The notes beneath the pieces are model-generated. The model was not told where the DNA came from and did not search any database. It was given only the letters and a program-made list of their open reading frames with translations. Made by a program: the position numbers and the translations under genes. Shown piece after piece: positions 1 through 64,000 of a DNA stretch of 64,000 nt. Source of the DNA: Dehalococcoidia bacterium (GTDB lineage: Bacteria; Chloroflexota; Dehalococcoidia; Lucifugimonadales; JAGWBF01); NCBI GenBank assembly GCA_034421095.1, contig DAOUKR010000015.1, positions 17,283-81,282 on the forward strand. Reading direction: 5' to 3'. Positions within the stretch are counted from its first letter, which is position 1. The number at the start of each line of letters is the position of its first letter.

Positions 1-927
1 GAAGCCCCGGGACGGAGCTACAACCCCCTGTTCATTTACTCGGGCGTCGGATTGGGCAAGACCCATCTCCTCCACGCCATCGGCCACATCTGTGTCTCCG
101 AGGGGTTGAGCTTCATATACGTCACATGTGAGCAGTTTACCAACGAGTTCATTACCGCCATAAGGGGTAGAACCACCGAAGACTTTCGCGCCAAATACAG
201 AAGCGTAGAGGTCCTCCTTATGGATGACATCCAGTTTATCAGTGGAAAGGAACAGACCCAGGAGGGTTTCTTTCACACCTTCAACGACCTGCATAACTCG
301 AACAGGCAGATAGTCCTGACTTCGGACCGGCCCCCAAAGGCCCTGGCCTTGCTGGAGGACAGGTTGCGCTCTCGTTTCGAGTGGGGCCTTATCGCCGACG
401 TGCAGCCCCCCGACCTTGAAACACGCATGGCCATACTCCGAACCAAGGCCGAACAGATGCACCTTGGCTTGGATGACGGTATCACCGAGTTCGTAGCCAA
501 GAAGGTACAGAAAAACGTCAGAGAGTTGGAAGGGTGCCTCAATCGAGTAGCGGCCCTCGCAAGGCTATCGGGCAGAGACATAACCCTTGAACTGGCCTCC
601 CAGGCTATTGCCGACTTTATGCCGGACCTGTCCCGGCGCTCCGCAAGCCCGGACAGAATCATGGAAGAGGTCAACAGAAAGTTCCGCGTCACCAACGATG
701 ACCTGATCGGACGAAGCCGGAAGAAGGGGATCGTGCGAGCGCGGCACGTGGCTATGTACCTTCTGCATGAAGAGCTTGGCATGAAGGACACGGAGATAGG
801 CAGACTGCTGGGCAACAGAGACCATGCCACCGTCATAAATGCCGTGGGGAAAGTTAACTACGAGATTAACGTGGACCCCCAACTGCGGCAGGACGTTCTG
901 GACATCAAAGAGGCCATCTTCAGCTAA
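1..927 (+). CDS. dnaA: Chromosomal replication initiator DnaA, C-terminal part (5' end upstream of window)
   Basis: Frame 1 is open from nt 1. Walker A 'GVGLGKTHLLHAIG', Walker B 'LLMDDIQF', 'LTSDRPP', C-terminal DNA-binding region 'ARHVAMYLLHEELGMKDTEIGRLLGNRDHATVINA'. Confidence 0.95.
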   Translation, partial: EAPGRSYNPLFIYSGVGLGKTHLLHAIGHICVSEGLSFIYVTCEQFTNEFITAIRGRTTEDFRAKYRSVEVLLMDDIQFISGKEQTQEGFFHTFNDLHNSNRQIVLTSDRPPKALALLEDRLRSRFEWGLIADVQPPDLETRMAILRTKAEQMHLGLDDGITEFVAKKVQKNVRELEGCLNRVAALARLSGRDITLELASQAIADFMPDLSRRSASPDRIMEEVNRKFRVTNDDLIGRSRKKGIVRARHVAMYLLHEELGMKDTEIGRLLGNRDHATVINAVGKVNYEINVDPQLRQDVLDIKEAIFS

Positions 928-1210
928 GGCTAACTGCAAATTCGTGGATAACATGCCCTTTTTCGTGGATAACACTTCCCGACGTGTGAAAAACCACACT
1001 GAATCTCCGAGACTCAAAAGTTAGTATACTATTACAAATTCCCCAACTTTCCCACCTAGTCCACTTGTCCACTCCACCATCCACCTTTTCCACGTCAAGA
1101 CGTGATAGAATGGTGTTGCAATGCACACCAGCGTAAGAAACATTCACGTGTAGTTATCAACATAATCAACACTGTTATTACTCCTGTTACCCTACATACA
1201 TATTGACACT
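928..1210. other. Candidate oriC: DnaA-box cluster plus AT-rich stretch between dnaA and obg
   Basis: GTGGATAAC at 944-952 and 965-973 (reverse complement contains TTATCCAC). Weaker boxes TAGTCCACT/TTGTCCACT/CATCCACC/TTTTCCACG at 1057-1094. TTATCAACA 1154-1162 and TAATCAACA 1163-1171 lie in AT-rich DNA. Confidence 0.55.
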
Positions 1211-2473
1211 ATGATAGATACTGCAAAGATAACTGTAAAAGCAGGCGGCGGCGGAAATGGCTGCATAAGCTTCCGCAGGGAGAAATTTGTCCCTAAAGGC
1301 GGCCCAAACGGTGGTGATGGCGGAAACGGTGGCAACGTGTACATAGTCGGCGATCCTTCGCTGAACACCCTTCTGCATCTGAAGTACCACAGCACCTGGA
1401 GGGCCAAGCGAGCGGCCCACGGTGGAAGCAACAAGAAGCGTGGGGCCAACGGTGAGGACGTCCGCATACCCGTACCCATTGGGACCGTGGTCTGGAGGCT
1501 GACTGGTGAAAACGGCAGGGAGGCCCTGGCCGACATATCCGATGGGGAGCCTATGATGGTAGCGCGCGGCGGCTCCGGGGGGTTCGGAAATGCCCGTTTC
1601 GCCACACCTACTCACCAGGAGCCTATACTTGCAGAGAAGGGCGAGGAGGGCGAGGGTGCGACCCTGCTTCTTGAGCTGAAGCTGCTGGCTGACGTGGGAG
1701 TCATAGGGCAACCCAACGCCGGGAAGTCCACCCTGCTGTCCGTATGCTCCGCCGCCAAGCCCAAGATAGCCCCCTACCCGTTCACCACCACCGACCCAGT
1801 GCTGGGGGTGGTGTCGTCGAGAAACAAGGACTTCGTGATGATGGAGGTCCCCGGCCTTATCGAGGGGGCACATAAGGGCATCGGGCTGGGCCACGAGTTC
1901 CTTCGCCATGCCGAGCGGGCCCGCTTGCTCATCCACCTCCTTGACGGCATGTCCGAGGACCCTCTGAGGGATTGGCGCCTCATAAACAGGGAGCTAATCT
2001 CCTTCGACATTGCAATGGGCAAGAAGCCCCAGTTTATAGTGGTAAACAAGATTGACATACCGGAGGTTGCCCAAGCATCTCCATCCCTGCGGGAAGAACT
2101 GGAGGCCCAGGGCGTTCCCGTGTACTTTGTGTCCGCCGCCACCGGAGAAGGCGTGGACGTCCTGCTGGGGAAGGTACTGGAAACGCTGGACGACCTGCCC
2201 AAGCAGGACCTGAAAGTGCGTTCCGGGAGGCCGGCTGCCGTTGTGCCCAGAAGGGAAGAGGCTTTCAGGGTGACTTACGAGAACGGGGCATATCTGGTAC
2301 ATGCGCCCAGGGTGGAGCGCCTTATTCCCCTTGCCAACATGAAGGACTGGCGGGTGATGGTGCAACTCTGGAGGGAGTTACAGCGGGTTGGCGCTGCCAA
2401 GGCCCTGGAAGACATGGGGGTGCAGCCCGGCGATACTGTGAGAGTTGGTGGCGTGGAGATGGAGTGGTTCTAG
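1211..2473 (+). CDS. obg: GTPase Obg/CgtA
   Basis: Glycine-rich Obg fold 'KAGGGGNGCISFRREKFVPKGGPNGGDGGNGGNVY', G1 'GQPNAGKST', G3 'EVPGLIEGA', G4 'NKID', C-terminal OCT-like domain. Confidence 0.95.
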   Translation: MIDTAKITVKAGGGGNGCISFRREKFVPKGGPNGGDGGNGGNVYIVGDPSLNTLLHLKYHSTWRAKRAAHGGSNKKRGANGEDVRIPVPIGTVVWRLTGENGREALADISDGEPMMVARGGSGGFGNARFATPTHQEPILAEKGEEGEGATLLLELKLLADVGVIGQPNAGKSTLLSVCSAAKPKIAPYPFTTTDPVLGVVSSRNKDFVMMEVPGLIEGAHKGIGLGHEFLRHAERARLLIHLLDGMSEDPLRDWRLINRELISFDIAMGKKPQFIVVNKIDIPEVAQASPSLREELEAQGVPVYFVSAATGEGVDVLLGKVLETLDDLPKQDLKVRSGRPAAVVPRREEAFRVTYENGAYLVHAPRVERLIPLANMKDWRVMVQLWRELQRVGAAKALEDMGVQPGDTVRVGGVEMEWF

Positions 2474-3084
2474 TGGTGAGGGTAGGCATAATCGGAGGGA
2501 CCTTCGATCCCATCCACGTCGGACATCTGCTCGTCGCCGAGGACGCACGGGTGAGCATGGAGCTGGAGGAGGTTGTATTTATACCCACGGGCCAACCCTG
2601 GATGAAGTCCGGGAGTACTCTGTCGCCAGCCCATCATCGTATGAACATGGTGCGTATGGCCATAGCGTCCAACCCCTTCTTTCGAGCGTCTTCTATGGAG
2701 ATTGACCGGCCAGGTCCTACCTACACGGTAGACACGCTTAGAGAGATGCGCCAAGAGCTGGATGGCGAAGATGACCTCTATTTTATCCTGGGAAGCGACT
2801 CGTCCGAAAAGTTCCACCGTTGGAAGGAGCCGGAGGAAATTCTGAGGCTCTGTACCGTTGTGACGGTGCCAAGGCCGGGAAGCCCGGACCATGACCTGAG
2901 CGGGATAGACCCGTCGGGGTCCGGCAAGGTGGTGCTCCTGGAAGGACCGATGGTGGACATAAGCGGCACCGAGATACGCCGTCGCGTGTCCATGGGACTA
3001 TCGGTGCGCTACCTGGTCCACGATGAGGTAGAGGATTATATACGCCGATACGGCCTGTATGGAGATGGGGAGATGAGCCAGTGA
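2464..3084 (+). CDS. nadD: Nicotinate-nucleotide adenylyltransferase
   Basis: 'GIIGGTFDPIHVGHL' (HxGH nucleotidyltransferase motif) and 'ISGTEIRRR' (ISxTxxR). GTG starts are possible at 2464, 2473 or 2476, overlapping the obg stop. Confidence 0.9.
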   Translation: MVLVVRVGIIGGTFDPIHVGHLLVAEDARVSMELEEVVFIPTGQPWMKSGSTLSPAHHRMNMVRMAIASNPFFRASSMEIDRPGPTYTVDTLREMRQELDGEDDLYFILGSDSSEKFHRWKEPEEILRLCTVVTVPRPGSPDHDLSGIDPSGSGKVVLLEGPMVDISGTEIRRRVSMGLSVRYLVHDEVEDYIRRYGLYGDGEMSQ

Positions 3085-3818
3085 CGGAGGGAGAGCGACT
3101 CCTTCGCCTCGCCCTGGAGAGGGGGGCGCTGAGATACGGCGATTTTACCCTATCCTCGGGGCAAAGTAGCAAATACTACTTCGACGGCCGCTTGCTCAGC
3201 CTGGACCCCGAGGGGGCATACCTCATCGGCAAGGCAATACTCCCCATCCTGAAGGAGGTCGGCGCTCAGGCCATCGGGGGGCCAACCCTGGGGGCGGACC
3301 CCATCGTAGCGGCGGTTGCCCTGATCAGTCATCTGAAGGCCAGCCCTATCCCTGCCTTCATCGTGCGCAAAGATGCCAAGTCCCACGGCACCGGACAGCT
3401 TGTGGAAGGCCCTCTGGTTCCGGGCAGCCGGGTAGCCATAGTGGATGACACGTGTACCACAGGTGCATCCCTGTTCCACGCCATAGAAGCAGCGGAGGCC
3501 GCCGGCTGTAGGGTGGTGAAGGTCATCGCCATCCTGGACCGTCACCAGGGTGGCAGCGAAGAACTGGGGCGCAGGGGCTATGACTTCGCCTCCCTCCTTG
3601 CCAGTACGCCCGAAGGCGAGGTGAGGGTTATGCAGCCCGAATCGGTGGATGCTCCTTCACGGTCGTCCCGGTTCTGGAATCCCCCTACTATCGAGGAACT
3701 GGCATTGGAGCAGGGCGTCCATCCGGTCAAGGACTTGGAACAGGTACTGGGCGGATGGCCCGAGGATGCCGACTTTGAATCATTCCTTGAAGCGATTAGG
3801 AACTCGAGAACGGAATGA
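3081..3818 (+). CDS. pyrE: Orotate phosphoribosyltransferase with in-frame ~60-aa VapB-like antitoxin tail
   Basis: PRPP motif 'VAIVDDTCTTGAS' and 'SSGQSSKYYFD'. The PyrE-like body ends near aa 185. The tail 'FWNPPTIEELALEQGVHPVKDLEQVLGGWPEDADFESFLEAIRN' resembles short PIN-partner antitoxins. GTGA overlap with nadD stop; ATGA overlap with the next gene. Confidence 0.85.
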   Translation: MTEGERLLRLALERGALRYGDFTLSSGQSSKYYFDGRLLSLDPEGAYLIGKAILPILKEVGAQAIGGPTLGADPIVAAVALISHLKASPIPAFIVRKDAKSHGTGQLVEGPLVPGSRVAIVDDTCTTGASLFHAIEAAEAAGCRVVKVIAILDRHQGGSEELGRRGYDFASLLASTPEGEVRVMQPESVDAPSRSSRFWNPPTIEELALEQGVHPVKDLEQVLGGWPEDADFESFLEAIRNSRTE

Positions 3819-4243
3819 CAGCGCCGGAGCAGCTAAGCGGGAGGCACATACTTATAGACACGGACGTTTTCTCTTACATTTTCAGGGGTGATTCCAGGGC
3901 TGATTTTTTCAGGCCTTATATTTTCAATAGGACACTGGCGATTTCCTTCATGTCCGTTGCGGAGTTGTACTATGGGGCATACATAGATGGCTGGGGGGCA
4001 GCCCGTATAGTTCGGCTCGAGGACAGTCTGAAGAGTTATGTTATCCTTCAATATGACTACCCTACCTGCCAACTGTGGGGCCAAGTCAAAGCACAACGAC
4101 AGGCGCATGGGCATGAAATCGGACATGCGGACGCATGGATTGCTGCAACGGCGTTGAGGCATAACTGTGCTCTGGCAACGAACAACACCAGGGATTTCGT
4201 TGACATAGAGGGGCTTGTCCTAATAGGTCCGGGCCTTCCTTGA
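3815..4243 (+). CDS. vapC: PIN-domain ribonuclease toxin (VapC family)
   Basis: Four PIN acidic positions are visible: 'ILIDTDVF', 'SVAELYYG', 'HADAWIAATA', 'TNNTRDF'. Start ATG overlaps the upstream stop (ATGA). Confidence 0.85.
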   Translation: MTAPEQLSGRHILIDTDVFSYIFRGDSRADFFRPYIFNRTLAISFMSVAELYYGAYIDGWGAARIVRLEDSLKSYVILQYDYPTCQLWGQVKAQRQAHGHEIGHADAWIAATALRHNCALATNNTRDFVDIEGLVLIGPGLP

Positions 4244-4307
4244 ATGTTCCTGACTGCCTCAGATACCGGTTGCTAGATTGTAATGATGTTCATGGCAGGA
4301 GGAAGTT

Positions 4308-4805
4308 ATGGCGGACTTGAACTCATTAAACTCAATGGCCGCGTCGGTTGCCGCTCTGCTGAAACAACACCAACAGACGGTTGCAGTGGCCGAGTCCTCT
4401 TGTGGAGGGCTGATTTCATCAGCCCTGATATCCGTCCCCGGCGCTTCGGCCTACTATCTTGGCGGAGCGGTCGTGTATACAGGCATAGCCCGGCAGGGCC
4501 TTCTGGGAGTGGCGGACCATGCCATGGGAGATATGAGGGCGAGCACCGAACCCTATGCCATGATGAAGGCTCGTACTGTGCGTGAGTCCCTGGGAACGAC
4601 CTGGGGCCTGAGCGAGACCGGCGCCAGCGGCCCTACGGGGAACCGGTACGGCGACTCCGCAGGCCATGCTTGCATCGCGGTGGCCGGACCCGTTGAGCGC
4701 GTCATCACCCTGGAGACGGGCGATGCGGACCGGGAGGCCAATATGTGGGTGTTTGCCAGGGCGGCGCTGGATATGCTGGAGCAGTGTGTGAGGGAGGCGA
4801 ACTGA
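4308..4805 (+). CDS. CinA C-terminal domain / nicotinamide-nucleotide amidase (PncC-like)
   Basis: 'TVAVAESSCGGLISSAL...GGAVVYT' is typical of the CinA_C family. SD GGAGGAAG lies upstream of the ATG. Confidence 0.85.
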   Translation: MADLNSLNSMAASVAALLKQHQQTVAVAESSCGGLISSALISVPGASAYYLGGAVVYTGIARQGLLGVADHAMGDMRASTEPYAMMKARTVRESLGTTWGLSETGASGPTGNRYGDSAGHACIAVAGPVERVITLETGDADREANMWVFARAALDMLEQCVREAN

Positions 4806-4811
4806 CCACTT

Positions 4812-4835
4812 ATTCCGATACTGGGCCGGAATGAC
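4812..4835. repeat. GTCATTCC-family palindromic intergenic repeat (ATTCCG...CGGAATGAC)
   Basis: Inverted ATTCCG / CGGAAT arms ending in GGAATGAC, located between convergent genes. Confidence 0.6.
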
Positions 4836-4852
4836 GGGTTTTCAGAGGTTTC

Positions 4853-5866
4853 CTAGAACTCGTAGAACATACGCTGAATCTCTTTACGGTCGCGGGTGAC
4901 GGTGAGGGCCATCATAAGGAGCACGCGCGCCTTCTGGGGCAACAGGTTATCGCATACTATGAAGCCCAGGTTTTCCTTCTGAGGGGTCATCACCACCCGT
5001 CCGGCGGTGGCCCGGGTAGCCATCACCACGGGGATGCCCTCTGCCACGGCTGCGGCCCCGGCCTCCTGCACCGCTGGAGGGAAAGTGCCACCGCCAAACC
5101 CGGCCAGGACCAGCCCGTAGGACCGGTTCCGGCGCACCGCGTCCACCAGCAGTCCGTCGGAGCCTGCATAGGAGTACACGATGTCTACCCTGGGAAGGGA
5201 ATCCAGTCCGGAGACATCGAATGGGGTGTCGGTGGTGTGCTTCCTGGTTGGATTGCGGTAGAAAACCACCTGGCCGTCCGAGTCGGCATATCCCAGAAAG
5301 CCCAACTCGTTGGGCCTGAAGGTCTCCACGCGATAGGTGTTGGCCTTGGTAACATCCCTGGCGCACTGAATCTCGTTGTTGAGCACCGTGAGCACTCCCC
5401 TGCCGCCGGCTTCGGGCCGGGATGCGATACGCACGGCATCCAGAAGGTTGAGGTCTGCGTCGGTGCCTATGGCCGTCGGAGGGCGCATGGCCCCGGTGAC
5501 CACCACGGGTTTTGAGGACTTGACCGTGAGGTGCAGGAAGTAAGCCGTTTCCTCGAGGGTTGCCGTTCCATGTGTGATTGCCACGCCGGTCAGGTCGGCT
5601 TCCTCCCGGAATATCCCGTTGATGCGCTGGGCCATGCGCAGCCATTCCGGGGGGCCTATCGCCGTGCTGCCCACGCTGACGATGTCCTCCGCCTGGACCT
5701 CTGCGATGTCGTTCACCTCTGGGATGCGGGCCAGGGACTCCTGGATGGTAAGATGTCCTCCCACCTCGGGATAGAGGATATAGTCCATGCGGTCAGGTCC
5801 GATGCCCGCAATACTGCCGCCTGTGGCGATGATTCTGACCCTGGGACGTTGGGTCGTCATGTTCAT
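4853..5866 (-). CDS. L-asparaginase/glutaminase family
   Basis: 'RIIATGGSIAG' (TGGTIAG-like) and 'ITHGTATLEETAYFL' (HGTDT-like). I prefer ATG at 5866 (MNMTTQ) because AAGGAG lies 5 nt upstream. The ORF-track start at 5947 is probably too long. Confidence 0.85.
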   Translation of the reverse strand: MNMTTQRPRVRIIATGGSIAGIGPDRMDYILYPEVGGHLTIQESLARIPEVNDIAEVQAEDIVSVGSTAIGPPEWLRMAQRINGIFREEADLTGVAITHGTATLEETAYFLHLTVKSSKPVVVTGAMRPPTAIGTDADLNLLDAVRIASRPEAGGRGVLTVLNNEIQCARDVTKANTYRVETFRPNELGFLGYADSDGQVVFYRNPTRKHTTDTPFDVSGLDSLPRVDIVYSYAGSDGLLVDAVRRNRSYGLVLAGFGGGTFPPAVQEAGAAAVAEGIPVVMATRATAGRVVMTPQKENLGFIVCDNLLPQKARVLLMMALTVTRDRKEIQRMFYEF

Positions 5867-5888
5867 ATCTCCTTCATTCCAGTTCTCT

Positions 5889-6092
5889 CTATTGTCGCCG
5901 TGACACGAAGTAGTGTTCGACCAGCACCGCGATTGCCAGTACGGCAAGAAGAGTACCCCCGGTAAACCAGCCGGTGACGCCCAGCCTCCACTCCCGCTCT
6001 ACGATTCCGATGACGAGGCCAACGATCCCGCAGGCAAAGGCCCCGATCATCATCACCCGGGCCAGTAACAGTCGCCATTCTGCCACACCCAT
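5889..6092 (-). CDS. Small two-helix membrane protein (hypothetical)
   Basis: 67-aa ORF with two hydrophobic stretches, same strand and directly upstream of the asparaginase, purine-rich SD-like sequence. No homology is recognisable. Confidence 0.4.
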   Translation of the reverse strand: MGVAEWRLLLARVMMIGAFACGIVGLVIGIVEREWRLGVTGWFTGGTLLAVLAIAVLVEHYFVSRRQ

Positions 6093-6201
6093 ACTCGCCC
6101 CCTGTACCTATAGCAGTACTCAAGGTATTGTCGTTTCATACTTTACTCCAGTCCTATCGTCGTGGCAAGGCGAGGGGAGGTCAGGGCTTTTTTGTTTCCC
6201 G

Positions 6202-6227
6202 GTCATTCCGAATCCGCCGAAGGCGGG
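6202..6227. repeat. GTCATTCC-family repeat unit (GTCATTCCGAATCCGCCGAAGGCGGG)
   Basis: Hairpin CCGCC-GAAG-GCGG preceded by GTCATTCC. Forms an inverted pair with the 6280-6310 unit. Confidence 0.6.
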
Positions 6228-6279
6228 TGAGCAATCTAAAATTCTCGAGCAGGGGGCGGTGCGAATGGCAGGGGCTTTA

Positions 6280-6310
6280 GATTCTTCGTCGCTGCGCTCC
6301 TCAGAATGAC
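6280..6310. repeat. GTCATTCC-family repeat unit, opposite orientation (GATTCTTCGTCGCTGCGCTCCTCAGAATGAC)
   Basis: Close relative of the 14837-14862 unit. Antisense reading gives the spurious peptide 'HSEERSDEES'. Confidence 0.6.
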
Positions 6311-6458
6311 AATGAAAAGACCTTGGAGGGAGAGGGGAACGAGGGGAAGGGGCTGAAGGGTGAGACACAGGCTTGAGCCATTGACCGGGATTATCCTTGC
6401 CCATACAATGCAGTTAGATACAACAGGCACACGTCAGAGAAATCCAAGGAGGCCTGAA

Positions 6459-7295
6459 ATGGCGAAGGACAGAATCACTATCGGGAATGTGGAGATTATC
6501 TCTTTCACCGACGGGAACCTTGAGATGGACCTTTGCGACTTCTTCCCGTCTATCCCAAACGAGAACTGGAATCCCTATGAGAGTTACCTCACCCCGGAGC
6601 ATGGAGTGCGGTTCAACCTGGGTTCGTTCCTGATACGCTCCGACGGCCGCACCATACTGGTGGATACCGGGATGGGCGTCAAGCCTGTGGATGCCCCGGA
6701 GACTCCCTGGGGGGAGCTTCTCGATAACCTCAAGGCCGGCGGCGTGACTCCCGAGGACATAGACATGGTGGTGATGACCCACCTGCACCGGGACCACGTG
6801 GGCTGGAACCTGCTATCCCGGAATGGAGAGTATGAGCCTACCTTTCCCAAAGCCCGATACTGGGTCAGCGCCGGGGACTGGGAGTTTTTCAGCAGGCCGG
6901 AAAACCTGGACCTGTTCGGTACCACCCGCACCTGCGTGCTGCCTTTGAGGGACATGGGGATAATGGAGCTTATGGACGGGGAGCACGCCCTGACCAGCGA
7001 GCTGACCACGCTGCCCACGCCCGGACATACTCCTGGCCACATGAGCTTGGTGATCGCGTCCCAGGGAGAAAGGGGGCTGATTATGGGAGACGCGGCCCAC
7101 AACCAGGCCCAGGTCCATGAGACGGACTGGTGCTCCCGCGCCGATATAGACCATGAGCAGACCAAGATTACCCGGCGCTCCCTGATGGAGCGGCTTGAGC
7201 GCGAGGGAATCGTGGTTGCGTCGGGGCATTTCCCCGCGCCCGGGTTCGGGAGGGTAGTGCGCCTGGAGGGACGGCGCTACTGGCAGGCGCTGTAG
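6459..7295 (+). CDS. MBL-fold metallo-hydrolase
   Basis: 'VMTHLHRDHVGW' (HxHxDH) and later 'PGHTPGH'. ATG at 6459 is preceded by AAGGAGG. Confidence 0.85.
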   Translation: MAKDRITIGNVEIISFTDGNLEMDLCDFFPSIPNENWNPYESYLTPEHGVRFNLGSFLIRSDGRTILVDTGMGVKPVDAPETPWGELLDNLKAGGVTPEDIDMVVMTHLHRDHVGWNLLSRNGEYEPTFPKARYWVSAGDWEFFSRPENLDLFGTTRTCVLPLRDMGIMELMDGEHALTSELTTLPTPGHTPGHMSLVIASQGERGLIMGDAAHNQAQVHETDWCSRADIDHEQTKITRRSLMERLEREGIVVASGHFPAPGFGRVVRLEGRRYWQAL

Positions 7296-7305
7296 GCCCT
7301 GTTGT

Positions 7306-7379
7306 TATTAAAGGACCCTTTAATACAGTGCGACACATCGCTTGTTATTAAAGCGGTTGTGTTATATGATTTTAATAAC
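7306..7379. promoter_or_regulatory. AT-rich tandem palindromes upstream of fic (possible operator/promoter)
   Basis: Perfect TATTAAAGG-N2-CCTTTAATA at 7306-7325. GTTATTAAA (7344-7352) and TTTAATAAC (7371-7379) form a second inverted pair. TTGTTATTAAAG is repeated at 7302 and 7342. Confidence 0.4.
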
Positions 7380-7387
7380 GTGACACT

Positions 7388-8641
7388 GTGGGCCAGTTAG
7401 TAAAGTATCCTCAAATAACGAGCCTCATTGTCGCTGATAGCCGCGGGAGCATCGGAAACGAAATGGTGTTAATGAGAGCACAAAGCTCTGAACGGACTGG
7501 CCATTATATCAGGCAGCCCAATGGTTATAGAGCATTCGCACCCAAGCCGTTGCCTTTTGACCCGCCGGTGCAAATGAGCGAGGAACTTATTAGCACGCTG
7601 TCAAAAGCGGACCAGGCCTTGGGACGGCTGGACGCCTCTGCTGACATACTTCCTAACCCGGACCTGTTTGTCTACATGTACGTGAGAAAAGAGGCCGTCC
7701 TGAGTTCCCAAATCGAGGGCACGCAGGCCTCGTTGACGGACCTCCTGGAATACGAAGCCTCGCAGGCCCGTCGAAGGTTGCAGAGTGATGTTGTCGAGGT
7801 TGCCAACTATGTTCGGGCAATGAACTATGGCATAGAGAGGCTTGGCAATCTTCCACTCTCAAACCGGTTATTGAGGGAGATACATGCCGAGCTTCTCAGG
7901 GGTGTCCGGGGAAGTAACAAGCTACCTGGAGAGTTTCGAATATCTCAAGTCTGGATAGGACCTTCAGAGAGTGACCTCTCTACCGCTGTCTTTGTGCCGC
8001 CTCCGGCACTTGAGGTTGAGCGTGCCATAGGAGACCTGGAATCGTACATATACAGGGATGCCCCTACTCCGGTCCTTATCAAGGCCGGACTGGTCCATAG
8101 TCAGTTTGAAACCATACACCCGTTCCTTGATGGAAACGGCCGCATGGGACGCCTGTTGATTACCTTCTTATTGTGTCAACAGGGAGCGCTGAAACGCCCT
8201 TTGCTGTATCTGAGCGCATATTTCAAGGAACACCGGGACGAATACTATAATCGTCTCCAGGCCGTACGAGATTCAGGAGATATAGAGGGATGGCTGCAAT
8301 TCTTTCTTACCGCCGTTTGGCGTGTTTCAGATGAAGCTGCGGAGATGGCACGTCAAATCCTGGCAATGCGTGAACAGCATCGTCTCCTGGTTCAATCACA
8401 GGTGGCGGGCTCAGTACACGGGCTTGAACTTCTGGATAGTCTTTATGAGCGTCCATACACCACGGTCAACAGGACAGCTAGCCTTCTCGGAGTGTCCTAC
8501 CCTACGGCAAATAACCTGGTAAACAGCTTCGCTAACTTGGGATTGGTTCAGGAGATTACTGGGCAGACGCGTGACCGCATCTTTATATATTCCCCTTATT
8601 TGGACTTGCTGGAAAGAGGGATTGGGGTCTCCCCATCTTGA
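7388..8641 (+). CDS. Fic family protein (AMPylase-type) with auto-inhibitory motif and C-terminal wHTH-like region
   Basis: Fic motif 'HPFLDGNGRMGRLL'. Upstream inhibitory (S/T)xxxE(G/N) as 'SSQIEG'. The real start may be ATG 7463 or 7472. Confidence 0.9.
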   Translation: MGQLVKYPQITSLIVADSRGSIGNEMVLMRAQSSERTGHYIRQPNGYRAFAPKPLPFDPPVQMSEELISTLSKADQALGRLDASADILPNPDLFVYMYVRKEAVLSSQIEGTQASLTDLLEYEASQARRRLQSDVVEVANYVRAMNYGIERLGNLPLSNRLLREIHAELLRGVRGSNKLPGEFRISQVWIGPSESDLSTAVFVPPPALEVERAIGDLESYIYRDAPTPVLIKAGLVHSQFETIHPFLDGNGRMGRLLITFLLCQQGALKRPLLYLSAYFKEHRDEYYNRLQAVRDSGDIEGWLQFFLTAVWRVSDEAAEMARQILAMREQHRLLVQSQVAGSVHGLELLDSLYERPYTTVNRTASLLGVSYPTANNLVNSFANLGLVQEITGQTRDRIFIYSPYLDLLERGIGVSPS

Positions 8642-8745
8642 TGCCCCATGAAACGCCTAACCCCGTTGCCCGAATGGGTTGGGTCTGAGTAGAATAGCAC
8701 AACGGTTGACAACGACCTCTATCTAGTGTGTGGGAGGCCACAGCT

Positions 8746-9258
8746 ATGGACGTGTACCAGGCTATCAGGACTCGGGTGGCCGTGAGGAGATTCATGCCGG
8801 ACCCTGTCCCGGAACCCGTAATCAAGAAGATTCTGCGGGCCGGACGGTGGGCACCCAGCCGCAGGAACACCCAGCCCTGGCACTTCATCGTCATCCGGGA
8901 CGGCCATACCCTTGCGCAGCTTGCCTCCATGACCTCCGGCGGCCCCTACATAGCCGACGCTCCTCTTGCCATTGGCATAGTGATGGAGAACGCCAGGATG
9001 TCCCAGTTCGACGCCGGCAGACTGATAGAGAATATGCTGCTGGCGGCCTGGAGCGAGGGTGTAGGCACCTGTTTCGTAGGCGGCTTCGACCAAGAGAAGG
9101 CCAAGGACCTTCTGAATATACCCCAGGATATGGACTTGATAACCGTGATGCCCTATGGCTATCCCACGGAGGCTGCAAAGTCCGGCGGGAAGCGCCGAAA
9201 GCCCCTGTCGGAGAACACCCACGTGGAGCGCTTCGGGGAGAAGTGGACTGGTATATAA
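8746..9258 (+). CDS. Nitroreductase family protein
   Basis: 'AIRTRVAVRRFMPDPVP...ILRAGRWAPSRRNTQPWHFIVI'. ATG 8746 follows GGGAGG. Confidence 0.85.
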   Translation: MDVYQAIRTRVAVRRFMPDPVPEPVIKKILRAGRWAPSRRNTQPWHFIVIRDGHTLAQLASMTSGGPYIADAPLAIGIVMENARMSQFDAGRLIENMLLAAWSEGVGTCFVGGFDQEKAKDLLNIPQDMDLITVMPYGYPTEAAKSGGKRRKPLSENTHVERFGEKWTGI

Positions 9259-9287
9259 GGGTAGAAAACCATAGTGGAGGTACGCTA

Positions 9288-9680
9288 ATGGCGAAGACCA
9301 TACTCGAGACCCCAAAGGTTGCCGTCCCCAGTGGAATTATGTCCCAGGGAGTGAAGGTCCCGGCGGGAAACATGGTGTTTGTATCGGGCCAGGTCGGGCG
9401 CAATGCCCAGGGGGAGGTGGCGCAGGGCGACATCCGTTCCCAGACTCGCCAGGCACTGGAGAACGTGAAGGCGGTGCTGGAGGCGGCGGGGGCCACCATG
9501 GACGACATTGTGAAGGTGACCGTATTCGTGACCAACGTGACGGAGCAATATGCCCCGATTCACGAGGTGCGGGCCGAGTTTTTCAAGAAGGACTACCCGG
9601 CCAGCACCCTGGTGGAGATAAAAGCCCTGGCCGGTCCCGACCTGCTAATCGAGATTGAGGCCATCGCAGTTACCCAGTGA
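9288..9680 (+). CDS. ridA: RidA/YjgF family reactive-intermediate deaminase
   Basis: 'VFVSGQVG...', 'IVKVTVFV', 'PASTLVEIKALAGPDLLIEIEAIA'. ATG 9288 follows GGAGG. It is the only credible part of ORF-track entry 8730..9680. Confidence 0.9.
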   Translation: MAKTILETPKVAVPSGIMSQGVKVPAGNMVFVSGQVGRNAQGEVAQGDIRSQTRQALENVKAVLEAAGATMDDIVKVTVFVTNVTEQYAPIHEVRAEFFKKDYPASTLVEIKALAGPDLLIEIEAIAVTQ

Positions 9681-9696
9681 GGGCGTAGCCGTCGCC

Positions 9697-10584
9697 CTAC
9701 CGGGCGGGCAGGTATTGCCTGTACCAGTCCAGGGTCGGCGTCATAACCTCGCTGAAAGCCGGCTCTTTATATACCTCGTAGTGGCCGTAGCCCTTGAGTA
9801 CTACCAGCTTCTTGGGTTCTCCGGCCAGTGCGTAGAGCTGCTCCGACTCCTCCGGGGGCACCAGGCGGTCGTTATCGGTGGTGATAAACAGGATAGGACG
9901 GGGCGAAATCTTGTCCACTATCCACTCCGGGTTGAAGCCGATGGTATCGTCCACGTACTCCAGGGGTATGGTGCCGACGGCTGCGGGGTTGTTGCGGCGG
10001 GCCGCTGCCGCCAGCTCTGCCGATTGGCGGTCCGGAAGGAGTATTTCGCTGCGGTCCACCATCTCCGACTCCCCTGTGGTTGCCCTCTTCTCCCGGTCGG
10101 CTTGGGAGCGTTCCAGGAGGTCGAACCATTCATCCATCCTGCGGACGCGGCTCATCCACCGCGCCCCGTGGCCTATGCCCACCACGCTGACTATGCACTT
10201 GGCCCTCTGGTCCACGGCCCCGACCCAGGTGACGGTGGCACCACCATAGCTGGTGCCGTATAGCCCGATACGCTGGGCATCCACCTCCGGCTGCATACCG
10301 AGGAAGGTCATCGCCGCCTGCACGTCCATGACCCTGCTGTAGGGGGCCAGGCGGCTGCGTGGCCCCTCGCTGTCGCCCCAGCCCTTGTAGTCGAAGGTCA
10401 TCGCTACGTAGCCGGCCTCGTTCAGCGCTCTGGCGTTATCCGGCAGATAGAGGTCTTTGACGCCGGTGTAGCCATGACACAGGAGGACGGCGGCCCGTGA
10501 CTCTGCTGGGCGCAGGTCATCGGGCGTGTAGATGTCGCCACATAGCTTGACCCCCTCGCTGTAGAACTCCACCGCGCGTTTCAT
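9697..10584 (-). CDS. Alpha/beta hydrolase (dienelactone-hydrolase-like)
   Basis: 'AVLLCHGYTG', nucleophile elbow 'LYGTSYGG' (GxSxG), C-terminal 'GYGHYEVY'. Confidence 0.8.
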   Translation of the reverse strand: MKRAVEFYSEGVKLCGDIYTPDDLRPAESRAAVLLCHGYTGVKDLYLPDNARALNEAGYVAMTFDYKGWGDSEGPRSRLAPYSRVMDVQAAMTFLGMQPEVDAQRIGLYGTSYGGATVTWVGAVDQRAKCIVSVVGIGHGARWMSRVRRMDEWFDLLERSQADREKRATTGESEMVDRSEILLPDRQSAELAAAARRNNPAAVGTIPLEYVDDTIGFNPEWIVDKISPRPILFITTDNDRLVPPEESEQLYALAGEPKKLVVLKGYGHYEVYKEPAFSEVMTPTLDWYRQYLPAR

Positions 10585-10825
10585 GGCGTCGCCTCCTCCA
10601 GCTTGAAGCTGAGCTTTTGGTGCATTCTATTGTGCTATAATTCGGGCGTGGGATTCAACTGTTATATATGATGAGTCCGGTGACGAAGGGGCTTTTGGAA
10701 GATGCTATTGAAGCGGGACCATCAGGTTTACAAGGATGGTCGCAAAATGGTAGGTAACACGTGTAACAATTAATTCCTTCCACAATGCAGAGGAGGTATG
10801 TGGGCCAGAACGAGATGGAGGCGTT

Positions 10826-11119
10826 ATGACAGCCCAACCCAAATTGACAAAAGAAGAGATTATCAATCTGCTCGGTGACCCAGCCGATGTGGACCGTGAC
10901 TTACAGAAATTCAGGGAATCGGCCCGGTCTCTATCATCGAAACACTCCAGTATGATAACCCGCTATCCAAAACAATGGATTGCAGTCTATCAGGGCAAAG
11001 TACGAGCTCAGGGCAGAACGTTTCGGTCTGTATTAGCACAAATTGACGAGAAAGGTATTCCCCGTGGGGATGTCATTGTACGTTACATAGACAAAGATGA
11101 ACGTACCATGATTCTCTAA
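10826..11119 (+). CDS. DUF5678-like small protein (partner of retropepsin-like protease)
   Basis: 'YPKQWIAVYQGKVRAQGRTFRSVLAQIDEKGIPRGDVIVRYI' fits the pattern I recall for DUF5678. SD GGAGG upstream. Confidence 0.6.
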   Translation: MTAQPKLTKEEIINLLGDPADVDRDLQKFRESARSLSSKHSSMITRYPKQWIAVYQGKVRAQGRTFRSVLAQIDEKGIPRGDVIVRYIDKDERTMIL

Positions 11120-11124
11120 ATGTT

Positions 11125-11562
11125 ATGCTACGAGGACGGTTCGGAAACAGGAGTGGGAGACCCTATATTGAGGGTCTCCTTGCTTTTCCGAGGTTTCAAA
11201 TGATGCATAAGATTTCATTTTGTGTCGACACCGGCGCTGATAAGAGCCTTCTGCTTCCTGATGATGGAATGCTTATGGGCCTCGATTACAGTAGACTCAC
11301 CGGAGATAATGAAACTGTAGGGTTAGGTGGTATCTCTCATAATTTCGTAGAATCAGCGTTGATCACGTTTGCCGAAGCCGGTCGCTATCTCTACATCTAC
11401 GAAACCGAACTAGATATTGCCGCACCAGCACCCGAATTGATGGGGATCCCATCATTACTCGGCAGGGATATACTCAATCGCTGGCGCATGAATTATAACC
11501 CGACAAAGGGTAGACTCACTTTCCAAGTTATATCTGCTGACATCACTCTGCCCATACAATAA
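11125..11562 (+). CDS. Retropepsin-like (clan AA) aspartic protease
   Basis: Catalytic 'VDTGADKSLL' (DTG) and 'LLGRDIL'. Starts 5 nt after the preceding stop. Confidence 0.75.
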   Translation: MLRGRFGNRSGRPYIEGLLAFPRFQMMHKISFCVDTGADKSLLLPDDGMLMGLDYSRLTGDNETVGLGGISHNFVESALITFAEAGRYLYIYETELDIAAPAPELMGIPSLLGRDILNRWRMNYNPTKGRLTFQVISADITLPIQ

Positions 11563-11584
11563 AAGGGCCTGCATATAGATTCCA

Positions 11585-11621
11585 CCGGCGTCTTGGCATA
11601 CAGGTAATGCCGAGACGCCGG
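11585..11621 (+). terminator. Strong stem-loop downstream of the protease gene (no U-tract)
   Basis: CCGGCGTCTTGGCAT-acaggta-ATGCCGAGACGCCGG: 15-nt arms with one G.U position. Confidence 0.3.
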
Positions 11622-11718
11622 AAGACGTCCCCGCCCCGCCCCCTGCCTTGACCCCCCAATGCCCCACATATATCATGTATACTGGACCAGCAAAGTCGTG
11701 CATGAAGGTGGTGACACA

Positions 11719-13095
11719 ATGGGGGAGCAGCAGCTAAGGCTATACTCAACATCGGGCATCTTGGGCTATGGATACAAGGATGAGTCCTTCCAGAGGGCGG
11801 TGGAGAGCGGTCTCGACCTCATCGCCTGCGACGGGGGCAGCACTGACCCTGGCCCCAACTATCTGGGCATGGGGAAGGCTTTCGTGGGCCGGGATGCGGC
11901 CAAGCGAGACCTGAAAAATATGCTCATCGCAGGCCACGACCGGAAGATTCCGGTAATCATAGGCACCAGCGGTGGCGCTGGGGGAGACCCCCATCTCCAG
12001 TGGATGCGGGAGATTGTGGAGGAGATTGCCAGGGAGAACGACCTGCATTTCAAGGTGGCCCTGATTCACTCGGAGCAGAGCGTGGGATACGTGTCCGAGA
12101 AGCTGGAGCAAGGCAAGGTAAGCCCCCTGTGGCCCATGTCTCCCCTCACGAAGGAAAACCTGAACAAGAGCACCAGCATAGTGGGAATGATGGGTGTGGA
12201 ACCCTACATCGAGGCCCTGAGCCAGGGCGCACAAGTCATTCTGGCGGGCCGCTCCGACGATTCGGCCATATTCGCCTCCATGCCCATAAAGGAGGAATTC
12301 GACCCTGCCCAGGGTTGGATGGCGGGCAAGCTGCTGGAGTGTGGCGCAGCCTGCACAGTGCCCCGCCAGAAATATGGCAGCGAAGGCCTGATAGTGTCCG
12401 TGCGTGAGGACCACATACTGGTGGAGGCTCCCCATCCCGGCCTTCAGTGCACCCCCCTGAGCATCGGGACCTTCTTCCTCCACGAGAACGAGACGCCCCT
12501 CTATCACACCGAGCCTTCGGGCGTCCTCGACCTGAGCCGACTCCAGTTCGAGGCCGTGGACGACAGGACGGTGAAGGTTACCGGGGCAAGGTTTGTGCCC
12601 TCGGAGAAGTACACCGTGCGACTGGAGGGCGTGGAGTTCGTTGGATACCGCTCCATCTGTGTTTCCACTACACGCGACCCGGTGCTGGTAGGCTGCATAG
12701 ACAGCTACCTGGACTCGGTGGGCGAGATCGTCCGCCAGCGAGTTGATGGCCTGGGGATAAGCCAGGATGATTACAAGATGGTGTACCGGGTGATGGGCAA
12801 GGACTCGGTTATGGGCAGCCGGGAGCCGGTGAAGGAGCTGAGCACCCACGAGCTGGGGGTGATTATCGAAGCTGTCGCCCCCACCCAGGATATGGCCAAC
12901 GAAATCGTGGGCATCGCCCGACAGGCAGCCAAGAACGGGCACTACAACGGGAAGCTGTGCGACGAGGGATGTATCACCTTCCCCTACTCCCCTTCTGACA
13001 TACCCGTTGGGCCTGTGTACCAGTTCAACATGCTGCACACAGTGGAGCCGGACAGCCCCCTGGAGATGTTTCCCATAGAATATGTGAACGTGTAA
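11719..13095 (+). CDS. AtuA-like acyclic terpene utilisation family protein (DUF1446)
   Basis: 'GYGYKDESF...LIACDGGSTDPGP' and 'IGTSGGAGG' resemble DUF1446. ATG 11719 preferred. Confidence 0.75.
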   Translation: MGEQQLRLYSTSGILGYGYKDESFQRAVESGLDLIACDGGSTDPGPNYLGMGKAFVGRDAAKRDLKNMLIAGHDRKIPVIIGTSGGAGGDPHLQWMREIVEEIARENDLHFKVALIHSEQSVGYVSEKLEQGKVSPLWPMSPLTKENLNKSTSIVGMMGVEPYIEALSQGAQVILAGRSDDSAIFASMPIKEEFDPAQGWMAGKLLECGAACTVPRQKYGSEGLIVSVREDHILVEAPHPGLQCTPLSIGTFFLHENETPLYHTEPSGVLDLSRLQFEAVDDRTVKVTGARFVPSEKYTVRLEGVEFVGYRSICVSTTRDPVLVGCIDSYLDSVGEIVRQRVDGLGISQDDYKMVYRVMGKDSVMGSREPVKELSTHELGVIIEAVAPTQDMANEIVGIARQAAKNGHYNGKLCDEGCITFPYSPSDIPVGPVYQFNMLHTVEPDSPLEMFPIEYVNV

Positions 13096-13103
13096 GGAGA
13101 GGG

Positions 13104-13415
13104 ATGGCCAGAATAAGGGATATTGCCGTCACATGCCGCAGCAAGAATGCCAGCCCCTTCCTGGTGACGCTGGACATAGTATTTCCCGACTCCGAGACCT
13201 TCGGCAAGGTGCAGGCGTCGGGGGTCATAAACAAGGAGCTTATATCCCGGCTGTACAGCGTGCCGGTGGATGACGTACTGCTGGTGGAGTTTGCGCCTGC
13301 CAACGCCTTCAAGGCCACCATCCCCCGGCTGTACGGGTCCGGGGACGTGGAGGACACCGATGTCTACGGCGCTCAGCAGCACGCCCCCCTGATGGACGTA
13401 GAGGTGCCGGTCTAG
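13104..13415 (+). CDS. DUF4387-like protein (usual partner of DUF1446)
   Basis: 'IRDIAVTCRSKNASPFLVTLDIVF...FGKV' and position immediately after the AtuA-like gene. SD AAGGAGAGGG. Confidence 0.7.
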   Translation: MARIRDIAVTCRSKNASPFLVTLDIVFPDSETFGKVQASGVINKELISRLYSVPVDDVLLVEFAPANAFKATIPRLYGSGDVEDTDVYGAQQHAPLMDVEVPV

Positions 13416-13556
13416 GGGCTGAATTTTGACGGGCAAGCGCGGCTGTGGCTAGACCGACGTGGCATTTTGCAGGTGTGAGGGGAGGACTGTGACGGACAAG
13501 TCCCCCTGACTTTACGAGGGAGGGTTCCCATCATTGCAAAAGGGGCAAGCCCCGCC

Positions 13557-14813
13557 GTGCTCCTGGTGGCGCTGTCTTGTGTGGCAGTTGCTCTGCTGGT
13601 GGCCTGCACCCGACCTGCACCCACACCTGAGCCAACCGCCACGCCAACTGCAACACCGACGCCTCAGCCGACCGCTATGCCAACGCCTGAGCCGGGCGAC
13701 TCGGACAGGGCTGCTCTGGTAGCCCTCTACAATACGACGGACGGCCCAAACTGGGGGGACAGTACCAACTGGCTGAGCGGCGCGCCAATTGGTGAATGGT
13801 ACGGCGTGACCACGGATGACAGTGGCCGCGTCCGATTGCTGTACCTCCACAAGAACCAGTTGAGCGGGGAGATACCGCCGGAGCTGGGTGACCTTGTCAA
13901 CCTGGAATCGCTGTACCTCCACGAGAACCAGTTGAGCGGGGAGATACCGCCCGAACTGGGCAACCTCGCCAACCTGGAAGTGCTGGACCTCGGCGGAAAC
14001 CAGTTGACCGGAGAGATACCCCCGGAGCTGGGCAATCTCGCCAACCTGGAAGTGCTGGGCCTCTACGTGAGCCAGCTGACCGGAGAGATACCCCCGGGGT
14101 TGGGCAACCTCGCCAACCTGGAAGTGCTGGGCCTCTACGTGAACCAGCTGACCGGAGAGATACCCCCGGAGTTGAGCAACCTCGCCAACCTGGAAGTGCT
14201 GTACCTCCACTCAAACCAGCTGACCGGAGAGATTCCCCCGGATCTGGGCAACCTCGCCAACCTGGAATCCCTTGACCTATCCAGCAACCAGTTGAGCGGA
14301 GAAATACCGCTGGAGTTGAACAACCTCTCCAGCCTGGAAGTGCTGCGCCTCGACAGGAACCAGTTGAGCGGGAGCATACCGCCGGAACTGGGCGACCTCC
14401 TCAGCCTGGAAGTGCTGATCCTCGACAGCAACCAGTTGAGCGGGAGGATTCCGCCAGAACTGGGCGACCTAGCCAACTTGGAAGTGCTGCACATCGTAAG
14501 GAACCAATTGACCGCCGGGATCCCGCCGGAGTTGAGCAACCTCTCCAACCTGATAGTGCTGAGGATCAACCACAACCAGTTGAGTGGGAAGATATCGCCG
14601 GAACTGGGCGACCTAGCCAACTTGGAAACGCTTTACCTCCACTCGAACCAGTTGAGCGGGGAGATACCGGCAGAGCTGGGCGGCCTCGTCAACCTGGAAT
14701 ACCTGTACCTTGACGGCAATCGACTGAGCGGGTGTATACCCGATGGTCTGAGAGACGTACGGAACAATGATCTCGCGGACCTTGGTCTGCCTTTCTGTAC
14801 GCCAGACCCCTGA
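13557..14813 (+). CDS. Leucine-rich-repeat lipoprotein, plant-type 24-residue LRRs
   Basis: Lipobox 'LLVAC', Pro/Thr linker, N-cap 'ALVALYNTTDGPNWGDSTNWLSGAPIGEWYGVT', then 13 repeats of 'NLEvLxLxxNQLsGEIPPELGNLa'. Confidence 0.85.
   Translation: MLLVALSCVAVALLVACTRPAPTPEPTATPTATPTPQPTAMPTPEPGDSDRAALVALYNTTDGPNWGDSTNWLSGAPIGEWYGVTTDDSGRVRLLYLHKNQLSGEIPPELGDLVNLESLYLHENQLSGEIPPELGNLANLEVLDLGGNQLTGEIPPELGNLANLEVLGLYVSQLTGEIPPGLGNLANLEVLGLYVNQLTGEIPPELSNLANLEVLYLHSNQLTGEIPPDLGNLANLESLDLSSNQLSGEIPLELNNLSSLEVLRLDRNQLSGSIPPELGDLLSLEVLILDSNQLSGRIPPELGDLANLEVLHIVRNQLTAGIPPELSNLSNLIVLRINHNQLSGKISPELGDLANLETLYLHSNQLSGEIPAELGGLVNLEYLYLDGNRLSGCIPDGLRDVRNNDLADLGLPFCTPDP
13827..14762 (+). repeat. 13 tandem 72-bp coding repeats (LRR units)
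   Basis: Several neighbouring units are near-identical at DNA level, e.g. CTCGCCAACCTGGAAGTGCTGG recurs. Confidence 0.85.
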
Positions 14814-14836
14814 CGCAGCTCAGCAGGCGGGTATTT

Positions 14837-14862
14837 GGATTCCTCGCTGCGCTCGGAATGAC
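14837..14862. repeat. GTCATTCC-family repeat unit (GGATTCCTCGCTGCGCTCGGAATGAC)
   Basis: Same core as 6280-6310. A second partial GATGAC end lies at 14871-14885. Confidence 0.6.
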
Positions 14863-14987
14863 GGCGAAGGGTCGCTGGGGATGACAATTGGAAGGCCCTA
14901 GGTACACGGATACAGAGAGGTGAGCACGGCTGCTACTTTGTAGTAAAATTGTAGTGGCAAGGTATATGCTGAAGTGGGGAGGGGGCT

Positions 14988-15512
14988 TTGAGCGTTCAGG
15001 ACATCCTGAAGCCCGGCGAGAAGGTACTGTCCGTGTGCAAGCCCCTTTACGCCACTTCCCAGCGCATCGTCCGCTACGATGAAAGAATGCCCGGGGGGCC
15101 GGTGGAAGAGATCGCCTATAACGACCTCACCGGCGTGGAGCTGATGTGGAAGCCCAGCCATCCAATGATGATTCTGGGCACCGTCTGCGTCATCGCCGCC
15201 GTCTTCCTCTCGCTGACCGGACTCATCTTCATCACTTCGATCCCGGCCCTGATAATTGGGGTTGTGCTGCTGGTACTGGGTGCCAGAGGAGGGCCCGGAT
15301 ACTATCGGCTCCGTACTCGCGACTCCTCTCCCCACCCGTATATGGCGCCGGACCGGAAGCAGAGCGTCACCCTGCTCACGGTGATGGAATATCTGGGTCT
15401 CAGGACATCCCTTGAGGAGACCCGCTGGCGTATGGACTACTCCAAGGCCGGAAGCTTCCTTGCGACGGTACGCAATATAGTCGGGGACCTTCCCGAGATT
15501 GACAGCCGCTAG
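14988..15512 (+). CDS. Hypothetical membrane protein (N-terminal PH-like segment, two TM helices)
   Basis: TTG start after a G-rich SD. Hydrophobic stretch 'MMILGTVCVIAAVFLSLTGLIFITSIPALIIGVVLLVLG'. No recognisable catalytic motif. Confidence 0.5.
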   Translation: MSVQDILKPGEKVLSVCKPLYATSQRIVRYDERMPGGPVEEIAYNDLTGVELMWKPSHPMMILGTVCVIAAVFLSLTGLIFITSIPALIIGVVLLVLGARGGPGYYRLRTRDSSPHPYMAPDRKQSVTLLTVMEYLGLRTSLEETRWRMDYSKAGSFLATVRNIVGDLPEIDSR

Positions 15513-15518
15513 GAGCGA

Positions 15519-16979
15519 CTATTCCTGCTCCAGGAACTCTCTCACCCAATCGGTCATGGACGTCCGGTCGTAGAAATTGTACATGATACCGGCGTTGAGC
15601 AGGTCATCACCCTGGAAGAACCGCTCATATAACGTCTGCCTCGCTCCGAAGGCGCTGCAGCAAGCGTCCCACGCAAGCCTGAACAGCCTCACCCGCTCCG
15701 CTGCAGACGCAGTGTCGGTCTCCAGATAGCGCTCTATCTCCGAAGCCAAGGGGCCGTTGAGGTCCGCCTCGGTGGGGAGGGCCATGAGGCTGCTGGAGCC
15801 CAGAAGGTGGAGAATCTCCGTCATCCTCGGGTACATGCGTATGAACAGCTTGCAGGCTATCATCAGCGGGGTCGTGGAGGGACACATAACACCCCACCGA
15901 TCCATCGTGGCATCGGACTCGGCGGAGCGAAGGCAGGCTCTTGTGACCTCCAGGTTCTCGATAATCTCGGCCATCATCTGCTGCACGTGGGGGAGTTGGC
16001 CCGAACCCAGCGTGTGGACCATGAGGTTGGCAAGGCCCAGCATGAACTCGCACTTGACCACGTTCTTTGCCACCGACTGATGCCTGGAGTGGTTATACTG
16101 GCTTGTGTCCATGACCATGTTGTTGGACAGGTCCACGTCACCCAGCAGGAAGACCCGTTCCCAGGGGACCAGTACGTCGTTGAAGAACACTATGGAGTCC
16201 TGCTCCTCGAACCGGGACCCCAGGGGATGGTCGAAGTGGGAGCGGCCGTAGTCCAGGCTTTCCCGGCACAGGAACTTCAGGCCCGGCGTGTTGCACGGGA
16301 TGGAGAAGGCGAAAGTGTACCGCTCGGCGTCGTCCGCGGGGACCCTGCGGGAGCTGGCGAGGTACACAGCAACCTCGTCGGAGAGGGGGGCTAGGGTAGC
16401 CATTACCCGGGCGCCCCGGACCACAATGCCGGCGTCGGTCTCCCGAACAATCTTGAGGGCCACGTCGCTCCTGTCGTCCTGGGGCATGGGGATCGCCGAG
16501 GGAGAGCGGGTGCGCTGCACGTTGGCAAGGGTGTGGGTGAGGGCCAGGTCGTTTTCCCGGACGTACTCGTAGTACCTCTGGATATTATCTTTGAACTCCG
16601 GGCGATTCCGGGCGAAATAGTCGCCCGCAGCGGCCAGGGACATTATGGTCACGTTGAGGAAGTCCGGCGTGCGGCCTATCATGCCGCAGGTGGCGCGTGC
16701 CCAGTGGGTCATCATAACGCGCCTCTGCTCCAGATCCTCAATGGTCCGGGGTGTGATGAAGGATAGGCCCACCCTGTCTCCGGTGGTGGGGGAGGTGTAG
16801 GTCATCTCATCCCGCAGGGCGGGGTCGTGCTGCATGTCGTAGAGGCTGGCCAGGGTGCGGACTCCGTTGCACAGTGCAGGGTGTGTGGTCACGTCCTTGA
16901 CCCGCTCCCCATTGATGTAAATCTCGGCGCTTCGCTCTCGTAGCCCTGCTATGTACTCCGCACCTGTCCTGGCCGGCAT
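15519..16979 (-). CDS. 4-hydroxyphenylacetate 3-monooxygenase oxygenase-component (HpaB) family
   Basis: The N-terminus 'ARTGAEYIAGLRERSAEIYINGERVKDVTTHPAL' and 'IGRTPDFLN' resemble the HpaB / 4-hydroxybutyryl-CoA dehydratase fold family. Confidence 0.8.
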   Translation of the reverse strand: MPARTGAEYIAGLRERSAEIYINGERVKDVTTHPALCNGVRTLASLYDMQHDPALRDEMTYTSPTTGDRVGLSFITPRTIEDLEQRRVMMTHWARATCGMIGRTPDFLNVTIMSLAAAGDYFARNRPEFKDNIQRYYEYVRENDLALTHTLANVQRTRSPSAIPMPQDDRSDVALKIVRETDAGIVVRGARVMATLAPLSDEVAVYLASSRRVPADDAERYTFAFSIPCNTPGLKFLCRESLDYGRSHFDHPLGSRFEEQDSIVFFNDVLVPWERVFLLGDVDLSNNMVMDTSQYNHSRHQSVAKNVVKCEFMLGLANLMVHTLGSGQLPHVQQMMAEIIENLEVTRACLRSAESDATMDRWGVMCPSTTPLMIACKLFIRMYPRMTEILHLLGSSSLMALPTEADLNGPLASEIERYLETDTASAAERVRLFRLAWDACCSAFGARQTLYERFFQGDDLLNAGIMYNFYDRTSMTDWVREFLEQE

Positions 16980-16994
16980 GGTACGTCCTCTCCT

Positions 16995-18167
16995 CTACTC
17001 GTAGGGCTGCAGCTTAATCTCATGCAGGGCAGGTATCACCTCTTTACCCAGCAGCTCGATGGAGCGCATGACGTCCTTGTGGGCTATGGTCCCGTCGCTG
17101 GCTATGAGGAGCAAGTATCCTGGGCTGAGGTGCTCTATGGTCGTCGCCAGCTTCCTGGTGACAGTCTCCGGGCTTCCCACCACGAGCATGTTGAGTTCCT
17201 GAAGCGCCTCGTAGTCCATCTGCCTTCCAACCTGGGGCTTCCTCACCATCACGCTCCTTCCCAGGCTCGACTGGAATCCGGGAGGGTCGTTGTGCTCCCT
17301 GGGTCCCTTCATACGGTGGTCCTGAGTCCACAGAAAATGCCGCCCGATCTCCTGGGCCTCCTCATCGGTGTCAGCCACCAGTGCCCGAAGCTGATAGCCG
17401 AAGTGCTGAGGACCAGGCCTATAGCCGGCCTCATGGGCTGTGTCTATGTATATCTGTTTCAGCTCCTTGGTAAGCTCCATAATTGCCCCAAGGCTCATGT
17501 AGGGGTAGCCGTGCCTGGCAGCCCACTTCACACTCTCTGGGCTTCCGGCGCCTGGGAACCAGATGGGTGGGTGAGGCTTCTGCATAGGCAGCACCCAGGG
17601 GTTTACAGCCCTGTAGTGGTAATACTTGCCCTCATATCGGAAGGGTCCGGGAGTCGTCCAGCATTTGATAATGAGGTCATGGGCCTCCTCGAACCTCTCA
17701 CGGTTCTCCGTGGGGTCTATGCCGCCCATAAGACTCTCGGTTGCGCCCCCACGCACAAAACCGGAGATTAACCTTCCGCCGGAATAGCAGTCCAGCATGG
17801 CCACCTCTTCGGCCATTCTCACCGGGTCGTTGATGGGGAGTATATTCCCCATAATGGCTATTTTGACCCTCTTGGTAATCTTGCTGATGACGGCGGCGTC
17901 CAGATTGGCCGATGGCTTCATATTCCAGTAAGCGGAGTGGTGCTCGTTGGTCAGTATTCCGTCTACGCCCACCTCATCGGCCCATGCGTACTGCTCATGG
18001 TACTGCTTATATAGCGCGTGGGCCTTTTGCGGGTCGAAATAGGTGTTGGGGAAACGTAGGCGCGCATCGTATTTCTCGAGGTCTTCATCAGTGATATAGC
18101 TGTAGGGCTGCTGAGTGTGAAAGTACACCTCGACCTTATCCCTTGGTGGAGTCGCGGTCTCAATCAT
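16995..18167 (-). CDS. Luciferase-like (LLM class) flavin-dependent monooxygenase
   Basis: LLM-like pattern 'GVDGILTNEHH..', 'GGRLISGFVRG'. ATG 18167 follows GGAGGAGG. Confidence 0.8.
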   Translation of the reverse strand: MIETATPPRDKVEVYFHTQQPYSYITDEDLEKYDARLRFPNTYFDPQKAHALYKQYHEQYAWADEVGVDGILTNEHHSAYWNMKPSANLDAAVISKITKRVKIAIMGNILPINDPVRMAEEVAMLDCYSGGRLISGFVRGGATESLMGGIDPTENRERFEEAHDLIIKCWTTPGPFRYEGKYYHYRAVNPWVLPMQKPHPPIWFPGAGSPESVKWAARHGYPYMSLGAIMELTKELKQIYIDTAHEAGYRPGPQHFGYQLRALVADTDEEAQEIGRHFLWTQDHRMKGPREHNDPPGFQSSLGRSVMVRKPQVGRQMDYEALQELNMLVVGSPETVTRKLATTIEHLSPGYLLLIASDGTIAHKDVMRSIELLGKEVIPALHEIKLQPYE

Positions 18168-18377
18168 AGGTGCCTCCTCCGTCACACAATATAGTGCCAC
18201 CAAGTGGGTTGCGGTATCCGAATCCCTCGAACCGAATGTTTCTTTTGTGAGAATACCAACGTTCTACCGGGAGTATATTCACAGAAGCGATTATAGGGAT
18301 GCTCCGAAACATGGTCAACACTCTAGTCCTACCCGTGCTCTTCGACAAGCTGGGGGCCACATCGCTCAGCTAACGAC

Positions 18378-19820
18378 TCAGATGACGAACATGTCCATAA
18401 ACTCGTCAACCGGCGTACCTTCCAGGCGCTTCTGGTCAAGGCAAAGCTCCAGGATGGCCTCGGACTGCCGGGCGGGGAAACGGCTCGCCAGGTTGGCCGT
18501 GAACTTCTCCACCAGCAACGGAATCCCTTCGTCACGACGCCTGCGATGTCCCAGGGGGTATTCCACCTCGATTTTATCCGTGGCCGAGCCGTCCTTGAAG
18601 TGGACCTGGACGGCGTTGGCTATGGAGCGTTTATCGGGGTCCAGGTAGTCCACGCTGTACTGGGGGTGCTCCACGACGGTCATCTTGTCCCGCAGGGCAT
18701 CAATACGAGGGTCGGCAGCGACCTCGTCCTCGTAGTGGTCGGCGGTAAGGGTGCCGAAGATGAGACCTATGGCCGTCACGTACTGGAGGCAGTGGTCGCG
18801 GTCGGCGGGATTGTACAGAGGCCCGGTCTTGTCTATGATTCGAATCGCCGTTTCGTGGGTTGTGATGGTGACCGTATCAATCTCGTCAAGGCGGTCTTTC
18901 ACCAGGTCATGCAGCTTGAAGGCGCATTCGGCGGCTGTCTGTGAGTGAAACTCCGCGGGGAAGGCGACCTTGAACAGGGTATTCTCCATAACGTAGGACC
19001 CGTAGGGACGGCCCACCGTGATGGGCTTGCCCTTCAGCATGACATCGCAGACCCCCCACGTCCTGGCAGTCAGGGCAGACGGGTAGCCCATCTCGCCCTT
19101 CCTTGCCAGCAGAGCGAGCCACACGGCGTGGCTGGTGGCATCAGCCGCGGCCCACGATTTGCGAGACCCTGTGTTGGGCGTGTGGCGGTAAGTCCGCAGG
19201 CTGCCTCCGTCAATCCATGCGTTGGATACGGAATTGACTATCTCACCCACGCCACCCCCAAGCATCCCGGTAATCACCGGAGTTGAGGCGACCTTCAGGA
19301 GCAACACGTGGTCCAGGCCAACCCGGTTCAGGCTGTTTTCCAGAGCAATCACTCCCTGAATCTCGTATGCTTTAATCAAGCCTGTGAGGACATCACGCAT
19401 GGTGAGAGGCTTCTGACCTTTGGCCCGATTTGCCCGGCTGAGATAGTCTGCCACGGCCAGAATGCCGCTCAGATTGTCCGATGGATGGCCCCATTCCTGG
19501 GCCAGCCAGGTGTCGTTGTAGTCCAGCCACCGGACGGCGCATCCTATGTTGAATGCGGCGTTCACCGGGTCCAGCTCGAAGCGAGTCCCCGGGACCCGGG
19601 CCCCGTCGGGCACGTAGGTCCCGGGGACTACCGGCCCAAGCAGCTTGGTACATTCGGGGTAGCGTAGCGCCAGCAGGCCGCAGCCTATGGAGTCTATGAG
19701 GGCGTTGCGGGCCGTGTCATAGGCCAGGTCGCTCTCGATGATGCCATTAGCCACATATTCCGCAATGTCAACCAGTACCTGGTCGGGTTCGGGGCGAATA
19801 TTGGATACCTGAGTAGTCAT
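18378..19820 (-). CDS. MmgE/PrpD family protein (2-methylcitrate-dehydratase-like)
   Basis: PrpD-family pattern '[13 protein letters not shown]', 'GHPSDNL', '[10 protein letters not shown]'. ATG 19820 follows GGGAGG. Confidence 0.85.
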
Positions 19821-19947
19821 ATCTGGACCTCCCTGAAGATGAAGCCCTTGGCCTCTCCTCTTTTCCCTGCCTGGCGTGGCGATTGTAGTGGCAACCTCCG
19901 GTTTCGTCAATGCCGTGGCGGTGCAGTGACTGCTTAGAACTCTTTAA

Positions 19948-19976
19948 TTGAATCCGTAGTTGGTCTATGCTATGGT
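19948..19976 (+). promoter_or_regulatory. Sigma70-like promoter candidate for the ADH gene
   Basis: TTGAAT - 17 nt - TATGGT. Confidence 0.3.
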
Positions 19977-20019
19977 ACGCAAGTTGGAGCAAGCGAGATC
20001 TCGGTCAAAAGGAGATGAC

Positions 20020-21051
20020 ATGAGAGGTGTGGTTTTCCTGGGCGACAGAGAGATTGAGATTAGAGAGATGCCGGATCCCAAGCCGGGTCCGGGCGAGGTC
20101 GTAATTGACATCAAGGCGTCCGGCCTGTGTGGCAGCGATTTCCAGGGCGGGTATCGTGTCCCCAAGGCCGAGAGGGGCGTCCCCCAGGGCCTCAAGGTGG
20201 GAGGACACGAGCCATGCGGCGTGATTGCCGAGGTCGGGGAGGGCGTAAGCACCGTCAAGGTCGGTGATAGAGTGATGATGCACCACTACACCGGGTGCCG
20301 CACGTGCAAGATGTGCCGGATCGGGTATACCCAAATGTGTATACATCACCATGAGACCTATGGGCGCACCGAGAACGGCGGCCACGAGGACTTTCTGCTG
20401 GTCCCCGACTACACGTGCGTACCTCTTCCCGACGAGATGAGCTTCGCAGAGGGGGCAGCCTGTGCGTGTGGCACCGGGACCGCCTTCCATGCCGTGAAAC
20501 GCCTGGGCATATCGGGCATGGACACCATAGCCGTCTTCGGCCAGGGGCCGGTCGGGTTGAGCGCTACGCTGTTCGCAGCACAAATGGGGGCCAGGGTGCT
20601 GGCGGTAGACGTGGTCCCGGAACGGTTGGAACTTGCCAGGCGTCTTGGGGCTGACGTGGCCATAGATTCCAGCAAGGACGACCCCGTCGAGGCAATCATG
20701 GACATGACCAGCGGGGAAGGGGCCAACGCAACCCTGGACGCCACCGGAATTCCCCAGGTCCGTAGCAACGCCCTGGACAGCGCCATGCTTTGGGGCAGGG
20801 TGTGTTTCGTAGGAGAGGGGAACCTGACCACCTTTGACATAAGCAACCAGATTATCCACAAGCAGCTGACGATATACGGTTCATGGACCTTCAGCCTCTC
20901 GGGACTGGCCGAGGTTGCCAACTTCGTGGTCAACCGAAAGGTGCCCCTGAATGACCTGATTACCCACCGGTTCCCACTGGAGCAGGCCGCAGAAGCTTAC
21001 AGGCTATTCGATTCTGGCAAGACGGGGAAGGTGGTGTTGGTGAGGGGGTGA
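20020..21051 (+). CDS. Zinc-dependent alcohol dehydrogenase (MDR family)
   Basis: 'GLCGSD', 'GHEPCGV', structural-zinc Cys cluster 'CRTCKMC', Rossmann 'FGQGPVGL'. ATG 20020 follows AAAGGAG. Confidence 0.85.
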   Translation: MRGVVFLGDREIEIREMPDPKPGPGEVVIDIKASGLCGSDFQGGYRVPKAERGVPQGLKVGGHEPCGVIAEVGEGVSTVKVGDRVMMHHYTGCRTCKMCRIGYTQMCIHHHETYGRTENGGHEDFLLVPDYTCVPLPDEMSFAEGAACACGTGTAFHAVKRLGISGMDTIAVFGQGPVGLSATLFAAQMGARVLAVDVVPERLELARRLGADVAIDSSKDDPVEAIMDMTSGEGANATLDATGIPQVRSNALDSAMLWGRVCFVGEGNLTTFDISNQIIHKQLTIYGSWTFSLSGLAEVANFVVNRKVPLNDLITHRFPLEQAAEAYRLFDSGKTGKVVLVRG

Positions 21052-21221
21052 AGGTGAGAGTGAGACGCTCCCTGTCACCCATAAACTCTGGGCTACCCCA
21101 CTTCTAATACCCCTGGCTTGCAATTGGGCAGACTTCAACGTGTTCTTAAGAAGTTGCTGAAGTCTTCTCTGTTGTCTTACGCCGTAGGGGTGAGCTGCGT
21201 AGAAGTAGGCGAAGCAGTACC

Positions 21222-21659
21222 TCACTCGGCAAGCGAAACCAGCAGAGGCACCTCGAACGCTGGTCCCCATTCGACGTTTCCCGGGGTTTCCGACCGACAC
21301 TCGACTTTGAAGTTGTAAGTTCCTGCTGAGGTAAAGGGTAGGCCAGAGTTCCTGACCCATATCCGATAAGTCGTAAAATCAACGAGGTTGACTTCGATTT
21401 CTGAGAGCGTTCTGACCTCGCCTTGTGGATCAATCACGCTAACCCTTGCCATCCCCCGCTCGCCAACGCTCGGGTCCGATCGAATAATCAGTGCCAACAC
21501 ATGGAACGGTAGGGGAACTACCCTGGTTGCATCAGGGGCTATTGGCTCTGGCGGTTCACTGAGTACCCTCAAACTCTCAATCACATTAAAGACCGAGAGG
21601 TTATTGGTATTTTTGTCCTGCACGAAATTCTCGCACAAAATTGACCAAACGACTCTCAC
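21222..21659 (-). CDS. Hypothetical beta-rich protein (resembles the family I recall as DUF6941)
   Basis: 145 aa. 'MRVVWSILCENFVQDKNTNNLSVFNVIE...' with repeated strand-like pattern. Last gene of the low-GC three-gene operon. Confidence 0.55.
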   Translation of the reverse strand: MRVVWSILCENFVQDKNTNNLSVFNVIESLRVLSEPPEPIAPDATRVVPLPFHVLALIIRSDPSVGERGMARVSVIDPQGEVRTLSEIEVNLVDFTTYRIWVRNSGLPFTSAGTYNFKVECRSETPGNVEWGPAFEVPLLVSLAE

Positions 21660-21676
21660 CGAATTCCTCCACGTCC

Positions 21677-22216
21677 CTAATGTACGATCGACCCTGCATG
21701 GAAGCTTTTCAGTTCTGCCTCCGGATATAGATAAACTTTTGAATCACCCTCGAATAACGGCCCATTTGTAACAATTGGACCACCGGACCTGCTGGTTGTT
21801 TGCCAATAGGTCTGCTCAGAATCGCTGATGCCATTGTCTCCAACCGCGGATGCGAAAGAAGAGAGCACCTCACTCGACATCTTCTTGGCATACCAGCAAT
21901 TGTTGGCGTTAGTAACGAACCGAGCGGCTATTTGTGCGAACTTGGGGGAGGTAAGCTCTAACAGACATAACAGCACAGCTAAGGCGGTATCTTTGGGATT
22001 CTCGTATTTAGGGTCTACCGAAGAATTCGACAGGTCCGACAAACGGCGAAAAATTGTATACCGCACTTCGACATTCTGTACTAACTCATGGTACAACCCA
22101 ATAACCGCAGGTTCTTGGCGGGCCGCTTTCAGAAATAGCGGTAAGCTGCTCGCCACATTGAGCCGAACATCGAACTCTAGGCTTTCAATTTCGCTAAGTG
22201 CTTGCTCCCAGTTCAT
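21677..22216 (-). CDS. Hypothetical, apparently alpha-helical protein
   Basis: ATG at 22216 (MNWEQ) overlaps the upstream stop as ATGA. No recognisable motif. Low G+C. Confidence 0.5.
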   Translation of the reverse strand: MNWEQALSEIESLEFDVRLNVASSLPLFLKAARQEPAVIGLYHELVQNVEVRYTIFRRLSDLSNSSVDPKYENPKDTALAVLLCLLELTSPKFAQIAARFVTNANNCWYAKKMSSEVLSSFASAVGDNGISDSEQTYWQTTSRSGGPIVTNGPLFEGDSKVYLYPEAELKSFHAGSIVH

Positions 22217-22746
22217 TTTCGGTCCGTCCAATATTGAGATGGCTTACCTAAGCTTTCAATGACATCATACATTTCGTGGAAGTACTCGCCGTCAGCACCC
22301 CATTGGCTAAGGACCGTTATGGTGCGGGAGGCATCATTGAGGTTAGTCCGGGTCTCTGAAACGATTCCCACATGGGAAGTAGAACCAGTGTCGTCCTGAT
22401 ATAAGACAACGTCCCCCACTTGTAATTCCTCGGCCGACCCGATCTGATGATAGCCGTCATCTTCAAGAATCATTTCTAAGTGGACTGGGTCAACCCATGT
22501 CCGTCTTGATGCAAATACCATCCCCAAGCATTTATATTGAGAATCCAGGGACCTATTGACTACTGTCTGGCGTTGAGTAAGCAAATCTTTGGCTGCCTGC
22601 ATCGAGCTTGGAGGCCTTTGTTGGCGTTGTTCGTTTGGTATGGGTTGATTCCTCATAGTCGACAATGATATCTCCGGAGGCAAGAGGAACTCACCTGAAG
22701 CACCATACAAGACCATATTGACACTGACCCTCTGTACAAATATCAA
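22213..22746 (-). CDS. Cytoplasmic papain-fold hydrolase, CHAP/NlpC-P60-like (start uncertain: 22746, 22716 or 22656)
   Basis: Candidate Cys in 'QYKCLGMVF'. Candidate His about 57 aa later in 'GDVVLYQDDTGSTSHVGIVSE', followed by 'ITVLSQWG'. No signal peptide. Confidence 0.5.
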   Translation of the reverse strand: MIFVQRVSVNMVLYGASGEFLLPPEISLSTMRNQPIPNEQRQQRPPSSMQAAKDLLTQRQTVVNRSLDSQYKCLGMVFASRRTWVDPVHLEMILEDDGYHQIGSAEELQVGDVVLYQDDTGSTSHVGIVSETRTNLNDASRTITVLSQWGADGEYFHEMYDVIESLGKPSQYWTDRK

Positions 22747-22777
22747 GATTGAGACACTACCCGAAATTTATAACTAG

Positions 22778-22855
22778 TGGCGCGCTTGGCGGGACTCGAA
22801 CCCACGACCTCATCCTCCGCAGGGATGCGCTCTATCCAACCTGAGCTACAAGCGC
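22778..22855 (-). tRNA. tRNA-Arg, anticodon read as GCG
   Basis: Cloverleaf folded by hand: acceptor GCGCTTG/CAAGCGC, anticodon stem CATCC/GGATG, loop CTGCGGA, T-loop TTCGAGT, encoded CCA. Confidence 0.85.
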
Positions 22856-22893
22856 GTTTGGGGGGCTAGCTACCTGACATGCGTGATGTACGA

Positions 22894-22979
22894 TGGTGCC
22901 GAGGGTGGGATTTGAACCCACACGCCCGTACGGGCACTACGCCCTGAACGTAGCGCGTCTGCCGTTCCGCCACCTCGGC
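22894..22979 (-). tRNA. tRNA-Leu (CAG), long variable arm
   Basis: GCCGAGGTGGCGGAA...loop TTCAGGG...variable arm TGCCCGTACGGGCGT...TTCAAAT...CACCA. Closely parallels E. coli tRNA-Leu(CAG). Confidence 0.9.
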
Positions 22980-23059
22980 CCACTTGATACAGGGACAACC
23001 GGGTACACGTTGGGAAGCTATCGCATTATATACCCGCTCCCCTGCCCAGGGTAAGTGAA

Positions 23060-23135
23060 TGGTGGGCGATAGAGGATTTGAACCTCTGGCCTCCTCGGTG
23101 TGAACGAGGCGCTCTAACCACTGAGCTAACCGCCC
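23060..23135 (-). tRNA. tRNA-Val (CAC)
   Basis: GGGCGGTTAGCTCAGTGGTTAGAGC, anticodon stem CCTCG/CGAGG, loop TTCACAC, T-loop TTCAAAT, CCA encoded. Confidence 0.9.
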
Positions 23136-23160
23136 CTTCTCCAGTTACAACTCACTATCA

Positions 23161-23189
23161 ATTATATGGAGCGCCGATAAGGTATGCAA
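23161..23189 (-). promoter_or_regulatory. Sigma70-type promoter for the tRNA Val-Leu-Arg cluster
   Basis: On the minus strand: TTGCAT - 17 nt - TATAAT, ending 25 nt upstream of the tRNA-Val 5' end. Confidence 0.55.
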
Positions 23190-23275
23190 GCCCATGCAAG
23201 CTGTAGGTCGCCTCGGTGCTTGCCTGAAATGCCCCCAACCACGACTTTTAGGGACATTCAGCTAGCCTTAATATC

Positions 23276-23304
23276 TTGACAGCACGTCTGGCCTTTGCTA
23301 GGAT
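23276..23304 (+). promoter_or_regulatory. Sigma70-like promoter candidate for the hopanoid operon
   Basis: TTGACA - 17 nt - TAGGAT, about 55 nt upstream of the polyprenyl synthase ORF. Confidence 0.4.
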
Positions 23305-23360
23305 TGCAAGCATCGCCTTGCGATGTATATTAGGCTACCCTAACAACCCGGCATATAAAC

Positions 23361-24488
23361 GTGGGCAATACAAATATTATCAAGACAAACTTGAAGAATA
23401 ATCAACTCCCTCCCCTCCCCGATATGTTCGACCGTTACAGGGACGGCCTGACGGATGAGTTGCAGGCCGCCATACCATGCTTGGCGCTGTCGGACCCGAG
23501 ACAGGGTGACACCCGAGACGGGGAGTATGCCGTGACGCCCTTTTACCGGATGCTCCAGTACCACATGGGTTGGGCCAGCGAGGACGGGGAGTTGCTGGCC
23601 GTCCCCGTCTCCCAGGGCAAGGCCCTGCGGCCTACCCTCTGCCTCTTCGCCTGCGAGGCCCTGGACCAGGACTGGACAACGGCGCTCCCGGCTGCCGCAG
23701 CCCTGGAGCTCATTCACAACTTCTCCCTCATCCATGACGATATTCAGGACGGGGACCTGGAGCGGCGACATCGCCCTACGGTCTGGTCCCTTTGGGGTCA
23801 ACCCCAGGCTCTGGTGGCGGGCAATGCCATGAGGACCCTTGCGGACATCACCGCATTGAGGCTCGTTGAGCGGGGTGTGGCAGAGGAGAAGGCACTGCGC
23901 ACATCCTTTGTTCTCACGAAGGGCTACCTCCACATGACAAGGGGCCAGTGTCTCGATTTATCCTTTGAGGACAGCCTGGACATAAAGCTTGAAGAATACC
24001 TGACCATGATTTCTTTCAAGACGGGCGCCCTGATTCGATGCGGCCTGGAAATGGGCGCTTTGATAGCCTCCAGCGACGAGAACGTCGTAACGGCCTTTGC
24101 TCGATGCGGCAGTTCCCTGGGGCGGGCCTTCCAGATACGGGACGACGTGTTGGGCATCTGGGGGGATGAAACAGCCACCGGAAAGGCGGTGGGCAACGAC
24201 ATCAGAAGGAAGAAGAAGTCCTTTCCCATAGTGTATGCCCTGGAGACCGCCGGAGACACCGCCAGACAACAGCTGGTGGAGGTTTATAGTAAAGATGAAC
24301 TGGACGAAAGGGACGTAGAGGATGTCCTGACAGTGCTGGATGACCTTGGAGTAGCCGATTATGCCCAGGAAATGACCCGTGAGAAGGCGGACCTTGCCCT
24401 TCAGGAGGTCTCCCGGGTCACCATGCCATCCTGGGCCCGTCGGGAAATCGAGGAGATGGTGGAGTTTCTCGCGGCGCGACAGTATTAG
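23361..24488 (+). CDS. Polyprenyl diphosphate synthase (short-chain, FPP/GGPP type)
   Basis: First Asp-rich motif 'LIHDDIQDGD', second 'FQIRDDVLG'. Start uncertain (GTG 23361 or ATG 23424). Confidence 0.85.
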   Translation: MGNTNIIKTNLKNNQLPPLPDMFDRYRDGLTDELQAAIPCLALSDPRQGDTRDGEYAVTPFYRMLQYHMGWASEDGELLAVPVSQGKALRPTLCLFACEALDQDWTTALPAAAALELIHNFSLIHDDIQDGDLERRHRPTVWSLWGQPQALVAGNAMRTLADITALRLVERGVAEEKALRTSFVLTKGYLHMTRGQCLDLSFEDSLDIKLEEYLTMISFKTGALIRCGLEMGALIASSDENVVTAFARCGSSLGRAFQIRDDVLGIWGDETATGKAVGNDIRRKKKSFPIVYALETAGDTARQQLVEVYSKDELDERDVEDVLTVLDDLGVADYAQEMTREKADLALQEVSRVTMPSWARREIEEMVEFLAARQY

Positions 24489-24573
24489 GCGGCCCTCACA
24501 CCCGCCTCCTAGAGTGAAGGGAAGGGACCGCCGGGGAGTACCGAAGTCCGACGAGAGTCAAAGGAAGGAGCAA

Positions 24574-25614
24574 ATGAAGAGAGCAAGCAGGCCAATGGAG
24601 ATGTCCATCAGGTTGGCCGTTTACATATTGAAGAACCGCCTCAGGGGAAGAAAGCGTTTCCCGATGGTCACCATGCTGGAGCCTCTGGAGATGTGCAACC
24701 TGGCTTGCGTGGGCTGTGGGCGTATCCACGAATACAAGCCTGTAATGGACAAGATGATGCCCGTAGAGGAAGCGATAGCCGCGGTGGAGGCGTCCGCTGC
24801 CCCCATAGTCTCGGTAGCCGGAGGGGAACCTACCATACATCCCAAGATAGACCAGATTCTGAACGAGTTGGTCCGGCGCAAGTACTTCGTGTATTGCTGC
24901 ACCAACGGCATCCTTCTTGAACGGGTTATGAAGAAGGTCCCCCCGTCCAAATACCTCTCCTGGGTAGTCCACATGGACGGCATGGAGGAGCGCCATGACG
25001 AGGCGGTAGCTCGCAAGGGCGTGTTCCGGAAGGCGCTTAGCTCTATAGAGACAGCTTTGGACAACGGCTATCGGGTGTGTACCAACACCACGATTTTTCG
25101 CGGATGTGACGTGGAGGACCTGCATAACCTGTTCCAGACCATGACCGATATGGGGGTTGAGGGCTGCATGGTCTCACCGGGCTACGACTACACCGACGCC
25201 CCCGACCACGACATTTTCCTTACCCGTCAGGAGTCGCAGGACGCTTTCAAGGAAATCCTGGACGAGGAGAAGATTAAGGGGCTGCGGATGTACAACAACC
25301 CCCTTTACCTGAACTTCCTGCGAGGCACAAGGGACTACCAGTGCACCGCATGGTCCAACCCCACCTACACGGTGATGGGCTGGAGGAAACCCTGCTACCC
25401 ACTGGCAGACGAGCACGTCCAGAACGTTGACGAGCTTTTCGATAAATCTGTGTGGGACAAGTACGGCGTGGGGAAGGACCCTCGCTGTGCCGGTTGCATG
25501 ATGCACTGTGGCTTCGAGTCCGCCACTATCTTCAATGCCGTTTCCAGTCCCAAGGACTGGGTGACACTGGTTAAGTCGGGTTCCATCAGCAAAAGCGGGA
25601 TAACCGCGGGCTAG
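24574..25614 (+). CDS. hpnH: Adenosyl-hopene transferase, radical SAM
   Basis: 'MLEPLEMCNLACVGCGRI' (CxxxCxxC) and an overall HpnH-like N-terminus. ATG 24574 follows AAGGAAGGAG. Confidence 0.85.
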   Translation: MKRASRPMEMSIRLAVYILKNRLRGRKRFPMVTMLEPLEMCNLACVGCGRIHEYKPVMDKMMPVEEAIAAVEASAAPIVSVAGGEPTIHPKIDQILNELVRRKYFVYCCTNGILLERVMKKVPPSKYLSWVVHMDGMEERHDEAVARKGVFRKALSSIETALDNGYRVCTNTTIFRGCDVEDLHNLFQTMTDMGVEGCMVSPGYDYTDAPDHDIFLTRQESQDAFKEILDEEKIKGLRMYNNPLYLNFLRGTRDYQCTAWSNPTYTVMGWRKPCYPLADEHVQNVDELFDKSVWDKYGVGKDPRCAGCMMHCGFESATIFNAVSSPKDWVTLVKSGSISKSGITAG

Positions 25615-25638
25615 ACATCCTCGGTGGTGGAGAGCGGT

Positions 25639-26367
25639 ATGGGAATCACGATGGCTGTCCTAGCGTCCATGGAGCGAGAGGTCTCGGCTTTGAGGCCCCT
25701 CTGCGACGATGGGCGCGTGACGGTGCACGTTACGGGGATGGGCAAGGACATGGCATTGAAGGGCATGGCAGCCCTCCTGGAGTCCCGGCCTGTCAAGCCC
25801 GACTGCATCCTGTCCCTGGGCTTCGCCGGAGCGCTGAGGGACGAGTTGAAAACGGGAGACCTGGTGCTCTCACAACGGCTTTACGCTGTCGGCGAGGACT
25901 CCCCAATCGAGTCGGATGCCTCACTCCTGAGCTTGGCAAAGGACGTGCTGGATAGTTCAGATACCAGGAGATACGCCATCTCCGATAGCCTGACGGTTCC
26001 TCGAGTCGTCCTTGATGCCGAAGAGAAGGGCAGGCTGGCTTTCTCCATCACTTCATCGGTGGTGAATATGGAGGACTACTGGGTTGCACAGTCATCCGCC
26101 ATGCATGGCATACCCTTCCTCAGTGTGAGGGCAGTACTGGACACTGCCGAACAGAGTCTGCCGCCCTTTGCGGCAAGGCTGGAGCATAACGGTGCTCTAA
26201 TACGCGCGCTCCGGTTGGGGGCCAACTTGACGGCAAGGCCGGGGTATGTGCCCGGACTGGTGAAGCTTGCCAAACAGGCCGGAGTTGCCCAGAGAAGTCT
26301 GGCGAGCTTTGGAGTATCATTTCTATCCAGAATAGCAACGATAGACGGCCATACGGTTCATGCGTAG
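25639..26367 (+). CDS. hpnG: Hopanoid-associated nucleosidase/phosphorylase (PNP_UDP family)
   Basis: 'VHVTGMGKDMA', 'LGFAGALRDELKTGDLV', 'VNMEDYWVA', plus position between hpnH and hpnA. GTG 25624 is an alternative start. Confidence 0.7.
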   Translation: MGITMAVLASMEREVSALRPLCDDGRVTVHVTGMGKDMALKGMAALLESRPVKPDCILSLGFAGALRDELKTGDLVLSQRLYAVGEDSPIESDASLLSLAKDVLDSSDTRRYAISDSLTVPRVVLDAEEKGRLAFSITSSVVNMEDYWVAQSSAMHGIPFLSVRAVLDTAEQSLPPFAARLEHNGALIRALRLGANLTARPGYVPGLVKLAKQAGVAQRSLASFGVSFLSRIATIDGHTVHA

Positions 26368-26369
26368 AG

Positions 26370-27353
26370 ATGAGAGTTCTGGTTACCGGCGCGACAGGCT
26401 TTATCGGTGGCAACGTGGCCCGAACTCTTAAGGCTAGGGGCCATGAAGTAAAGGCCCTGGCGAGGCCGGGCAGCAGCACGTTAACCCTAGAAGGCACGGG
26501 AATCCAGGTAGCCCAGGGAGACGTGAGGGACAGGGAATCGGTCTCTCGGGCTGTGAAGGATTGCCAGGCAGTGGTACACTGCGCTGCCCTGTACTCTTTC
26601 TGGACGCCGGACCCCAGCGTCATATACGAGATTAACGTAACGGGCACCAAGGTTGTCCTGGAAGAGTCGTTGAAAGCCGGAGTCGGCAGCTGTGTGCACA
26701 CCAGCACCGTCTCCACCATCGGCATACCCAAAGGGGGTGTAGGGACCGAAGAGATGACGCCGTCCCCCAAGGACTTGGTGGGCCACTACAAAAAGTCCAA
26801 GTTCATGGCGGAGCGGGAGGCTTTGGGGATGGTCCATCGTGGGCTGCCGGTCGTGGTAGTCAACCCCACCGCCCCCATAGGTCCCTGGGACGTGAAGCCC
26901 ACTCCCACCGGCGGGATGGTACTGGACTTCGCCCGGGGACGTATCCCGGTCTACGTCAACACCGGGATGAACCTGGTGGACGTGGAAGACGTGGCAGTCG
27001 GTCACGTTCTGGCGCTGGAAAAGGGCAGGCCGGGAGAGAGGTATCTGCTGGGCAACGCAAACATGACGCTGGCCCAGGCGTTCAAGCTCATGGAAGGGGT
27101 CTCGGGGAGGAAGGCCCCGAAGCTAAAGTTGCCGATGTCTGTGGCGATAGGAGCGGGATACGTGGATGAGTATATTGAGGGCAAATTGCTGGGCAGGAAG
27201 CCCTCAATACCCCTTGAAGGCTTGAGGATATCCAGAAAGCCTATGTATGTGAATTGTGAGAAGGCGATAAGAGAGCTTGGGCTGCCCCAGAGTCCCGTGG
27301 AAGGTGCTCTGGAGAAGGCCGTGAGGTGGTTCCGGGACTATGGGTACGCATAG
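26370..27353 (+). CDS. hpnA: Hopanoid-associated NAD-dependent sugar epimerase/dehydratase
   Basis: 'VLVTGATGFIGGNV', catalytic 'YKKSK' (YxxxK), and cluster context. Confidence 0.75.
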   Translation: MRVLVTGATGFIGGNVARTLKARGHEVKALARPGSSTLTLEGTGIQVAQGDVRDRESVSRAVKDCQAVVHCAALYSFWTPDPSVIYEINVTGTKVVLEESLKAGVGSCVHTSTVSTIGIPKGGVGTEEMTPSPKDLVGHYKKSKFMAEREALGMVHRGLPVVVVNPTAPIGPWDVKPTPTGGMVLDFARGRIPVYVNTGMNLVDVEDVAVGHVLALEKGRPGERYLLGNANMTLAQAFKLMEGVSGRKAPKLKLPMSVAIGAGYVDEYIEGKLLGRKPSIPLEGLRISRKPMYVNCEKAIRELGLPQSPVEGALEKAVRWFRDYGYA

Positions 27354-27446
27354 CTGCTCTGAAAACGTCTTCACGAAGAGTGTGTAACCCTGAGACCGAT
27401 GACGGAGGTCACAGGAGACTCAGTATAAGATTGACGAGGGGACGGC

Positions 27447-29480
27447 ATGGCTGAAGCCCATATCGAAGCAAAACAGGACATTCTGGAGGCGCTGGAAAGG
27501 ACTATCCACCGCAGCCAGGAGTACCTGCTTTCCATCCAGTATTCCGACGGCTACTGGTGGGGCGAGTTGGAATCCAATCCCACCATGGAGGCGGAATATC
27601 TGCTCCTTACCCATTTTCTGGGTGTGGTAGACCGGGACCGATGGCGCATGGTGGCCAACTACATACTGAGCAAGCAACAGGACGATGGTTCCTGGGGCCA
27701 GTATTACGGCGCGCCCGGAGATATAAGCACCTCGATTGAGTGCTACTTCGCACTCAAGCTGGCGGGAGTGTCGCCCGATAGTCCGGAGATGCGCAAGGCC
27801 CGGGAGTTCATCCTGTCCAAAGGAGGCGTGCCCAAGGCGCGAATCTTCACCAAGATATGGCTGTCCTTGTTCGACCAGTGGGACTGGAATGGCACTCCGA
27901 TGATGCCCCCGGAGCTTATCTATCTTCCCAGTTGGGTCCCCTTCAACATCTACGAGTTCTCCAGCTGGGCCAGGGCGACCATCGTCCCCATTACCATCAT
28001 CCTCAACGAGAGGCCTCTGTGTCCCGTGCCCCAGTGGGCACAAATTGACGACCTCTACCCGGAGCCTCGGGACCGTATTGACTACTCTCTTCCGAGACCA
28101 AAGGGGCTTTTCACCTGGAGAGGGGGCCTCCATATCGCCGACAAATTCCTTCGCCTCTACCACAAGGTGTCGGTCAATCCGGTACGGAAGAGGGCCATCA
28201 GGGAGGCCATGAAGTGGGTGATTTCCCACCAGGAAGCCGATGGTTCCTGGGGAGGCATACAGCCTCCGTGGGTTTACTCCCTCATCGCCCTGAAGCACAT
28301 GGGCTATACGATGGACGACCCCGTAATGAAGAAGGGGTTCGAGGGGTTCGAGGGATTCGCCATCCAGGAGGGCGACACCTGGCGACTCCAGGCGTGCGTC
28401 TCTCCTGTGTGGGACACCTGCCTGGTAATGATTGGCCTTTTGGACTCGGGTATGGACCCCCGCCATCCCGCCATTCAGGAAGCTACCCGATGGATGCTGA
28501 AGGAGCAGATACTTGCGGGCGGAGACTGGCAGGTTAAGGTCAGAGATGCCGAGCCGGGAGGATGGGCCTTCGAGTTCGAGAACGACATATACCCGGACGT
28601 GGACGATACCGCCGAGGTCATCATGGCCCTTGACATGGCCCGGCTGGACGGAACGGACGAGCAATGGAGGTCCCAGGCTATCGAACGGGGCGTGAGATGG
28701 ACGCTGGCCATGCAGTGTAAAAACGGGGGGTGGGCCGCCTTCGATAAGGACAACGACAGAAGCTATGCCGCCAAGATTCCCTTCTCCGACTTTGGCGAGA
28801 CTCTGGACCCGCCCAGCGTGGACGTTGCCGCTCATGTTGTGGAGATGCTGGGAAAGCTGGGGTACAGGGGAGACTTCCCGCCCATAGAGCGTGCCTGCAA
28901 ATACATCAGGGACGAGCAAGAGCCCGACGGCCCCTGGTTTGGAAGGTGGGGGGTCAACTATATCTACGGGACTGGAGCCGTCCTGCCAGCCCTGGAAGCC
29001 ATCGGAGAGGATATGAGCCAGCCCTACATACGCAAGGCTGTTGATTGGGTGATTGCCCACCAGAACCCGGACGGAGGCTGGGGGGAAAGCTGCGGCTCTT
29101 ACGTGGACGCGTCTCTTCAGGGTGTGGGTCCCAGCACCGCATCCCAGACGGCATGGGCAATCATGTCTCTGATTGCCGCCGGAGAGGTAAACAACCCGGC
29201 CACCGAGAGGGGAATACGATACCTGGCTGATACTCAGCAGGAGGATGGTTCCTGGGACGAGCCTTACTTCACCGGTACGGGCTTCCCGGGATACGGCGTG
29301 GGTCAGAGGTTCCGAAAGCTCCCCGAACCCGGAGATCCCGAATACCAGGGATTGGAGATGCCAGCCGGGTTTATGATTAATTATCACATGTACCGCAACT
29401 CATGGCCGCTTATAGCCCTGGGAAGGTATCGAAGGCTCATCAGGAATGGGGAACCGTCGGAAGAGGCGCGACCTGGCTAG
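27447..29480 (+). CDS. shc: Squalene-hopene cyclase
   Basis: Catalytic 'DVDDTAEV'. Multiple QW motifs ('QQDDGSWG', 'QEADGSWGG', 'QNPDGGWGE', 'QQEDGSWDE'). Confidence 0.95.
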   Translation: MAEAHIEAKQDILEALERTIHRSQEYLLSIQYSDGYWWGELESNPTMEAEYLLLTHFLGVVDRDRWRMVANYILSKQQDDGSWGQYYGAPGDISTSIECYFALKLAGVSPDSPEMRKAREFILSKGGVPKARIFTKIWLSLFDQWDWNGTPMMPPELIYLPSWVPFNIYEFSSWARATIVPITIILNERPLCPVPQWAQIDDLYPEPRDRIDYSLPRPKGLFTWRGGLHIADKFLRLYHKVSVNPVRKRAIREAMKWVISHQEADGSWGGIQPPWVYSLIALKHMGYTMDDPVMKKGFEGFEGFAIQEGDTWRLQACVSPVWDTCLVMIGLLDSGMDPRHPAIQEATRWMLKEQILAGGDWQVKVRDAEPGGWAFEFENDIYPDVDDTAEVIMALDMARLDGTDEQWRSQAIERGVRWTLAMQCKNGGWAAFDKDNDRSYAAKIPFSDFGETLDPPSVDVAAHVVEMLGKLGYRGDFPPIERACKYIRDEQEPDGPWFGRWGVNYIYGTGAVLPALEAIGEDMSQPYIRKAVDWVIAHQNPDGGWGESCGSYVDASLQGVGPSTASQTAWAIMSLIAAGEVNNPATERGIRYLADTQQEDGSWDEPYFTGTGFPGYGVGQRFRKLPEPGDPEYQGLEMPAGFMINYHMYRNSWPLIALGRYRRLIRNGEPSEEARPG

Positions 29481-29511
29481 GAACAGTAAATCTAAGGATG
29501 AGAGGGGTACT

Positions 29512-29955
29512 ATGAAAACCCAGTTGCACTGTCTAAAGATAGAAACCACGAGGGCCCCTGAATTCATAGACATCACTCAACAGGTGCGGGAGTGTGTGTC
29601 GGAGTCCCGGGTGCTCAACGGCCTTGTGGTAGTCTTTTCCAGACATACCACCGCGGCCATCAAGATAAACGAGCACGAACCCCTCCTTCTGCAAGACATG
29701 GAGCAGTTCCTGGAACGCATGTCTCCTCGCGACGGGGAGTATCGGCACAACGACTTTACCGTGCGCACAGTCAACATGACCGAGGACGAGTGCCCCAACG
29801 GCCACTCCCATTGCCAGCACTTGTTGTTGGGGACCAGCGAGTCCATACCGCTAGTTGACGGGATTATGCAGTTTGGGCGCTGGCAGAGCATCTTCCTGAT
29901 AGAGCTTGACCACCCGCGTCCCAGAGAGGTGGTAATCCAGATATTGGGGGAGTGA
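29512..29955 (+). CDS. YjbQ/UPF0047 family (secondary thiamine-phosphate synthase-like)
   Basis: 'FIDITQQVRE...GLVVVFSRHTTAAIKINEHE' and 'NGHSHCQHLLLGTSESIPL...GRWQSIFLIELD'. Confidence 0.85.
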   Translation: MKTQLHCLKIETTRAPEFIDITQQVRECVSESRVLNGLVVVFSRHTTAAIKINEHEPLLLQDMEQFLERMSPRDGEYRHNDFTVRTVNMTEDECPNGHSHCQHLLLGTSESIPLVDGIMQFGRWQSIFLIELDHPRPREVVIQILGE

Positions 29956-29965
29956 ACAGGGGTGA

Positions 29966-30853
29966 GTGATGGTCAACACCGTCCCACAGCTAGAGGTGGC
30001 CTACGAGCAATGCCGCCTTATCACCCGGCGGGAGGCGAAGAATTTCTACTACGCTTTCATAACCCTGCCTCGCAAAAAGCGAAGGGCTATATATGCCGCC
30101 TACGCCTTTTGCCGCCTGTGTGATGACGCTACCGATAAGGATATTCCCACCGACGAGAAGCTGAGGCTTCTTGCAGAGCTACGCTGGAGGCTGTCCACGG
30201 CCTATGAGGGCCGTCCTGATGGCCCGGTCTTCACCGCTCTTTCCCACGCCGCCAGCACCTTCGACATCCCCGAGGAGTACCTCCAGGAAGTGGTCTCGGG
30301 GGTGGAAACGGACCTTACCAAGACCCGGTATCGGGATTTCGGAGAACTGCGTACCTACTGTTACCAGGTAGCATCGGTGGTGGGTCTCATCTGCATCCAG
30401 ATATTCGGTTACTCTCACCCCAAGGCGAAGGAGTACGCCATTGACCTGGGCCTGGCAATGCAGCTGACCAACATCTTGAGAGACGTGAAGGAGGACCTGG
30501 AAAGGGACCGTATTTATTTGCCCCTGGACGACCTGAGAGATTTCGGCTACTCGGTGGAGGAACTCAAGGCCGAGGAGCTCAACCGGAACTTCCGGGAACT
30601 CATGGGGTTCGAGGCTGAAAGGGCCAGGCAATATTTCGGTAGCGGCTTCAAGCTATTGCCCTTTTTGTCTCCCCGGTCCAGGGCATGTCCGGCGGTCATA
30701 GGGCAGATTTATAGCCACATCCTGGATAGAATCGAGGCCCGTAATTTTAACGTATTCGATGGAAGGGTGAGCCTGAGCAAGCGTGAAAAGTACATGGTCA
30801 CGGCACGGACGTGGATGATGAGCCTGCTGCCCACAGTCTCGTCCCAGACCTAG
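29966..30853 (+). CDS. Squalene/phytoene synthase family (HpnD/CrtB-like)
   Basis: 'NFYYAF', 'YAFCRLCDDATD', 'NILRDVKEDLERDRIYLP'. ATG 29969 is an alternative start. Confidence 0.85.
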   Translation: MMVNTVPQLEVAYEQCRLITRREAKNFYYAFITLPRKKRRAIYAAYAFCRLCDDATDKDIPTDEKLRLLAELRWRLSTAYEGRPDGPVFTALSHAASTFDIPEEYLQEVVSGVETDLTKTRYRDFGELRTYCYQVASVVGLICIQIFGYSHPKAKEYAIDLGLAMQLTNILRDVKEDLERDRIYLPLDDLRDFGYSVEELKAEELNRNFRELMGFEAERARQYFGSGFKLLPFLSPRSRACPAVIGQIYSHILDRIEARNFNVFDGRVSLSKREKYMVTARTWMMSLLPTVSSQT

Positions 30854-30864
30854 CCCCCGGCGTG

Positions 30865-30968
30865 TCATTCCGAAGAGGGTGTTTGGAAAGCCCCTTCTCC
30901 CCTTGCGGGAGAAGGTTGGGATGAGGGGTATCACCCTCACCTCAGTCCTCTCCCATCGAGGGAGAGGA
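30865..30968. repeat. Composite intergenic element: GTCATTCC head plus three consecutive hairpins
   Basis: GTCATTCCGAAG at 30865. Hairpins CCTTCTCC/GGAGAAGG (30894-30916), TGAGGG/CCCTCA (30923-30940) and CCTCTCCC/GGGAGAGG (30948-30968). Confidence 0.55.
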
Positions 30969-31148
30969 GGTTTGGGACGCCACTTTAGAAACACACTCGA
31001 AGGGAGAGAAGTGTAGTGAGGAATCTCAAGTGATGCCCAACAAAAAAGGAAATCAAGGCAGCCCCGACCGGAACAATATCCCAGACAGCCCGGATTTCAG
31101 ACCCCGCGTTTGGTTGGGGATGGCAAACAAAAGACCCGGGGAGGTGGG

Positions 31149-32186
31149 ATGAGCGGGGTGCCCATCATGCGCGAATCGGAGCGGGCTTTAATCCTGGCCC
31201 CCTTTGCACAGGACGCCCTGGACTCCCTGGGGCATACCCTACCTGTCGCCTACGAGAGCTGGACCGATACGCGCAGGCTTTACTCGCCGCCTGAGCTTTC
31301 CCAACGTATAAAGGTGGAAGGTATCAGCATATTGGTAGTCGAAGCAGACTTCGTGTTTGACGAGGTCTTCCAGCAGTCCGGGTCGTTGAAACTCCTGGGG
31401 TCGTGCCGAAATGGCCTGGATCACATAGATGTGGAGGCAGCCACGGAGCATGGAGTGGCGGTGGTAAACACCCCCGGCAGGAATTCCCGGGGAGTGGCGG
31501 AGCTTACCATTAGCCTCATGCTCTCCCTGGCCAGAGGGATACCGCGTCTTAGCTGCTATGTAAAGGAAGGCTTGTGGCAAGACCCCACGGAACCCTATAT
31601 CTCCATGCGTGGGGTGGAGCTTCACGGGAGGACCCTGGGCATAATAGGGCTGGGCTCCATCGGGCGCAACGTTGCCAGACTCGGCAAAGCCTTCGGGATG
31701 CACGTCGTAGCTTACGACCCTTACGTTGGAACACCCGGCAGCAAGAAGGCCGGCGCTATGCTGAGCACCCTTGAGCAGGTGCTTGAATCGTCTGACTTCC
31801 TCTCTATTCACACGGCAGGCACTTCGGAGACGGAGAGGATGCTTGACAGGCGTCGTCTTGCCATGATGAAGGCAGGTTCCTACATCATAAACACTGCGGC
31901 CTATCACGTCATTGAAGAGGAAGCACTGGTGGAGTGCCTCAAGTCCGGCCATATTGCCGGCGCCGCCCTGGATGTCCACCGTACCCATCCCATACAGCCG
32001 TCCAGCCTGCTTCTGGCGCTGGACAACGTCATCCTGACACCCCATATCGGCGGTGCAACGGATGGCACTGTTGAGAAGCAGTCCTGGATTATAGTGGATG
32101 AGATACACAGGTTCTTGATGGGGCGAAGGCCGCGCCATCTGGTCAATGGCGAAGTCTGGCGAAAGGTCCGGGTGCGTCATGGGTAG
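31149..32186 (+). CDS. D-isomer-specific 2-hydroxyacid dehydrogenase (PGDH-like)
   Basis: 'LGIIGLGSIGRNVA' (GxGxxG), 'NTAAY', 'LTPHIGGAT'. Confidence 0.8.
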   Translation: MSGVPIMRESERALILAPFAQDALDSLGHTLPVAYESWTDTRRLYSPPELSQRIKVEGISILVVEADFVFDEVFQQSGSLKLLGSCRNGLDHIDVEAATEHGVAVVNTPGRNSRGVAELTISLMLSLARGIPRLSCYVKEGLWQDPTEPYISMRGVELHGRTLGIIGLGSIGRNVARLGKAFGMHVVAYDPYVGTPGSKKAGAMLSTLEQVLESSDFLSIHTAGTSETERMLDRRRLAMMKAGSYIINTAAYHVIEEEALVECLKSGHIAGAALDVHRTHPIQPSSLLLALDNVILTPHIGGATDGTVEKQSWIIVDEIHRFLMGRRPRHLVNGEVWRKVRVRHG

Positions 32187-33723
32187 CCGAGCCCTCGGTG
32201 GAAAGGAAAGGTGCATCCTTGCTCTGGACATGGGAACCAGCGCCATCCATTGCCTGTTGACCGATTCTTTTGGAAGACCCTTGACCGCAGCCAGCGCTCC
32301 CATGCGCTACTTCACATCCGAGGGCTGCTCCTACATTGCCAGAGAGTTCAGCCCGGACCTTGTGTTGGATGATATAGGTAAGCTTGTCGGAACAGTGTTG
32401 AGCAGCGGGAAGACAAAAGCTGAGGATGTCTCGGCGATTGGCATCACCAGCCAGCGACAGGGAGTCGTGTTCCTGGACGATGAAGAAAAGGAGATGTATT
32501 GCGGGCCTAACGTAGACCTGCGGGCCGTTTTCGAGGGAGCCAGGATAGACGAGAAATGGGGCAGGGAAGTCTACGCCACTACTGGGCATTTCCCCTCCAT
32601 GCTGATGGCCCCGGCTCGCCTCCAGTGGTTCCATGAAAACAGCCCTGAGATTTATGATAGTACCCACAAAATACTTACCATAGCAGGCTGGATAGCTTAC
32701 AGGCTTACGGGCGTCATAATGTCCGAACCGTCCCTTGAGGCGGAAGCGGGACTTTTGAATGTAACAACTAAGGAGCGGTGTCCTTCCCTGATGGACAAGT
32801 TGGGAGTGGACCCTTCTACACTGCCGCACCTATCAGTGGGAAGCGAACCCTTCGGTACTTTGGGCCAAGACTTGGCATCGGCTTGGGGCCTCAAGTCGGG
32901 CATTCCCGTAGTGGTGGCGGGACCGGATACCCAGTGCGGCCTCCTGGGTATGGGCCTGGTGGAAGAAGGGCAGGTGGGGGCGGTCATGGGTTGGAGCGGC
33001 GCATTGCAGGCCATAACCTCTACTCCGCGTCTCGACGAAGCTATGCGTACCTGGGTGGGCTGCTACCCCTTCGGAGTGGCTCATGGCAGGTCCCGGGACG
33101 CCGTGTGGGTGGCAGAAATCAACCTGGGTGATACGGGTAATGCCTACAGGTGGCTGAAGGACACTATCCTGGGCGAAGACGCATCATTTGAGGAAGCAGA
33201 GCACCTGGCCCGGGAAGCCGGAGGGGGCTCTGAGGGGGTGACGGCTTTCCTTGGCCCCGGCCCCGTAAGCTCATTAAAGGCGGGCCTCAAAATGGGCGGC
33301 CTGTTCTTCCCAACGCCCCTGAGCTTTCAGGAACCCACTCGTGGTCATCTGTTCCGCGCCGCCCTTGAGAACATCGCCTACAGCACAAAGGCCAATCTGT
33401 ACACCCTGGAGGAAGTGACCGGCCATGATAGCCGGGCACTGTATCTGGGCGGAGGTATGTCGAGCAGCCGTACCCTCACCACCCTGCTTGCCAACACGTT
33501 GGGGACCCCCGTCAGGCGCAGCACTACGCCTCGAATAAGCGCCAGGGGCGCGGCCCTGGCCGCCGCCGTGTCCGCCGACTCTTCCGCTAGCCTGAAGAGG
33601 ATGGCGGAAATGGCGGCCGATGATTGTGAGGAGATAGAACCCGGAAGGGCCGGTGAGATTGCCCAATACCAGGAATATTATCAGCAATGGCTGCATCTGT
33701 ATAAACGTCTGGAATGGGAGTGA
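32179..33723 (+). CDS. FGGY-family carbohydrate kinase
   Basis: 'ILALDMGTSAIHC', 'IGITSQRQGVVFLD', C-terminal 'LYLGGGMSSS'. ATG 32179 overlaps the upstream stop by 8 nt. Confidence 0.85.
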   Translation: MGSRALGGKERCILALDMGTSAIHCLLTDSFGRPLTAASAPMRYFTSEGCSYIAREFSPDLVLDDIGKLVGTVLSSGKTKAEDVSAIGITSQRQGVVFLDDEEKEMYCGPNVDLRAVFEGARIDEKWGREVYATTGHFPSMLMAPARLQWFHENSPEIYDSTHKILTIAGWIAYRLTGVIMSEPSLEAEAGLLNVTTKERCPSLMDKLGVDPSTLPHLSVGSEPFGTLGQDLASAWGLKSGIPVVVAGPDTQCGLLGMGLVEEGQVGAVMGWSGALQAITSTPRLDEAMRTWVGCYPFGVAHGRSRDAVWVAEINLGDTGNAYRWLKDTILGEDASFEEAEHLAREAGGGSEGVTAFLGPGPVSSLKAGLKMGGLFFPTPLSFQEPTRGHLFRAALENIAYSTKANLYTLEEVTGHDSRALYLGGGMSSSRTLTTLLANTLGTPVRRSTTPRISARGAALAAAVSADSSASLKRMAEMAADDCEEIEPGRAGEIAQYQEYYQQWLHLYKRLEWE

Positions 33724-33759
33724 AGGCGGTAGCCCATTTCGGACGAGGAGAAAAGTCCA

Positions 33760-34437
33760 TTGGCAGGGTGGCACTCGGAAAGACAGACTCTCTGGGAAGT
33801 AACCGGAGAGATGGCGAAGCAAGGCTTGGTGGCCGGCTCTAGCGGCAACGCCAGCCTTAGATTGCCCGCAGATGGTGATAGTGGGTATGTCCTCATAACC
33901 CCGTCGGGCCGGCCTTACAGGTGTCTGACACCGGAAGACATGGTGGCAATAGACATGGAGGGCGGACCGGTGGAGGGTGACCTTCTCCCCTCCTCGGAGA
34001 CGGCTCTGCACCTTGAATTGTACAAGGCACGTCAGGACGTTGAGGCTATAATACACACCCACTCCCTTTACGCTTCGGTCGCCGCCGTGTCCGGCCTGGA
34101 GATACCGCCAATAGTGGACGAGATGGTGATAAGGGTAGGCGGGAGCGTGCGGGTGGCCGAGTACGCCTTCCCGTCCACTGAAGAGTTGGCCCAAAATGCC
34201 GGTCATGCCCTCGGTGACAGAAACGCCGTTCTGCTACGCAACCACGGCATGGTCGGCGTGGGCAGGACTTCGTGGGAAGCGTTGGATATGTGCCAGATGG
34301 TGGAACGAGTGGCCCAGATTTTCGTGTACTCCTCCCTTCTTGGGAGAGCCTTGACCCTGCCCTCGGAGATTATCGAGATGGAGCAAGAGCTGTACCGTAT
34401 GCAGAGACTCCGCTCCGGGACGCCCCGGGAGACATAG
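33760..34437 (+). CDS. Class II aldolase/adducin family protein
   Basis: 'GSSGNASLR', 'ETALHLELY', 'AIIHTHS', 'LLRNHGMVGVG'. TTG 33760, or ATG 33811. Confidence 0.85.
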   Translation: MAGWHSERQTLWEVTGEMAKQGLVAGSSGNASLRLPADGDSGYVLITPSGRPYRCLTPEDMVAIDMEGGPVEGDLLPSSETALHLELYKARQDVEAIIHTHSLYASVAAVSGLEIPPIVDEMVIRVGGSVRVAEYAFPSTEELAQNAGHALGDRNAVLLRNHGMVGVGRTSWEALDMCQMVERVAQIFVYSSLLGRALTLPSEIIEMEQELYRMQRLRSGTPRET

Positions 34438-34460
34438 GACATTTGAAATCTCTGAAAGAT

Positions 34461-34517
34461 GTCATTCCGGTCGTACCTCCGGTAGATTTGCCGTGGCGAA
34501 CCTTGAGCCGGAATCCA
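34461..34517. repeat. 54-nt hairpin repeat, copy 1 (near-identical to 56434-56487)
   Basis: ATTCCGGTCGTACCTCCGGTAGATTTGCCGTGGCGAACCTTGAGCCGGAATCCA, with terminal ATTCCGG/CCGGAAT inverted arms. Confidence 0.8.
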
Positions 34518-34645
34518 GTCCGCCTCGGGAGGATGAAGAGTCTGGATACCGGATTTCGCCAGTATGACGGGGTTGACAGGTCGCCCTTTCCGACTCATTC
34601 AGAGATGACTTTTGTAACAACGTTAGCGATACTGATTAGGGGAGA

Positions 34646-35023
34646 GTGAACATGATAACGGTCCCTAGCTTCCTTTTGCGCAGGCTGTATCTCAAGGGGA
34701 GCTTGCGCAATACAGACCGTCAGGTACAGTTTCAAATGGTAAACAAGCTGGGCACAGGCTATGCGAGAAAGCTCTTCCCCCTAACATTGGACGGAGAGGA
34801 CGTCCCCATGGAGCATTGCTTCTTCCACGTGGATGGCGTGGAGTTCCCATTTGACGCCGTATCCGATGAAACGCCCTTCACCCTGGATTTGAACAAGACC
34901 ACCACCATAACAATCAAGGGAGTGACCCTCACCAACGAGTCTCACAGGATTGAGATGTGGTTTGAAGTGCCCGGTCTGGGAGTGCTGACATTCGATTTTA
35001 CGGATGTGCCCTCCGATGAATAG
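34646..35023 (+). CDS. Hypothetical protein (125 aa)
   Basis: Clean ORF with SD AGGGGAGAG (ATG 34652 is likely the true start). Overlaps the downstream SDR gene. No motif recognised. Confidence 0.45.
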   Translation: MNMITVPSFLLRRLYLKGSLRNTDRQVQFQMVNKLGTGYARKLFPLTLDGEDVPMEHCFFHVDGVEFPFDAVSDETPFTLDLNKTTTITIKGVTLTNESHRIEMWFEVPGLGVLTFDFTDVPSDE

Positions 35024-35984
35024 TCAGCCTCGCTCGCCCGTGGTGGCCGTTACGGGTGCATCCGGCTACATAGGCTCCCGACTCCTTCAAGAGTTGGAGG
35101 AAGATGAAGACCTGGCAAAGGTGGTGGCGATAGACACCAAGCCCCTGGAGGTGCCTTTCCACAACGTCTTCTCGGAGCGTATGGACGTTACCCAACCCCT
35201 GGATGACACGTTCCGGGGACACAACGTGGATGTCGTTGTGCATCTGGCCTTCACCATCAAACCCGGACGCACCAACAACGAAGTAGAAAAGATACGCCGG
35301 TCCAATTTGGACGGGATGCGCAGCGTCTTGAAAGCCTGCTGCGCCGCAAAGGTCAGAAATTTCATCTACCTCAGCTCACACACAATCTACGGGGCACACA
35401 AGAGCAACCCGGTCCCCGTGACCGAGGAGGCATCCCTCCGACCGTCGCCCGACTTCCAATATGCCTACGACAAGGCTCTCTGTGAGGGAACGGTACAGGA
35501 CTTCGCAGGGGAACACCCGGAGGTCAACGTTACCGTCCTTCGTTCCTGTGTGGTCATGGGGCCGGGAGCGGATAACTTCGTGACCAGGGCGTTTTTCAAG
35601 CCGGTGTTGCTGAGGGTGATGGGGTACAATCCGCCCTTGCAGTTCCTCCACGAGGACGACCTGGCAAAGCTCCTTCACATGCTCATCATGGAGCCTCATC
35701 CCGGGACTTACAACGTGGCCGGGGAAGGGGTTGTCCACTACAAGCGGGTGGCCCACCTCTCCCGGCGCAAGCTGATTCCCCTGCCCTCTGCGATGGCCTA
35801 TCCCCTGACCCAGATGGCATGGAACCTGGGCATACAGAAAGACTCTCCGGCATCGGGGCTTGACTTTATCCGCTACCCCATACTTATCAGCACAAGCAAG
35901 CTCAAGGAAGCGACCGGCTTTCGTTTCCTCTACACCTCGGAGGAAGCCCTTACGTCCTATCTCCCCGACGACAGCCCCCCATGA
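35004..35984 (+). CDS. NAD-dependent epimerase/dehydratase (extended SDR)
   Basis: 'VAVTGASGYIGS', 'YAYDK' (YxxxK). Alternative ATG 35016 gives an ATGAATAG overlap. Confidence 0.8.
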   Translation: MCPPMNSQPRSPVVAVTGASGYIGSRLLQELEEDEDLAKVVAIDTKPLEVPFHNVFSERMDVTQPLDDTFRGHNVDVVVHLAFTIKPGRTNNEVEKIRRSNLDGMRSVLKACCAAKVRNFIYLSSHTIYGAHKSNPVPVTEEASLRPSPDFQYAYDKALCEGTVQDFAGEHPEVNVTVLRSCVVMGPGADNFVTRAFFKPVLLRVMGYNPPLQFLHEDDLAKLLHMLIMEPHPGTYNVAGEGVVHYKRVAHLSRRKLIPLPSAMAYPLTQMAWNLGIQKDSPASGLDFIRYPILISTSKLKEATGFRFLYTSEEALTSYLPDDSPP

Positions 35985-36033
35985 CGCAATGGTCTGAGCA
36001 CGTGCGTAACCAGTGATGAAGCTCCATCATACT

Positions 36034-36068
36034 GTCATTCCAAGTCCGCCGCGGTCGGACGGGGAATC
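36034..36068. repeat. GTCATTCC-family repeat unit
   Basis: GTCATTCCAAGTCCGCCGCGGTCGGACGGGGAATC, with inner hairpin GTCCG/CGGAC. Confidence 0.6.
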
Positions 36069-36113
36069 TAGTGCGTTTCATTTAAGGCATCGTAGCTTCT
36101 CATGCAGGACTTT

Positions 36114-36157
36114 GGATTCCTTCCGCCTCAGGCGGACTACGCTCCGTTCTGAATGAC
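36114..36157. repeat. GTCATTCC-family repeat unit, opposite orientation
   Basis: GGATTCCTTCCGCCTCAGGCGGACTACGCTCCGTTCTGAATGAC. Together with 36034-36068 it forms a 124-bp unit bounded by inverted GTCATTC ends. Confidence 0.6.
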
Positions 36158-36358
36158 AGTGGGAGCGTTTCTTTTGGGACGACACTGAAGTTATGGAAAG
36201 ACCTACACAAGGGGAGAAGGGACTTTTTAGTTGCCTTGGTGACGAGTGGGAGGGACACTGGGGCGTCTAGTCTAAAGGAAAGTCCTTCCCGCAATTTCTG
36301 CCCAAAAAAGGTTGCACAAAACTCGTAAAAAAGTCGCACTGCTTTTTGCTGGGGTCGT

Positions 36359-36387
36359 TTGACTAGTCTCAGAAATCTCCTTAGACT
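36359..36387 (+). promoter_or_regulatory. Sigma70-like promoter candidate for copA
   Basis: TTGACT - 17 nt - TAGACT, about 80 nt upstream of the copA ATG. Confidence 0.35.
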
Positions 36388-36465
36388 GTAAGGCTGGGGA
36401 GTAAGGTTCCGCACCCTGGGGTCTGGGGTGACGGTGGAAAGGCCCTGGTATAGTACACAGGAGCT

Positions 36466-38991
36466 ATGAAGGATACGATGGATAAAAGTGTGAGACAGCT
36501 ACACCTCCCCGTGGAGGGTATGACCTGCGCCGCCTGTGTGTCCCACGTGGAGGGTGCGTTAAAGGGTGTGCCCGGCATATCCTCGGCACAGGTCAATCTG
36601 GCGACCGAGAAGGCCGCCGTAGAGGTGGACCCGGAGATTGTATCTCTTGAGGAGTTGGTCAAGGCCGTAGATGACGTGGGGTATGCCGTCACCGTGGAGA
36701 AGGCCAACCTGAACATAGGGGGTATGACCTGTGCCGCTTGCGTGTCCCACGTGGAGAACGCACTGAAAGAGGTGGACGGCGTCGTCGCGGTCAATGTGAA
36801 CCTGGCTACGGAGAAGGCATCGGTGGAGTACATACCGGGGGTGGCGTCGTTCCAGGGGTTCCGTGACGCCGTGGACGACGTGGGGTACACCGTCGAGGGC
36901 ATGGCCGAGGACGACTATGGCGAAAAGGATGAGTTGGAACGACTGGCCAGGGTCAAGGAGATTAGCGCCCTTCGCAACAAGCTTACCGTCTCCGCTGTTC
37001 TTGCAGTTGTCATCTTTCTGGGCAGCTTCCACTGGTTCCCCTGGGTGTCCGGCCTTATGGACCGGGCCTATTACCCATTTCTGCTGTGGGCGCTGGCAAC
37101 CCCGGTGCAGTTCTGGGCAGGCTGGGCCTTCTACGCCTCCGGCTTCGGTTCACTGAGACACCGGGTCGCCAACATGCACACCCTCATAGCCCTGGGGACT
37201 AGCGTTGCCTATGGGTACAGCGTGGCCGTCGTATTTTTCCGGACCCTGTCTCCGGAGACGTTGTCCGTCCGGGGCATAGAAAGCTCCGTATATTTTGACA
37301 CCTCGGCGATTATCATCACCCTCATACTTCTTGGACGCTTCCTTGAGGCCAGGGCAAAGGTGCAGACTTCCCAGGCCATCCGCCGCCTCATGGGGCTGAG
37401 ACCGAACACCGCCAGGGTGGTCCGCGACGGTCAGGAGGAGGATCTGCCGGTGGATAAGGTGTTGCCCGGCGACGTCATAGTGGTGCGCCCAGGCGAGAAG
37501 ATAGCCGTGGACGGGGAGGTGGTCGAGGGGTACTCTTCCATAGACGAGTCCATGCTCACCGGCGAGAGTATGCCAGTGGAGAAAGCCGAGGGTTCTCCAG
37601 TATATGGGGCCACCATAAACAAGACCGGCATGTTCCGGTTCCGCGCCACCAGGGTAGGGAAGGATACCCTCCTTTCCCAGATTATAGCCCTGGTTGAGGA
37701 TGCCCAAGGTTCCCGTGCTCCCATCCAGCGCCTGGCCGACGTGGTATCCGCCTATTTCGTGCCGTCAGTGCTGGGGATAGCGGGTGCGGCCTTCCTCTTC
37801 TGGCTGCTCCTGGGACCGGCGCCGGCGCTGACCTATGCCCTGCTGGTGATGGTAGCGGTGCTGATAATTGCCTGCCCCTGCGCACTGGGGCTGGCCACTC
37901 CCACGGCCATCATAGTGGGCATTGGGAAGGGGGCCGAGAGGGGGGTGCTTGTCAGGAGGGCTGAAACCCTTGAGATAGCCCACAAGGTCAACGTGGTCGT
38001 CCTGGACAAAACGGGGACCCTCACCGCAGGTCAGCCGTCGGTAACTGACCTCATCGCCGTCGTGGGCAGCGAAGATGAGCTTCTGAAGCTGGCGGCTTCC
38101 GTCGAGCGCGGCTCCGAGCATCCCCTGGGTGAGGCCATTGTGAGGGCCGCCCAGGACCGGGGAATAGCGCCGGATGATGTCAGAGACTTTGAGGCCATCC
38201 CCGGCCAGGGCATCCAGGCCCGAGTAAACGGCAACACCGTAGCCCTGGGGAATGCGGCCCTGATGGAGGCGAGAGGGCTGCACCTGGACGGCCTGGATTC
38301 CCTGGCGGTAGAGCTATCCAATCAGGGCAAGACCCCTGTATTTGTGGCCTCTGACGGGGTGGTCATAGGCGCCATTGCCGTGTCCGATACCCTGAAGCAG
38401 GAGGCAACGGAGGTTGTCTCCCGGCTCCACGGCATGGGCATGGAGGTCATCATGCTCACCGGCGACAGCCAGCGTACCGCCGAGGCCATAGCCGGCCGTC
38501 TGGCAGTAGACCGGGTTATCGCCCAGGTACTGCCCCGGAACAAGGCCGACGTGGTAAAGGAGCTTCAGAGTCAGGGCAACGTGGTGGCCATGGTGGGCGA
38601 CGGCATCAACGACGCCCCCGCCCTGGCTCAAGCAGACGTCGGCATAGCAATGGGCACAGGCACCGACGTGGCTATGGAATCGGCGGACATAACTCTCATG
38701 CGGGGCGACCTCAAAGGAATACTCACGGCCTTCGACCTTGGCAGGAGCACCATACGGACCATAAAGCAGAACCTGTTCTGGGCGTTCTTCTACAACACGG
38801 CCCTCATCCCCGTGGCTGCCGGAGTGCTCTACCCTCTGTTCCACAGTCTGGGGGGCGTCCCGTCCGGCTTGGGCTTCTTCTTTGGCGACCTGGGCTTTCT
38901 GAACCCTGTCTTGGCAGCCCTGGCTATGGCCTTCAGCTCGGTGACGGTGGTGAGCAACTCCCTCAGGCTGGGGCGGCTAAAGCTGGATTAG
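36466..38991 (+). CDS. copA: Copper-translocating P1B-type ATPase with two N-terminal HMA domains
   Basis: Two 'GMTCAACV' metal-binding domains, 'TGES', '[10 protein letters not shown]', 'DKTGTLT', 'GDGINDAP'. Confidence 0.95.
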
Positions 38992-39030
38992 GCCATATAC
39001 AGTTGCAAGCAAAATCAGGAGGTGTCCCTC

Positions 39031-39183
39031 ATGGCTATAGACCCGATATGTTTTATGGAAGTAGACATACAGAATCCCCCCGGCGGCAAGACCGAGTATA
39101 AAGGTGAGACCTACTATTTCTGTGCCCCCGGGTGCAAGCGGCTCTTCGAGAGGGACCCGGAGAAGTATCTGGGCAAGAGCTAG
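39031..39183 (+). CDS. YHS/TRASH-domain mini-protein (50 aa), absent from the ORF track because it is under 60 aa
   Basis: 'DPICFMEV...[25 protein letters not shown]'. ATG follows AGGAGG at the correct spacing. Confidence 0.7.
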
Positions 39184-39262
39184 ACCGCTCCTGCGCTATC
39201 TCATATACTAGAGTAGTCCTCCCTAGGGTCATTCCCGTAAGTCCCTAGTAGGCTCGCAGGAG

Positions 39263-40003
39263 ATGATAATGGCTAGAAACACTGTGACCTTTGCTCTGGG
39301 TGGGCGAGTTGAAATTCAAAAGCTAAACAAGGGAATCAGTGTGCTTTCTCGGCTTATCACTGCCCTCACACATCCGTCGGATGTAGTCTGGGTTGTGGAA
39401 GACCTGCAGCCTGGTAGCGCTGTGGCAACTCTCCGTGGCGAAGCTGACGACCCTGAGAAAATAGAGCGCATAGTTGACGATTATGGAAATATCGGCGGTC
39501 TGCTGGAACGTCAGGAAAGCCTACAGTACGGTAGAAGGATTGTCCAAGCCGCCAATGCAATCAGAGAGTTGGCGCAAACCGTTGAATACGTGCGGCTTGA
39601 AACTCCGGATGACGATTACACGATTTATGGTAATGGACGAGCCAGGGAGAGAAGTCTAACCAAAAGTGTAGGGGCAATTACCGGCAGGGTACAGACTTTG
39701 AGCAACAGGGGCGGTTTGAGATTCAACTTGTATGATACCGTGCACGACCGGGCAGTTGGATGTTATCTGGAGCGGGGCCAAGAAGAACTTATGCGTGAGG
39801 CGTGGGGGCGACGGGCCCGTGTCAGTGGCAGGGTATCGCGAGAACTGGCAAATGGCCGGCCCGTAGTAATCCGACAGATACTCGCCGTGGAAGTGCTTGA
39901 AGACATTGCTCCAGGGTCGTATCGCCGTGCTAGAGGGGCCGTTCCGTGGAACGTTGGAGACAAGATGCCTGAAGAAGTCATACGTCAGTTGAGAGATGCC
40001 TAG
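39263..40003 (+). CDS. Hypothetical 244-246-aa protein, candidate partner/antitoxin of the downstream PIN protein
   Basis: ATG 39269 follows GCAGGAG. The stop overlaps the PIN start by 8 nt (ATGCCTAG). The second half looks OB-fold-like ('ITGRVQTLSNRGGLRFNLYD...VSGRVSRE...'). No known motif. Confidence 0.5.
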   Translation: MIMARNTVTFALGGRVEIQKLNKGISVLSRLITALTHPSDVVWVVEDLQPGSAVATLRGEADDPEKIERIVDDYGNIGGLLERQESLQYGRRIVQAANAIRELAQTVEYVRLETPDDDYTIYGNGRARERSLTKSVGAITGRVQTLSNRGGLRFNLYDTVHDRAVGCYLERGQEELMREAWGRRARVSGRVSRELANGRPVVIRQILAVEVLEDIAPGSYRRARGAVPWNVGDKMPEEVIRQLRDA

Positions 40004-40493
40004 TCGACGCAAGGTAATTTATTGGGATGCGTGCTGCTGTCTTTCGTACATCAATGAGATAGCGGACCGCTTACCGATTCTGGACGCATTATTGGGAGAT
40101 AGCGCCGGCGAAAGCGGAGGCATTCGGCTTTACACTTCTGCACTCTCGAAGGTGGAAGTGTCATTCTCGGTGACGGAACAGAAGAAACAAGCTCTCGACA
40201 CCGAGACAGAGGGGCGCATCGAAAGCCTCTGGTCTGACCCTGATGCCTTGATCACCGTGGAGTATCATGATGGAATTGGACAGAATGCCAGAGGTTTGAT
40301 TCGGACCGCCATTACACGAGGTTGGAGCTTGAAGCCCCTTGACGCTATACACTTGGCTACGGCTCAATGGCTGTCAGGCCTTGGGCTTGAGGTTGACGAG
40401 TTCCACACGTACGATGACCGTCTCTTCAGGTGGGCCCCAATCGTAGGTTTCAAAATCCTTGTACCATATACACCCCAACCCCAACTGCTTTAG
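39996..40493 (+). CDS. PIN-domain protein (VapC-like toxin)
   Basis: Acidic PIN positions 'VIYWDACC', 'SKVEVSF', 'LDAIHLATA', 'HTYDDRL'. Confidence 0.75.
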   Translation: MPSRRKVIYWDACCCLSYINEIADRLPILDALLGDSAGESGGIRLYTSALSKVEVSFSVTEQKKQALDTETEGRIESLWSDPDALITVEYHDGIGQNARGLIRTAITRGWSLKPLDAIHLATAQWLSGLGLEVDEFHTYDDRLFRWAPIVGFKILVPYTPQPQLL

Positions 40494-40537
40494 ATTTGAT
40501 TCCAATTTTGGCAATGACTGGTCCCGTAGCTGTTTTC

Positions 40538-40625
40538 TGGCGGAGGGGGTGGGATTCGAACCCACGAACCCCGGAGGGTTAACGGTTTTCAAGACCGCCG
40601 CCATCGTCCACTCGGCCACCCCTCC
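40538..40625 (-). tRNA. tRNA-Ser (UGA)
   Basis: GGAGGGGTGGCCGAGTGG..., anticodon loop CTTGAAA, long variable arm, TTCGAAT T-loop, CCA encoded. Parallels E. coli tRNA-Ser(UGA). Confidence 0.9.
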
Positions 40626-40633
40626 ACACCATT

Positions 40634-40662
40634 ATCCTAGCTTCCCGCGTGGCGAGTTGCAA
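40634..40662 (-). promoter_or_regulatory. Sigma70-like promoter candidate for tRNA-Ser
   Basis: Minus strand TTGCAA - 17 nt - TAGGAT, ending 8 nt upstream of the tRNA 5' end. Confidence 0.4.
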
Positions 40663-40676
40663 GTGGCCACACTAGA

Positions 40677-41441
40677 CTAGACACCGTTCATCATGCCGTC
40701 CACAATCTCTATGGTGCGGCTACTCATGCCGGACAGGGTCACGTCATGGGTGGCTACAATCACGGTGACTTGCTGATTCAGAGAGACGTCGCGCAGTATG
40801 GTGGCAATGGACATGGCCGTGGCGGTGTCTAGCTCGCCGGTAGGCTCGTCGGCGAATACCACGTCGGGGTCGGTGACCAGGGCGCGGGCAATAGCTACTC
40901 GCTGCTGCTCGCCTCCCGAAAGCTCATAGGGCCGGTGCTTCGACCGAGACCCCAGTCCTACTATCTCAAGGGTGTCAAGTGCCCGCCTGCGACGCTCTCT
41001 CCATCCGGTCCCTCTGATATGCAGGGGTAGCTCCACGTTCTCGTGGGCCGAGAGAAGGGGCATAAGACCAAAGGACTGGAAGACAAAACCTATCTTGCTC
41101 CGGCGCAACTCCACTAGGTCGGTCTCGGAGAGGGCAGCCAGGTCGCTACCTTGGAATACTACGCTGCCGGACGTGGGCCTGTCCAGGCCGGCCATCAGGT
41201 TCAGCAGGGTGGTCTTGCCCGAACCAGATCGCCCGGTGATTGCCAGAAACTCGCCCGAATGGACATCCAGTGTGACACCTTTCACCGCGGTAACGGCCAT
41301 CTCTCCGGCTCCAAAGGCCCTCGTAAGGTCATGGGTGGAGATGACAGGCGGCGAACCGGAGCTTGCCGGCGATGGGGCTACTCCGCCGGCTGGGGATACC
41401 AGTTGTCCCAATCTTCGTCGGGGAGTGTGGGGTCCTCTCAT
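40677..41441 (-). CDS. ABC transporter ATP-binding protein (MacB/LolD type)
   Basis: Walker A 'GRSGSGKTT', signature 'LSGGEQQRV', Walker B 'VFADEPTG'. ATGA overlap with the upstream ATPase gene. Confidence 0.9.
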   Translation of the reverse strand: MRGPHTPRRRLGQLVSPAGGVAPSPASSGSPPVISTHDLTRAFGAGEMAVTAVKGVTLDVHSGEFLAITGRSGSGKTTLLNLMAGLDRPTSGSVVFQGSDLAALSETDLVELRRSKIGFVFQSFGLMPLLSAHENVELPLHIRGTGWRERRRRALDTLEIVGLGSRSKHRPYELSGGEQQRVAIARALVTDPDVVFADEPTGELDTATAMSIATILRDVSLNQQVTVIVATHDVTLSGMSSRTIEIVDGMMNGV

Positions 41442-42463
41442 TGCTCCTCCTCGTCCTGGCCCGGAGCTTGACCCGCCTCCTGGGCAGTCCGGTCGTCTGT
41501 GCTCACGGAGTCGGGTTGACCTGATTGAGGGCCTTCCGTAACCGGTTTTATAGTTACCTGCTCGCCGTCCATATTTGCCGTTGCCAGCCCCTGAAGCTGG
41601 AGCTTGTCAACATAGTCGGTGGGCAGCTGGAGACGGCCCACGCGGTCCACCACCAGGTATTCGCGGTGAGTGGCCTCACCGGACCGGTCGAAGGTGGGCC
41701 GCAGGAAGCTCTCTGAGCTGATGCGTCCGTCTCGGATGTGAAGCACCCTGTCCACTGAATGGGCCACCCCGGGGTAGTGGGTGACTACCACTATGGTAAC
41801 GTTATAGGTGCGGTTCATGTAGCGCAGTAGCTCGAAGACCTGGTCTGCCATCTGATTGTCCAACTCGCCAGTAGGTTCATCGGCCAGAAGCAACGGCGGG
41901 CGGTTGGACATGGCCGTAGCTATGGCCACTCTCTGCTGCTCGCCTCCTGAGAGTTCATGGGGGAGCCTGCCGGCCTTGTCTTTCATGCCCAGTGCATCCA
42001 ACAACTCCATGCTCCAGGCGCGCCGTGGGCCTACTTCCATCCCCGCGATTGCCATGGGCAACTCTATGTTTTCCTGGACGCTGAGATATGGCACAAGGTT
42101 CCGAGCCGTAGCCTGCCACACGAATCCTACGTCCGTTCTGCGATAGTGGACCAGTTCTCGGTCCGAGATGTTCAGAAGGTCCCTGGTGCCCACCCGGACC
42201 TGCCCCGCTGAAGGACGGTCCAGACCTGACAGTATGTTGAGCAACGTGCTTTTGCCGCTGCCGCTGGTTCCGACAATGGCGATTAGCTCACCTGCCTCCA
42301 CCTCTAGGTCAACGCCCCGCAGGGCTACCACTTCCAGGTCTGCCCGCTTGAAAATCTTGAACAGGTCTTGACACTCGATGTAGAGCGGGTCCGAATGCCC
42401 CCTACGAGACCCACTCAGGCGGCGGTCCTCGGATGTCTGACCGGAGCTTTGCGTTACTCTCAA
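41438..42463 (-). CDS. ABC transporter ATP-binding protein with ~110-aa C-terminal extension
   Basis: Walker A 'GTSGSGKST', 'LSGGEQQRV', 'LLLADEPTG', then an acidic/low-complexity tail. TTG start. Confidence 0.85.
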   Translation of the reverse strand: MRVTQSSGQTSEDRRLSGSRRGHSDPLYIECQDLFKIFKRADLEVVALRGVDLEVEAGELIAIVGTSGSGKSTLLNILSGLDRPSAGQVRVGTRDLLNISDRELVHYRRTDVGFVWQATARNLVPYLSVQENIELPMAIAGMEVGPRRAWSMELLDALGMKDKAGRLPHELSGGEQQRVAIATAMSNRPPLLLADEPTGELDNQMADQVFELLRYMNRTYNVTIVVVTHYPGVAHSVDRVLHIRDGRISSESFLRPTFDRSGEATHREYLVVDRVGRLQLPTDYVDKLQLQGLATANMDGEQVTIKPVTEGPQSGQPDSVSTDDRTAQEAGQAPGQDEEEQ

Positions 42464-42508
42464 GGTATACCCCTTAAAAAAGCTGACTAAGAGACACTGA
42501 TTTCACCC

Positions 42509-45500
42509 TTACTCCCCAATACGGAGGATGCGCTGCACCTCCAGCTTTGAAGTGAGCCAGACCAGCCACCCTATTGTGCCGATAGTGACGCTGCCAAGTA
42601 TCAAGTACGATATTAGAAGTGCCCCCCAGTCCCTCTCAAATACCATGGGCGGGGTGACGCGGACTCCTCCCTCAGCCACCTCCATGACCGGTAGAAGGCT
42701 GTTGCCTATCATCTGGCCCACCCACGTGCCGAGGGCAATGCCGCAAGCTACCACCAGTGCAAGGTTGAACCACACGACGCCGTTGAGTTGCCCTCTGGAA
42801 AACCCCAGAGTCCTCAGGAGGGCGAACTCGGTCTGTCTGTCCCGTAAGTCGGTGTAGGAAAATAGCATCACTCCTGAAGCGCTGGCCAACACCAACGTGA
42901 GGAACATCAGCACCAGAAGCCCACTCCATCCGGCACTGACCAGAGGCCGCTGCACCCGTTGCGCCACTATATCCGAAGCCAGAGTGGACTCCACGATCCT
43001 TATGCCTCGACTGGTAATAGCATTAGCGACGTCGGCCGAGACACGGTCAAGTTCGCCGTCGCTGAGGGAGCTATCCAGGCCGGCCCATAGCTCGTTGCTT
43101 CCCCCGATCAGTCTCTGGTCGTGCATGTTCGAGTAATGAGTATAGGCCTTCAAGTCCAGGACCAGGAAAGGCTCCCGGCGGGGGTCAAGGGTAGGGAAAT
43201 AGTCGGTCACTGCAACAACGCGAATGGGCAAGGTCGTAGAAGAGATGCTTATGTTCAGGGTATCGCCCACCTCCGCCCCGGCTAAATCCAGTATCTCCGA
43301 GCTCACCAGTGCCGGTATGGGTGTCTCCGAGCCGCCCGCCCTGATTCCCCTCAGAGCGAAGCTCCCGGGTGCCCAGCTAAAGGCCGCAGACCTGTCGGCT
43401 CCGTCCAGGACGACAGACTCGCTGGACTCCCAAGCATACAGACCCGGCTTTGAATAGTCCTCTATTGCGTGCCACCCCTCAAGGGTCTGAAAATCGGAAA
43501 GCACCTTCTCTCCGGTTGGGGTGACTGCCGCTACTCCCCCCCAAAACAGGACTCCCGGCTCCGCAAAGCCGGCCCCCCTGGCAGCGACCTGAAGGGCGAG
43601 AAGCGTAAAGGGAGGCGTGACCTCTGGCAGAGGTATTGGCCTACCCCCTGAGAACCGCCTGCCCGACGTGGGCAAAGGAGTAATCTCGGCCTCCAAGCGC
43701 CGCCAGCCACTGAAGCCCAGACCCCCAATGGGCATGTCAAAGTAGAACCCCTGGGAGTCCTGTAACCTCGCCAGAAGCTGCGAGTTGAAGTCCGGCCTGC
43801 CGGGACGGACCCACAAGGACAGTGCCCTGGTATCCTGGGGCAGCGCTATGCCATCGCTATGGCCATTCATGGTGATGGACGGGCCGGGGGCGATGTCCCT
43901 CATAAGCCCTTCAAGGGATTTCCCGTTGGCGAAATCGGGGCGATGCCATGCTACGTCCTCGAAGTCCTCCGTGTCCACTGCCAGGATGGATATGGTTTCC
44001 GTAGAAAACCCGGCGTTCAACAGGCTGCCTCGGACGCGGTTCACCTCCACCGCCGTATCAATCCCGTCCGCCTCCTCCGCCAGGTCCGAGAGGCCCAGCA
44101 GAGGCACAGGTGTCCTGTCTCCGTTGTGTTCGATACGCAGGCCCGAACCCGCCGTGTACAAGGCGCGGTCTCTCTGGCTGCGCTCAAGGGTGGAACTGAA
44201 GGCGCTCCCTATAACCCCCAGAGCCGTTGCTACCATCAGCAGCACCACCAGGATGCCGGGTACGATAGGGTCTCTGGAAACGCGCCTGAGACCCTGCATC
44301 AGCCATGCCGGCCCCAGGCCCTCCGAGACACGGGCCAGAATAGCCACGACCCAGGGAAAGACCCGCAGCACCAGAAGCCCCAGGGCCAGGAGCAGGAGGA
44401 CGGGGCCTATCAGAAGGGAGTAATCAATCTCAAGCTCGCCGGTCCCAAGGGAGCGCACCAGAAAAGAGCCGCGACTCTGAATTTGCCACCATACCAGCCC
44501 TATGAGCACCAGCAACAGGAGGTCCAGATAGTAGCGATGGATTAGGGGCGCTCCGGACGGTCTGGCCCCCGACTGGCGGAACTCCACTATCCCATGTCGG
44601 GCGGCCAGAAGGGTTGAGATGGTGAGCACGGCTACTGCCAGGAACGCCCCTCCCAGCCCCATAAGGAAAGCCTCAAAGGACAGGACTATTGGTACGGATT
44701 CGACACCCGTGCCGGCGTTGAAGAAGACCTGCCCCAGAGCCTTGGATACCCCCAACGCCAGGAGTGGACCCAGGAATATGGCCGGGACCGTCAGCAGCAA
44801 ACCCTCCACCAGTGCCAGCAACCCTATCTGTACGGTGGTGGCCCCTCGGCTCTTCAGCATGGATATTTCGGTGGCCCGTGACTTGACGATGAGTCCCGTC
44901 ACCAGGGCCAGGTAGTAAATGAGTATGGCGGTAACCAGAAAGACCATCAGGAAGAGGGGGATGCGTGCCAGAAGTATCTGTTCTTCATAGTCATCCAGGA
45001 CGGTGTCCAGCCTGATGGAGGGGTCGGAATTGGCGAGGTTCGAGAGTACGTCGAACTCCACCTGGCGGATGATGTTCTGGAGGGTGTTCACGTCTCCCGC
45101 TCGCAGGCCGTGGCGGTCCAGGTAAAAGAACCAGGTGACGTCGGTGTACAACCCCGGATATGCCGCCCCCACCAGGTCAAGGATGGCGTCTTCGGACGTG
45201 AACATGGGGACGGTAGTCCACTCCCCGTTATGAAAGCTGAAGGCACGGTCCGAATCGTACCAGAACTCGTCCTTGGTGTCGGTACGACCGAAGACGCCCA
45301 CGATTCTCACCGTCATCGGCACCGGGTCCGCGTCACCGGCTGCGGGGAGAACGTACATCTCGTCGCCCACGTCAAGCTCCAGCCATTGCGCTCCCCGGTC
45401 GTCTATGGCAACCTCCAGAGGCTCATCCGGCTCAGCCGTGCCGATGCTCCGAGTTGTGTAGGGCCAGTGACCACGCAGCACTTCAACGCGGGTCTCCGTC

Positions 45501-45946
45501 CCATAGGAGTCGGGCACAAGCCCGGTCATGTACTGAATCTTACCCCGGGGACGTATTGTGTTATCCAGTTCCAGCCGGGGTGCGCCCTCAAAGAAGAAGG
45601 TGGAAGTCTGGAAAATGTGTGAGCGGTCTTCCAGGTAAGGCTCAAAGCGCTCATACACCCGCCTGTCCACGAAGTCCAGTCCGGCCTGGTATACGGAAAA
45701 TCGCCTTGAGACTGCCGAAGGATTGTCGAGGTCGTTGAACACGTCTACCGATATGTTGGCTTCCTCCGGGGTTGCATCGTTCAGGGCACGGCGTAGCGCG
45801 GCCTCCTCCAGTAGCTTGGAGAAGACCACACCGCTGGACATGAGAGCCACTGCCAGTACCACCCCCAAGAACAGGGCCGTTTCCAGCCTCCAGTTGGAGA
45901 TGGTGCGGCGTACGGCGATAATATAGGCCAGTCGCAGAAGGGGCAT
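42509..45946 (-). CDS. Giant FtsX-family ABC permease (1145 aa)
   Basis: N-terminal TM helix, large soluble region, a mid-protein TM bundle ('MLKSRGATT' FtsX-like motif) and a C-terminal TM bundle ('LLRTLGFSRGQL'). Confidence 0.85.
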   Translation of the reverse strand: MPLLRLAYIIAVRRTISNWRLETALFLGVVLAVALMSSGVVFSKLLEEAALRRALNDATPEEANISVDVFNDLDNPSAVSRRFSVYQAGLDFVDRRVYERFEPYLEDRSHIFQTSTFFFEGAPRLELDNTIRPRGKIQYMTGLVPDSYGTETRVEVLRGHWPYTTRSIGTAEPDEPLEVAIDDRGAQWLELDVGDEMYVLPAAGDADPVPMTVRIVGVFGRTDTKDEFWYDSDRAFSFHNGEWTTVPMFTSEDAILDLVGAAYPGLYTDVTWFFYLDRHGLRAGDVNTLQNIIRQVEFDVLSNLANSDPSIRLDTVLDDYEEQILLARIPLFLMVFLVTAILIYYLALVTGLIVKSRATEISMLKSRGATTVQIGLLALVEGLLLTVPAIFLGPLLALGVSKALGQVFFNAGTGVESVPIVLSFEAFLMGLGGAFLAVAVLTISTLLAARHGIVEFRQSGARPSGAPLIHRYYLDLLLLVLIGLVWWQIQSRGSFLVRSLGTGELEIDYSLLIGPVLLLLALGLLVLRVFPWVVAILARVSEGLGPAWLMQGLRRVSRDPIVPGILVVLLMVATALGVIGSAFSSTLERSQRDRALYTAGSGLRIEHNGDRTPVPLLGLSDLAEEADGIDTAVEVNRVRGSLLNAGFSTETISILAVDTEDFEDVAWHRPDFANGKSLEGLMRDIAPGPSITMNGHSDGIALPQDTRALSLWVRPGRPDFNSQLLARLQDSQGFYFDMPIGGLGFSGWRRLEAEITPLPTSGRRFSGGRPIPLPEVTPPFTLLALQVAARGAGFAEPGVLFWGGVAAVTPTGEKVLSDFQTLEGWHAIEDYSKPGLYAWESSESVVLDGADRSAAFSWAPGSFALRGIRAGGSETPIPALVSSEILDLAGAEVGDTLNISISSTTLPIRVVAVTDYFPTLDPRREPFLVLDLKAYTHYSNMHDQRLIGGSNELWAGLDSSLSDGELDRVSADVANAITSRGIRIVESTLASDIVAQRVQRPLVSAGWSGLLVLMFLTLVLASASGVMLFSYTDLRDRQTEFALLRTLGFSRGQLNGVVWFNLALVVACGIALGTWVGQMIGNSLLPVMEVAEGGVRVTPPMVFERDWGALLISYLILGSVTIGTIGWLVWLTSKLEVQRILRIGE

Positions 45947-46068
45947 CTTACCCTATCCCCTTAGTTACTGACTGATGGGTGAATAAACATCTAAATCAGC
46001 CTCAACTGGCATTGCCGCTTTCGCGGGGGTGACGATTGCGTAGTAGCCAGTTGCTCACACATCAGTGA

Positions 46069-49000
46069 TTACTCCACTCTCAGTATATCAGATGCTTTCA
46101 GCCTGCGGCCCAGCACGCTAGCCAGCAGGATGCCGAGGGCAATGGCTACCATTAACTCAACAACTAGCAGAGCTATGAGCCACCCCTGTTGTGTGACTAT
46201 TAACGGAGGGACCAAAGGGCTTCCTCTGGAGTCTATGTCCAGGAACCCCAGTACCCACTGGCCGAGCCAGACTCCCAGAACGATGCCGCTTGCTACAGCG
46301 ATGACCGCAATCAAAACCCTTTCCAGAGCCAGAGACAGGGTAAGCTGCCGGTTGGAGAGACCCAACGCCTTGACAATGCTCAGGTCCATCCGGCCGGTAC
46401 GCACGGATACAACGGCGTAGGTCCCCAGAGCCAGCACTACGGCCACCGTCATGGCCGATATGCTGAGGATGGTAAGTCCATCCCAACCGCCGCCTGCCAG
46501 GGGGTAGCGTTCGGCTACCTCAACCCTGGACTCACTGTCTCGCAGCGAGGCAAAAAAGGGCAGGCGTTCCCCTATGGAACTGACGGCCTCGCCCCGGCCG
46601 GCGCTGTCATCCATGGATAGCCAGAGTTCCCCCGGGAACCTGTCCAGCGCAAAGGGAGTGCTCTGGATATATTGCCTGTAGTCGTCCAGGGACACCAGCA
46701 AAAATGGACGCATTGAGGGGTCTATGGTGGGAAAGTAATTTGTAACGTCTCTCACCACCATGGGCACCAGGTCCCTGCCGGCTCTGACGCGCACCTCCTG
46801 CCCGACGTAGAACATGGGGCCGCCTATGGCAGGCAGTGGGAATGGCCCCTGGGGCATCATAATGCCGCGAGGGACGCCAAGGGACGACTCCAGCCATGAG
46901 AATTTGATTCCAAAACGGCCCGAGTGGGCGGCCCGGAAGGTGATTTCCATGGTGTCCGGTTCCACTTCGGCGTTGGGTATAGGTATCCAGGTGCCGGCCC
47001 TCTCGTATCCCTCAACTACTATCCCCTCGTCCGGGTTAGAGGAGGTCTTTACGGTAATGTCGTCCAGGCCGATGCTGCCCCGGGGCAGCCTGTACGCGTC
47101 ATCTCCACTGATGAATATTGATACTACACTCAGGGGAGGTTCCGGGGGAAAGAATAGCTGGTCCAGCTCGTCCAGGGAAGATTCCAGAAAGACCCACTCC
47201 GGGGGCGGAGGCTCGCTGGGAGACGAAGCGCCGCCGCCGGAAGGGAGAGGTGGTGGAGGGACTGCGCTTGACGGTGTGAGGTCGCCTACGTACAGGCTGT
47301 AGTATCCACCCAGGGCGTCGGACAGGTGCATCCAGAGTTCCAGCTTTTGACGGAATAGGACCTGGTTGAAGCCGGCCACGTCTGTCCATACGCCAATGCT
47401 CTCTGCGTTCGTTGGTAGGACCACACCGTTTGCGCCGTCCTCGCTCTGCCTGAGGGGTGCTCCCGATACCAGGAGGTCCCTGGAGCGCAGTGGTCTGAGC
47501 AGGTCGGGAAGGTCCTTGCCGGCGAAGTCGTCCCTGTACCCCACCACGGTTTCGGGCAGGGTGTCCGGGTCTACCGCCAGCAGTTCGGCGACGGTCCCCG
47601 CAGGGAACCCGCCGATAAGGGTCACTGTGCTCCGGGTCATGGGGCTGACTCCCTCGACCCCGTCCATGTCGGCCAATGCACTCTGGGTCGAATTCGTGAA
47701 GGCAGCGCCACTCAGCACAAGGTCGCCGCCCACCTGGTAAAGGGTCTGCTCGCGCTGGCTTCTGGCGAGGGTTGATTGAAAGGCCGCACCGAATATGCCC
47801 AATGCCACTACCATCATGAGAATCACGGCGAGGGAGCCGTGGGGCAAGGGGTCGCGGGCTACCCGCACCAGGGCAAAGGTTGCCCATGCCGGGGCCAGGC
47901 CGCTCACCATCCACGTTAGGATTCTAATCAGGAGGGGCAGGACCCTGAGCAACAGAAAGGCCGCAGCAAGCAGCACCAGCACCGGGCCCATGAGCAAACT
48001 GGGGTCCACGTCTATTTCGTTTCTGTTCAGCAGGTCCCCTCTTATGAACCCTTCGCCGTCCTCAATCTGCCACCACAGGAGCCCCACAACCGCCAGCACC
48101 AGCATGTCAACGTAGTACCTCTGCAAGAAAGGCACTGTGGGCGGCCTTGCCCTTTCCCTCAGAAACTCCACTATGCCCAGCCGCGCAAGGCCCAACCCGG
48201 AAGCCGTCAGCACCAACAGGCTCAGAAAGCCCCCGATGGCGCCCATGATGAACATGTCCGCTGAAATTGCGACGGATATGGGGTCGCCTTCTCCCACCGG
48301 GTTTATGGTCCCTACCAGCAGGTAATGGACTATTGCCAGCGCCAGAAAAGGCCCCACCGCCGTCGCCAGAAGCACCATTATTCCCTCTCCCAGAGCCATG
48401 AGACCGCCCACTTGCAACATGCTGGCTCCCCGGCTTCGCAACAGGCTTGCTTCATCGCTGCGGGTACGGGACAACAGCCCCATGACCAGCACCAGGAAAT
48501 AGAGGATTACAACCACTACCAGCGATATAAACAGGTAGAGAGGCACTCTGGCATGGGTCAGGTCGGTCTGGAACTCTGTAAGGGTCAGCGCCAATCGGCT
48601 CAGTACCAGGGAACGGGAGAACCGCTTGTTCAGGTCCGTCTCCAGCCCTACGATGGCTTCCTTGGCAGGCTCCACCTGGGAGGCGGTCAGAACGCTGGTG
48701 TCCAGGTACAGGAACCAGGTATAGTCACCTACCAGGGTTGGGTATCTGGCTCCCAGGCCGTTGAGGAAGGTGCTCTCTGGAATGTACATGGGGAACGTAA
48801 CCCTCTCACCGTCGGGCACCTCCGGGTCCGGGGTGACGGCCGTGGTGAAGTAGACGGTGGATGAGTGCATCCAGTACTCTTCCCTGGTATCTATGGGTTC
48901 TGCCACCCCCACTACTGTGAAGGCGATTCGCTCGGATGGTATTTCCCTGAAGGGGATGAGGTAGGCCTGGGAGCCTACGTCGAGTCCCATTGCCAGGGAC

Positions 49001-49509
49001 GTCTGCCTCCCTATCACCACCTCCATGTCCAGGCCGCGGTCATGGAGCACCGGAGCACTCCGGGGCCATCTGCCTTCTATTATTCGAGAGTGCTCCTCAA
49101 AGTCGGTAAGAAAGAATGGCTGTCCGATGGGGGCGTTCTCCGGTGGAGGACGTCCGTCCAGGTCATACACCAGGGGCAAGTTGGGCCTGGCCTGGCCGAG
49201 ACGCTGGGTATCCCTTGTCATGTAACCCAGACGTGACTCGTTGATTTCTTCCACGGCAGAACGCAGCCTCCGATAGTCGGAGGGCCCCAGTGGCCTGTTC
49301 TGTACTACTATCATGGGGTTCAGGGATGTTTTGGGGGTGATGGCTATTGTGTGGCGAATCCCCCCTTCAGCAAGGGCGCGGGAGTAGATGGCTGCGACGG
49401 CCATGAGGGTAACGGCAGCCAGCACGCCAAAGGAGATGATGGCCAAGAGCGCCCACGACGAACGGAGCCGCCGTGGGAGAAGCCAGAGGAGCATCTTGAT
49501 TAGTTGCAT
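46069..49509 (-). CDS. Giant FtsX-family ABC permease (about 1146 aa from ATG 49509)
   Basis: Paralogous architecture ('LLRSRGASMLQV', 'IVKALGLSNRQL'). The ORF-track start at 49587 is probably too long. Confidence 0.85.
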   Translation of the reverse strand: MQLIKMLLWLLPRRLRSSWALLAIISFGVLAAVTLMAVAAIYSRALAEGGIRHTIAITPKTSLNPMIVVQNRPLGPSDYRRLRSAVEEINESRLGYMTRDTQRLGQARPNLPLVYDLDGRPPPENAPIGQPFFLTDFEEHSRIIEGRWPRSAPVLHDRGLDMEVVIGRQTSLAMGLDVGSQAYLIPFREIPSERIAFTVVGVAEPIDTREEYWMHSSTVYFTTAVTPDPEVPDGERVTFPMYIPESTFLNGLGARYPTLVGDYTWFLYLDTSVLTASQVEPAKEAIVGLETDLNKRFSRSLVLSRLALTLTEFQTDLTHARVPLYLFISLVVVVILYFLVLVMGLLSRTRSDEASLLRSRGASMLQVGGLMALGEGIMVLLATAVGPFLALAIVHYLLVGTINPVGEGDPISVAISADMFIMGAIGGFLSLLVLTASGLGLARLGIVEFLRERARPPTVPFLQRYYVDMLVLAVVGLLWWQIEDGEGFIRGDLLNRNEIDVDPSLLMGPVLVLLAAAFLLLRVLPLLIRILTWMVSGLAPAWATFALVRVARDPLPHGSLAVILMMVVALGIFGAAFQSTLARSQREQTLYQVGGDLVLSGAAFTNSTQSALADMDGVEGVSPMTRSTVTLIGGFPAGTVAELLAVDPDTLPETVVGYRDDFAGKDLPDLLRPLRSRDLLVSGAPLRQSEDGANGVVLPTNAESIGVWTDVAGFNQVLFRQKLELWMHLSDALGGYYSLYVGDLTPSSAVPPPPLPSGGGASSPSEPPPPEWVFLESSLDELDQLFFPPEPPLSVVSIFISGDDAYRLPRGSIGLDDITVKTSSNPDEGIVVEGYERAGTWIPIPNAEVEPDTMEITFRAAHSGRFGIKFSWLESSLGVPRGIMMPQGPFPLPAIGGPMFYVGQEVRVRAGRDLVPMVVRDVTNYFPTIDPSMRPFLLVSLDDYRQYIQSTPFALDRFPGELWLSMDDSAGRGEAVSSIGERLPFFASLRDSESRVEVAERYPLAGGGWDGLTILSISAMTVAVVLALGTYAVVSVRTGRMDLSIVKALGLSNRQLTLSLALERVLIAVIAVASGIVLGVWLGQWVLGFLDIDSRGSPLVPPLIVTQQGWLIALLVVELMVAIALGILLASVLGRRLKASDILRVE

Positions 49510-49654
49510 CACTTCTGATTGTACATTGGTATGATGCGTATAGGATAGTGCCGCCAACCCACACATACGCTCCCCTGCTGTTGTCAACGTCGGGGCTAGC
49601 GTGTATGCTGAAGTACAGAACCATCCGTATCAGAAGCTACCTCAGGAGGCCCAG

Positions 49655-50758
49655 ATGCTCGAACAATTTCACGTTAAAGAAGAGGACGCCGTCCGCGTTG
49701 GGGAGAACGACCTCCGGACTACAGTTACCAGTATATTCGAGAAGATGAACGTTTCCACCGGGGATGCTCGGCTGGCCGCCGACGCGCTGGTAACCGCCGA
49801 CCTCAGGGGCGTGGAGAGCCACGGTGTGTCAAATATGCTCCGCGCCTACGTGGCGGGCTACAACAGCGGGGAGATTAACCCTAACCCCAACTGGCGAATA
49901 GTCCGGCAGACCGCGGCAACCGCCAACGTAGACTCCGACGGAGGGCTGGGAATTATCGTAGGCCCCAAGTCCATGGAGATAGCCATCGAGAAGGCCAGGA
50001 ACGTCGGGGTGGGCATGGTAACCATATCCAACGGCCGCCACATGGGTATGGCATCCTACCACGCCATGATGGCCCTCAAGCACGATATGATTGGCATTTC
50101 CATGACGGGCTGTCCGCCCTCGGTCTTGCCCACCTTTGGCGCAGAGACCAGGGTGGGCACCAATCCCATCGCCGTGGCCGCCCCTGCCGGAGTGGAGCCT
50201 CCCTTCGTATACGACGCCGCTACCAGCGTCGTGGCCGGCAACAAGATTGGCCTTGCCAGTCGGCTGGGCGTGGACCTTGCTCCCGGCTGGGTGGCCGACG
50301 AAAACGGTACTCCCCTCATGGATCCCGTTCCAATCCCGCCGGGATGGGCACCGGGGATGCCCCGGAACAACCCTCTGCTTCCATTGGGCAGCACACGGGA
50401 GTCCGGCTCTCACAAGGGCTACGGTCTTGCATGTGTAGTGGACATACTCAGCGGAATACTGTCCGGCACCGGCTTCGGGATGGTCCCCGGACGCCCCAAT
50501 TTCAGCCACTTTGTGGGCGCTTATAGCATCGAGGCCTTTACCGAGGTGGACACCTTCAAGTCGCTGATGGATGATTTCCTCCGCTCTCTCAGGGACACTC
50601 CCCCCGCTCCCGGCCACGATAGAGTCGTGTATGCCGGCTTGCCGGAAGCTGAGACATTCCAGGACCGCAGTGTGAACGGTATCCCCTTGCACAAAGAGGT
50701 TGTCCAGTGGTTTCAGGATATATGCAATGAAATGTCCATTCCATACATCCTCGCCTGA
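49655..50758 (+). CDS. Ldh_2 family (malate/L-lactate/L-sulfolactate-type) oxidoreductase
   Basis: 'DLRGVESHGVSNMLRAY', 'GHKGYGLA'. ATG 49655 follows CAGGAGG. Confidence 0.85.
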   Translation: MLEQFHVKEEDAVRVGENDLRTTVTSIFEKMNVSTGDARLAADALVTADLRGVESHGVSNMLRAYVAGYNSGEINPNPNWRIVRQTAATANVDSDGGLGIIVGPKSMEIAIEKARNVGVGMVTISNGRHMGMASYHAMMALKHDMIGISMTGCPPSVLPTFGAETRVGTNPIAVAAPAGVEPPFVYDAATSVVAGNKIGLASRLGVDLAPGWVADENGTPLMDPVPIPPGWAPGMPRNNPLLPLGSTRESGSHKGYGLACVVDILSGILSGTGFGMVPGRPNFSHFVGAYSIEAFTEVDTFKSLMDDFLRSLRDTPPAPGHDRVVYAGLPEAETFQDRSVNGIPLHKEVVQWFQDICNEMSIPYILA

Positions 50759-50782
50759 GCAGGGTGCGACGTGGAGGGCTTC

Positions 50783-52006
50783 ATGGATTCTCGAAAATAT
50801 GACGTGGCAATCATAGGTGGCGGCATAATTGGCCTGTCCACCGCATTATGGCTCACCGAGCGATACCCCCGGCGCCGGGTGGTGGTGATTGAAAAGGAGA
50901 AGGAACTGGCCGTACACCAGACCGGCCACAACAGCGGGGTGATTCATTCGGGCATCTACTACAGACCGGGATCTCAGAAAGCCCAGTTCTGTGTAAGCGG
51001 AGTAGATTATCTCATCCGGTTCTGTGAGGCTAACGATATTGAGTACGAGCGATGCGGCAAGGTCATAGTCGCCACCGACGAGTCAGAGCTTGGCCGGCTG
51101 GAAGACCTCCACCAGAGGGGGACGGCCAACGGCGTCGGAGGCCTGGAGATGATAGGGCCGGAGAGGCTGAAAGAGATTGAGCCCCATGCAACGGGCATCA
51201 AGGCCCTCTACGCTCCGGGGACTGGGATAGTTGACTACAGAAAGGTCGCCAACGCATACGCGGAAAACCTGCGTGCCAATGGGGGAGAGATTCTTACCGA
51301 CAGTGAAGTCAGGAATATTCGCCGGTCTGCAGGCTCGATATTCCTGGAGACGACCCAGGAGAGCCTGGAGTCCAAATACTTGATAAACTGCGCCGGGCTG
51401 CACGCCGACAAGGTGGCACGAATGATGGGAGTTTCCCCGGATGTGCGAATCATACCCTTCCGGGGAGAGTATTATACCCTGAACCCCCAGAGCCGCCACC
51501 TTGTGAAAGCGTTAATCTATCCGGTGCCAAACCCCAGGTTCCCCTTCCTTGGAGTCCACTTCACAAGGAACGCTCATGGGGAGGTGGAAGCAGGCCCCAA
51601 TGCCGTGTTGGCCTTTGCCCGCGAGGGGTACAGGAAGACCAACTTCAACGCCGGGGAGACCCTGGGAACCCTTGGCTACCCGGGCTTCTGGGCAATGACC
51701 ATGAAACACTGGAGGACCGGGGTCGGAGAGATGCACCGCTCGTTTATGAAAAGCGTCTTCCTTCACGACCTCCGGAGGCTCCTCCCGGAGGTTAAAGGCA
51801 CGGACCTGGTCTCAGGCGGGTCCGGGGTGCGTGCTCAAGCGGTAGACAAAAGGGGCAGGCTCCTGGATGATTTCAGCATCCAGGAGACCGAAGGCGCTAT
51901 ACACGTCCTGAACGCCCCGTCTCCGGGGGCAACCTCTTCCCTCTCCATCGGCGAGCACATCGTTAGCCTGGCCGCCAAGTCTTTCGACCTGGGGACCTCA
52001 TCATAG
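50783..52006 (+). CDS. lhgO: L-2-hydroxyglutarate oxidase/dehydrogenase (FAD)
   Basis: 'YDVAIIGGGIIGLS', 'HQTGHNSGVIHSGIYY', 'GVRAQAV'. ATG 50783 follows GGAGGG. Confidence 0.85.
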   Translation: MDSRKYDVAIIGGGIIGLSTALWLTERYPRRRVVVIEKEKELAVHQTGHNSGVIHSGIYYRPGSQKAQFCVSGVDYLIRFCEANDIEYERCGKVIVATDESELGRLEDLHQRGTANGVGGLEMIGPERLKEIEPHATGIKALYAPGTGIVDYRKVANAYAENLRANGGEILTDSEVRNIRRSAGSIFLETTQESLESKYLINCAGLHADKVARMMGVSPDVRIIPFRGEYYTLNPQSRHLVKALIYPVPNPRFPFLGVHFTRNAHGEVEAGPNAVLAFAREGYRKTNFNAGETLGTLGYPGFWAMTMKHWRTGVGEMHRSFMKSVFLHDLRRLLPEVKGTDLVSGGSGVRAQAVDKRGRLLDDFSIQETEGAIHVLNAPSPGATSSLSIGEHIVSLAAKSFDLGTSS

Positions 52007-52726
52007 GCTCTTGTCATGGGGGGCCGGCCCTTGCCGCGCCAGTGCCAGGCCCCAAACGGACTCGGCGCCCCCTGCCTTGAGTACGGCGGCACAGGCCGAA
52101 ACGGTGCTTCCCGTAGTCACCACGTCGTCCACTACGATGAACCTCTGCCCCTGGGCATTGCCCACACAAGCAAAGCTCCCCTCCACATTACGCATCCGCT
52201 CTTCCAGCGACAGGGAGACCTGGGGAGGCGTGTTCCTGGTGCGTATTATGAGGTTTTCCGTCACGGGCAGACACATCCTCTTGCCCACCTCTTTTGCCAG
52301 CAACTCCGATTGGTTATAACCCCTATCCCGGAGGCGTCGCTTGTGGAGGGGTACGGGCACGAGGACGGCTCCGGGCACGGTAACTGACTCCATATACTGG
52401 GCCAGAAGCTGCCCAAGGATGGGGGCAACGGCCCTGAGATTCCGGTATTTCAGACTGTGGATAGCCTCTCGCACGGTCCCGTCCATGAGGAAAGGCGCTC
52501 TAATGCCGTCTACGGCGAGAGGTCTGGCGACGCACGTCCCGCACAGGCCCGGTCTGATAGAGGGGCCCGGTTGTGCGCACGCTTCGCAATAGGGATGTGC
52601 CAGATGAGGCAGGCCGGATTCGCAAGTGGGGCATAGAAAGCTTCCGTACTTGCTGCATCCGGCACACTGGGGAGGGAACAGTACGTCCAGGGCGGATAGT
52701 CCAAGGCGCACCAGGGGATTCTTCAT
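52001..52726 (-). CDS. ComF family phosphoribosyltransferase-like protein
   Basis: N-terminal Cys pairs 'PPQCAGC...CPTC' and 'CEAC...CGTC'. PRT motif 'FIVVDDVVTTGST'. ATG 52726 preferred. Confidence 0.8.
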   Translation of the reverse strand: MKNPLVRLGLSALDVLFPPQCAGCSKYGSFLCPTCESGLPHLAHPYCEACAQPGPSIRPGLCGTCVARPLAVDGIRAPFLMDGTVREAIHSLKYRNLRAVAPILGQLLAQYMESVTVPGAVLVPVPLHKRRLRDRGYNQSELLAKEVGKRMCLPVTENLIIRTRNTPPQVSLSLEERMRNVEGSFACVGNAQGQRFIVVDDVVTTGSTVSACAAVLKAGGAESVWGLALARQGPAPHDKSL

Positions 52727-52730
52727 ACCC

Positions 52731-53522
52731 TTACGACAAGAAGGGCACCACGGCCGAGACGAAGGCCTCCGGGTCCTCAATCTGGGGCAGGTGTCCCAGC
52801 CCCGGCAGCACCACTTTGGAGGCATTGGGCAGGTTGTTGTAAAGCAAGTCCTCACCGTCTCTCAGGCGGTCGTGCTCCCCGTAGAGCACCAGGGTTGCCG
52901 ATGCCTTGACGTGGGGCAGTCGGGACATGATGTCATACCACGCCAGAGACTCCATGGTCTTGCGTACCCATACTCCGGCCTGTGCTCGTAGCTCGTTGGT
53001 CTTTTCCACCCACTCGGGCTTGGGGTTGACGAAGGTTGTAGCGGCCCTCAATTCCTCAAGGGTGCGTGGTACAGGCATACTGTTTGCGTCATAGCCGGCC
53101 GAGCCTTCCTGGATGCGCTGGGGTGCGGTGCGAGGGTCCCACACGGGAGCGCCTACCAGTACCAACCGGTCCACTCTATCGGGATAGGAAGCGGCCAACT
53201 CCGTCGCCAGGACGGCCCCCACAGAGTTTCCTACAATGTGCGCCCTGTGGATGTTCATAATCTGCATGGCGTGGTCCATGGACCGCGCCCAGTCGGGCAT
53301 GGTAAAGCCCTCGCAGGGTGCGTCCGACTGGCCGTGTCCCAACATGTCAAAGGCGTAGCATGTGAATTGCTGGCCCAGAGGCTCCATCACCGTGTGCCAG
53401 GCCCAGTCGGAGGTTCCCATTGGGTGGAGGAGGACTACGGGATGGCCGCTGCCGGATTTCACAAAATGAATCCGGCCTTCGGGAGTCGGAACCAACTCTT
53501 CAAGGTCTCGCTGTACAAGCAT
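52731..53522 (-). CDS. Alpha/beta hydrolase
   Basis: 'VVLLHPMG', 'GHGQSD', nucleophile elbow 'VGNSVGA', C-terminal 'GLGHLPQIEDP'. Confidence 0.8.
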   Translation of the reverse strand: MLVQRDLEELVPTPEGRIHFVKSGSGHPVVLLHPMGTSDWAWHTVMEPLGQQFTCYAFDMLGHGQSDAPCEGFTMPDWARSMDHAMQIMNIHRAHIVGNSVGAVLATELAASYPDRVDRLVLVGAPVWDPRTAPQRIQEGSAGYDANSMPVPRTLEELRAATTFVNPKPEWVEKTNELRAQAGVWVRKTMESLAWYDIMSRLPHVKASATLVLYGEHDRLRDGEDLLYNNLPNASKVVLPGLGHLPQIEDPEAFVSAVVPFLS

Positions 53523-53665
53523 GGAGCCTCCTTTGCTCGGAACCTCGGTTTCCGCACAGTGCTTTGACTGTCATGTTACTAACCCCTTGCCGGCAAGTCA
53601 AGGGCAGGCGTCCAGGCCCCACTTTTCTTCATTTCCGCCGCCTTTTGTCACTCCCGCCTCCTCTT

Positions 53666-53690
53666 GTCATTCCCGCGAAAGCGGGAATCC
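53666..53690. repeat. GTCATTCC-family repeat unit (GTCATTCCCGCGAAAGCGGGAATCC)
   Basis: Perfect hairpin TTCCCGC-GAAA-GCGGGAA. It also encodes the last codons and the stop of the minus-strand LLM gene. Confidence 0.7.
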
Positions 53691-54656
53691 CTTTTGCCCC
53701 CGCAGGCGGGGGATAATCTCGTTGGCTACAGTTTCTATATGCCTGGCCCGGTCTTCCGGGGGGCAGGCCCAGCTGAAAAGGAAATGTCTCGCTCCGGCCT
53801 CCGCGTATTCTTCCAGACGGCGCACGCACTCCTCCATCGGGCCAAGCACACAGTACCGACCAACGATGTCCATGAAGTCACCGGAGTACTGGTACTGCAT
53901 CCCCAGAGAGCGGGCCGCTACCTGGGCCGCCTCCTCCCTGGTATCGTAGATGGACATGAACTGGAAATTGGCCCACTGAAAACCGGAAAGGTCCCGGCCC
54001 TCGTCGACAGCAAAGGCATGAATCTGTTCCACACTGTCCCGGTATCTCTCCGGGCTGTAGAGGTAGGGAAACCAGCCATCCCCGTAGCGGACCGCCCGGC
54101 GCATGGCGGCATCACGGCGCCCGGCCACCCAGACCGGTGGGTGAGGCTGCTGGGCGGGCGGCGGCGCTATGGTCACGTCGTCGAGCTTGTAGTACCGGCC
54201 CTGGTAGTCCACGTTCTCCTGGGTCCAGAGCCTTTTCAGTGCCTCAAGGCACTCGTCGGTCCTGCCGCCCCTCTGCCTGACGGATATTCCCGCGGCCTGA
54301 AACTCCACCGGATACTCGCCCCCCACCCCTATGCCCAGCATGAGGCGGCCACCTGAGGCGATGTCCAGGGTGGAGGTCAGCTTTGCCAGGATGGTGGGAT
54401 GATAGAAGGGGATGAGCACCACCGAGGAGAGAAGGCGTATTGTGCTGGTGGCCCCTGCGGCTACGGCCAGGACGGGCAGCACGGCGCTGGACGGCCCGGG
54501 GGGATTCCCCCGCATGAAATGCTCCCCCGACCCCACGTACTCGAAACCCAGTTCCTCCAGCCAGCGCGCCTCGGCAGCCGTCTCCTCGACACCCAGCCCC
54601 AAGACGGCCCCGAAGTGAAGCTCCGACTTGTGCGCTGTGGCGCAGGACTCAACCAT
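53667..54656 (-). CDS. LLM-class (F420/flavin-dependent) oxidoreductase
   Basis: Luciferase-like pattern 'LEELGFEYVGSGEHF', 'GGRLMLGIGVG', 'RYGDGWFP'. The C-terminal 'KGFPLSRE*' is encoded by the repeat. Confidence 0.8.
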   Translation of the reverse strand: MVESCATAHKSELHFGAVLGLGVEETAAEARWLEELGFEYVGSGEHFMRGNPPGPSSAVLPVLAVAAGATSTIRLLSSVVLIPFYHPTILAKLTSTLDIASGGRLMLGIGVGGEYPVEFQAAGISVRQRGGRTDECLEALKRLWTQENVDYQGRYYKLDDVTIAPPPAQQPHPPVWVAGRRDAAMRRAVRYGDGWFPYLYSPERYRDSVEQIHAFAVDEGRDLSGFQWANFQFMSIYDTREEAAQVAARSLGMQYQYSGDFMDIVGRYCVLGPMEECVRRLEEYAEAGARHFLFSWACPPEDRARHIETVANEIIPRLRGQKGFPLSRE

Positions 54657-54757
54657 AGCTGTACTATCTCTCCTCTGCCGAACGGTCTCTCATTTCGTGG
54701 GGATTATATCACAGGAGTAGTTCTTGACATCTTATGCGCCTGACGTCCTATCTGCCT

Positions 54758-55093
54758 CTATTCATTCACTAGGACGTCGACCGTGGTCCCAAGCACACTG
54801 GCGATGCGGACTAGGGCCGAGGTGGACCCCGGTTTTCGTCCACGCTCAATCTCGGAGAGGTAACCCACGGCAATACCGGTTTTCTCGGATAGTTTCCTCA
54901 AGGTCATGCCATGGTGGTTCCGAAAGGCCAGAATGGGACCCTTCCCCCGCATAATGGAGAGAGCGACCTCGTGCGGAACACGCACGCCGTCGTCCGCTTT
55001 CCGAGCGGCCAGCATGTCCTCAAGTTGGCTATTGCGCTCGATGAGAGCGTCGTACTCCTTCCGGGTCATGGTGATGGTCTTTTCTCTAGTCAT
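54758..55093 (-). CDS. XRE-family helix-turn-helix regulator
   Basis: HTH 'MTLRKLSEKTGIAVGYLSEIERGRKPGSTSALVRIASVLG'. Confidence 0.8.
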   Translation of the reverse strand: MTREKTITMTRKEYDALIERNSQLEDMLAARKADDGVRVPHEVALSIMRGKGPILAFRNHHGMTLRKLSEKTGIAVGYLSEIERGRKPGSTSALVRIASVLGTTVDVLVNE

Positions 55094-55234
55094 AGGCCTC
55101 TCTCCTGTGTCGGATTCTCAGAACCACCATGGTTGAGGCATCCGGGAAAGAGGACGAACCCAAGGGACAAGGCCAAGCTTCGGTGGCTTGCTTGCTGCGG
55201 GTAGGCGGGCCTCATTTGTCAGGCCCGCAGGCAG

Positions 55235-56392
55235 CTACAAGGTGGCGGGCTTGGTGGGCCGGAAGTGGGGCATGACCTCCCGGGCAAATATCTCAATCTG
55301 CTCCTTGTACTCCCGCCAGGGTGTGCCTTCGGGCCAGTGGAGGACAATCTGGTCCAGGCCTGGGTACTTCTCCTCCATCTCCTTGAGGAAGCTGACGAAA
55401 TGGTCGGGCGGCCCGCATATCCAGGCGTTCTGGGCCACTCCGTCCTCTATGTAGGGAATTCGGGTGGGAGCGCCGGGCGTACCCCAGGGGCGGCCGTTCT
55501 CGTCGGAGTACCGGACGAAGCCGAAGGGAGCGAACCACTTGTAGCGCTCGTCGTGGCTGTCCCGGACCCGGCGGACAGCCTCTTCCTCGGTATCCGCCAG
55601 GTAGAACCCCACGCTCAGGGACATGTTCTCACCCAGTTGGAGGTCGCGTCCGTACTTGGCGGACATATCTCGATAATCGTGGAACAGCTTGTCCACCAGC
55701 TTCTCCCCCGTCAGCGCCAGCATAGCCTTGAAACCCTTGCTGACCAGGTACTCCAGAGTCCTGCCGCTGGCTATGGGCTGCCAGATTTCCACGGGGCGGT
55801 TGACGGGCCTGGGGACCAGGGTGATTTCCTTCAAATCGTAACCCCGGTAGGGAACCTGGGGCGGGATCGTATAGTGCTTGCCCTGGTGGGAAAAGGACTC
55901 CTCGTTGAAAGCCTTCAGGATAATTTCTATTTGCTCCTCAAACAGCTCCCTGTTGGCCTCGTTGTCAATGACCGGTGCCCCGAAGCTTTCCACCTCCCTG
56001 GAGTGATACCCCCGGCCCACACCGAAGATTATCCGGCCTCCGGTCAGGATGTCGGCCATGGCGTAGTCCTCGGCAATGCGAAGGGGATGCCACATGGGGA
56101 CGATGTTGAAGGCGGAGCCGAACTTGAGATTCCTGGTCTGGGAAGCCAGATAGGTTCCCAACAGGATGAGGTTGGGCAGGCACTCGTATCCCTCCCTCTG
56201 AAAATGGTGCTCGGCAGTCCACATGGCATAAAAGCCCTGCTCGTCCAGGAGCTTGGCCAGCTGAGTGGCGTTGTCCAAGGCCTCCACCAGACGCTCGTTG
56301 GGGTATCTGCGCTCGTCGGCGGGAGTGCCCTCCCTGCCGATGTTCTCCAGGTCAATCTGACCCACGTACAGCACCGAAAATTTATCTATCAT
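55235..56392 (-). CDS. Luciferase-like (LLM class) flavin-dependent monooxygenase
   Basis: 'WTAEHHFQREGYE', 'GGRIIFGVGRGY'. Confidence 0.85.
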   Translation of the reverse strand: MIDKFSVLYVGQIDLENIGREGTPADERRYPNERLVEALDNATQLAKLLDEQGFYAMWTAEHHFQREGYECLPNLILLGTYLASQTRNLKFGSAFNIVPMWHPLRIAEDYAMADILTGGRIIFGVGRGYHSREVESFGAPVIDNEANRELFEEQIEIILKAFNEESFSHQGKHYTIPPQVPYRGYDLKEITLVPRPVNRPVEIWQPIASGRTLEYLVSKGFKAMLALTGEKLVDKLFHDYRDMSAKYGRDLQLGENMSLSVGFYLADTEEEAVRRVRDSHDERYKWFAPFGFVRYSDENGRPWGTPGAPTRIPYIEDGVAQNAWICGPPDHFVSFLKEMEEKYPGLDQIVLHWPEGTPWREYKEQIEIFAREVMPHFRPTKPATL

Positions 56393-56433
56393 ATTGTTCC
56401 TCTCTCCATTCTAGGAAAACTCTGACATCTACA

Positions 56434-56487
56434 ATTCCGGTCGTGCCTCCGGTAGATTCGCCGTGGCGAACCTTGAGCCGGAATCCA
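56434..56487. repeat. 54-nt hairpin repeat, copy 2
   Basis: ATTCCGGTCGTGCCTCCGGTAGATTCGCCGTGGCGAACCTTGAGCCGGAATCCA. Two substitutions relative to copy 1. Confidence 0.8.
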
Positions 56488-56524
56488 TACCTCCAAATTC
56501 CGGCCGGTTGCAGCACCGCTAATT

Positions 56525-59500
56525 TTACCACAAGCCATGGTAAATCTGTACGCCCCCGTTTTCGTATGCGACCCTCGCCAGCCCCTCCTCGACCATCTCG
56601 TCGAACTTCCCAAGTCCCCGCTGGGGATAGTAGGCACGCTCCAGCTGCCCCACCACCACGTATTCCACCTCGTACTGCCTCAGCAACTCCAGTGCCCGAC
56701 CCACGTCCGACGTGGAATATATCTCCTCAACGTCGGAGATTCGGTCCCTCACGGCATAGTCGTACCTCATGCGCTGCTGAATCTGGTGCCAGGGCCAGCC
56801 CAGGACGGTGGGGAGGCCGGTGTAGTTCGCTATCCGGGAACTCCAGTGATACTGCTCATTATGCGCCTCCAGCACCACCGGCGAGCCTCTGACGTGGTCC
56901 TGAAGCCACATTATTGCATCGTAGTCCCACCGAAGCTCTATGGGTTGGTCATCATCCCAGTGCACCGCCCTTGTCATGTAGTCGGCCCCGTCCAGGGTCA
57001 CGGTTTGGGTATCGAACCTGTTGGAGAGGCGCGCCCTGGTTCCCAGTATGGGGTAGATAAAGCTTGATGCAAGGAGTAGGGCCAGCATAGTCAGCCACGC
57101 CCCCCTGTAGATGGACATTCCCCTCAACCTGAAGATGCCCCTTGAAGCCAGATACCACAGGATGCAGGCTGAAGCGATGGCGAAAAGTATCCACACCTCC
57201 AGGTAATACTTGAACAGGGTGTTCATCCTGCCAATGTCGTCCTTTGCCCTCACGAAATCCACCCCTATGGCAACGAGAAGGGCCATGCCAATCAGAATCA
57301 GGGGGAAGATGGCGTATGGTGTGCCCTCATTCCTGTCGCAAAGGACTTTCCCCGCCACCCAGACTGTGAGGCCCAGTAGGAGGCAGAGCAGGGCCGCAGT
57401 CCAGTATCCCGCCACGGCCAGGTATATGACCACCAACCCACCGAGGACCAACGCCGCTACAGTCCATGCCGACAGCCTCATTCCGCCCATCATAGCTGCA
57501 GGAGAGCGCCGGACCAGGGACGCAAACATACCCTTGATGTGTGCCCATGACAGGAACAGGAGGAAGGTGACTATCAGAAATAGGTACAGTCCGTGTATGC
57601 CCAGGAAGTGGTGCAACGGTGTCTGCCACTTGTTGACATCAAGACCTGTGGGGAAGGGATGGTAGCTCAGGTGGAAGGGAAGGAAGGCGAGTATACTCAG
57701 CACCACCACGCCCACCGCCAGGGCCAGAAAGAGGGCCAATCTCTTCATCGGGTCCCCTCGTACCAGGTAGACCCCGGCCCCCATGAACAGGACGGTCAGT
57801 ATCACGTAGGTGGGGTAGTCCCAGCTGTTTATGGCCCAGAGGGAGCCAACAGTCACCGCCAGGGCCACCGCAGTCGAGACTAGCCACCATACACCGACAG
57901 ACCTCAGTCCCACCATCAGGCTGACGGAAAGCCCAAGGGCCAGCAGGGTGAAGGGTATGACTACCAGGTGGGCGTGCAGGTCGGCAAACAGAAAGGTGAA
58001 GAACGGGAACTCGGTGATATGGTGCCCCAATTCCGGACCCGAGAAGACCTTGTCGGGCAGCCAGAAGGTGAGAGCGGAGGGGGTCACGTCGTTCATTACG
58101 GGCAGCATACGGCTGCTGCGCCAGAAGTCGAAGGCCGGGAAGGTTTCGCCCCTGACGGCACTCTTCCAACCTCCCTCCACAAGCTGCACGATTCCATCCA
58201 GGTTCCCGATTACCGCCACCAGTAGCGCCGCCATAAGCCCGGCTATGACAGGTCCCCATGGTCCTGTCGTTCCCCTTGCGTCAGACGCGGGGCGTTGTTC
58301 ACTTGTGCGCCGTGGCGTAAAGGTTTCCTCGTGTGGGAGACCTGGTGTGGGGGATACGTCGCCCTCATCCCCGCCTTCCCCCTTGACGGGGGAATGTGCC
58401 TCTCCCGCGCCCGGTCTCAGGCGGCCCATTCCTGCCGTGACGTTGTATACCAGGGAGTAAGCCCCCGTAGCCGTCAGGGCGAACATGAGAGGGATTGCAA
58501 GGTTGTAGGCCACCGACGGCAGGATGCCCGTCCCTTTAATCAGGGTCGCAACGATGAATTGGCCCCAGTAGTAGTAGTTCAAGTACCCTCCGGCAAACCA
58601 GGGGTCGAAGGGCGGCATGTAGGTCGAGCGGAGGACGGCGTTCAGGTAGGCAAAGTCCATCGGCTTTTCCCCGCCCAGGTAGGGGTGCCAGAGGTCCGGG
58701 TTTGCCATTCGTACCGCAACGAACGAGAGAAAGGCGGCCAGGAAGAGGACTTCCCCTATGACAAGGAGTCGCCAGTTTCCGGCGATGAATTCCCTGAACT
58801 CCCTCCATCGGGCCGCCAGCACCAGGGCCGATAGAAAGGCAATCGTCAGTATGCCCACAAGAACCGAGAGCCGGGAGAAGCTCATCCATTCCAGGCTCGC
58901 CAGAAGCCAGGCAACGTAGCTAACGCCCAGTATCCCCAGAAGCCTTGCCAGGACTATCCCCCGGTCCGGCAGGGGCCGGAACAGGAAGATAGCCAGGGGC
59001 AGCGCCGCCAGATAGATTAGCTCAACCAGCAGGAGCCACGCCAGGATGGGAACATCGTTGGTCCAGCTATCCCGCTTTATGATGTCCGACCAGGTGCCTC
59101 CCTCACGCTGTACAGCCTTCTGCTCAGGACTCAACATCAGGCCCACCGGAGGGGTCTCCGGCGTACCCCTTGTCAGCATGGCGTAGAGCCGGGACTTGGA
59201 TAGGTCGTCCTCGTTTCTGAAGAGGAGCACCTTGGGGTGGTCGTAGTTTATAACGTTTTCGTCGGCGTACCCCAGGTTCAGGGACACCGGCGCAGGACTG
59301 AGTCCCTTTAGAGACTCTGGTTCGGGGACCTGTGCACGAGTAAAGGTGTCGTCTACGAAGGCAACTCCCAGCAACTCCGGGTAGGAGGTGAAAGCCCTCT
59401 CCATCCTGTACCCCAACTCCCCGGAGAAGAGCAGATTGTAGTATCGAGAGCTTAGAGGATAACGCTCAGGAAGACGGGCCACGCTCCCATAGGTGCGGTT

Positions 59501-61141
59501 GCTGTAGAATATCAGGTAATCCCCACCGGACAGGTGGTCGGCGATGGTATCCATCTTCCCGTAGGTATCACCCTCGTAGATGGGTATCTGCCGCACCTGG
59601 TAGTTGTAGATATTGGGTATCCCTTCGTCCCAGTGGTTGTCGGTGACTATAACGGAGTTCCTGGGCACGTTCTCGTTTATCCAGTCCGACGCCTGTATCG
59701 CCGGATGGGAACGGGCATACACTCCCTCGAAGGCAAGGGCGTAGAAGGCGGTGGCTACCACCACGAAGGCCATTACCCCGATAACCGCACGAGGGGCATA
59801 TCGGGCTAAAGACTCCCTCGTTCTTACCCCCGGCACAAGAGCGGTCCTCAGCTTGCCGAAAGGGCGGAGTGCCGGATATGAGATGACCCGACCGAATTGG
59901 GGCGACCTAGTCCAGTCCAGCATCCCAAAGAGCATCCCCGCCCCCATGAGTATCAAGAATGGTATGAGTGGGAGGATATAACGCAGGAACTTGACCTCGA
60001 AGATACCCAGCATAAGGAAATTGGGAATCACCCATGCAAGGAAAAGCATCTGCCCCCTGGGAGGGGCGGCTTTCCTGGCTATCTTGAACACGGCCAGGGC
60101 TGTGGTAAATAGCAACCCGCCCCAGGCTACGACGCCAAGGGGTAGGCCCAGTCCCCATATTGAGGTCTGCTGAAGCTCGTACAGGAACGGAGTAGACCCA
60201 ACGTACTGGACGGTGAAGGGGACCTTTCCCGCCGTCCTTGCGACGTTAGTCGCCTCCCACATGAGGTCTCCCACAAATTCGCGAACGTCCAGGAGGGCGT
60301 AGGGGGTGGTAACGAAGAAAACAGCCGCCGCCATAGCCCCCGCCGCCAGGGCATGGACTCCCACTCTGTAGACGTGCTCCCGGGACGGCATGACCCACGC
60401 CCCCCCGGCAGTAGCGAACAGGCTGAACCCGTAGACCGCCAGCAAGGGCAACACCAGGGGCAATACGCTTACCTTGGCAGCGATGGTCAGACCAACGCAG
60501 GCCCCCAGTAGCAACGAGTCCCTTAGCCTGCGCCGCTCCATCACCTGGAGCATGGCCCAGAAGGATGCCATCAAGAACAAGACCAGGAGCGGCTCAGGCC
60601 TGTAGAAGTGGCTGTTCTGGATATGGACTACCGCCAGGGCCACAAGGGCCGCGGCCAGTAGTCCGACCCTCCGGTCGTATATGCGCTTGCCCAGCAGATA
60701 TACGATGAACACCGTTCCCGCGTCGGCCAGGGCCATGATGCTCCTGCCCAGATAGCCCATGCTCTGAAGGGTGTTCAGGTCCGTGAAGGGTTCAAGCACG
60801 AACCGGAGGGCGACCAGAAGGTAGATAAGTACGCTTCCCAGAGAGAACCAGTGGGGGTTGAGGGGACTCTTATCGGCGTCGAAGAAGGTGCCGAGACTAG
60901 GGAGGCCCGGCTCCATCTCCGGATGTTCTCTGGTGCAGTCGGTGTAGCCTGGTGCCTCGGTGAGTACTCGGTACATGCAGTCGGCCCGCATGTAGAAGGA
61001 CCGCTCATCAGGATGGAAGCCATAGCCCTGGTCCCAACCTATTCCGTAAAAGCGCAGACCCAGGGCTATTACAAGGATGAGGGGCAATAGCAACCCGGGC
61101 GATAGTGTCCTGAAGCGAGCGCTGAGACCAGGCCAGTCCAT
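56525..61141 (-). CDS. 1538-aa polytopic membrane protein: N-terminal GT39/ArnT-like glycosyltransferase fused to a YYY-domain (DUF2298 / Chlor_Arch_YYY-like) region
   Basis: N-terminus 'LRFYGIGWDQGYGFHPDERSFYM' with many TM helices. Central 'GGYLNYYYWGQF'. C-terminal soluble domain. Confidence 0.75.
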   Translation of the reverse strand: MDWPGLSARFRTLSPGLLLPLILVIALGLRFYGIGWDQGYGFHPDERSFYMRADCMYRVLTEAPGYTDCTREHPEMEPGLPSLGTFFDADKSPLNPHWFSLGSVLIYLLVALRFVLEPFTDLNTLQSMGYLGRSIMALADAGTVFIVYLLGKRIYDRRVGLLAAALVALAVVHIQNSHFYRPEPLLVLFLMASFWAMLQVMERRRLRDSLLLGACVGLTIAAKVSVLPLVLPLLAVYGFSLFATAGGAWVMPSREHVYRVGVHALAAGAMAAAVFFVTTPYALLDVREFVGDLMWEATNVARTAGKVPFTVQYVGSTPFLYELQQTSIWGLGLPLGVVAWGGLLFTTALAVFKIARKAAPPRGQMLFLAWVIPNFLMLGIFEVKFLRYILPLIPFLILMGAGMLFGMLDWTRSPQFGRVISYPALRPFGKLRTALVPGVRTRESLARYAPRAVIGVMAFVVVATAFYALAFEGVYARSHPAIQASDWINENVPRNSVIVTDNHWDEGIPNIYNYQVRQIPIYEGDTYGKMDTIADHLSGGDYLIFYSNRTYGSVARLPERYPLSSRYYNLLFSGELGYRMERAFTSYPELLGVAFVDDTFTRAQVPEPESLKGLSPAPVSLNLGYADENVINYDHPKVLLFRNEDDLSKSRLYAMLTRGTPETPPVGLMLSPEQKAVQREGGTWSDIIKRDSWTNDVPILAWLLLVELIYLAALPLAIFLFRPLPDRGIVLARLLGILGVSYVAWLLASLEWMSFSRLSVLVGILTIAFLSALVLAARWREFREFIAGNWRLLVIGEVLFLAAFLSFVAVRMANPDLWHPYLGGEKPMDFAYLNAVLRSTYMPPFDPWFAGGYLNYYYWGQFIVATLIKGTGILPSVAYNLAIPLMFALTATGAYSLVYNVTAGMGRLRPGAGEAHSPVKGEGGDEGDVSPTPGLPHEETFTPRRTSEQRPASDARGTTGPWGPVIAGLMAALLVAVIGNLDGIVQLVEGGWKSAVRGETFPAFDFWRSSRMLPVMNDVTPSALTFWLPDKVFSGPELGHHITEFPFFTFLFADLHAHLVVIPFTLLALGLSVSLMVGLRSVGVWWLVSTAVALAVTVGSLWAINSWDYPTYVILTVLFMGAGVYLVRGDPMKRLALFLALAVGVVVLSILAFLPFHLSYHPFPTGLDVNKWQTPLHHFLGIHGLYLFLIVTFLLFLSWAHIKGMFASLVRRSPAAMMGGMRLSAWTVAALVLGGLVVIYLAVAGYWTAALLCLLLGLTVWVAGKVLCDRNEGTPYAIFPLILIGMALLVAIGVDFVRAKDDIGRMNTLFKYYLEVWILFAIASACILWYLASRGIFRLRGMSIYRGAWLTMLALLLASSFIYPILGTRARLSNRFDTQTVTLDGADYMTRAVHWDDDQPIELRWDYDAIMWLQDHVRGSPVVLEAHNEQYHWSSRIANYTGLPTVLGWPWHQIQQRMRYDYAVRDRISDVEEIYSTSDVGRALELLRQYEVEYVVVGQLERAYYPQRGLGKFDEMVEEGLARVAYENGGVQIYHGLW

Positions 61142-61313
61142 TCATACCTCGGCAAGGTGTAACCGTGTATGAATCTATTCTAACAACCCCATATCGCGAT
61201 GGTAAACTAAAAAGGGCCTGATAAACAATGAGAGGTATGGGACATGGGCCGCAAGGGGTACTTTGGGTAACTCGTTCCCCTACATGTCATTTCTGTATGT
61301 GTTAGCTAATTCG

Positions 61314-61343
61314 TTGACAGAGCATATCAGATTTTGATATGCT
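61314..61343 (+). promoter_or_regulatory. Promoter candidate overlapped by a perfect palindromic operator
   Basis: TTGACA - 18 nt - TATGCT with an extended TG. AGCATATCA-gattt-TGATATGCT at 61321-61343. Confidence 0.4.
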
Positions 61344-61406
61344 CCGGGACGTTCCAAGTGACCCAGGTTAGGGGCCGATTCTATGGCAGTAGTTAGGGTA
61401 ATTCGA

Positions 61407-63384
61407 ATGAAAGCCCTGATCCTGTTGACTCTGGTCTTGGCTCTCCTGCTGTCCGTGGCCTGCGCCAGAGAGCGTACTACCCCTGTTCCCACTGCAATAC
61501 CGACGGTCGCGCCTGCTGCCACTCCGGACCTGGAAGCGACGGTGAAAGCACTCGTATCCGCCGCGCTGCCCACAGAAACGCCCTCCGCTACGCCTGACAT
61601 CGAGGCCACGGTCGAGGCCCGCGTAGCTGCCACGCTCGCCGCCATGCCCACACCGACTCCCGTACCAACGGCAACCCCGACTCCGACTCTCATTCCAACA
61701 GCTACCCCCACGCCAACACCTTTGCCAATGGTAACCCCGACACCGACGCCCAAGCCCGCGCCTACGCCTACCCCAACGCCGCCACCTTTGCCAACAGCTA
61801 CCCCGAGGCTGACGCCGGGGACTGTCATGCTTCCGGGAAAGCAAGGCGGCGTTATGACTTCTATGGTTCCCTACACACCCAGTCACTTTAACCCCAACCG
61901 TGGTGGGTGGCTGCCCGCAGCATGGATTTCCCCCATGTACAACGAGTTGGTCCACTACAACCCCGAAACTGCCGACCCCCTCGACATAAGGGGTGACATC
62001 GCTGATAGCTGGGAAGTATCCAACGGCGGGAAGACTTTCACTTTCTTCCTCAACGAGAACGCTGCCTGGCACGACGGCACACCCGTCACCTCTGCAGATA
62101 TAGTGTTCACCTTTGAGGATATAGTGAACCTGGAGAAGAACCGACCCTGGAGAGGCGGCGTGATAAGGCCCTACTTTGAGAGCGCCACAGCCATAGACGA
62201 GCACACTGTACAGGTGGACCTGAAGTACGCAGCGGCAGCCTTCTTCCCCTATCTCGCCATAGACTACATGCAGATGCTACCCAAGCACCAGTTCGACAAG
62301 GGCCTTGACATGGACCTGCTTGAGAATCGGATGGGTTCCGGCCCCTTCATGTTGACGGACTATGAACCGGACATCCATCTTGAATACGAACGGAACCCCA
62401 ATTACTGGAAGCCAGGACTTCCATACCTGGACGGCCTGAAGATGTTCATCCTGTCATCCCCTGCCAGCGTTATGGCTGCACACAGGACGGGCCAGGTCCT
62501 CATGTCCCACACCATGGTCACCTGGATGACCAACTCCGAAGCCCTGCAGCTTGACGAGCAGATGAGAGGGAGCCGTATTCTGGGCAGGCCCGGCCGGCCA
62601 CACCAACCTGTTCCCGAATACACAGAGGGAGCCTTTCACCGACAAGAGGGTGAGGCAGGCCATACACCTGGACATACACCGCCAGCCCATGATAGAAATA
62701 GTGACCCGTGGACAGGCTACCCTGGGTTGGCCCTTCGCACCCAACTACTGGTTCTCCCCCACCAATGAAGAGGTGGCCCAGTTGCCCGGCTACAGGCAAA
62801 CCGCCGACGGGGAGAAACATCCTGACGATATAGCCGAAGCCCAGAGGCTGATGGCTGAGGCCGGATACCCCGACGGTTTCGAGACCGCCATGCTGGTCCC
62901 GGCGGGAGGGCTGGGTGAGAATGAATTCGCCCAGGTGGCGGCGGACCAGCTCAGGAGGTACTTAAACATAGAAATAGACCTCGACCTGCAGGAGCGGGCC
63001 GTGTTCGTTCCTCACCGAGACAGCAGGGACTTTGAGTTTTACGCTGGCAGCCAGGGCATTCTGATTATTGACCCCGAGGATATGTACAGCCGGATGTATC
63101 TGGAGTACGCCTTCAGCAACTACGGCCAGTGGGTCCCAACCCCCAGGTTCCTGGAGCTATTTGATGAGCAGTCCAGGGAGCAAGACTGGTACAGGCGGAG
63201 GGAGTTGACCTTTGAGGCCGCCGACATCTTCTTTGACGAGCTCCCCAACATACCCCTCTACTACGTCATGAGACCCATGTTCATATCGAGCTCTGTCCAG
63301 AACTTCAACATATCCCCCACGGCCTACAGCCAAAACTACAAGATGGAGCATATCTGGTGCGACCCGGAGTGCAGCGCCGGATAG
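61407..63384 (+). pseudogene. Family-5 (peptide/nickel type) ABC substrate-binding lipoprotein interrupted by a +1 frameshift near 62566-62575
   Basis: Lipobox 'LLLSVAC' and a long Pro/Thr linker. The SBP_bac_5-like body continues in another frame as 'AVFWAGPAGHTNLFPNTQREPFTDKRVRQAIHLDI...'. The two ORF-track entries (61383..62768, 62650..63384) are the two halves. Confidence 0.7.
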
Positions 63385-63419
63385 TCCACAGGATAGAAAG
63401 GACGATATGCCCCGCTTTC

Positions 63420-64000
63420 CTACAGGCCCTTGTCCACCATGAAGCTGCACAGGTCTGCGGTGCGGCAGGAGTAACCCCACTCGTTGTCGTACCACCCCAG
63501 TACCTTCACCATCTCCCCTTCCATGACTATGGTGGAGGGGGCATCTATGATGCAGCTATGGGGATTGCCCTTGAAATCGGTGCTCACCAGAGGCTCGTCA
63601 CAATACTGGAGAATGCCCTTCAGAGACCCATCGGCAGCCTCTTTGAAGGCTGTGTTCACCTCGTCCACCGTAACCTCTCTGGACAGCGTAGCTACGAAGT
63701 CGGTTATTGATACGGTGGCGGTGGGCACGCGGAAGGCTATGCCATGCAGCTTGCCGTTGAGCTCGGGTATCACACGGCCCACCACTCTGGCCGCTCCGGT
63801 GCTGGTGGGAATGATGTTGGTGGCCGCAGCCCTGGCACGCCGCAGGTCCTCATGTACCTGGTCCAGAATCTTCTGGTCGTTGGTGTAGGAATGGACCGTG
63901 GACATCAGCCCATGCTGAAGCCCGAAGGAGTCGTGAAGCACCTTGACCATAGGGGCGAAACAGTTGGTGGTGCAGGAGGCATTGGAGACAATCCTGTGCT
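63420..64000 (-). CDS. gap: Glyceraldehyde-3-phosphate dehydrogenase, C-terminal part (5' end beyond window)
   Basis: Active site '[12 protein letters not shown]' read through to nt 64000. Also 'STGAA' and 'WYDNEWGYS'. Confidence 0.95.

Follow-up and report, generated by a model that had tools for sequence, protein, structure and literature searches.

A candidate PIN antitoxin tail fused in frame to the pyrimidine-biosynthesis enzyme PyrE in Dehalococcoidia

Introduction

Type II antitoxins are commonly pictured as small, labile, self-regulating proteins that bind DNA. A stretch of Dehalococcoidia DNA of 64 kb (hereafter the window) raises the question of whether the antitoxin of a PIN-domain toxin can be carried by a housekeeping enzyme, as its orotate phosphoribosyltransferase gene (pyrE) runs on in frame beyond the end of the enzyme and up to the start codon of a PIN gene. 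At this locus the putative neutralising peptide is one of an unannotated family, lacks a DNA-binding domain and would be made within an essential biosynthetic enzyme.

Results

Organization of the locus

As the initial annotation had described, the gene lies in an overlapping obg-nadD-pyrE chain; all features given here are on the plus strand. The first gene of the chain, obg (positions 1211-2473), codes for a GTPase (Pfam GTP1_OBG, MMR_HSR1 and DUF1967 on the identical L001 gene) and overlaps by 10 nt with a gene for a nadD-like cytidylyltransferase (2464-3084; PF01467, E=4.5e-27), which itself overlaps by 4 nt (GTGA) with the ORF that contains pyrE (3081-3818; GTG start, 245 aa). The stop codon of this ORF (TGA, 3816-3818) lies on the start codon of the PIN gene (ATG, 3815-3817), forming the previously noted ATGA overlap at 3815-3818, and this overlap would provide translational coupling from the tail to PIN. 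The downstream border of the inserted cassette is a cinA-like gene (4308-4805; PF02464, E=1.3e-39) that has its own strong Shine-Dalgarno (SD) sequence, AGGAGGA. No second pyrE, tail or PIN gene was found by tblastn within the 64 kb of the window, and an unfused second pyrE may lie elsewhere in the genome. A scan of 3081-4300 with an E. coli-type consensus, which may miss Dehalococcoidia promoters, turned up neither a sigma-70-like promoter nor a terminator.

A complete PyrE is followed by a linker and a tail

Codons 1-184 of the ORF (3081-3632) code for a complete orotate phosphoribosyltransferase. Specifically, the TIGR00336 pyrE model scores 151.1 bits against a cut-off of 106.8 and covers aa 10-173 with a profile of 173 positions, and the PyrE body matches orotate phosphoribosyltransferases in the PDB at E=7e-30, with the M. 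tuberculosis enzyme (5hkf) aligned to aa 13-174. Both the PRPP-binding motif VAIVDDTCTTG and the flexible-loop sequence FIVRKDAKSHG are there, and D122, D123, R96 and K100 are among the columns that are invariant in 48 homologues. We place the end of the enzyme at aa 184/185 because more than 100 close homologues finish at 182-191 aa with ...TPEGEVRVV(x). This agrees with the earlier placement of the PyrE end near aa 185, and the alignment of related pyrE genes that had been proposed as a check does show unfused relatives stopping there, at aa 184-188. Past this point 61 codons remain in the ORF, matching the extension of about 60 aa reported before. The AlphaFold2 (AF2) model of PyrE has pLDDT values above 90 up to aa ~183, and the body has a dN/dS of 0.09-0.16 in pairs among the fused lineages described below; this constraint and the confidently predicted fold suggest that the fused PyrE would be enzymatically active.

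The fusion begins at codon 185 (3633-3635), which in nucleotide alignments is CAG (Gln) at the position where one relative, L011, has a TAG stop. Codons 185-197 (3633-3671; QPESVDAPSRSSR) form a linker of ~13-17 aa that is predicted to be disordered and appears weakly constrained, with AF2 pLDDT below 50 at residues 187-202 and a dN/dS of 0.2-0.95, with no indels in four lineages. The antitoxin-type tail core follows at codons 198-245 (FWNPPTIEELALEQGVHPVKDLEQVLGGWPEDADFESFLEAIRNSRTE) plus the stop (3672-3818). This core of ~45 aa is predicted to be helical, as AF2 run from the tail family alignment gives four short helices at a mean pLDDT of 81, and its dN/dS of about 0.2-0.3 (0.17-0.32 between fused lineages) indicates purifying selection. 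In the AF2 model of the whole fusion the tail is not docked on PyrE. We estimate that an open extension of 61 codons would arise by chance with p of roughly 0.1, and we regard the tail as beyond chance because 245 library representatives match it and because four diverged genomes preserve its frame.

The tail belongs to a family of PIN-partner peptides

Those 245 representative proteins came from a library of 1.8 billion proteins (E<=0.001, best 7.5e-15) and share the consensus FW..(5)..EELA..QGV.P...D...L.G.WPED.D.D.F, and the window tail departs from it at none of the columns that are invariant or nearly so (F, W, LA, QG, P, G.WP, F). Proteins with the motif are 49-331 aa long and have it at their very C-terminus, where at most 10 aa follow it in 134 of 150 representatives; at most 30 aa precede it in 74 of the 150, and in the window it ends 3 aa ahead of the stop. 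For the most part the members are bare peptides, while some carry at the N-terminus HTH, RHH, RelB-like or MerR domains of the DNA-binding sort that is typical of antitoxins, and a TIR domain is also found among the N-terminal carriers. A homologous PIN gene, of a subfamily marked by (I/V)DTDV(F/V)S(Y/F), lies directly 3' of the tail gene in the window and at about 13 other distinct loci. This holds at nearly every locus examined; for example, PIN directly follows standalone motif-ending proteins of 75-109 aa, or motif-ending proteins of ~300 aa, at L003, L005, L009, L016, L017, L019/20, L021 and L022/23; L018 is an exception that has no homologous PIN gene directly downstream. The homology to short proteins encoded directly 5' of homologous PIN genes bears out the original suggestion of an antitoxin-like tail coupled to PIN. 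Calling that tail VapB-like is apt for its position upstream of such genes, but it is a member of no named VapB family.

No Pfam, NCBIfam or PADLOC family matches the tail. Searches with Pfam and NCBIfam also found no DNA-binding domain (AbrB, RHH, PHD/YefM or HTH) in either the 245-aa protein or the 62-aa tail, as had been anticipated. The tail family, used as a profile against the PDB, gave chance matches only (E>=0.5) and Foldseek gave no match to the tail model below E=7, so that neither search detected a relationship to structurally solved antitoxins. Judged by its sequences and their neighbouring genes, the tail family is a PIN-partner family that the domain databases searched (Pfam, NCBIfam, PADLOC and PDB) do not cover. 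A PADLOC match to ShosT (E=0.002) was rejected as a sign of a defence system, being a trivial match to the PRTase motif.

At least two further members of the family are fused to enzymes, each on a single metagenomic contig. In one (L024) PanD bears the tail and a PIN gene comes next; in the other (L025) it is a Dcd-like (dCTP deaminase-like) protein that bears the tail, again with a PIN gene after it. The library is clustered at 50% identity, which hides fusions inside enzyme clusters, and the three enzyme fusions (PyrE, PanD and Dcd-like) are thus a lower bound. A metagenome scan with an alignment of eight tail sequences found three loci only, a word-indexed search with the tail alone found one match, and the profile version of that search found short unnamed proteins only. 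A MAFFT alignment of PyrE with the short tail proteins was left out, as it set WPED against the TPEGE of PyrE.

The downstream gene codes for a VapC-like PIN protein

The gene for the putative PIN-domain (VapC-like) toxin (3815-4243) codes for 142 aa and matches PF01850 at E=1.7e-17, with 64.6 bits against the Pfam cut-off of 23.6. Its closest NCBIfam models are those of tRNA(fMet)-specific VapC, both scoring below cut-off (NF047863, 61 vs 140 bits; NF010285, 35 vs 143 bits); by sequence, the protein is related to this subfamily yet lies outside that equivalog. In the PDB it matches FitB and Shigella VapC, and residues D15, E50, D106 and D127 align with D7, E42, D98 and E119 of Shigella VapC, four acidic positions that we take to be the catalytic residues of VapC. 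The GC content at third codon positions is 0.545 in the PIN gene, as compared to about 0.72 in neighbouring genes; it is 0.61 in the tail and ranges over 0.68-0.74 in the flanking genes, and the lower GC of PIN and tail may reflect a foreign origin of the cassette. The dN/dS of PIN ranges from 0.13 to 0.48, with the maximum in the comparison of the window with L004 and values of 0.13-0.27 in the other pairs. It is the gene-neighbourhood association that supports the putative binding and neutralisation of PIN by the tail.

The fusion is kept in four lineages and lost in a fifth

The identical fused protein is present in ENA and Logan assemblies (window/L001/L002), and 245-aa fused orthologues occur in three more lineages, namely L004 (an NCBI Dehalococcoidia MAG), L013 and L012. 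In all four Dehalococcoidia lineages the fused frame measures 245 codons with no indels, at dS values of up to 0.6-0.9, and the ATGA overlap is kept in L004, L013 and L012. The L012 tail, the most diverged, reads SW in place of FW and A in place of P, at positions that are otherwise well conserved. These substitutions and the PIN dN/dS of 0.48 between the window and L004 make a relaxation possible in some lineages.

An unfused PyrE, P0154 of L011, nests within the fused clade in the PyrE tree and shares 94% identity with the fused P0153. Relative to the window, L011 has two clean deletions (window 3654-3770 and 3806-4290) in addition to the TAG that replaces CAG at codon 185. These deletions removed PIN and the greater part of the tail; in-frame scars (SESVEA/DFDLCLEAMRSS) remain, and cinA lies 70 nt after pyrE. 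The in-frame tail remnants rule out L011 as a pristine insertion site; read from these scars, L011 is a secondary loss of PIN and the tail core in a nested fifth lineage.

A possible internal start coincides with the conserved end of PyrE

The initial annotation had also pointed to an internal ATG at 3630 that could yield a free 62-aa antitoxin. The sequence is as described, with an SD-like GAGGTGAGGG (3618-3627) ahead of the ATG of codon 184 (3630-3632), so that the possible start site spans 3618-3632. However, this ATG corresponds to the codon with which ancestral PyrE ended, and L004, L013 and L012 have GTG there; the SD-like GAGGTGAGG codes for E-V-R, residues conserved in PyrE, and occurs likewise in relatives that lack the cassette. 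As parts of the conserved PyrE end, GAGGTGAGG and codon 184 are no independent evidence for a free 62-aa product, although such a product is possible.

Discussion

We consider it probable that this locus represents a maintained fusion, in which a PIN cassette was captured at the 3' end of pyrE and the PyrE-tail protein then came to act as the antitoxin. Specifically, a lower-GC PIN (VapC-like) cassette would have landed 3' of obg-nadD-pyrE in the ancestor of a small Dehalococcoidia clade, and its antitoxin would have been a short peptide of the C-terminal type, without a DNA-binding domain and without a detected promoter of its own. Because codon 185 is CAG and not a stop, ribosomes that complete PyrE all read on via the linker into the tail; they would then terminate at the TGA that overlaps the PIN ATG and could reinitiate there. 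The tail, held on a flexible linker from the PyrE dimer, may bind and block the PIN nuclease, and the PyrE-tail protein would be the antitoxin or at least one of its forms. With such an arrangement, toxin and antitoxin synthesis would follow transcription of the operon and translation of pyrE and not autorepression by the antitoxin, and the toxin would be freed only upon proteolysis of the linker or tail or upon a collapse of operon expression.

A different view of the same sequence, which we think possible but unlikely, is that the working antitoxin is the free peptide of ~62 aa made from codon 184 behind GAGGTGAGGG, with the fusion being tolerated as a side effect of stop-codon loss and having little or no part in neutralisation. 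Codon 184 is start-capable (ATG or GTG) in all four fused lineages, an SD-like purine run stands ahead of it, and a product of 62 aa would look like the numerous family members that stand alone at 50-80 aa, with their short stretches ahead of the motif. However, the purine run and the Val/Met codon are both set by the conserved PyrE end, ...EGEVRV(V/M), as seen in the cassette-free relatives, and with no in-frame stop each ribosome that translates pyrE necessarily makes a fusion with the same tail. The sole lineage that does have a stop at codon 185, L011, is also the one without PIN. The notion of an artefact of assembly, binning or sequencing, with a missed stop or frameshift having joined pyrE to a separate vapB, is effectively refuted. 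Such an error had been named as what would overturn the reading of a fused tail, and the metagenome assembly source, together with other PyrE gene models that look odd (P0200 of 245 aa, whose tail is unrelated, and P0260, a 400-aa nadD-pyrE fusion), gives some reason to consider it; but the same 245-codon frame recurs across assemblers, samples and diverged lineages (window/L001/L002, L004, L013 and L012) with many synonymous differences between the fused lineages, and four independent, diverged assemblies carry the fusion.

It is improbable that the cassette is a decaying relic, a non-functional PIN gene and tail carried behind pyrE until they are deleted as in L011. Besides that loss, decay would account for the tail ORF of L008, which is interrupted beside its PIN gene, for the PIN dN/dS of 0.48 between the window and L004, and for the diverged tail of L012. 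Against this, tail and PIN are without stops or frameshifts in every lineage in which the full genes are visible, the dN/dS of the tail core and, in the other pairs, of PIN stays low over dS values of up to about 0.9, and in the window PIN keeps its four acidic residues and the tail keeps those that are invariant in its family. Equally improbable, in our estimation, is a dedicated metabolic sensor, in which the conformation or stability of PyrE, as influenced by PRPP, orotate or pyrimidine status, sets the availability of the tail so that PIN fires on pyrimidine starvation, or in which the tail or PIN modulates PyrE. The enzyme and the antitoxin are physically joined and retained so in four lineages, and a second enzyme of pyrimidine nucleotides, the Dcd-like protein, bears the same tail. 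Yet this tail is found also on PanD of the CoA pathway, on TIR, HTH and RHH domains, or with no domain at all, and a long disordered linker separates it from an enzyme on which AF2 does not dock it. Capture at the 3' ends of host genes thus appears generic and not pyrimidine-specific, since both PanD and a Dcd-like enzyme have acquired the tail.

If the fusion is the working antitoxin, then toxin-antitoxin cassettes can recruit host genes for their expression and retention, the locus is a natural setting in which to test whether antitoxins can do without lability and autoregulation, and annotation as plain 'orotate phosphoribosyltransferase' misses embedded toxin-antitoxin systems. The arrangement is under purifying selection across lineages, is lost only along with the toxin and recurs on other enzymes. 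A broader proposal, which we put forward as tentative and rather doubtful, is that of 'piggy-back antitoxins', in which PIN antitoxin modules without a DNA-binding domain are repeatedly added to the C-termini of housekeeping enzymes (PyrE, PanD and Dcd-like). Were this true, a core metabolic enzyme would have to be made continually and stay intact for the toxin to be neutralised, the essential gene to which the cassette is joined would protect it from deletion, and the cassette might sense operon expression or proteolytic stress.

The closest known systems include VapBC of Shigella and Salmonella and FitAB of Neisseria. The PIN protein can be aligned to FitB and to tRNA(fMet)-specific VapC, with which it shares the four acidic residues and TNNTR(D/E)F, and in these systems, too, the antitoxin coding region is directly 5' of the toxin, here with a 4-nt overlap with the toxin start. 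VapBC and FitAB structures show neutralisation via a C-terminal peptide, and we presume the same here. The differences are that the putative neutralising peptide is the C-terminus of an enzyme and not a separate gene product, and that no solved VapB or FitA chain could be matched to the tail by sequence or by fold. Antitoxin-mediated autoregulation is also unexpected here, unlike in VapBC and FitAB, because no AbrB, RHH, PHD or HTH domain is found. With the unnamed 'FW...ELA.EQGV.P...G.WPED.D.D.F' family the window tail shares its C-terminal place and the downstream PIN subfamily, but most members are peptides of 50-90 aa or have DNA-binding or other N-terminal domains, whereas here the N-terminal part is a complete housekeeping enzyme.

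Panacea/PanA and NetFlax networks and CapRel-type fused systems are precedents for a neutralising module that can be recombined and for toxin-antitoxin components in one polypeptide. To our knowledge, known fused toxin-antitoxin systems join antitoxin modules to toxins or regulatory domains and not to a core host metabolic enzyme. Among the papers listed by full-text searches of the literature, none brought antitoxins and PIN together with orotate phosphoribosyltransferase, and no enzyme-antitoxin fusion was described in their titles or abstracts. Modular or 'hyperpromiscuous' antitoxin domains, which can be recombined with many partners, are a precedent of the same kind; PMC10440598 is one paper in this area. 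Close parallels to the PyrE fusion are the PanD-tail and Dcd-like-tail proteins, which have in common with it a biosynthetic enzyme, a C-terminal tail and a homologous PIN gene directly 3', and which differ in that they involve other enzymes in other genomes, with one contig each.

A complete PyrE runs in frame into a tail that overlaps a PIN-domain gene

The ORF at 3081-3818 on the forward strand starts with GTG and codes for 245 aa, of which residues 1-184 constitute a complete orotate phosphoribosyltransferase (OPRT) as judged by TIGR00336, OPRT structures and the ends of homologues. Specifically, TIGR00336 scores 151 bits (cut-off 106.8) and its 173-position model spans aa 10-173, while solved OPRTs, among them the M. 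tuberculosis enzyme 5hkf, align with aa 13-174, to within a few residues of their own ends. More than 100 close homologues from Dehalococcoidia and Chloroflexota metagenomes are only 182-191 aa long and finish with ...TPEGEVRVV(x)-stop, so the window pyrE has 61 extra codons beyond the PyrE end, in agreement with the initial annotation that the PyrE-like body ends near aa 185 and the ORF goes on. The C-terminus of PyrE itself, SLLASTPEGEV (3597-3626), superficially resembles QVLGGWPEDAD in the tail (3744-3773), and MAFFT placed the WPED of short tail proteins on PyrE TPEGE, spoiling one alignment; the likeness is probably due to chance.

The stop codon of this ORF (TGA, 3816-3818) overlaps the start (ATG, 3815-3817) of a 142-aa ORF at 3815-4243 that contains a PIN domain (PF01850, E=1.7e-17). 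This ATGA junction had been read correctly, as had the overlapping obg-nadD-pyrE chain, where obg and nadD share 10 nt and nadD and pyrE overlap as GTGA. A scan that may not suit this phylum detected no sigma-70-like promoter or intrinsic terminator within 3081-4300. Only a weak purine stretch (GAGAACGGA-ATG) lies upstream of the PIN start, unlike cinA which has AGGAGGA ahead of its start. The PIN protein can be aligned to FitB (E=5e-10) and, at E ~3e-8, to the tRNA(fMet)-specific VapC of Shigella and Salmonella. With the latter it shares a TNNTR(D/E)F motif, and its D15, E50, D106 and D127 line up with D7, E42, D98 and E119, the catalytic residues of VapC. Its score is under the cut-offs of the tRNA(fMet) VapC equivalogs.

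The tail belongs to a family associated with PIN genes

The tail has no match among Pfam, NCBIfam or PADLOC models, in line with the earlier remark that it has no obvious DNA-binding domain, and a profile of its family found no matching PDB chain. phmmer, run exhaustively against 1.84 billion representatives, did recover 245 proteins at E<=0.001 (best 7.5e-15) that share the motif FW-x5-(E/D)ELA-x-(E/Q)QGV-x-P-x3-D-x3-L-x-G-x-WPED-x-D-x-D-x-F-x7-R. Members with a name are almost always called 'hypothetical protein', and none of the libraries searched describes the family. In the best 150 of the 245 representatives, the motif is <=10 residues from the C-terminus in 134 and has <=30 residues ahead of it in 74. 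A Pfam scan of these 150 revealed only scattered N-terminal domains, including the antitoxin or DNA-binding types HTH_17 (2 members), HTH_3, MerR, RHH_1, RelB-like, DUF2281 and DUF6364, as well as one TIR_2, one aspartate decarboxylase and one dCTP-deaminase-like domain.

At most of the loci compared, the gene directly after the tail protein encodes a PIN protein of one and the same subfamily, with the signature (I/V)DTDV(F/V)S(Y/F)...AELYYGA, and often overlaps it by 4 nt. This arrangement is found for standalone members (P0001 at L003, L009, L017, P0277 at L019-20, P0312 at L021 and P0343 at L022-23) and for members of ~300 aa (L005 and L016). Exceptions are L018, where there is no PIN gene at the locus, L008, where the tail ORF is interrupted, and L006 and L007, where other ORFs lie upstream. 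The consistent PIN context combined with varied N-terminal domains thus suggests that the tail behaves as a portable PIN-partner module, putatively doing the job that the toxin-binding C-terminus does in VapB. The initial description of the tail as antitoxin-like is therefore upheld by its ties to downstream PIN genes, though not by membership in any named VapB family.

Two other enzymes carry the same tail, each on one contig. P0007 is a PanD (aspartate decarboxylase)-tail fusion (L024:9-434) followed by PIN at 431-850 with a 4-nt overlap, and P0142 is a Dcd-like (dCTP-deaminase-like)-tail fusion (L025:2501-3268) followed by an uncalled 138-aa PIN ORF at 3281-3697. Hence pyrE is not the only biosynthetic gene to have captured the cassette (tail-coding segment plus PIN gene) at its 3' end. 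These cases are a lower bound since the library was clustered at 50% identity, where fused enzymes can hide among unfused ones; the PyrE fusion itself is absent from the phmmer matches of these representatives.

Other tail-bearing proteins include P0021 (268 aa), with a TIR_2 domain (E=1.5e-17), and P0037 (180 aa), with a weak VRR-NUC match (E=7.5e-4), both with the tail at the C-terminus. There is also a recurrent ~300-aa family without a Pfam match that has the N-terminus ...L.(V/I)KFEG..(V/I)..GRI...L and the tail motif at its end. It precedes the same PIN subfamily at L016:13-981 and in the L005 ORF ending at ~2370, and also includes P0009, P0063, P0069, P0077, P0093, P0100 and P0120.

The fusion is conserved in four lineages and was lost in a close relative

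Three contigs (ENA and Logan assemblies) carry a call for an identical protein, and PyrE proteins of 245 aa with this extension occur in three more lineages, L004 (an NCBI Dehalococcoidia MAG), L013 and L012. The L012 contig ends 30 nt past the tail, which leaves the ATGA and 11 codons from the PIN start visible. All four fused lineages have exactly 245 codons and zero indels at a synonymous divergence of up to 0.6-0.9, which excludes the missed stop codon or assembly error that had been raised as a concern; the fusion is real, conserved and recurrent. Nei-Gojobori dN/dS values are 0.09-0.16 for the PyrE body, 0.17-0.32 for the tail core (codons 198-245), 0.2-0.95 for the 13-codon linker and 0.13-0.48 for PIN. 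The tail-core values and the lack of indels therefore indicate that the tail is a protein-coding segment under purifying selection, with the linker under loose constraint only. Other odd PyrE gene models in public data, namely P0260 (400 aa, nadD-pyrE as a single ORF, PF01467+PF00156), P0200 (245 aa, with an unrelated low-complexity extension) and P0174 (203 aa, with a scrambled C-terminus), are probably frameshifts or lost stops at 4-nt gene overlaps that are unrelated to the antitoxin tail.

L011, a 3.0-Mb contig from a very close relative, the nearest one to lack the toxin-antitoxin pair, has the same fmt-dnaA-obg-nadD-pyrE-cinA synteny as the window, with a PyrE of 184 aa and cinA starting 70 nt later. 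Nucleotide alignment places its ...GTC ATG TAG against ...GTT ATG CAG of the window, so that codon 185 is TAG versus CAG. Past this TAG and before the cinA RBS there are in-frame scars, SESVEA|DFDLCLEAMRSS, that represent the two ends of the tail, which rules out L011 as an empty insertion site. The scar region (5553-5625) is homologous to window 3630-4307 with two clean deletions, one of 117 nt (3654-3770, codons 192-230, the tail core) and one of 485 nt (3806-4290, all of the PIN gene). When PyrE bodies are placed in a neighbour-joining tree, the unfused L011 protein P0154 groups with the four fused proteins in one clade, where it is sister to the fused P0153 (94% identity). The parsimonious reading is one fusion in the clade ancestor followed by a single secondary loss in L011, which removed PIN and the tail core as well as the codon that allows read-through.

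In the more distant L014 and L015, pyrE is last in a dnaA-obg-nadD-pyrE block and the downstream genes are entirely different, and in the fused L013 a SelA/aminotransferase-like gene on the opposite strand (4183-5340) sits between PIN and cinA. The flank 3' of pyrE thus varies between lineages and resembles a hot spot for insertion or rearrangement. Within the cassette (3633-4243) GC3 is 0.61 in the tail and 0.545 in PIN, whereas obg, nadD, the pyrE body and cinA have 0.68-0.74; this foreign composition is consistent with horizontal acquisition.

Predicted structure and proposed mechanism

AF2 with the tail family alignment gave a mean pLDDT of 81, and within the 62-aa segment it predicts four short helices (12-16, 21-27, 36-40 and 49-61); a Foldseek search with this model returned no PDB match. 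In the full fusion, the PyrE body is confident up to its last strand (181-183), residues 187-202 have pLDDT <50, and the tail is helical at lower confidence, with few fused sequences in the alignment. No tail-PyrE docking was seen in this model. The models thus depict a folded enzyme that is connected by a flexible tether to a small helical module, which may be free to engage another protein.

We infer that the module is co-transcribed with obg-nadD-pyrE, that ribosomes completing PyrE would go on into the tail, terminate at ATGA and reinitiate on PIN, and that the tail, carried on PyrE, would sequester PIN. OPRT and VapC are both dimers, so a 2:2 PyrE-tail:PIN complex is geometrically plausible. 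Toxin release would require that the linker and tail be clipped or degraded, or that operon expression collapse. The loss in L011 of PIN and the tail, with a stop at codon 185, is what one would expect if the tail serves PIN, while PyrE can do without it and may even pay a mild cost for it.

It is possible that the working antitoxin is instead a free 62-aa peptide initiated at codon 184, a product that the initial annotation had raised alongside the fusion. The ATG at 3630 and the GAGGTGAGGG just before it are indeed present, but nothing specific supports this product: codon 184 is ATG only in the window among fused lineages and GTG in the others, the SD-like stretch codes for E-V-R, residues that are conserved in PyrE and that cassette-free relatives also have, and the fusion protein would be produced in any case. 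Intact frames, conserved residues and the dN/dS values argue against a decaying cassette, although some decay is conceivable given the PIN dN/dS of 0.48 between window and L004 and the divergence of the tail in L012. A dedicated pyrimidine-sensing role is not supported given that the same tail occurs on PanD, on TIR, HTH and RHH domains, or alone, and that AF2 did not dock the tail on PyrE.

The PyrE-tail/PIN pair would work like a VapBC module, with binding, toxicity and physiological meaning all putative. It differs in that a DNA-binding domain is a defining feature of VapB, and because the PyrE-tail does not have one the usual conditional-cooperativity autoregulation would be absent; it also differs in having an enzyme as carrier. 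In the literature searched, PyrE as a putative antitoxin carrier is unprecedented: among the papers listed by full-text searches none joins antitoxin and PIN terms to orotate phosphoribosyltransferase, the listed titles and abstracts describe no enzyme-antitoxin fusion, and in two large comparative surveys the numerous fusions involving PIN domains and antitoxins include no such case. Finally, a gene with Fic domains (Fic_N + Fic) is located some kb downstream (window ~7460-8640; L001:10383-11561) and a DUF3800 gene lies upstream of dnaA on the parent contig, which may be further toxin-antitoxin or defence-type genes near the replication-origin region.

Follow-up and report, generated by a model that had tools for sequence, protein, structure and literature searches.

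Within the window, a 64,000-nucleotide stretch of a Dehalococcoidia bacterium contig, we found a gene for a VapC-type PIN-domain nuclease directly preceded, on the same strand, by a gene for a 244-aa protein that belongs to no known family. The pairing is not a matter of chance, since the same architecture recurs in about 145 independent loci. The upstream protein, hereafter the partner, is most likely a new kind of large antitoxin in a widespread two-gene module. We consider it probable that the two genes constitute a self-contained, mobile, type II toxin-antitoxin-like operon, in which the C-terminal tail of the partner neutralizes the PIN nuclease.

Organization and linkage of the two genes

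The features of the locus are as follows.

39181-39209, plus strand: promoter-like site (TAGACC, 17 nt, TATACT) 5′ of the partner gene, a weak match from a consensus scan
39258-39261, plus strand: Shine-Dalgarno sequence GGAG, 7 nt ahead of the ATG at 39269, assigned from the sequence
39269-40003, plus strand: partner gene, putative antitoxin, 244 aa (246 aa from the alternative first in-frame ATG at 39263)
39281-39628, plus strand: N-terminal alpha/beta region of the partner, residues 7-122 of the 246-aa ORF, from the AlphaFold2 model
39656-39895, plus strand: OB-fold barrel of the partner with the motif SNRGGLRFNLYD, residues 132-211 of the 246-aa ORF, from the AlphaFold2 model
39896-39967, plus strand: linker with the motif PGSY-R-x-A-R-G-A-V-P-W, predicted to be disordered (pLDDT <50, residues 215-227)
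39968-40000, plus strand: C-terminal helix P-E-E-x-I-R-x-L-R-D-A, proposed PIN-binding element (helix 236-245, AlphaFold2)
39996-40003, plus strand: overlap of the partner stop and the PIN start, ATGCCTAG, 8 nt, putative translational coupling
39996-40493, plus strand: VapC-type PIN-domain nuclease gene, 165 aa

A preliminary description of this DNA had reported a PIN gene whose start overlaps the stop of an unusually large upstream ORF by 8 nt; both plus-strand ORFs and the overlap are present, and the estimate of about 245 aa becomes 244 aa when counted from the ATG at 39269. We take this ATG to be the real start because of the family alignment and the GGAG at 39258-39261, and the sequence GCAGGAG precedes the partner start codon in many homologous loci. 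The promoter consensus scan gave no more sites than expected from shuffled sequences, and an Rfam search of the partner/PIN region returned no match. In a comparison aimed at a conserved 5′-UTR hairpin, folding energies were no better than those of control segments (z of −0.37 versus −0.20, p = 0.40, 58 loci). A hairpin overlapping the Shine-Dalgarno sequence, with stem sequences that differ, is seen in approximately 15 to 20 loci and is an unproven lead. Separately, positions 39194-39204 in the promoter region match 40054-40064 in the PIN gene over 11 nt in inverted orientation; we discarded this match as being within chance, because shuffled sequences reach 12 nt.

The layout, described earlier as the usual antitoxin-toxin one, proved to be strictly conserved across loci in both gene order and overlap. 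Of the loci retrieved by a search with the PIN protein, 78 were testable; in every one the partner lies directly upstream on the same strand, and none of the 78 has a PIN gene without the partner tail. When loci were fetched with the partner, the PIN gene was directly downstream in 52 of 61 from Dehalococcoidia. Among 93 intact pairs, the overlap is 8 nt in 61, 11 nt in 23, and 14 nt in 4, accounting for 88 of the 93. The PIN gene is lost or truncated beside an intact partner in four loci (L017, L020, L002, and L012), and an IS element stands in its place in another (L046). Copy number is essentially one per genome (61 loci in 60 assemblies).

The pair thus has the marks of a toxin-antitoxin system in that the antitoxin gene comes first in a bicistronic, coupled arrangement, as judged by overlap and order across loci, and in that no toxin occurs without its antitoxin (78 loci) while at least four loci carry an orphan antitoxin. 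What speaks against a classical system of this type is that the partner has no recognizable DNA-binding domain for autoregulation.

Folds and conservation of the PIN protein and its partner

The toxin identity assigned earlier to the downstream protein agrees with its predicted structure. Its AlphaFold2 model (pLDDT 89.9) has a VapC-type fold, a three-layer alpha/beta/alpha arrangement with a parallel sheet, and the closest solved structures are VapC and FitB toxins, e.g., 5ecw, 9h6a, and 2bsq. Nearly all of the 23 Foldseek matches at E ≤ 0.001 are VapC, FitB, or archaeal PIN proteins, with target-normalized TM-scores of 0.67 to 0.81, and Nob1 and HARP rank far lower. At the sequence level, the window protein matches PF01850 with an E value of 3e-4 and 21.8 bits, a little short of the Pfam gathering cutoff of 23.6, which counts against the toxin-antitoxin reading, and most of its homologues have a precomputed PF01850 match; no PADLOC model was matched at E ≤ 1. 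The toxin assignment had been made dependent on a complete acidic active site, and all four residues are present in the window protein: D11 (40026-40028), E54 (40155-40157), D116 (40341-40343), and D140 (40413-40415). Across 26 homologues, D11 and E54 are invariant, and D116 and D140 are kept in at least 90%.

The partner has 403 homologues at E ≤ 0.001, the best 120 of which span E values of 1.4e-153 to 3.0e-88, and its family comprises at least 1,330 representatives at 50% clustering, all of about 245 to 260 aa, mostly from uncultured Chloroflexota and from soil or sediment metagenomes. Family members of 305 to 352 aa, considered as possible domain fusions, turned out to have miscalled upstream starts. 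No match to the partner was found in Pfam, NCBIfam, or PADLOC (E ≤ 1), in PHROGs, or, with two profiles, among PDB sequences, and Pfam gave none for 36 family members even at E ≤ 10. The absence of RHH, AbrB, and HTH motifs noted by eye in the preliminary description extends, by Pfam, to the window protein and these 36 members, and the PHD domain is missing from them as well.

In the AlphaFold2 model, the partner starts with an alpha/beta domain, which is followed by an OB barrel, a conserved linker of predicted disorder, and a helix at the C terminus. The N-terminal region runs in the order beta-alpha-beta-beta-alpha, helix, two strands (pLDDT about 70 to 95) and has weak Foldseek matches to dimeric ferredoxin-like alpha+beta proteins, e.g., 2op5 and 1q8b. 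For the second half, where an OB-like strand pattern had been suspected, both the modeled topology (beta1-beta3, alpha, beta4-beta5) and domain-level Foldseek matches bear out the suspicion. As modeled, residues 132 to 211 form the five-stranded closed barrel with a helix between strands 3 and 4 that characterizes an OB fold, with strands at 132-146, 153-158, and 163-168, the helix at 174-180, and strands at 184-194 and 200-211. The matches include the anticodon-binding N-terminal OB domain of LysRS, the SSB 3eiv, the cold-shock domain 1wfq, and Stn1, with probabilities of 0.87 to 0.99 but E values of only 0.02 to 0.07. Judging from its conserved arginine and aromatic residues (R147, F152, Y155, R176, W179, R191, and R202 in the 244-aa numbering), the OB domain may bind ssDNA or RNA.

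The C-terminal tail, which had been put forward as a toxin-binding peptide, is present in the partner as quoted, and its helix is the best-conserved region of the protein, with 57 to 59% identity against 42% overall (93 proteins). E235, R239, and R242 of the helix are kept in 89 to 92 of the 93 proteins, and Y218, A221, R222, and G223 of the linker (244-aa numbering) in 73 to 91. The OB barrel comes second, at 50% mean pairwise identity in the same set. The partner as a whole evolves no faster than the PIN protein, their mean identities being 42% and 44%. This parity, together with the strong conservation of the OB barrel, suggests that the partner has a function of its own, a level of conservation that would be unusual for a classical antitoxin.

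Two loci carry shortened partners. In L122, the partner is cut to 156 aa, i.e., the OB barrel and the tail, beside an intact PIN gene encoding all four acidic residues. In L081, only a 44-aa tail is left, the PIN protein is again intact with its four acidic residues, and the 8-nt overlap with the PIN start is kept. Each is known from one metagenome contig and could represent a decaying locus or an assembly artifact. A tail that is best conserved, predicted to be disordered on its own, and retained in both of these loci fits a toxin-binding peptide. Covariation between the partner and the PIN protein (MI with APC, 93 pairs) gave no informative signal: the top signals were a coupling of A244 with P2, trivial because the codons overlap, and a gap-rich PIN loop at residues 127 to 131.

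Base composition, genomic context, and mobility

The G+C content of the pair is 52.6%, against a window mean of 58.4%, which places it at the 5th percentile; values in 400-nt windows are 51 to 55%, and the 43 to 50% given earlier was too low. GC3 is 0.50 and 0.56 for the two genes and 0.69 to 0.77 for the neighboring ones. Relatives with 80 to 86% identity sit in unrelated chromosomal contexts. Mobility of the pair is supported because of this low GC3 and the different contexts among such close relatives. On these two grounds, the horizontal acquisition suggested earlier is supported; tRNA-Ser as an integration site is not.

The tRNA-Ser(UGA) gene occupies 40538-40625 of the minus strand, and 44 nt separate its 3′ end from the PIN stop. 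Its adjacency, previously read as a sign of acquisition, is incidental, with no att-like repeat and no integrase. The pair is not flanked by directly repeated copies of the tRNA 3′ end. None of 60 other loci scanned has a tRNA directly after the PIN gene; in two of them a tRNA-Gly lies about 165 nt 5′ of the partner, and in three the tRNAs are at distances above 3 kb. We reject tRNA-linked integration on this basis.

In the window, the pair is neighbored by copA and a YHS gene upstream and by an ABC transporter downstream. Elsewhere, an IS1595 transposase is found directly upstream of the partner in at least seven loci, and restriction-modification, SIR2, and ImmA/IrrE genes adjoin the pair in a minority of loci; these neighbors, too, are in line with a mobile unit.

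Proposed mechanism, alternative readings, and significance

What the analysis shows is the anatomy of the two genes, their linkage, their folds, the pattern of conservation, and mobility; toxicity, neutralization by the tail, an RNA target, and a ligand of the OB domain are inferred. The downstream gene would encode a VapC-type, Mg2+-dependent PIN endoribonuclease, an activity deduced from the VapC fold and the acidic tetrad. The 244-aa protein would be made first, and the 8-nt overlap would couple PIN translation to its synthesis. The last 30 to 40 residues of the partner, made up of the Y-x-x-A-R-G motif and the E-x-x-I-R-x-x-R-D-A helix and predicted to be disordered alone, would fold onto the active-site groove of the PIN protein and block it, in the manner of the VapB and FitA C termini. 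The N-terminal alpha/beta domain and the OB barrel would be accessory to neutralization; most likely they provide dimerization and nucleic-acid binding of a regulatory or sensing kind, which would time the release of the nuclease.

It is known that the C-terminal helix of VapB or FitA fits into the groove of VapC (Matelska 2017, PMC5499597). The pair resembles VapBC and FitAB in the VapC-like PIN fold and D/E/D/D acidic site of the toxin, in the upstream position of the partner gene with overlapping stop and start codons, and in a partner that ends, as VapB and FitA do, in a predicted disordered segment and a helix. It differs from them in the size of the partner, 244 aa versus about 70 to 90 aa for VapB, and in its build, an alpha/beta domain and an OB barrel without RHH, AbrB, PHD, or HTH. 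It also differs in that the partner is as conserved as the toxin and in that the genes overlap by 8, 11, or 14 nt, where 1 or 4 nt is usual.

A rather unlikely elaboration of the toxin-antitoxin reading, not exclusive of it, is that the pair is an anti-phage abortive-infection module whose partner acts as both inhibitor and sensor: the OB domain would bind a phage nucleic acid or protein, the tail would be released, and the PIN nuclease would cut tRNA, rRNA, or mRNA. Several neighborhoods point this way. In 16 to 17 Dehalococcoidia loci, the gene directly downstream is convergent and encodes a type IIG restriction-modification enzyme, an association that may nevertheless stem from shared ancestry in one clade. 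Methyltransferase-HNH fusions adjoin the pair in 5 to 6 loci, one pair (L064) has a methyltransferase-Mrr gene and a SIR2_2 gene next to it, and HTH-ImmA/IrrE, PaREP1, and NYN genes are among the neighbors. However, most of the roughly 145 loci, the window included, are outside recognizable defense islands, and neither protein matches a PADLOC 2.0 model. The strongly conserved surface residues of the OB domain would suit a sensor. Large multidomain antitoxins with a nonneutralizing domain that has its own function are known from DarG, AbiEi, PanA-containing, and CapRel-type systems, which are frequently associated with defense islands (compare PMC10440598), but the pair has no sequence or domain relationship to these families by Pfam, NCBIfam, and PADLOC.

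Phage proteins are also the only whole-length structural matches of the partner. Foldseek retrieved three uncharacterized ones, A0A8S5QA00 (annotated as DUF6575-containing), A0A8S5T657, and Q6NE06 of Leptospira phage LE1, at E values of 5e-9 to 4e-7 and a probability of 1.0, and DUF6575 has been reported in a validated E. coli defense system (PMC9519451). The likeness counts in favor of defense, but the TM-scores reach only 0.31 to 0.38, with an rmsd of about 20 Å and 8 to 11% identity, and none of 36 partner family members matches Pfam DUF6575. Searches with the partner found the pair in none of the viral contigs, phage records, and plasmid records covered, which also argues against this reading.

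It is likewise unlikely that the partner represents a new class of sensor antitoxin, in which a specific nucleic acid bound by the OB domain makes the tail leave the PIN site, so that the pair acts as a ligand-gated RNase. The ligand might be, for example, ssDNA or RNA from a phage, or a tRNA that is damaged or uncharged, and the RNase would serve defense or transposon stabilization.

The pair could instead be a two-subunit ribonuclease for RNA processing or quality control, in which the OB protein would bind RNA, confer specificity, and offer the substrate to the catalytic PIN subunit, although we regard this as quite improbable. Rrp44/Dis3 contains a PIN domain together with CSD/S1 domains in cis. 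A PIN domain and an OB-type RNA-binding domain are also combined in cis in PIN-TRAM (YacL/COG4956, i.e., PIN.COG4956; PMC5499597), so the combination is a known one. The present pair shares with these enzymes a PIN nuclease joined with a nucleic-acid-binding module of the OB family, but its OB domain belongs to a second polypeptide, which is encoded upstream and ends in an antitoxin-type tail. Neither the window protein nor any of 36 family members showed sequence similarity to models of TRAM, S1, or cold-shock domains. The highly conserved OB residues, the similar rates at which the two proteins evolve, the essentially single copy per genome (61 loci, 60 assemblies), and an overlap that implies stoichiometric cotranslation would all be in keeping with such an enzyme. 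A housekeeping role does not fit the patchy distribution, the varied context, the atypical G+C content, and the IS associations. Furthermore, partners are found alone but PIN genes never are, a tail-only partner still accompanies an intact PIN gene, and every one of the closest PIN structures is that of a toxin rather than of a processing enzyme.

Very improbable, finally, is that an IS1595-family transposon carries the pair as a passenger or addiction module, transposase and pair moving as one unit, and that the window copy has lost its transposase: the window contains no transposase or remnant, a transposase is found in only about 6 to 7% of loci, terminal inverted repeats, whether around the transposase by itself or around transposase and pair together, are not above shuffle level, and transposase and partner divergence are uncorrelated. 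What suggested it was a transposase 30 to 100 nt upstream on the same strand in seven loci (L147, L063, L086, L118, L106, L091, and L075), inverted in two (L120 and L121), and present as remnants in two more (L148 and L001). These transposases are only 33 to 51% identical to one another, indicating that the link is either ancient or has formed more than once.

VapBC is the most numerous toxin-antitoxin family, and its antitoxins are normally small DNA-binding proteins. In the subfamily described here, the PIN proteins go strictly with a partner of 244 aa that has two domains, one of them an OB barrel, and whose family has neither an entry in Pfam, NCBIfam, PADLOC, or PHROGs nor a solved relative. 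The full-length, OB-plus-tail, and tail-only partners provide a natural truncation series for experiments. If the tail neutralizes the PIN protein and the OB domain gates the nuclease, the pair would add a new antitoxin architecture, and it could then exemplify ligand-controlled toxin release.

The PIN locus and its nuclease

On balance, we lean toward reading the PIN gene and its upstream neighbor, here called the partner, as a type II toxin-antitoxin-like module, in which a VapC-type PIN RNase would be neutralized by a new, large antitoxin via its C-terminal tail. The two plus-strand ORFs lie between copper P-type ATPase/YHS genes and a tRNA-Ser(UGA), beyond which ABC-transporter genes are found.

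36466-39183, copper P-type ATPase/YHS genes
39181-39209, promoter-like site upstream of the partner gene (sites of this kind are no more frequent in the region than expected by chance)
39263-40003, plus strand, partner ORF; likely start ATG at 39269, giving 244 aa
39996-40493, plus strand, PIN ORF, 165 aa
40538-40625, minus strand, tRNA-Ser(UGA)

Because an alignment of 36 homologues starts at the third codon of the partner ORF and a GGAG is located 7 nt ahead of ATG 39269, the partner is most likely 244 aa long. The start of the PIN ORF overlaps the partner stop by 8 nt (ATGCCTAG), as the preliminary description had it. The public gene call for the PIN ORF (P0121; 133 aa) uses an internal TTG start 32 codons downstream; we rejected it, since it would lose the invariant, catalytic D11 and the family alignment backs the 165-aa form.

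The ATPase (841 aa, two N-terminal CxxC metal-binding repeats) and the 53-aa YHS-domain protein that follows it (PF04945, E 6e-14) form an unremarkable metal-homeostasis pair that immediately precedes the module. A three-tRNA cluster at 22778-23135 on the minus strand, Arg(GCG), Leu(CAG), and Val(CAC), bears no relation to it. A stem-loop at 39210-39268 has its 3′ arm abutting or overlapping the Shine-Dalgarno sequence. Similar 5′-UTR stem-loops, differing in stem sequence (e.g., GCAAG...CTTGCAGGAG or GCGAG...CTCGC) and loop length, occur in about 15 to 20 homologous loci, including L002, L003, L005, L008, L009, L011, L015, L020, L024, L026, L040, L043, L058, L060, and L061. Over all 58 loci, 5′-UTR folding energy was no better than that of control segments (p = 0.40).

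The PIN protein matches PF01850 at E 3e-4, slightly below the Pfam gathering score, and most of its 587 homologues carry this domain. Across the homologue alignment, D11 and E54 never vary and D116 and D140 hardly do; all four are present in the window protein, giving a full acidic site. The best PDB matches of its AlphaFold2 model (pLDDT 89.9) include Shigella and F-plasmid VapC, several M. tuberculosis VapCs, FitB, and archaeal PIN proteins (target-normalized TM-scores 0.67-0.81), with Nob1 and HARP ranked much lower. Fold and acidic residues together mark the protein as a putative VapC-type PIN nuclease whose catalytic site is complete.

Family and fold of the partner

No Pfam match was found for the window partner, 10 distant members, or all 36 alignment members at E<=10, nor any match in NCBIfam, PADLOC, PHROGs, or PDB sequences. 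A homologue search returned 403 proteins at E<=0.001 (1.4e-153 to 3.0e-88 among the 120 matches listed), and clustering at 50% gives 1330 family representatives, of which 443 match at E<=1e-30. Nearly all representatives are 245-265 aa long; the longer ones have mis-called starts. The AlphaFold2 model (pLDDT 78, pTM 0.74; numbering of the 246-aa ORF) predicts the following parts.

Residues 7-122, N-terminal beta-alpha-beta-beta-alpha unit, then a helix and two strands
Residues 132-211, canonical OB barrel
Linker of low confidence, with residues 215-227 below pLDDT 50
Residues 236-245, terminal helix

Foldseek matched the model to PDB structures at the domain level only: the barrel to LysRS anticodon-binding domains, SSB, a cold-shock domain, and Stn1 (probability 0.87-0.99, E about 0.02-0.07), and the N-terminal part to dimeric ferredoxin-like alpha+beta proteins. 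The OB-fold-like second half and the absence of RHH, AbrB, or HTH motifs, both read earlier from the bare sequence, held up.

Against predicted viral structures, the partner model (39263-40000) gave three matches over the full length (E 5e-9 to 4e-7, TM-scores only 0.31-0.38), all uncharacterized phage proteins, one annotated as DUF6575-containing. A validated anti-phage defense system of E. coli is reported to include DUF6575 (PMC9519451), and we take this resemblance between models as a lead. A sensor-type defense module, which would be compatible with the toxin-antitoxin reading, seems to us rather unlikely.

Linkage of the two genes and the partner tail

A one-genome-per-species scan found 61 partner loci. 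All belong to Dehalococcoidia MAGs, which have essentially a single locus each, and a PIN homologue comes directly after the partner in 52. In reverse, among 80 metagenome loci fetched with the PIN alignment (34-55% identity to the window PIN), 78 have the partner immediately upstream in the same orientation; the other two had <70 nt of contig upstream of PIN. Overlaps of 8 nt (61 pairs), 11 nt (23), and 14 nt (4) were counted in 93 intact pairs, and the arrangement is unchanged in distant members (37-45% identity).

Decay of the module is asymmetric. The partner is intact where the PIN gene is absent (L017, L020), reduced to a remnant of about 30 codons (L002, L012), or replaced by an IS element (L046), and no PIN gene without at least the partner tail was found among the loci examined.

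Over the 93 pairs, the two proteins diverge equally (mean identity 42% for the partner, 44% for PIN). Conservation within the partner is highest in the C-terminal helix (57-59%) and the OB domain (50%) and lowest in the middle region (28%). Y218, A221, R222, G223, E235, I238, R239, R242, and D243 (244-aa numbering) each occur in 73-92 of the 93 partners; the overlapping PIN start codon constrains the last two residues, leaving E235, R239, and R242 free. Conserved yet predicted to be disordered in the monomer, the tail looks as would be expected of a segment that becomes ordered upon binding. Two natural variants, each from one metagenome contig, are suggestive in the same direction: the L122 partner (L122:2529-2999, 156 aa) has the OB domain and tail only, and that of L081 (L081:404-538) is a 44-aa ORF with the last OB strand and tail only, whose overlap with the PIN start is still 8 nt. 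Each is followed by an intact PIN ORF in which none of the four acidic residues is missing. Covariation analysis over the 93 pairs was uninformative on the partner-PIN interface.

A non-toxic two-subunit RNase with the OB protein as its specificity subunit would be a different account of this pairing, and one we consider quite improbable. In solved VapBC/FitAB complexes, the antitoxin C-terminal helix occupies the groove of the PIN protein, interfering with its catalytic site (PMC5499597). In the toxin-antitoxin reading, the PIN protein would act as the RNase toxin, the partner tail would neutralize it, and the alpha/beta and OB domains may add dimerization and a nucleic-acid-binding, regulatory, or sensing function. 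Unlike VapB, the partner lacks an RHH, AbrB, or HTH domain, a classical mark of such antitoxins, and we therefore file the module as working like VapBC rather than as a VapB family member.

Mobility and neighborhoods of the module

At 52.6% G+C, the pair falls at the 5th percentile of the window, whose mean is 58.4%, yet lies above the 43-50% first estimated. Its genes have GC3 values of 0.50 and 0.56 versus 0.69-0.77 in neighboring genes. The closest relative (L146, partner 92% identical) has the same copA and ABC-transporter context, whereas relatives with 86%, 84%, and 80% identity lie in three unrelated contexts, and about 145 loci share no general neighbor. The tRNA-Ser is not general among loci and no att-like repeat was found at the window pair, so the suggested tie of acquisition to this tRNA was not upheld. 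The pair was absent from the plasmid, phage, and viral-contig collections searched.

A convergent type IIG restriction-modification gene lies directly downstream of the pair in 16-17 Dehalococcoidia loci.

L058:5230-8622, minus strand, type IIG enzyme (N6_Mtase + Eco57I; PADLOC REase_MTase_IIG E 7e-50; about 975-1130 aa among loci)
Other type IIG loci: L008, L009, L011, L017, L020, L023-L025, L033, L038, L041, L042, L044, L045, L050, L051

Methyltransferase-HNH fusions occur near the pair in 5-6 loci (including L021, L057, and L062), and a methyltransferase-Mrr with SIR2_2 neighbors it in L064; the L064/L065 enzyme clustering with the type IIG/HNH-fusion enzymes is this methyltransferase-Mrr fusion. 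HTH-ImmA/IrrE, PaREP1, and NYN genes recur in a minority of loci. L017 and L046, related loci that have both lost the PIN gene, carry a divergent NYN-domain protein (PF01936, PIN-like nuclease) just upstream of the partner (L017:3027-3656 and L046:3044-3673, both minus strand). A membrane protein of about 230-360 aa is found near the pair in 7 loci (including L017:5058-5780, minus, and L009:2304-3395, plus), in some cases separating the pair from the type IIG enzyme; it had no confident Pfam match, with a sub-threshold TrbC match in L009 only.

In at least 7 loci, an IS1595-family transposase (Zn_ribbon_IS1595 + DDE_Tnp_IS1595) lies 30-100 nt upstream of the partner on the same strand.

Same strand: L147:3992-4933, L063:3009-3971, L086:96-1043, L118:144-1055, L106:2-613, L091:292-894, L075:2-517
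Inverted: L120:968-1858, L121:4-252
Remnants: two loci, including L148:4578-4808

Several of these loci are deeply divergent. The IS1595 family may have carried the pair along repeatedly, or may favor it as a target. Neither terminal inverted repeats at these loci nor transposase-partner co-divergence was found, and the window holds no transposase; that the pair is simply the passenger of an IS1595 transposon is very unlikely.

In the toxin-antitoxin reading that we favor, the PIN toxin itself is ordinary and the partner is the new element. Within the libraries and literature searched, we found no description of the partner family or the two-gene architecture.
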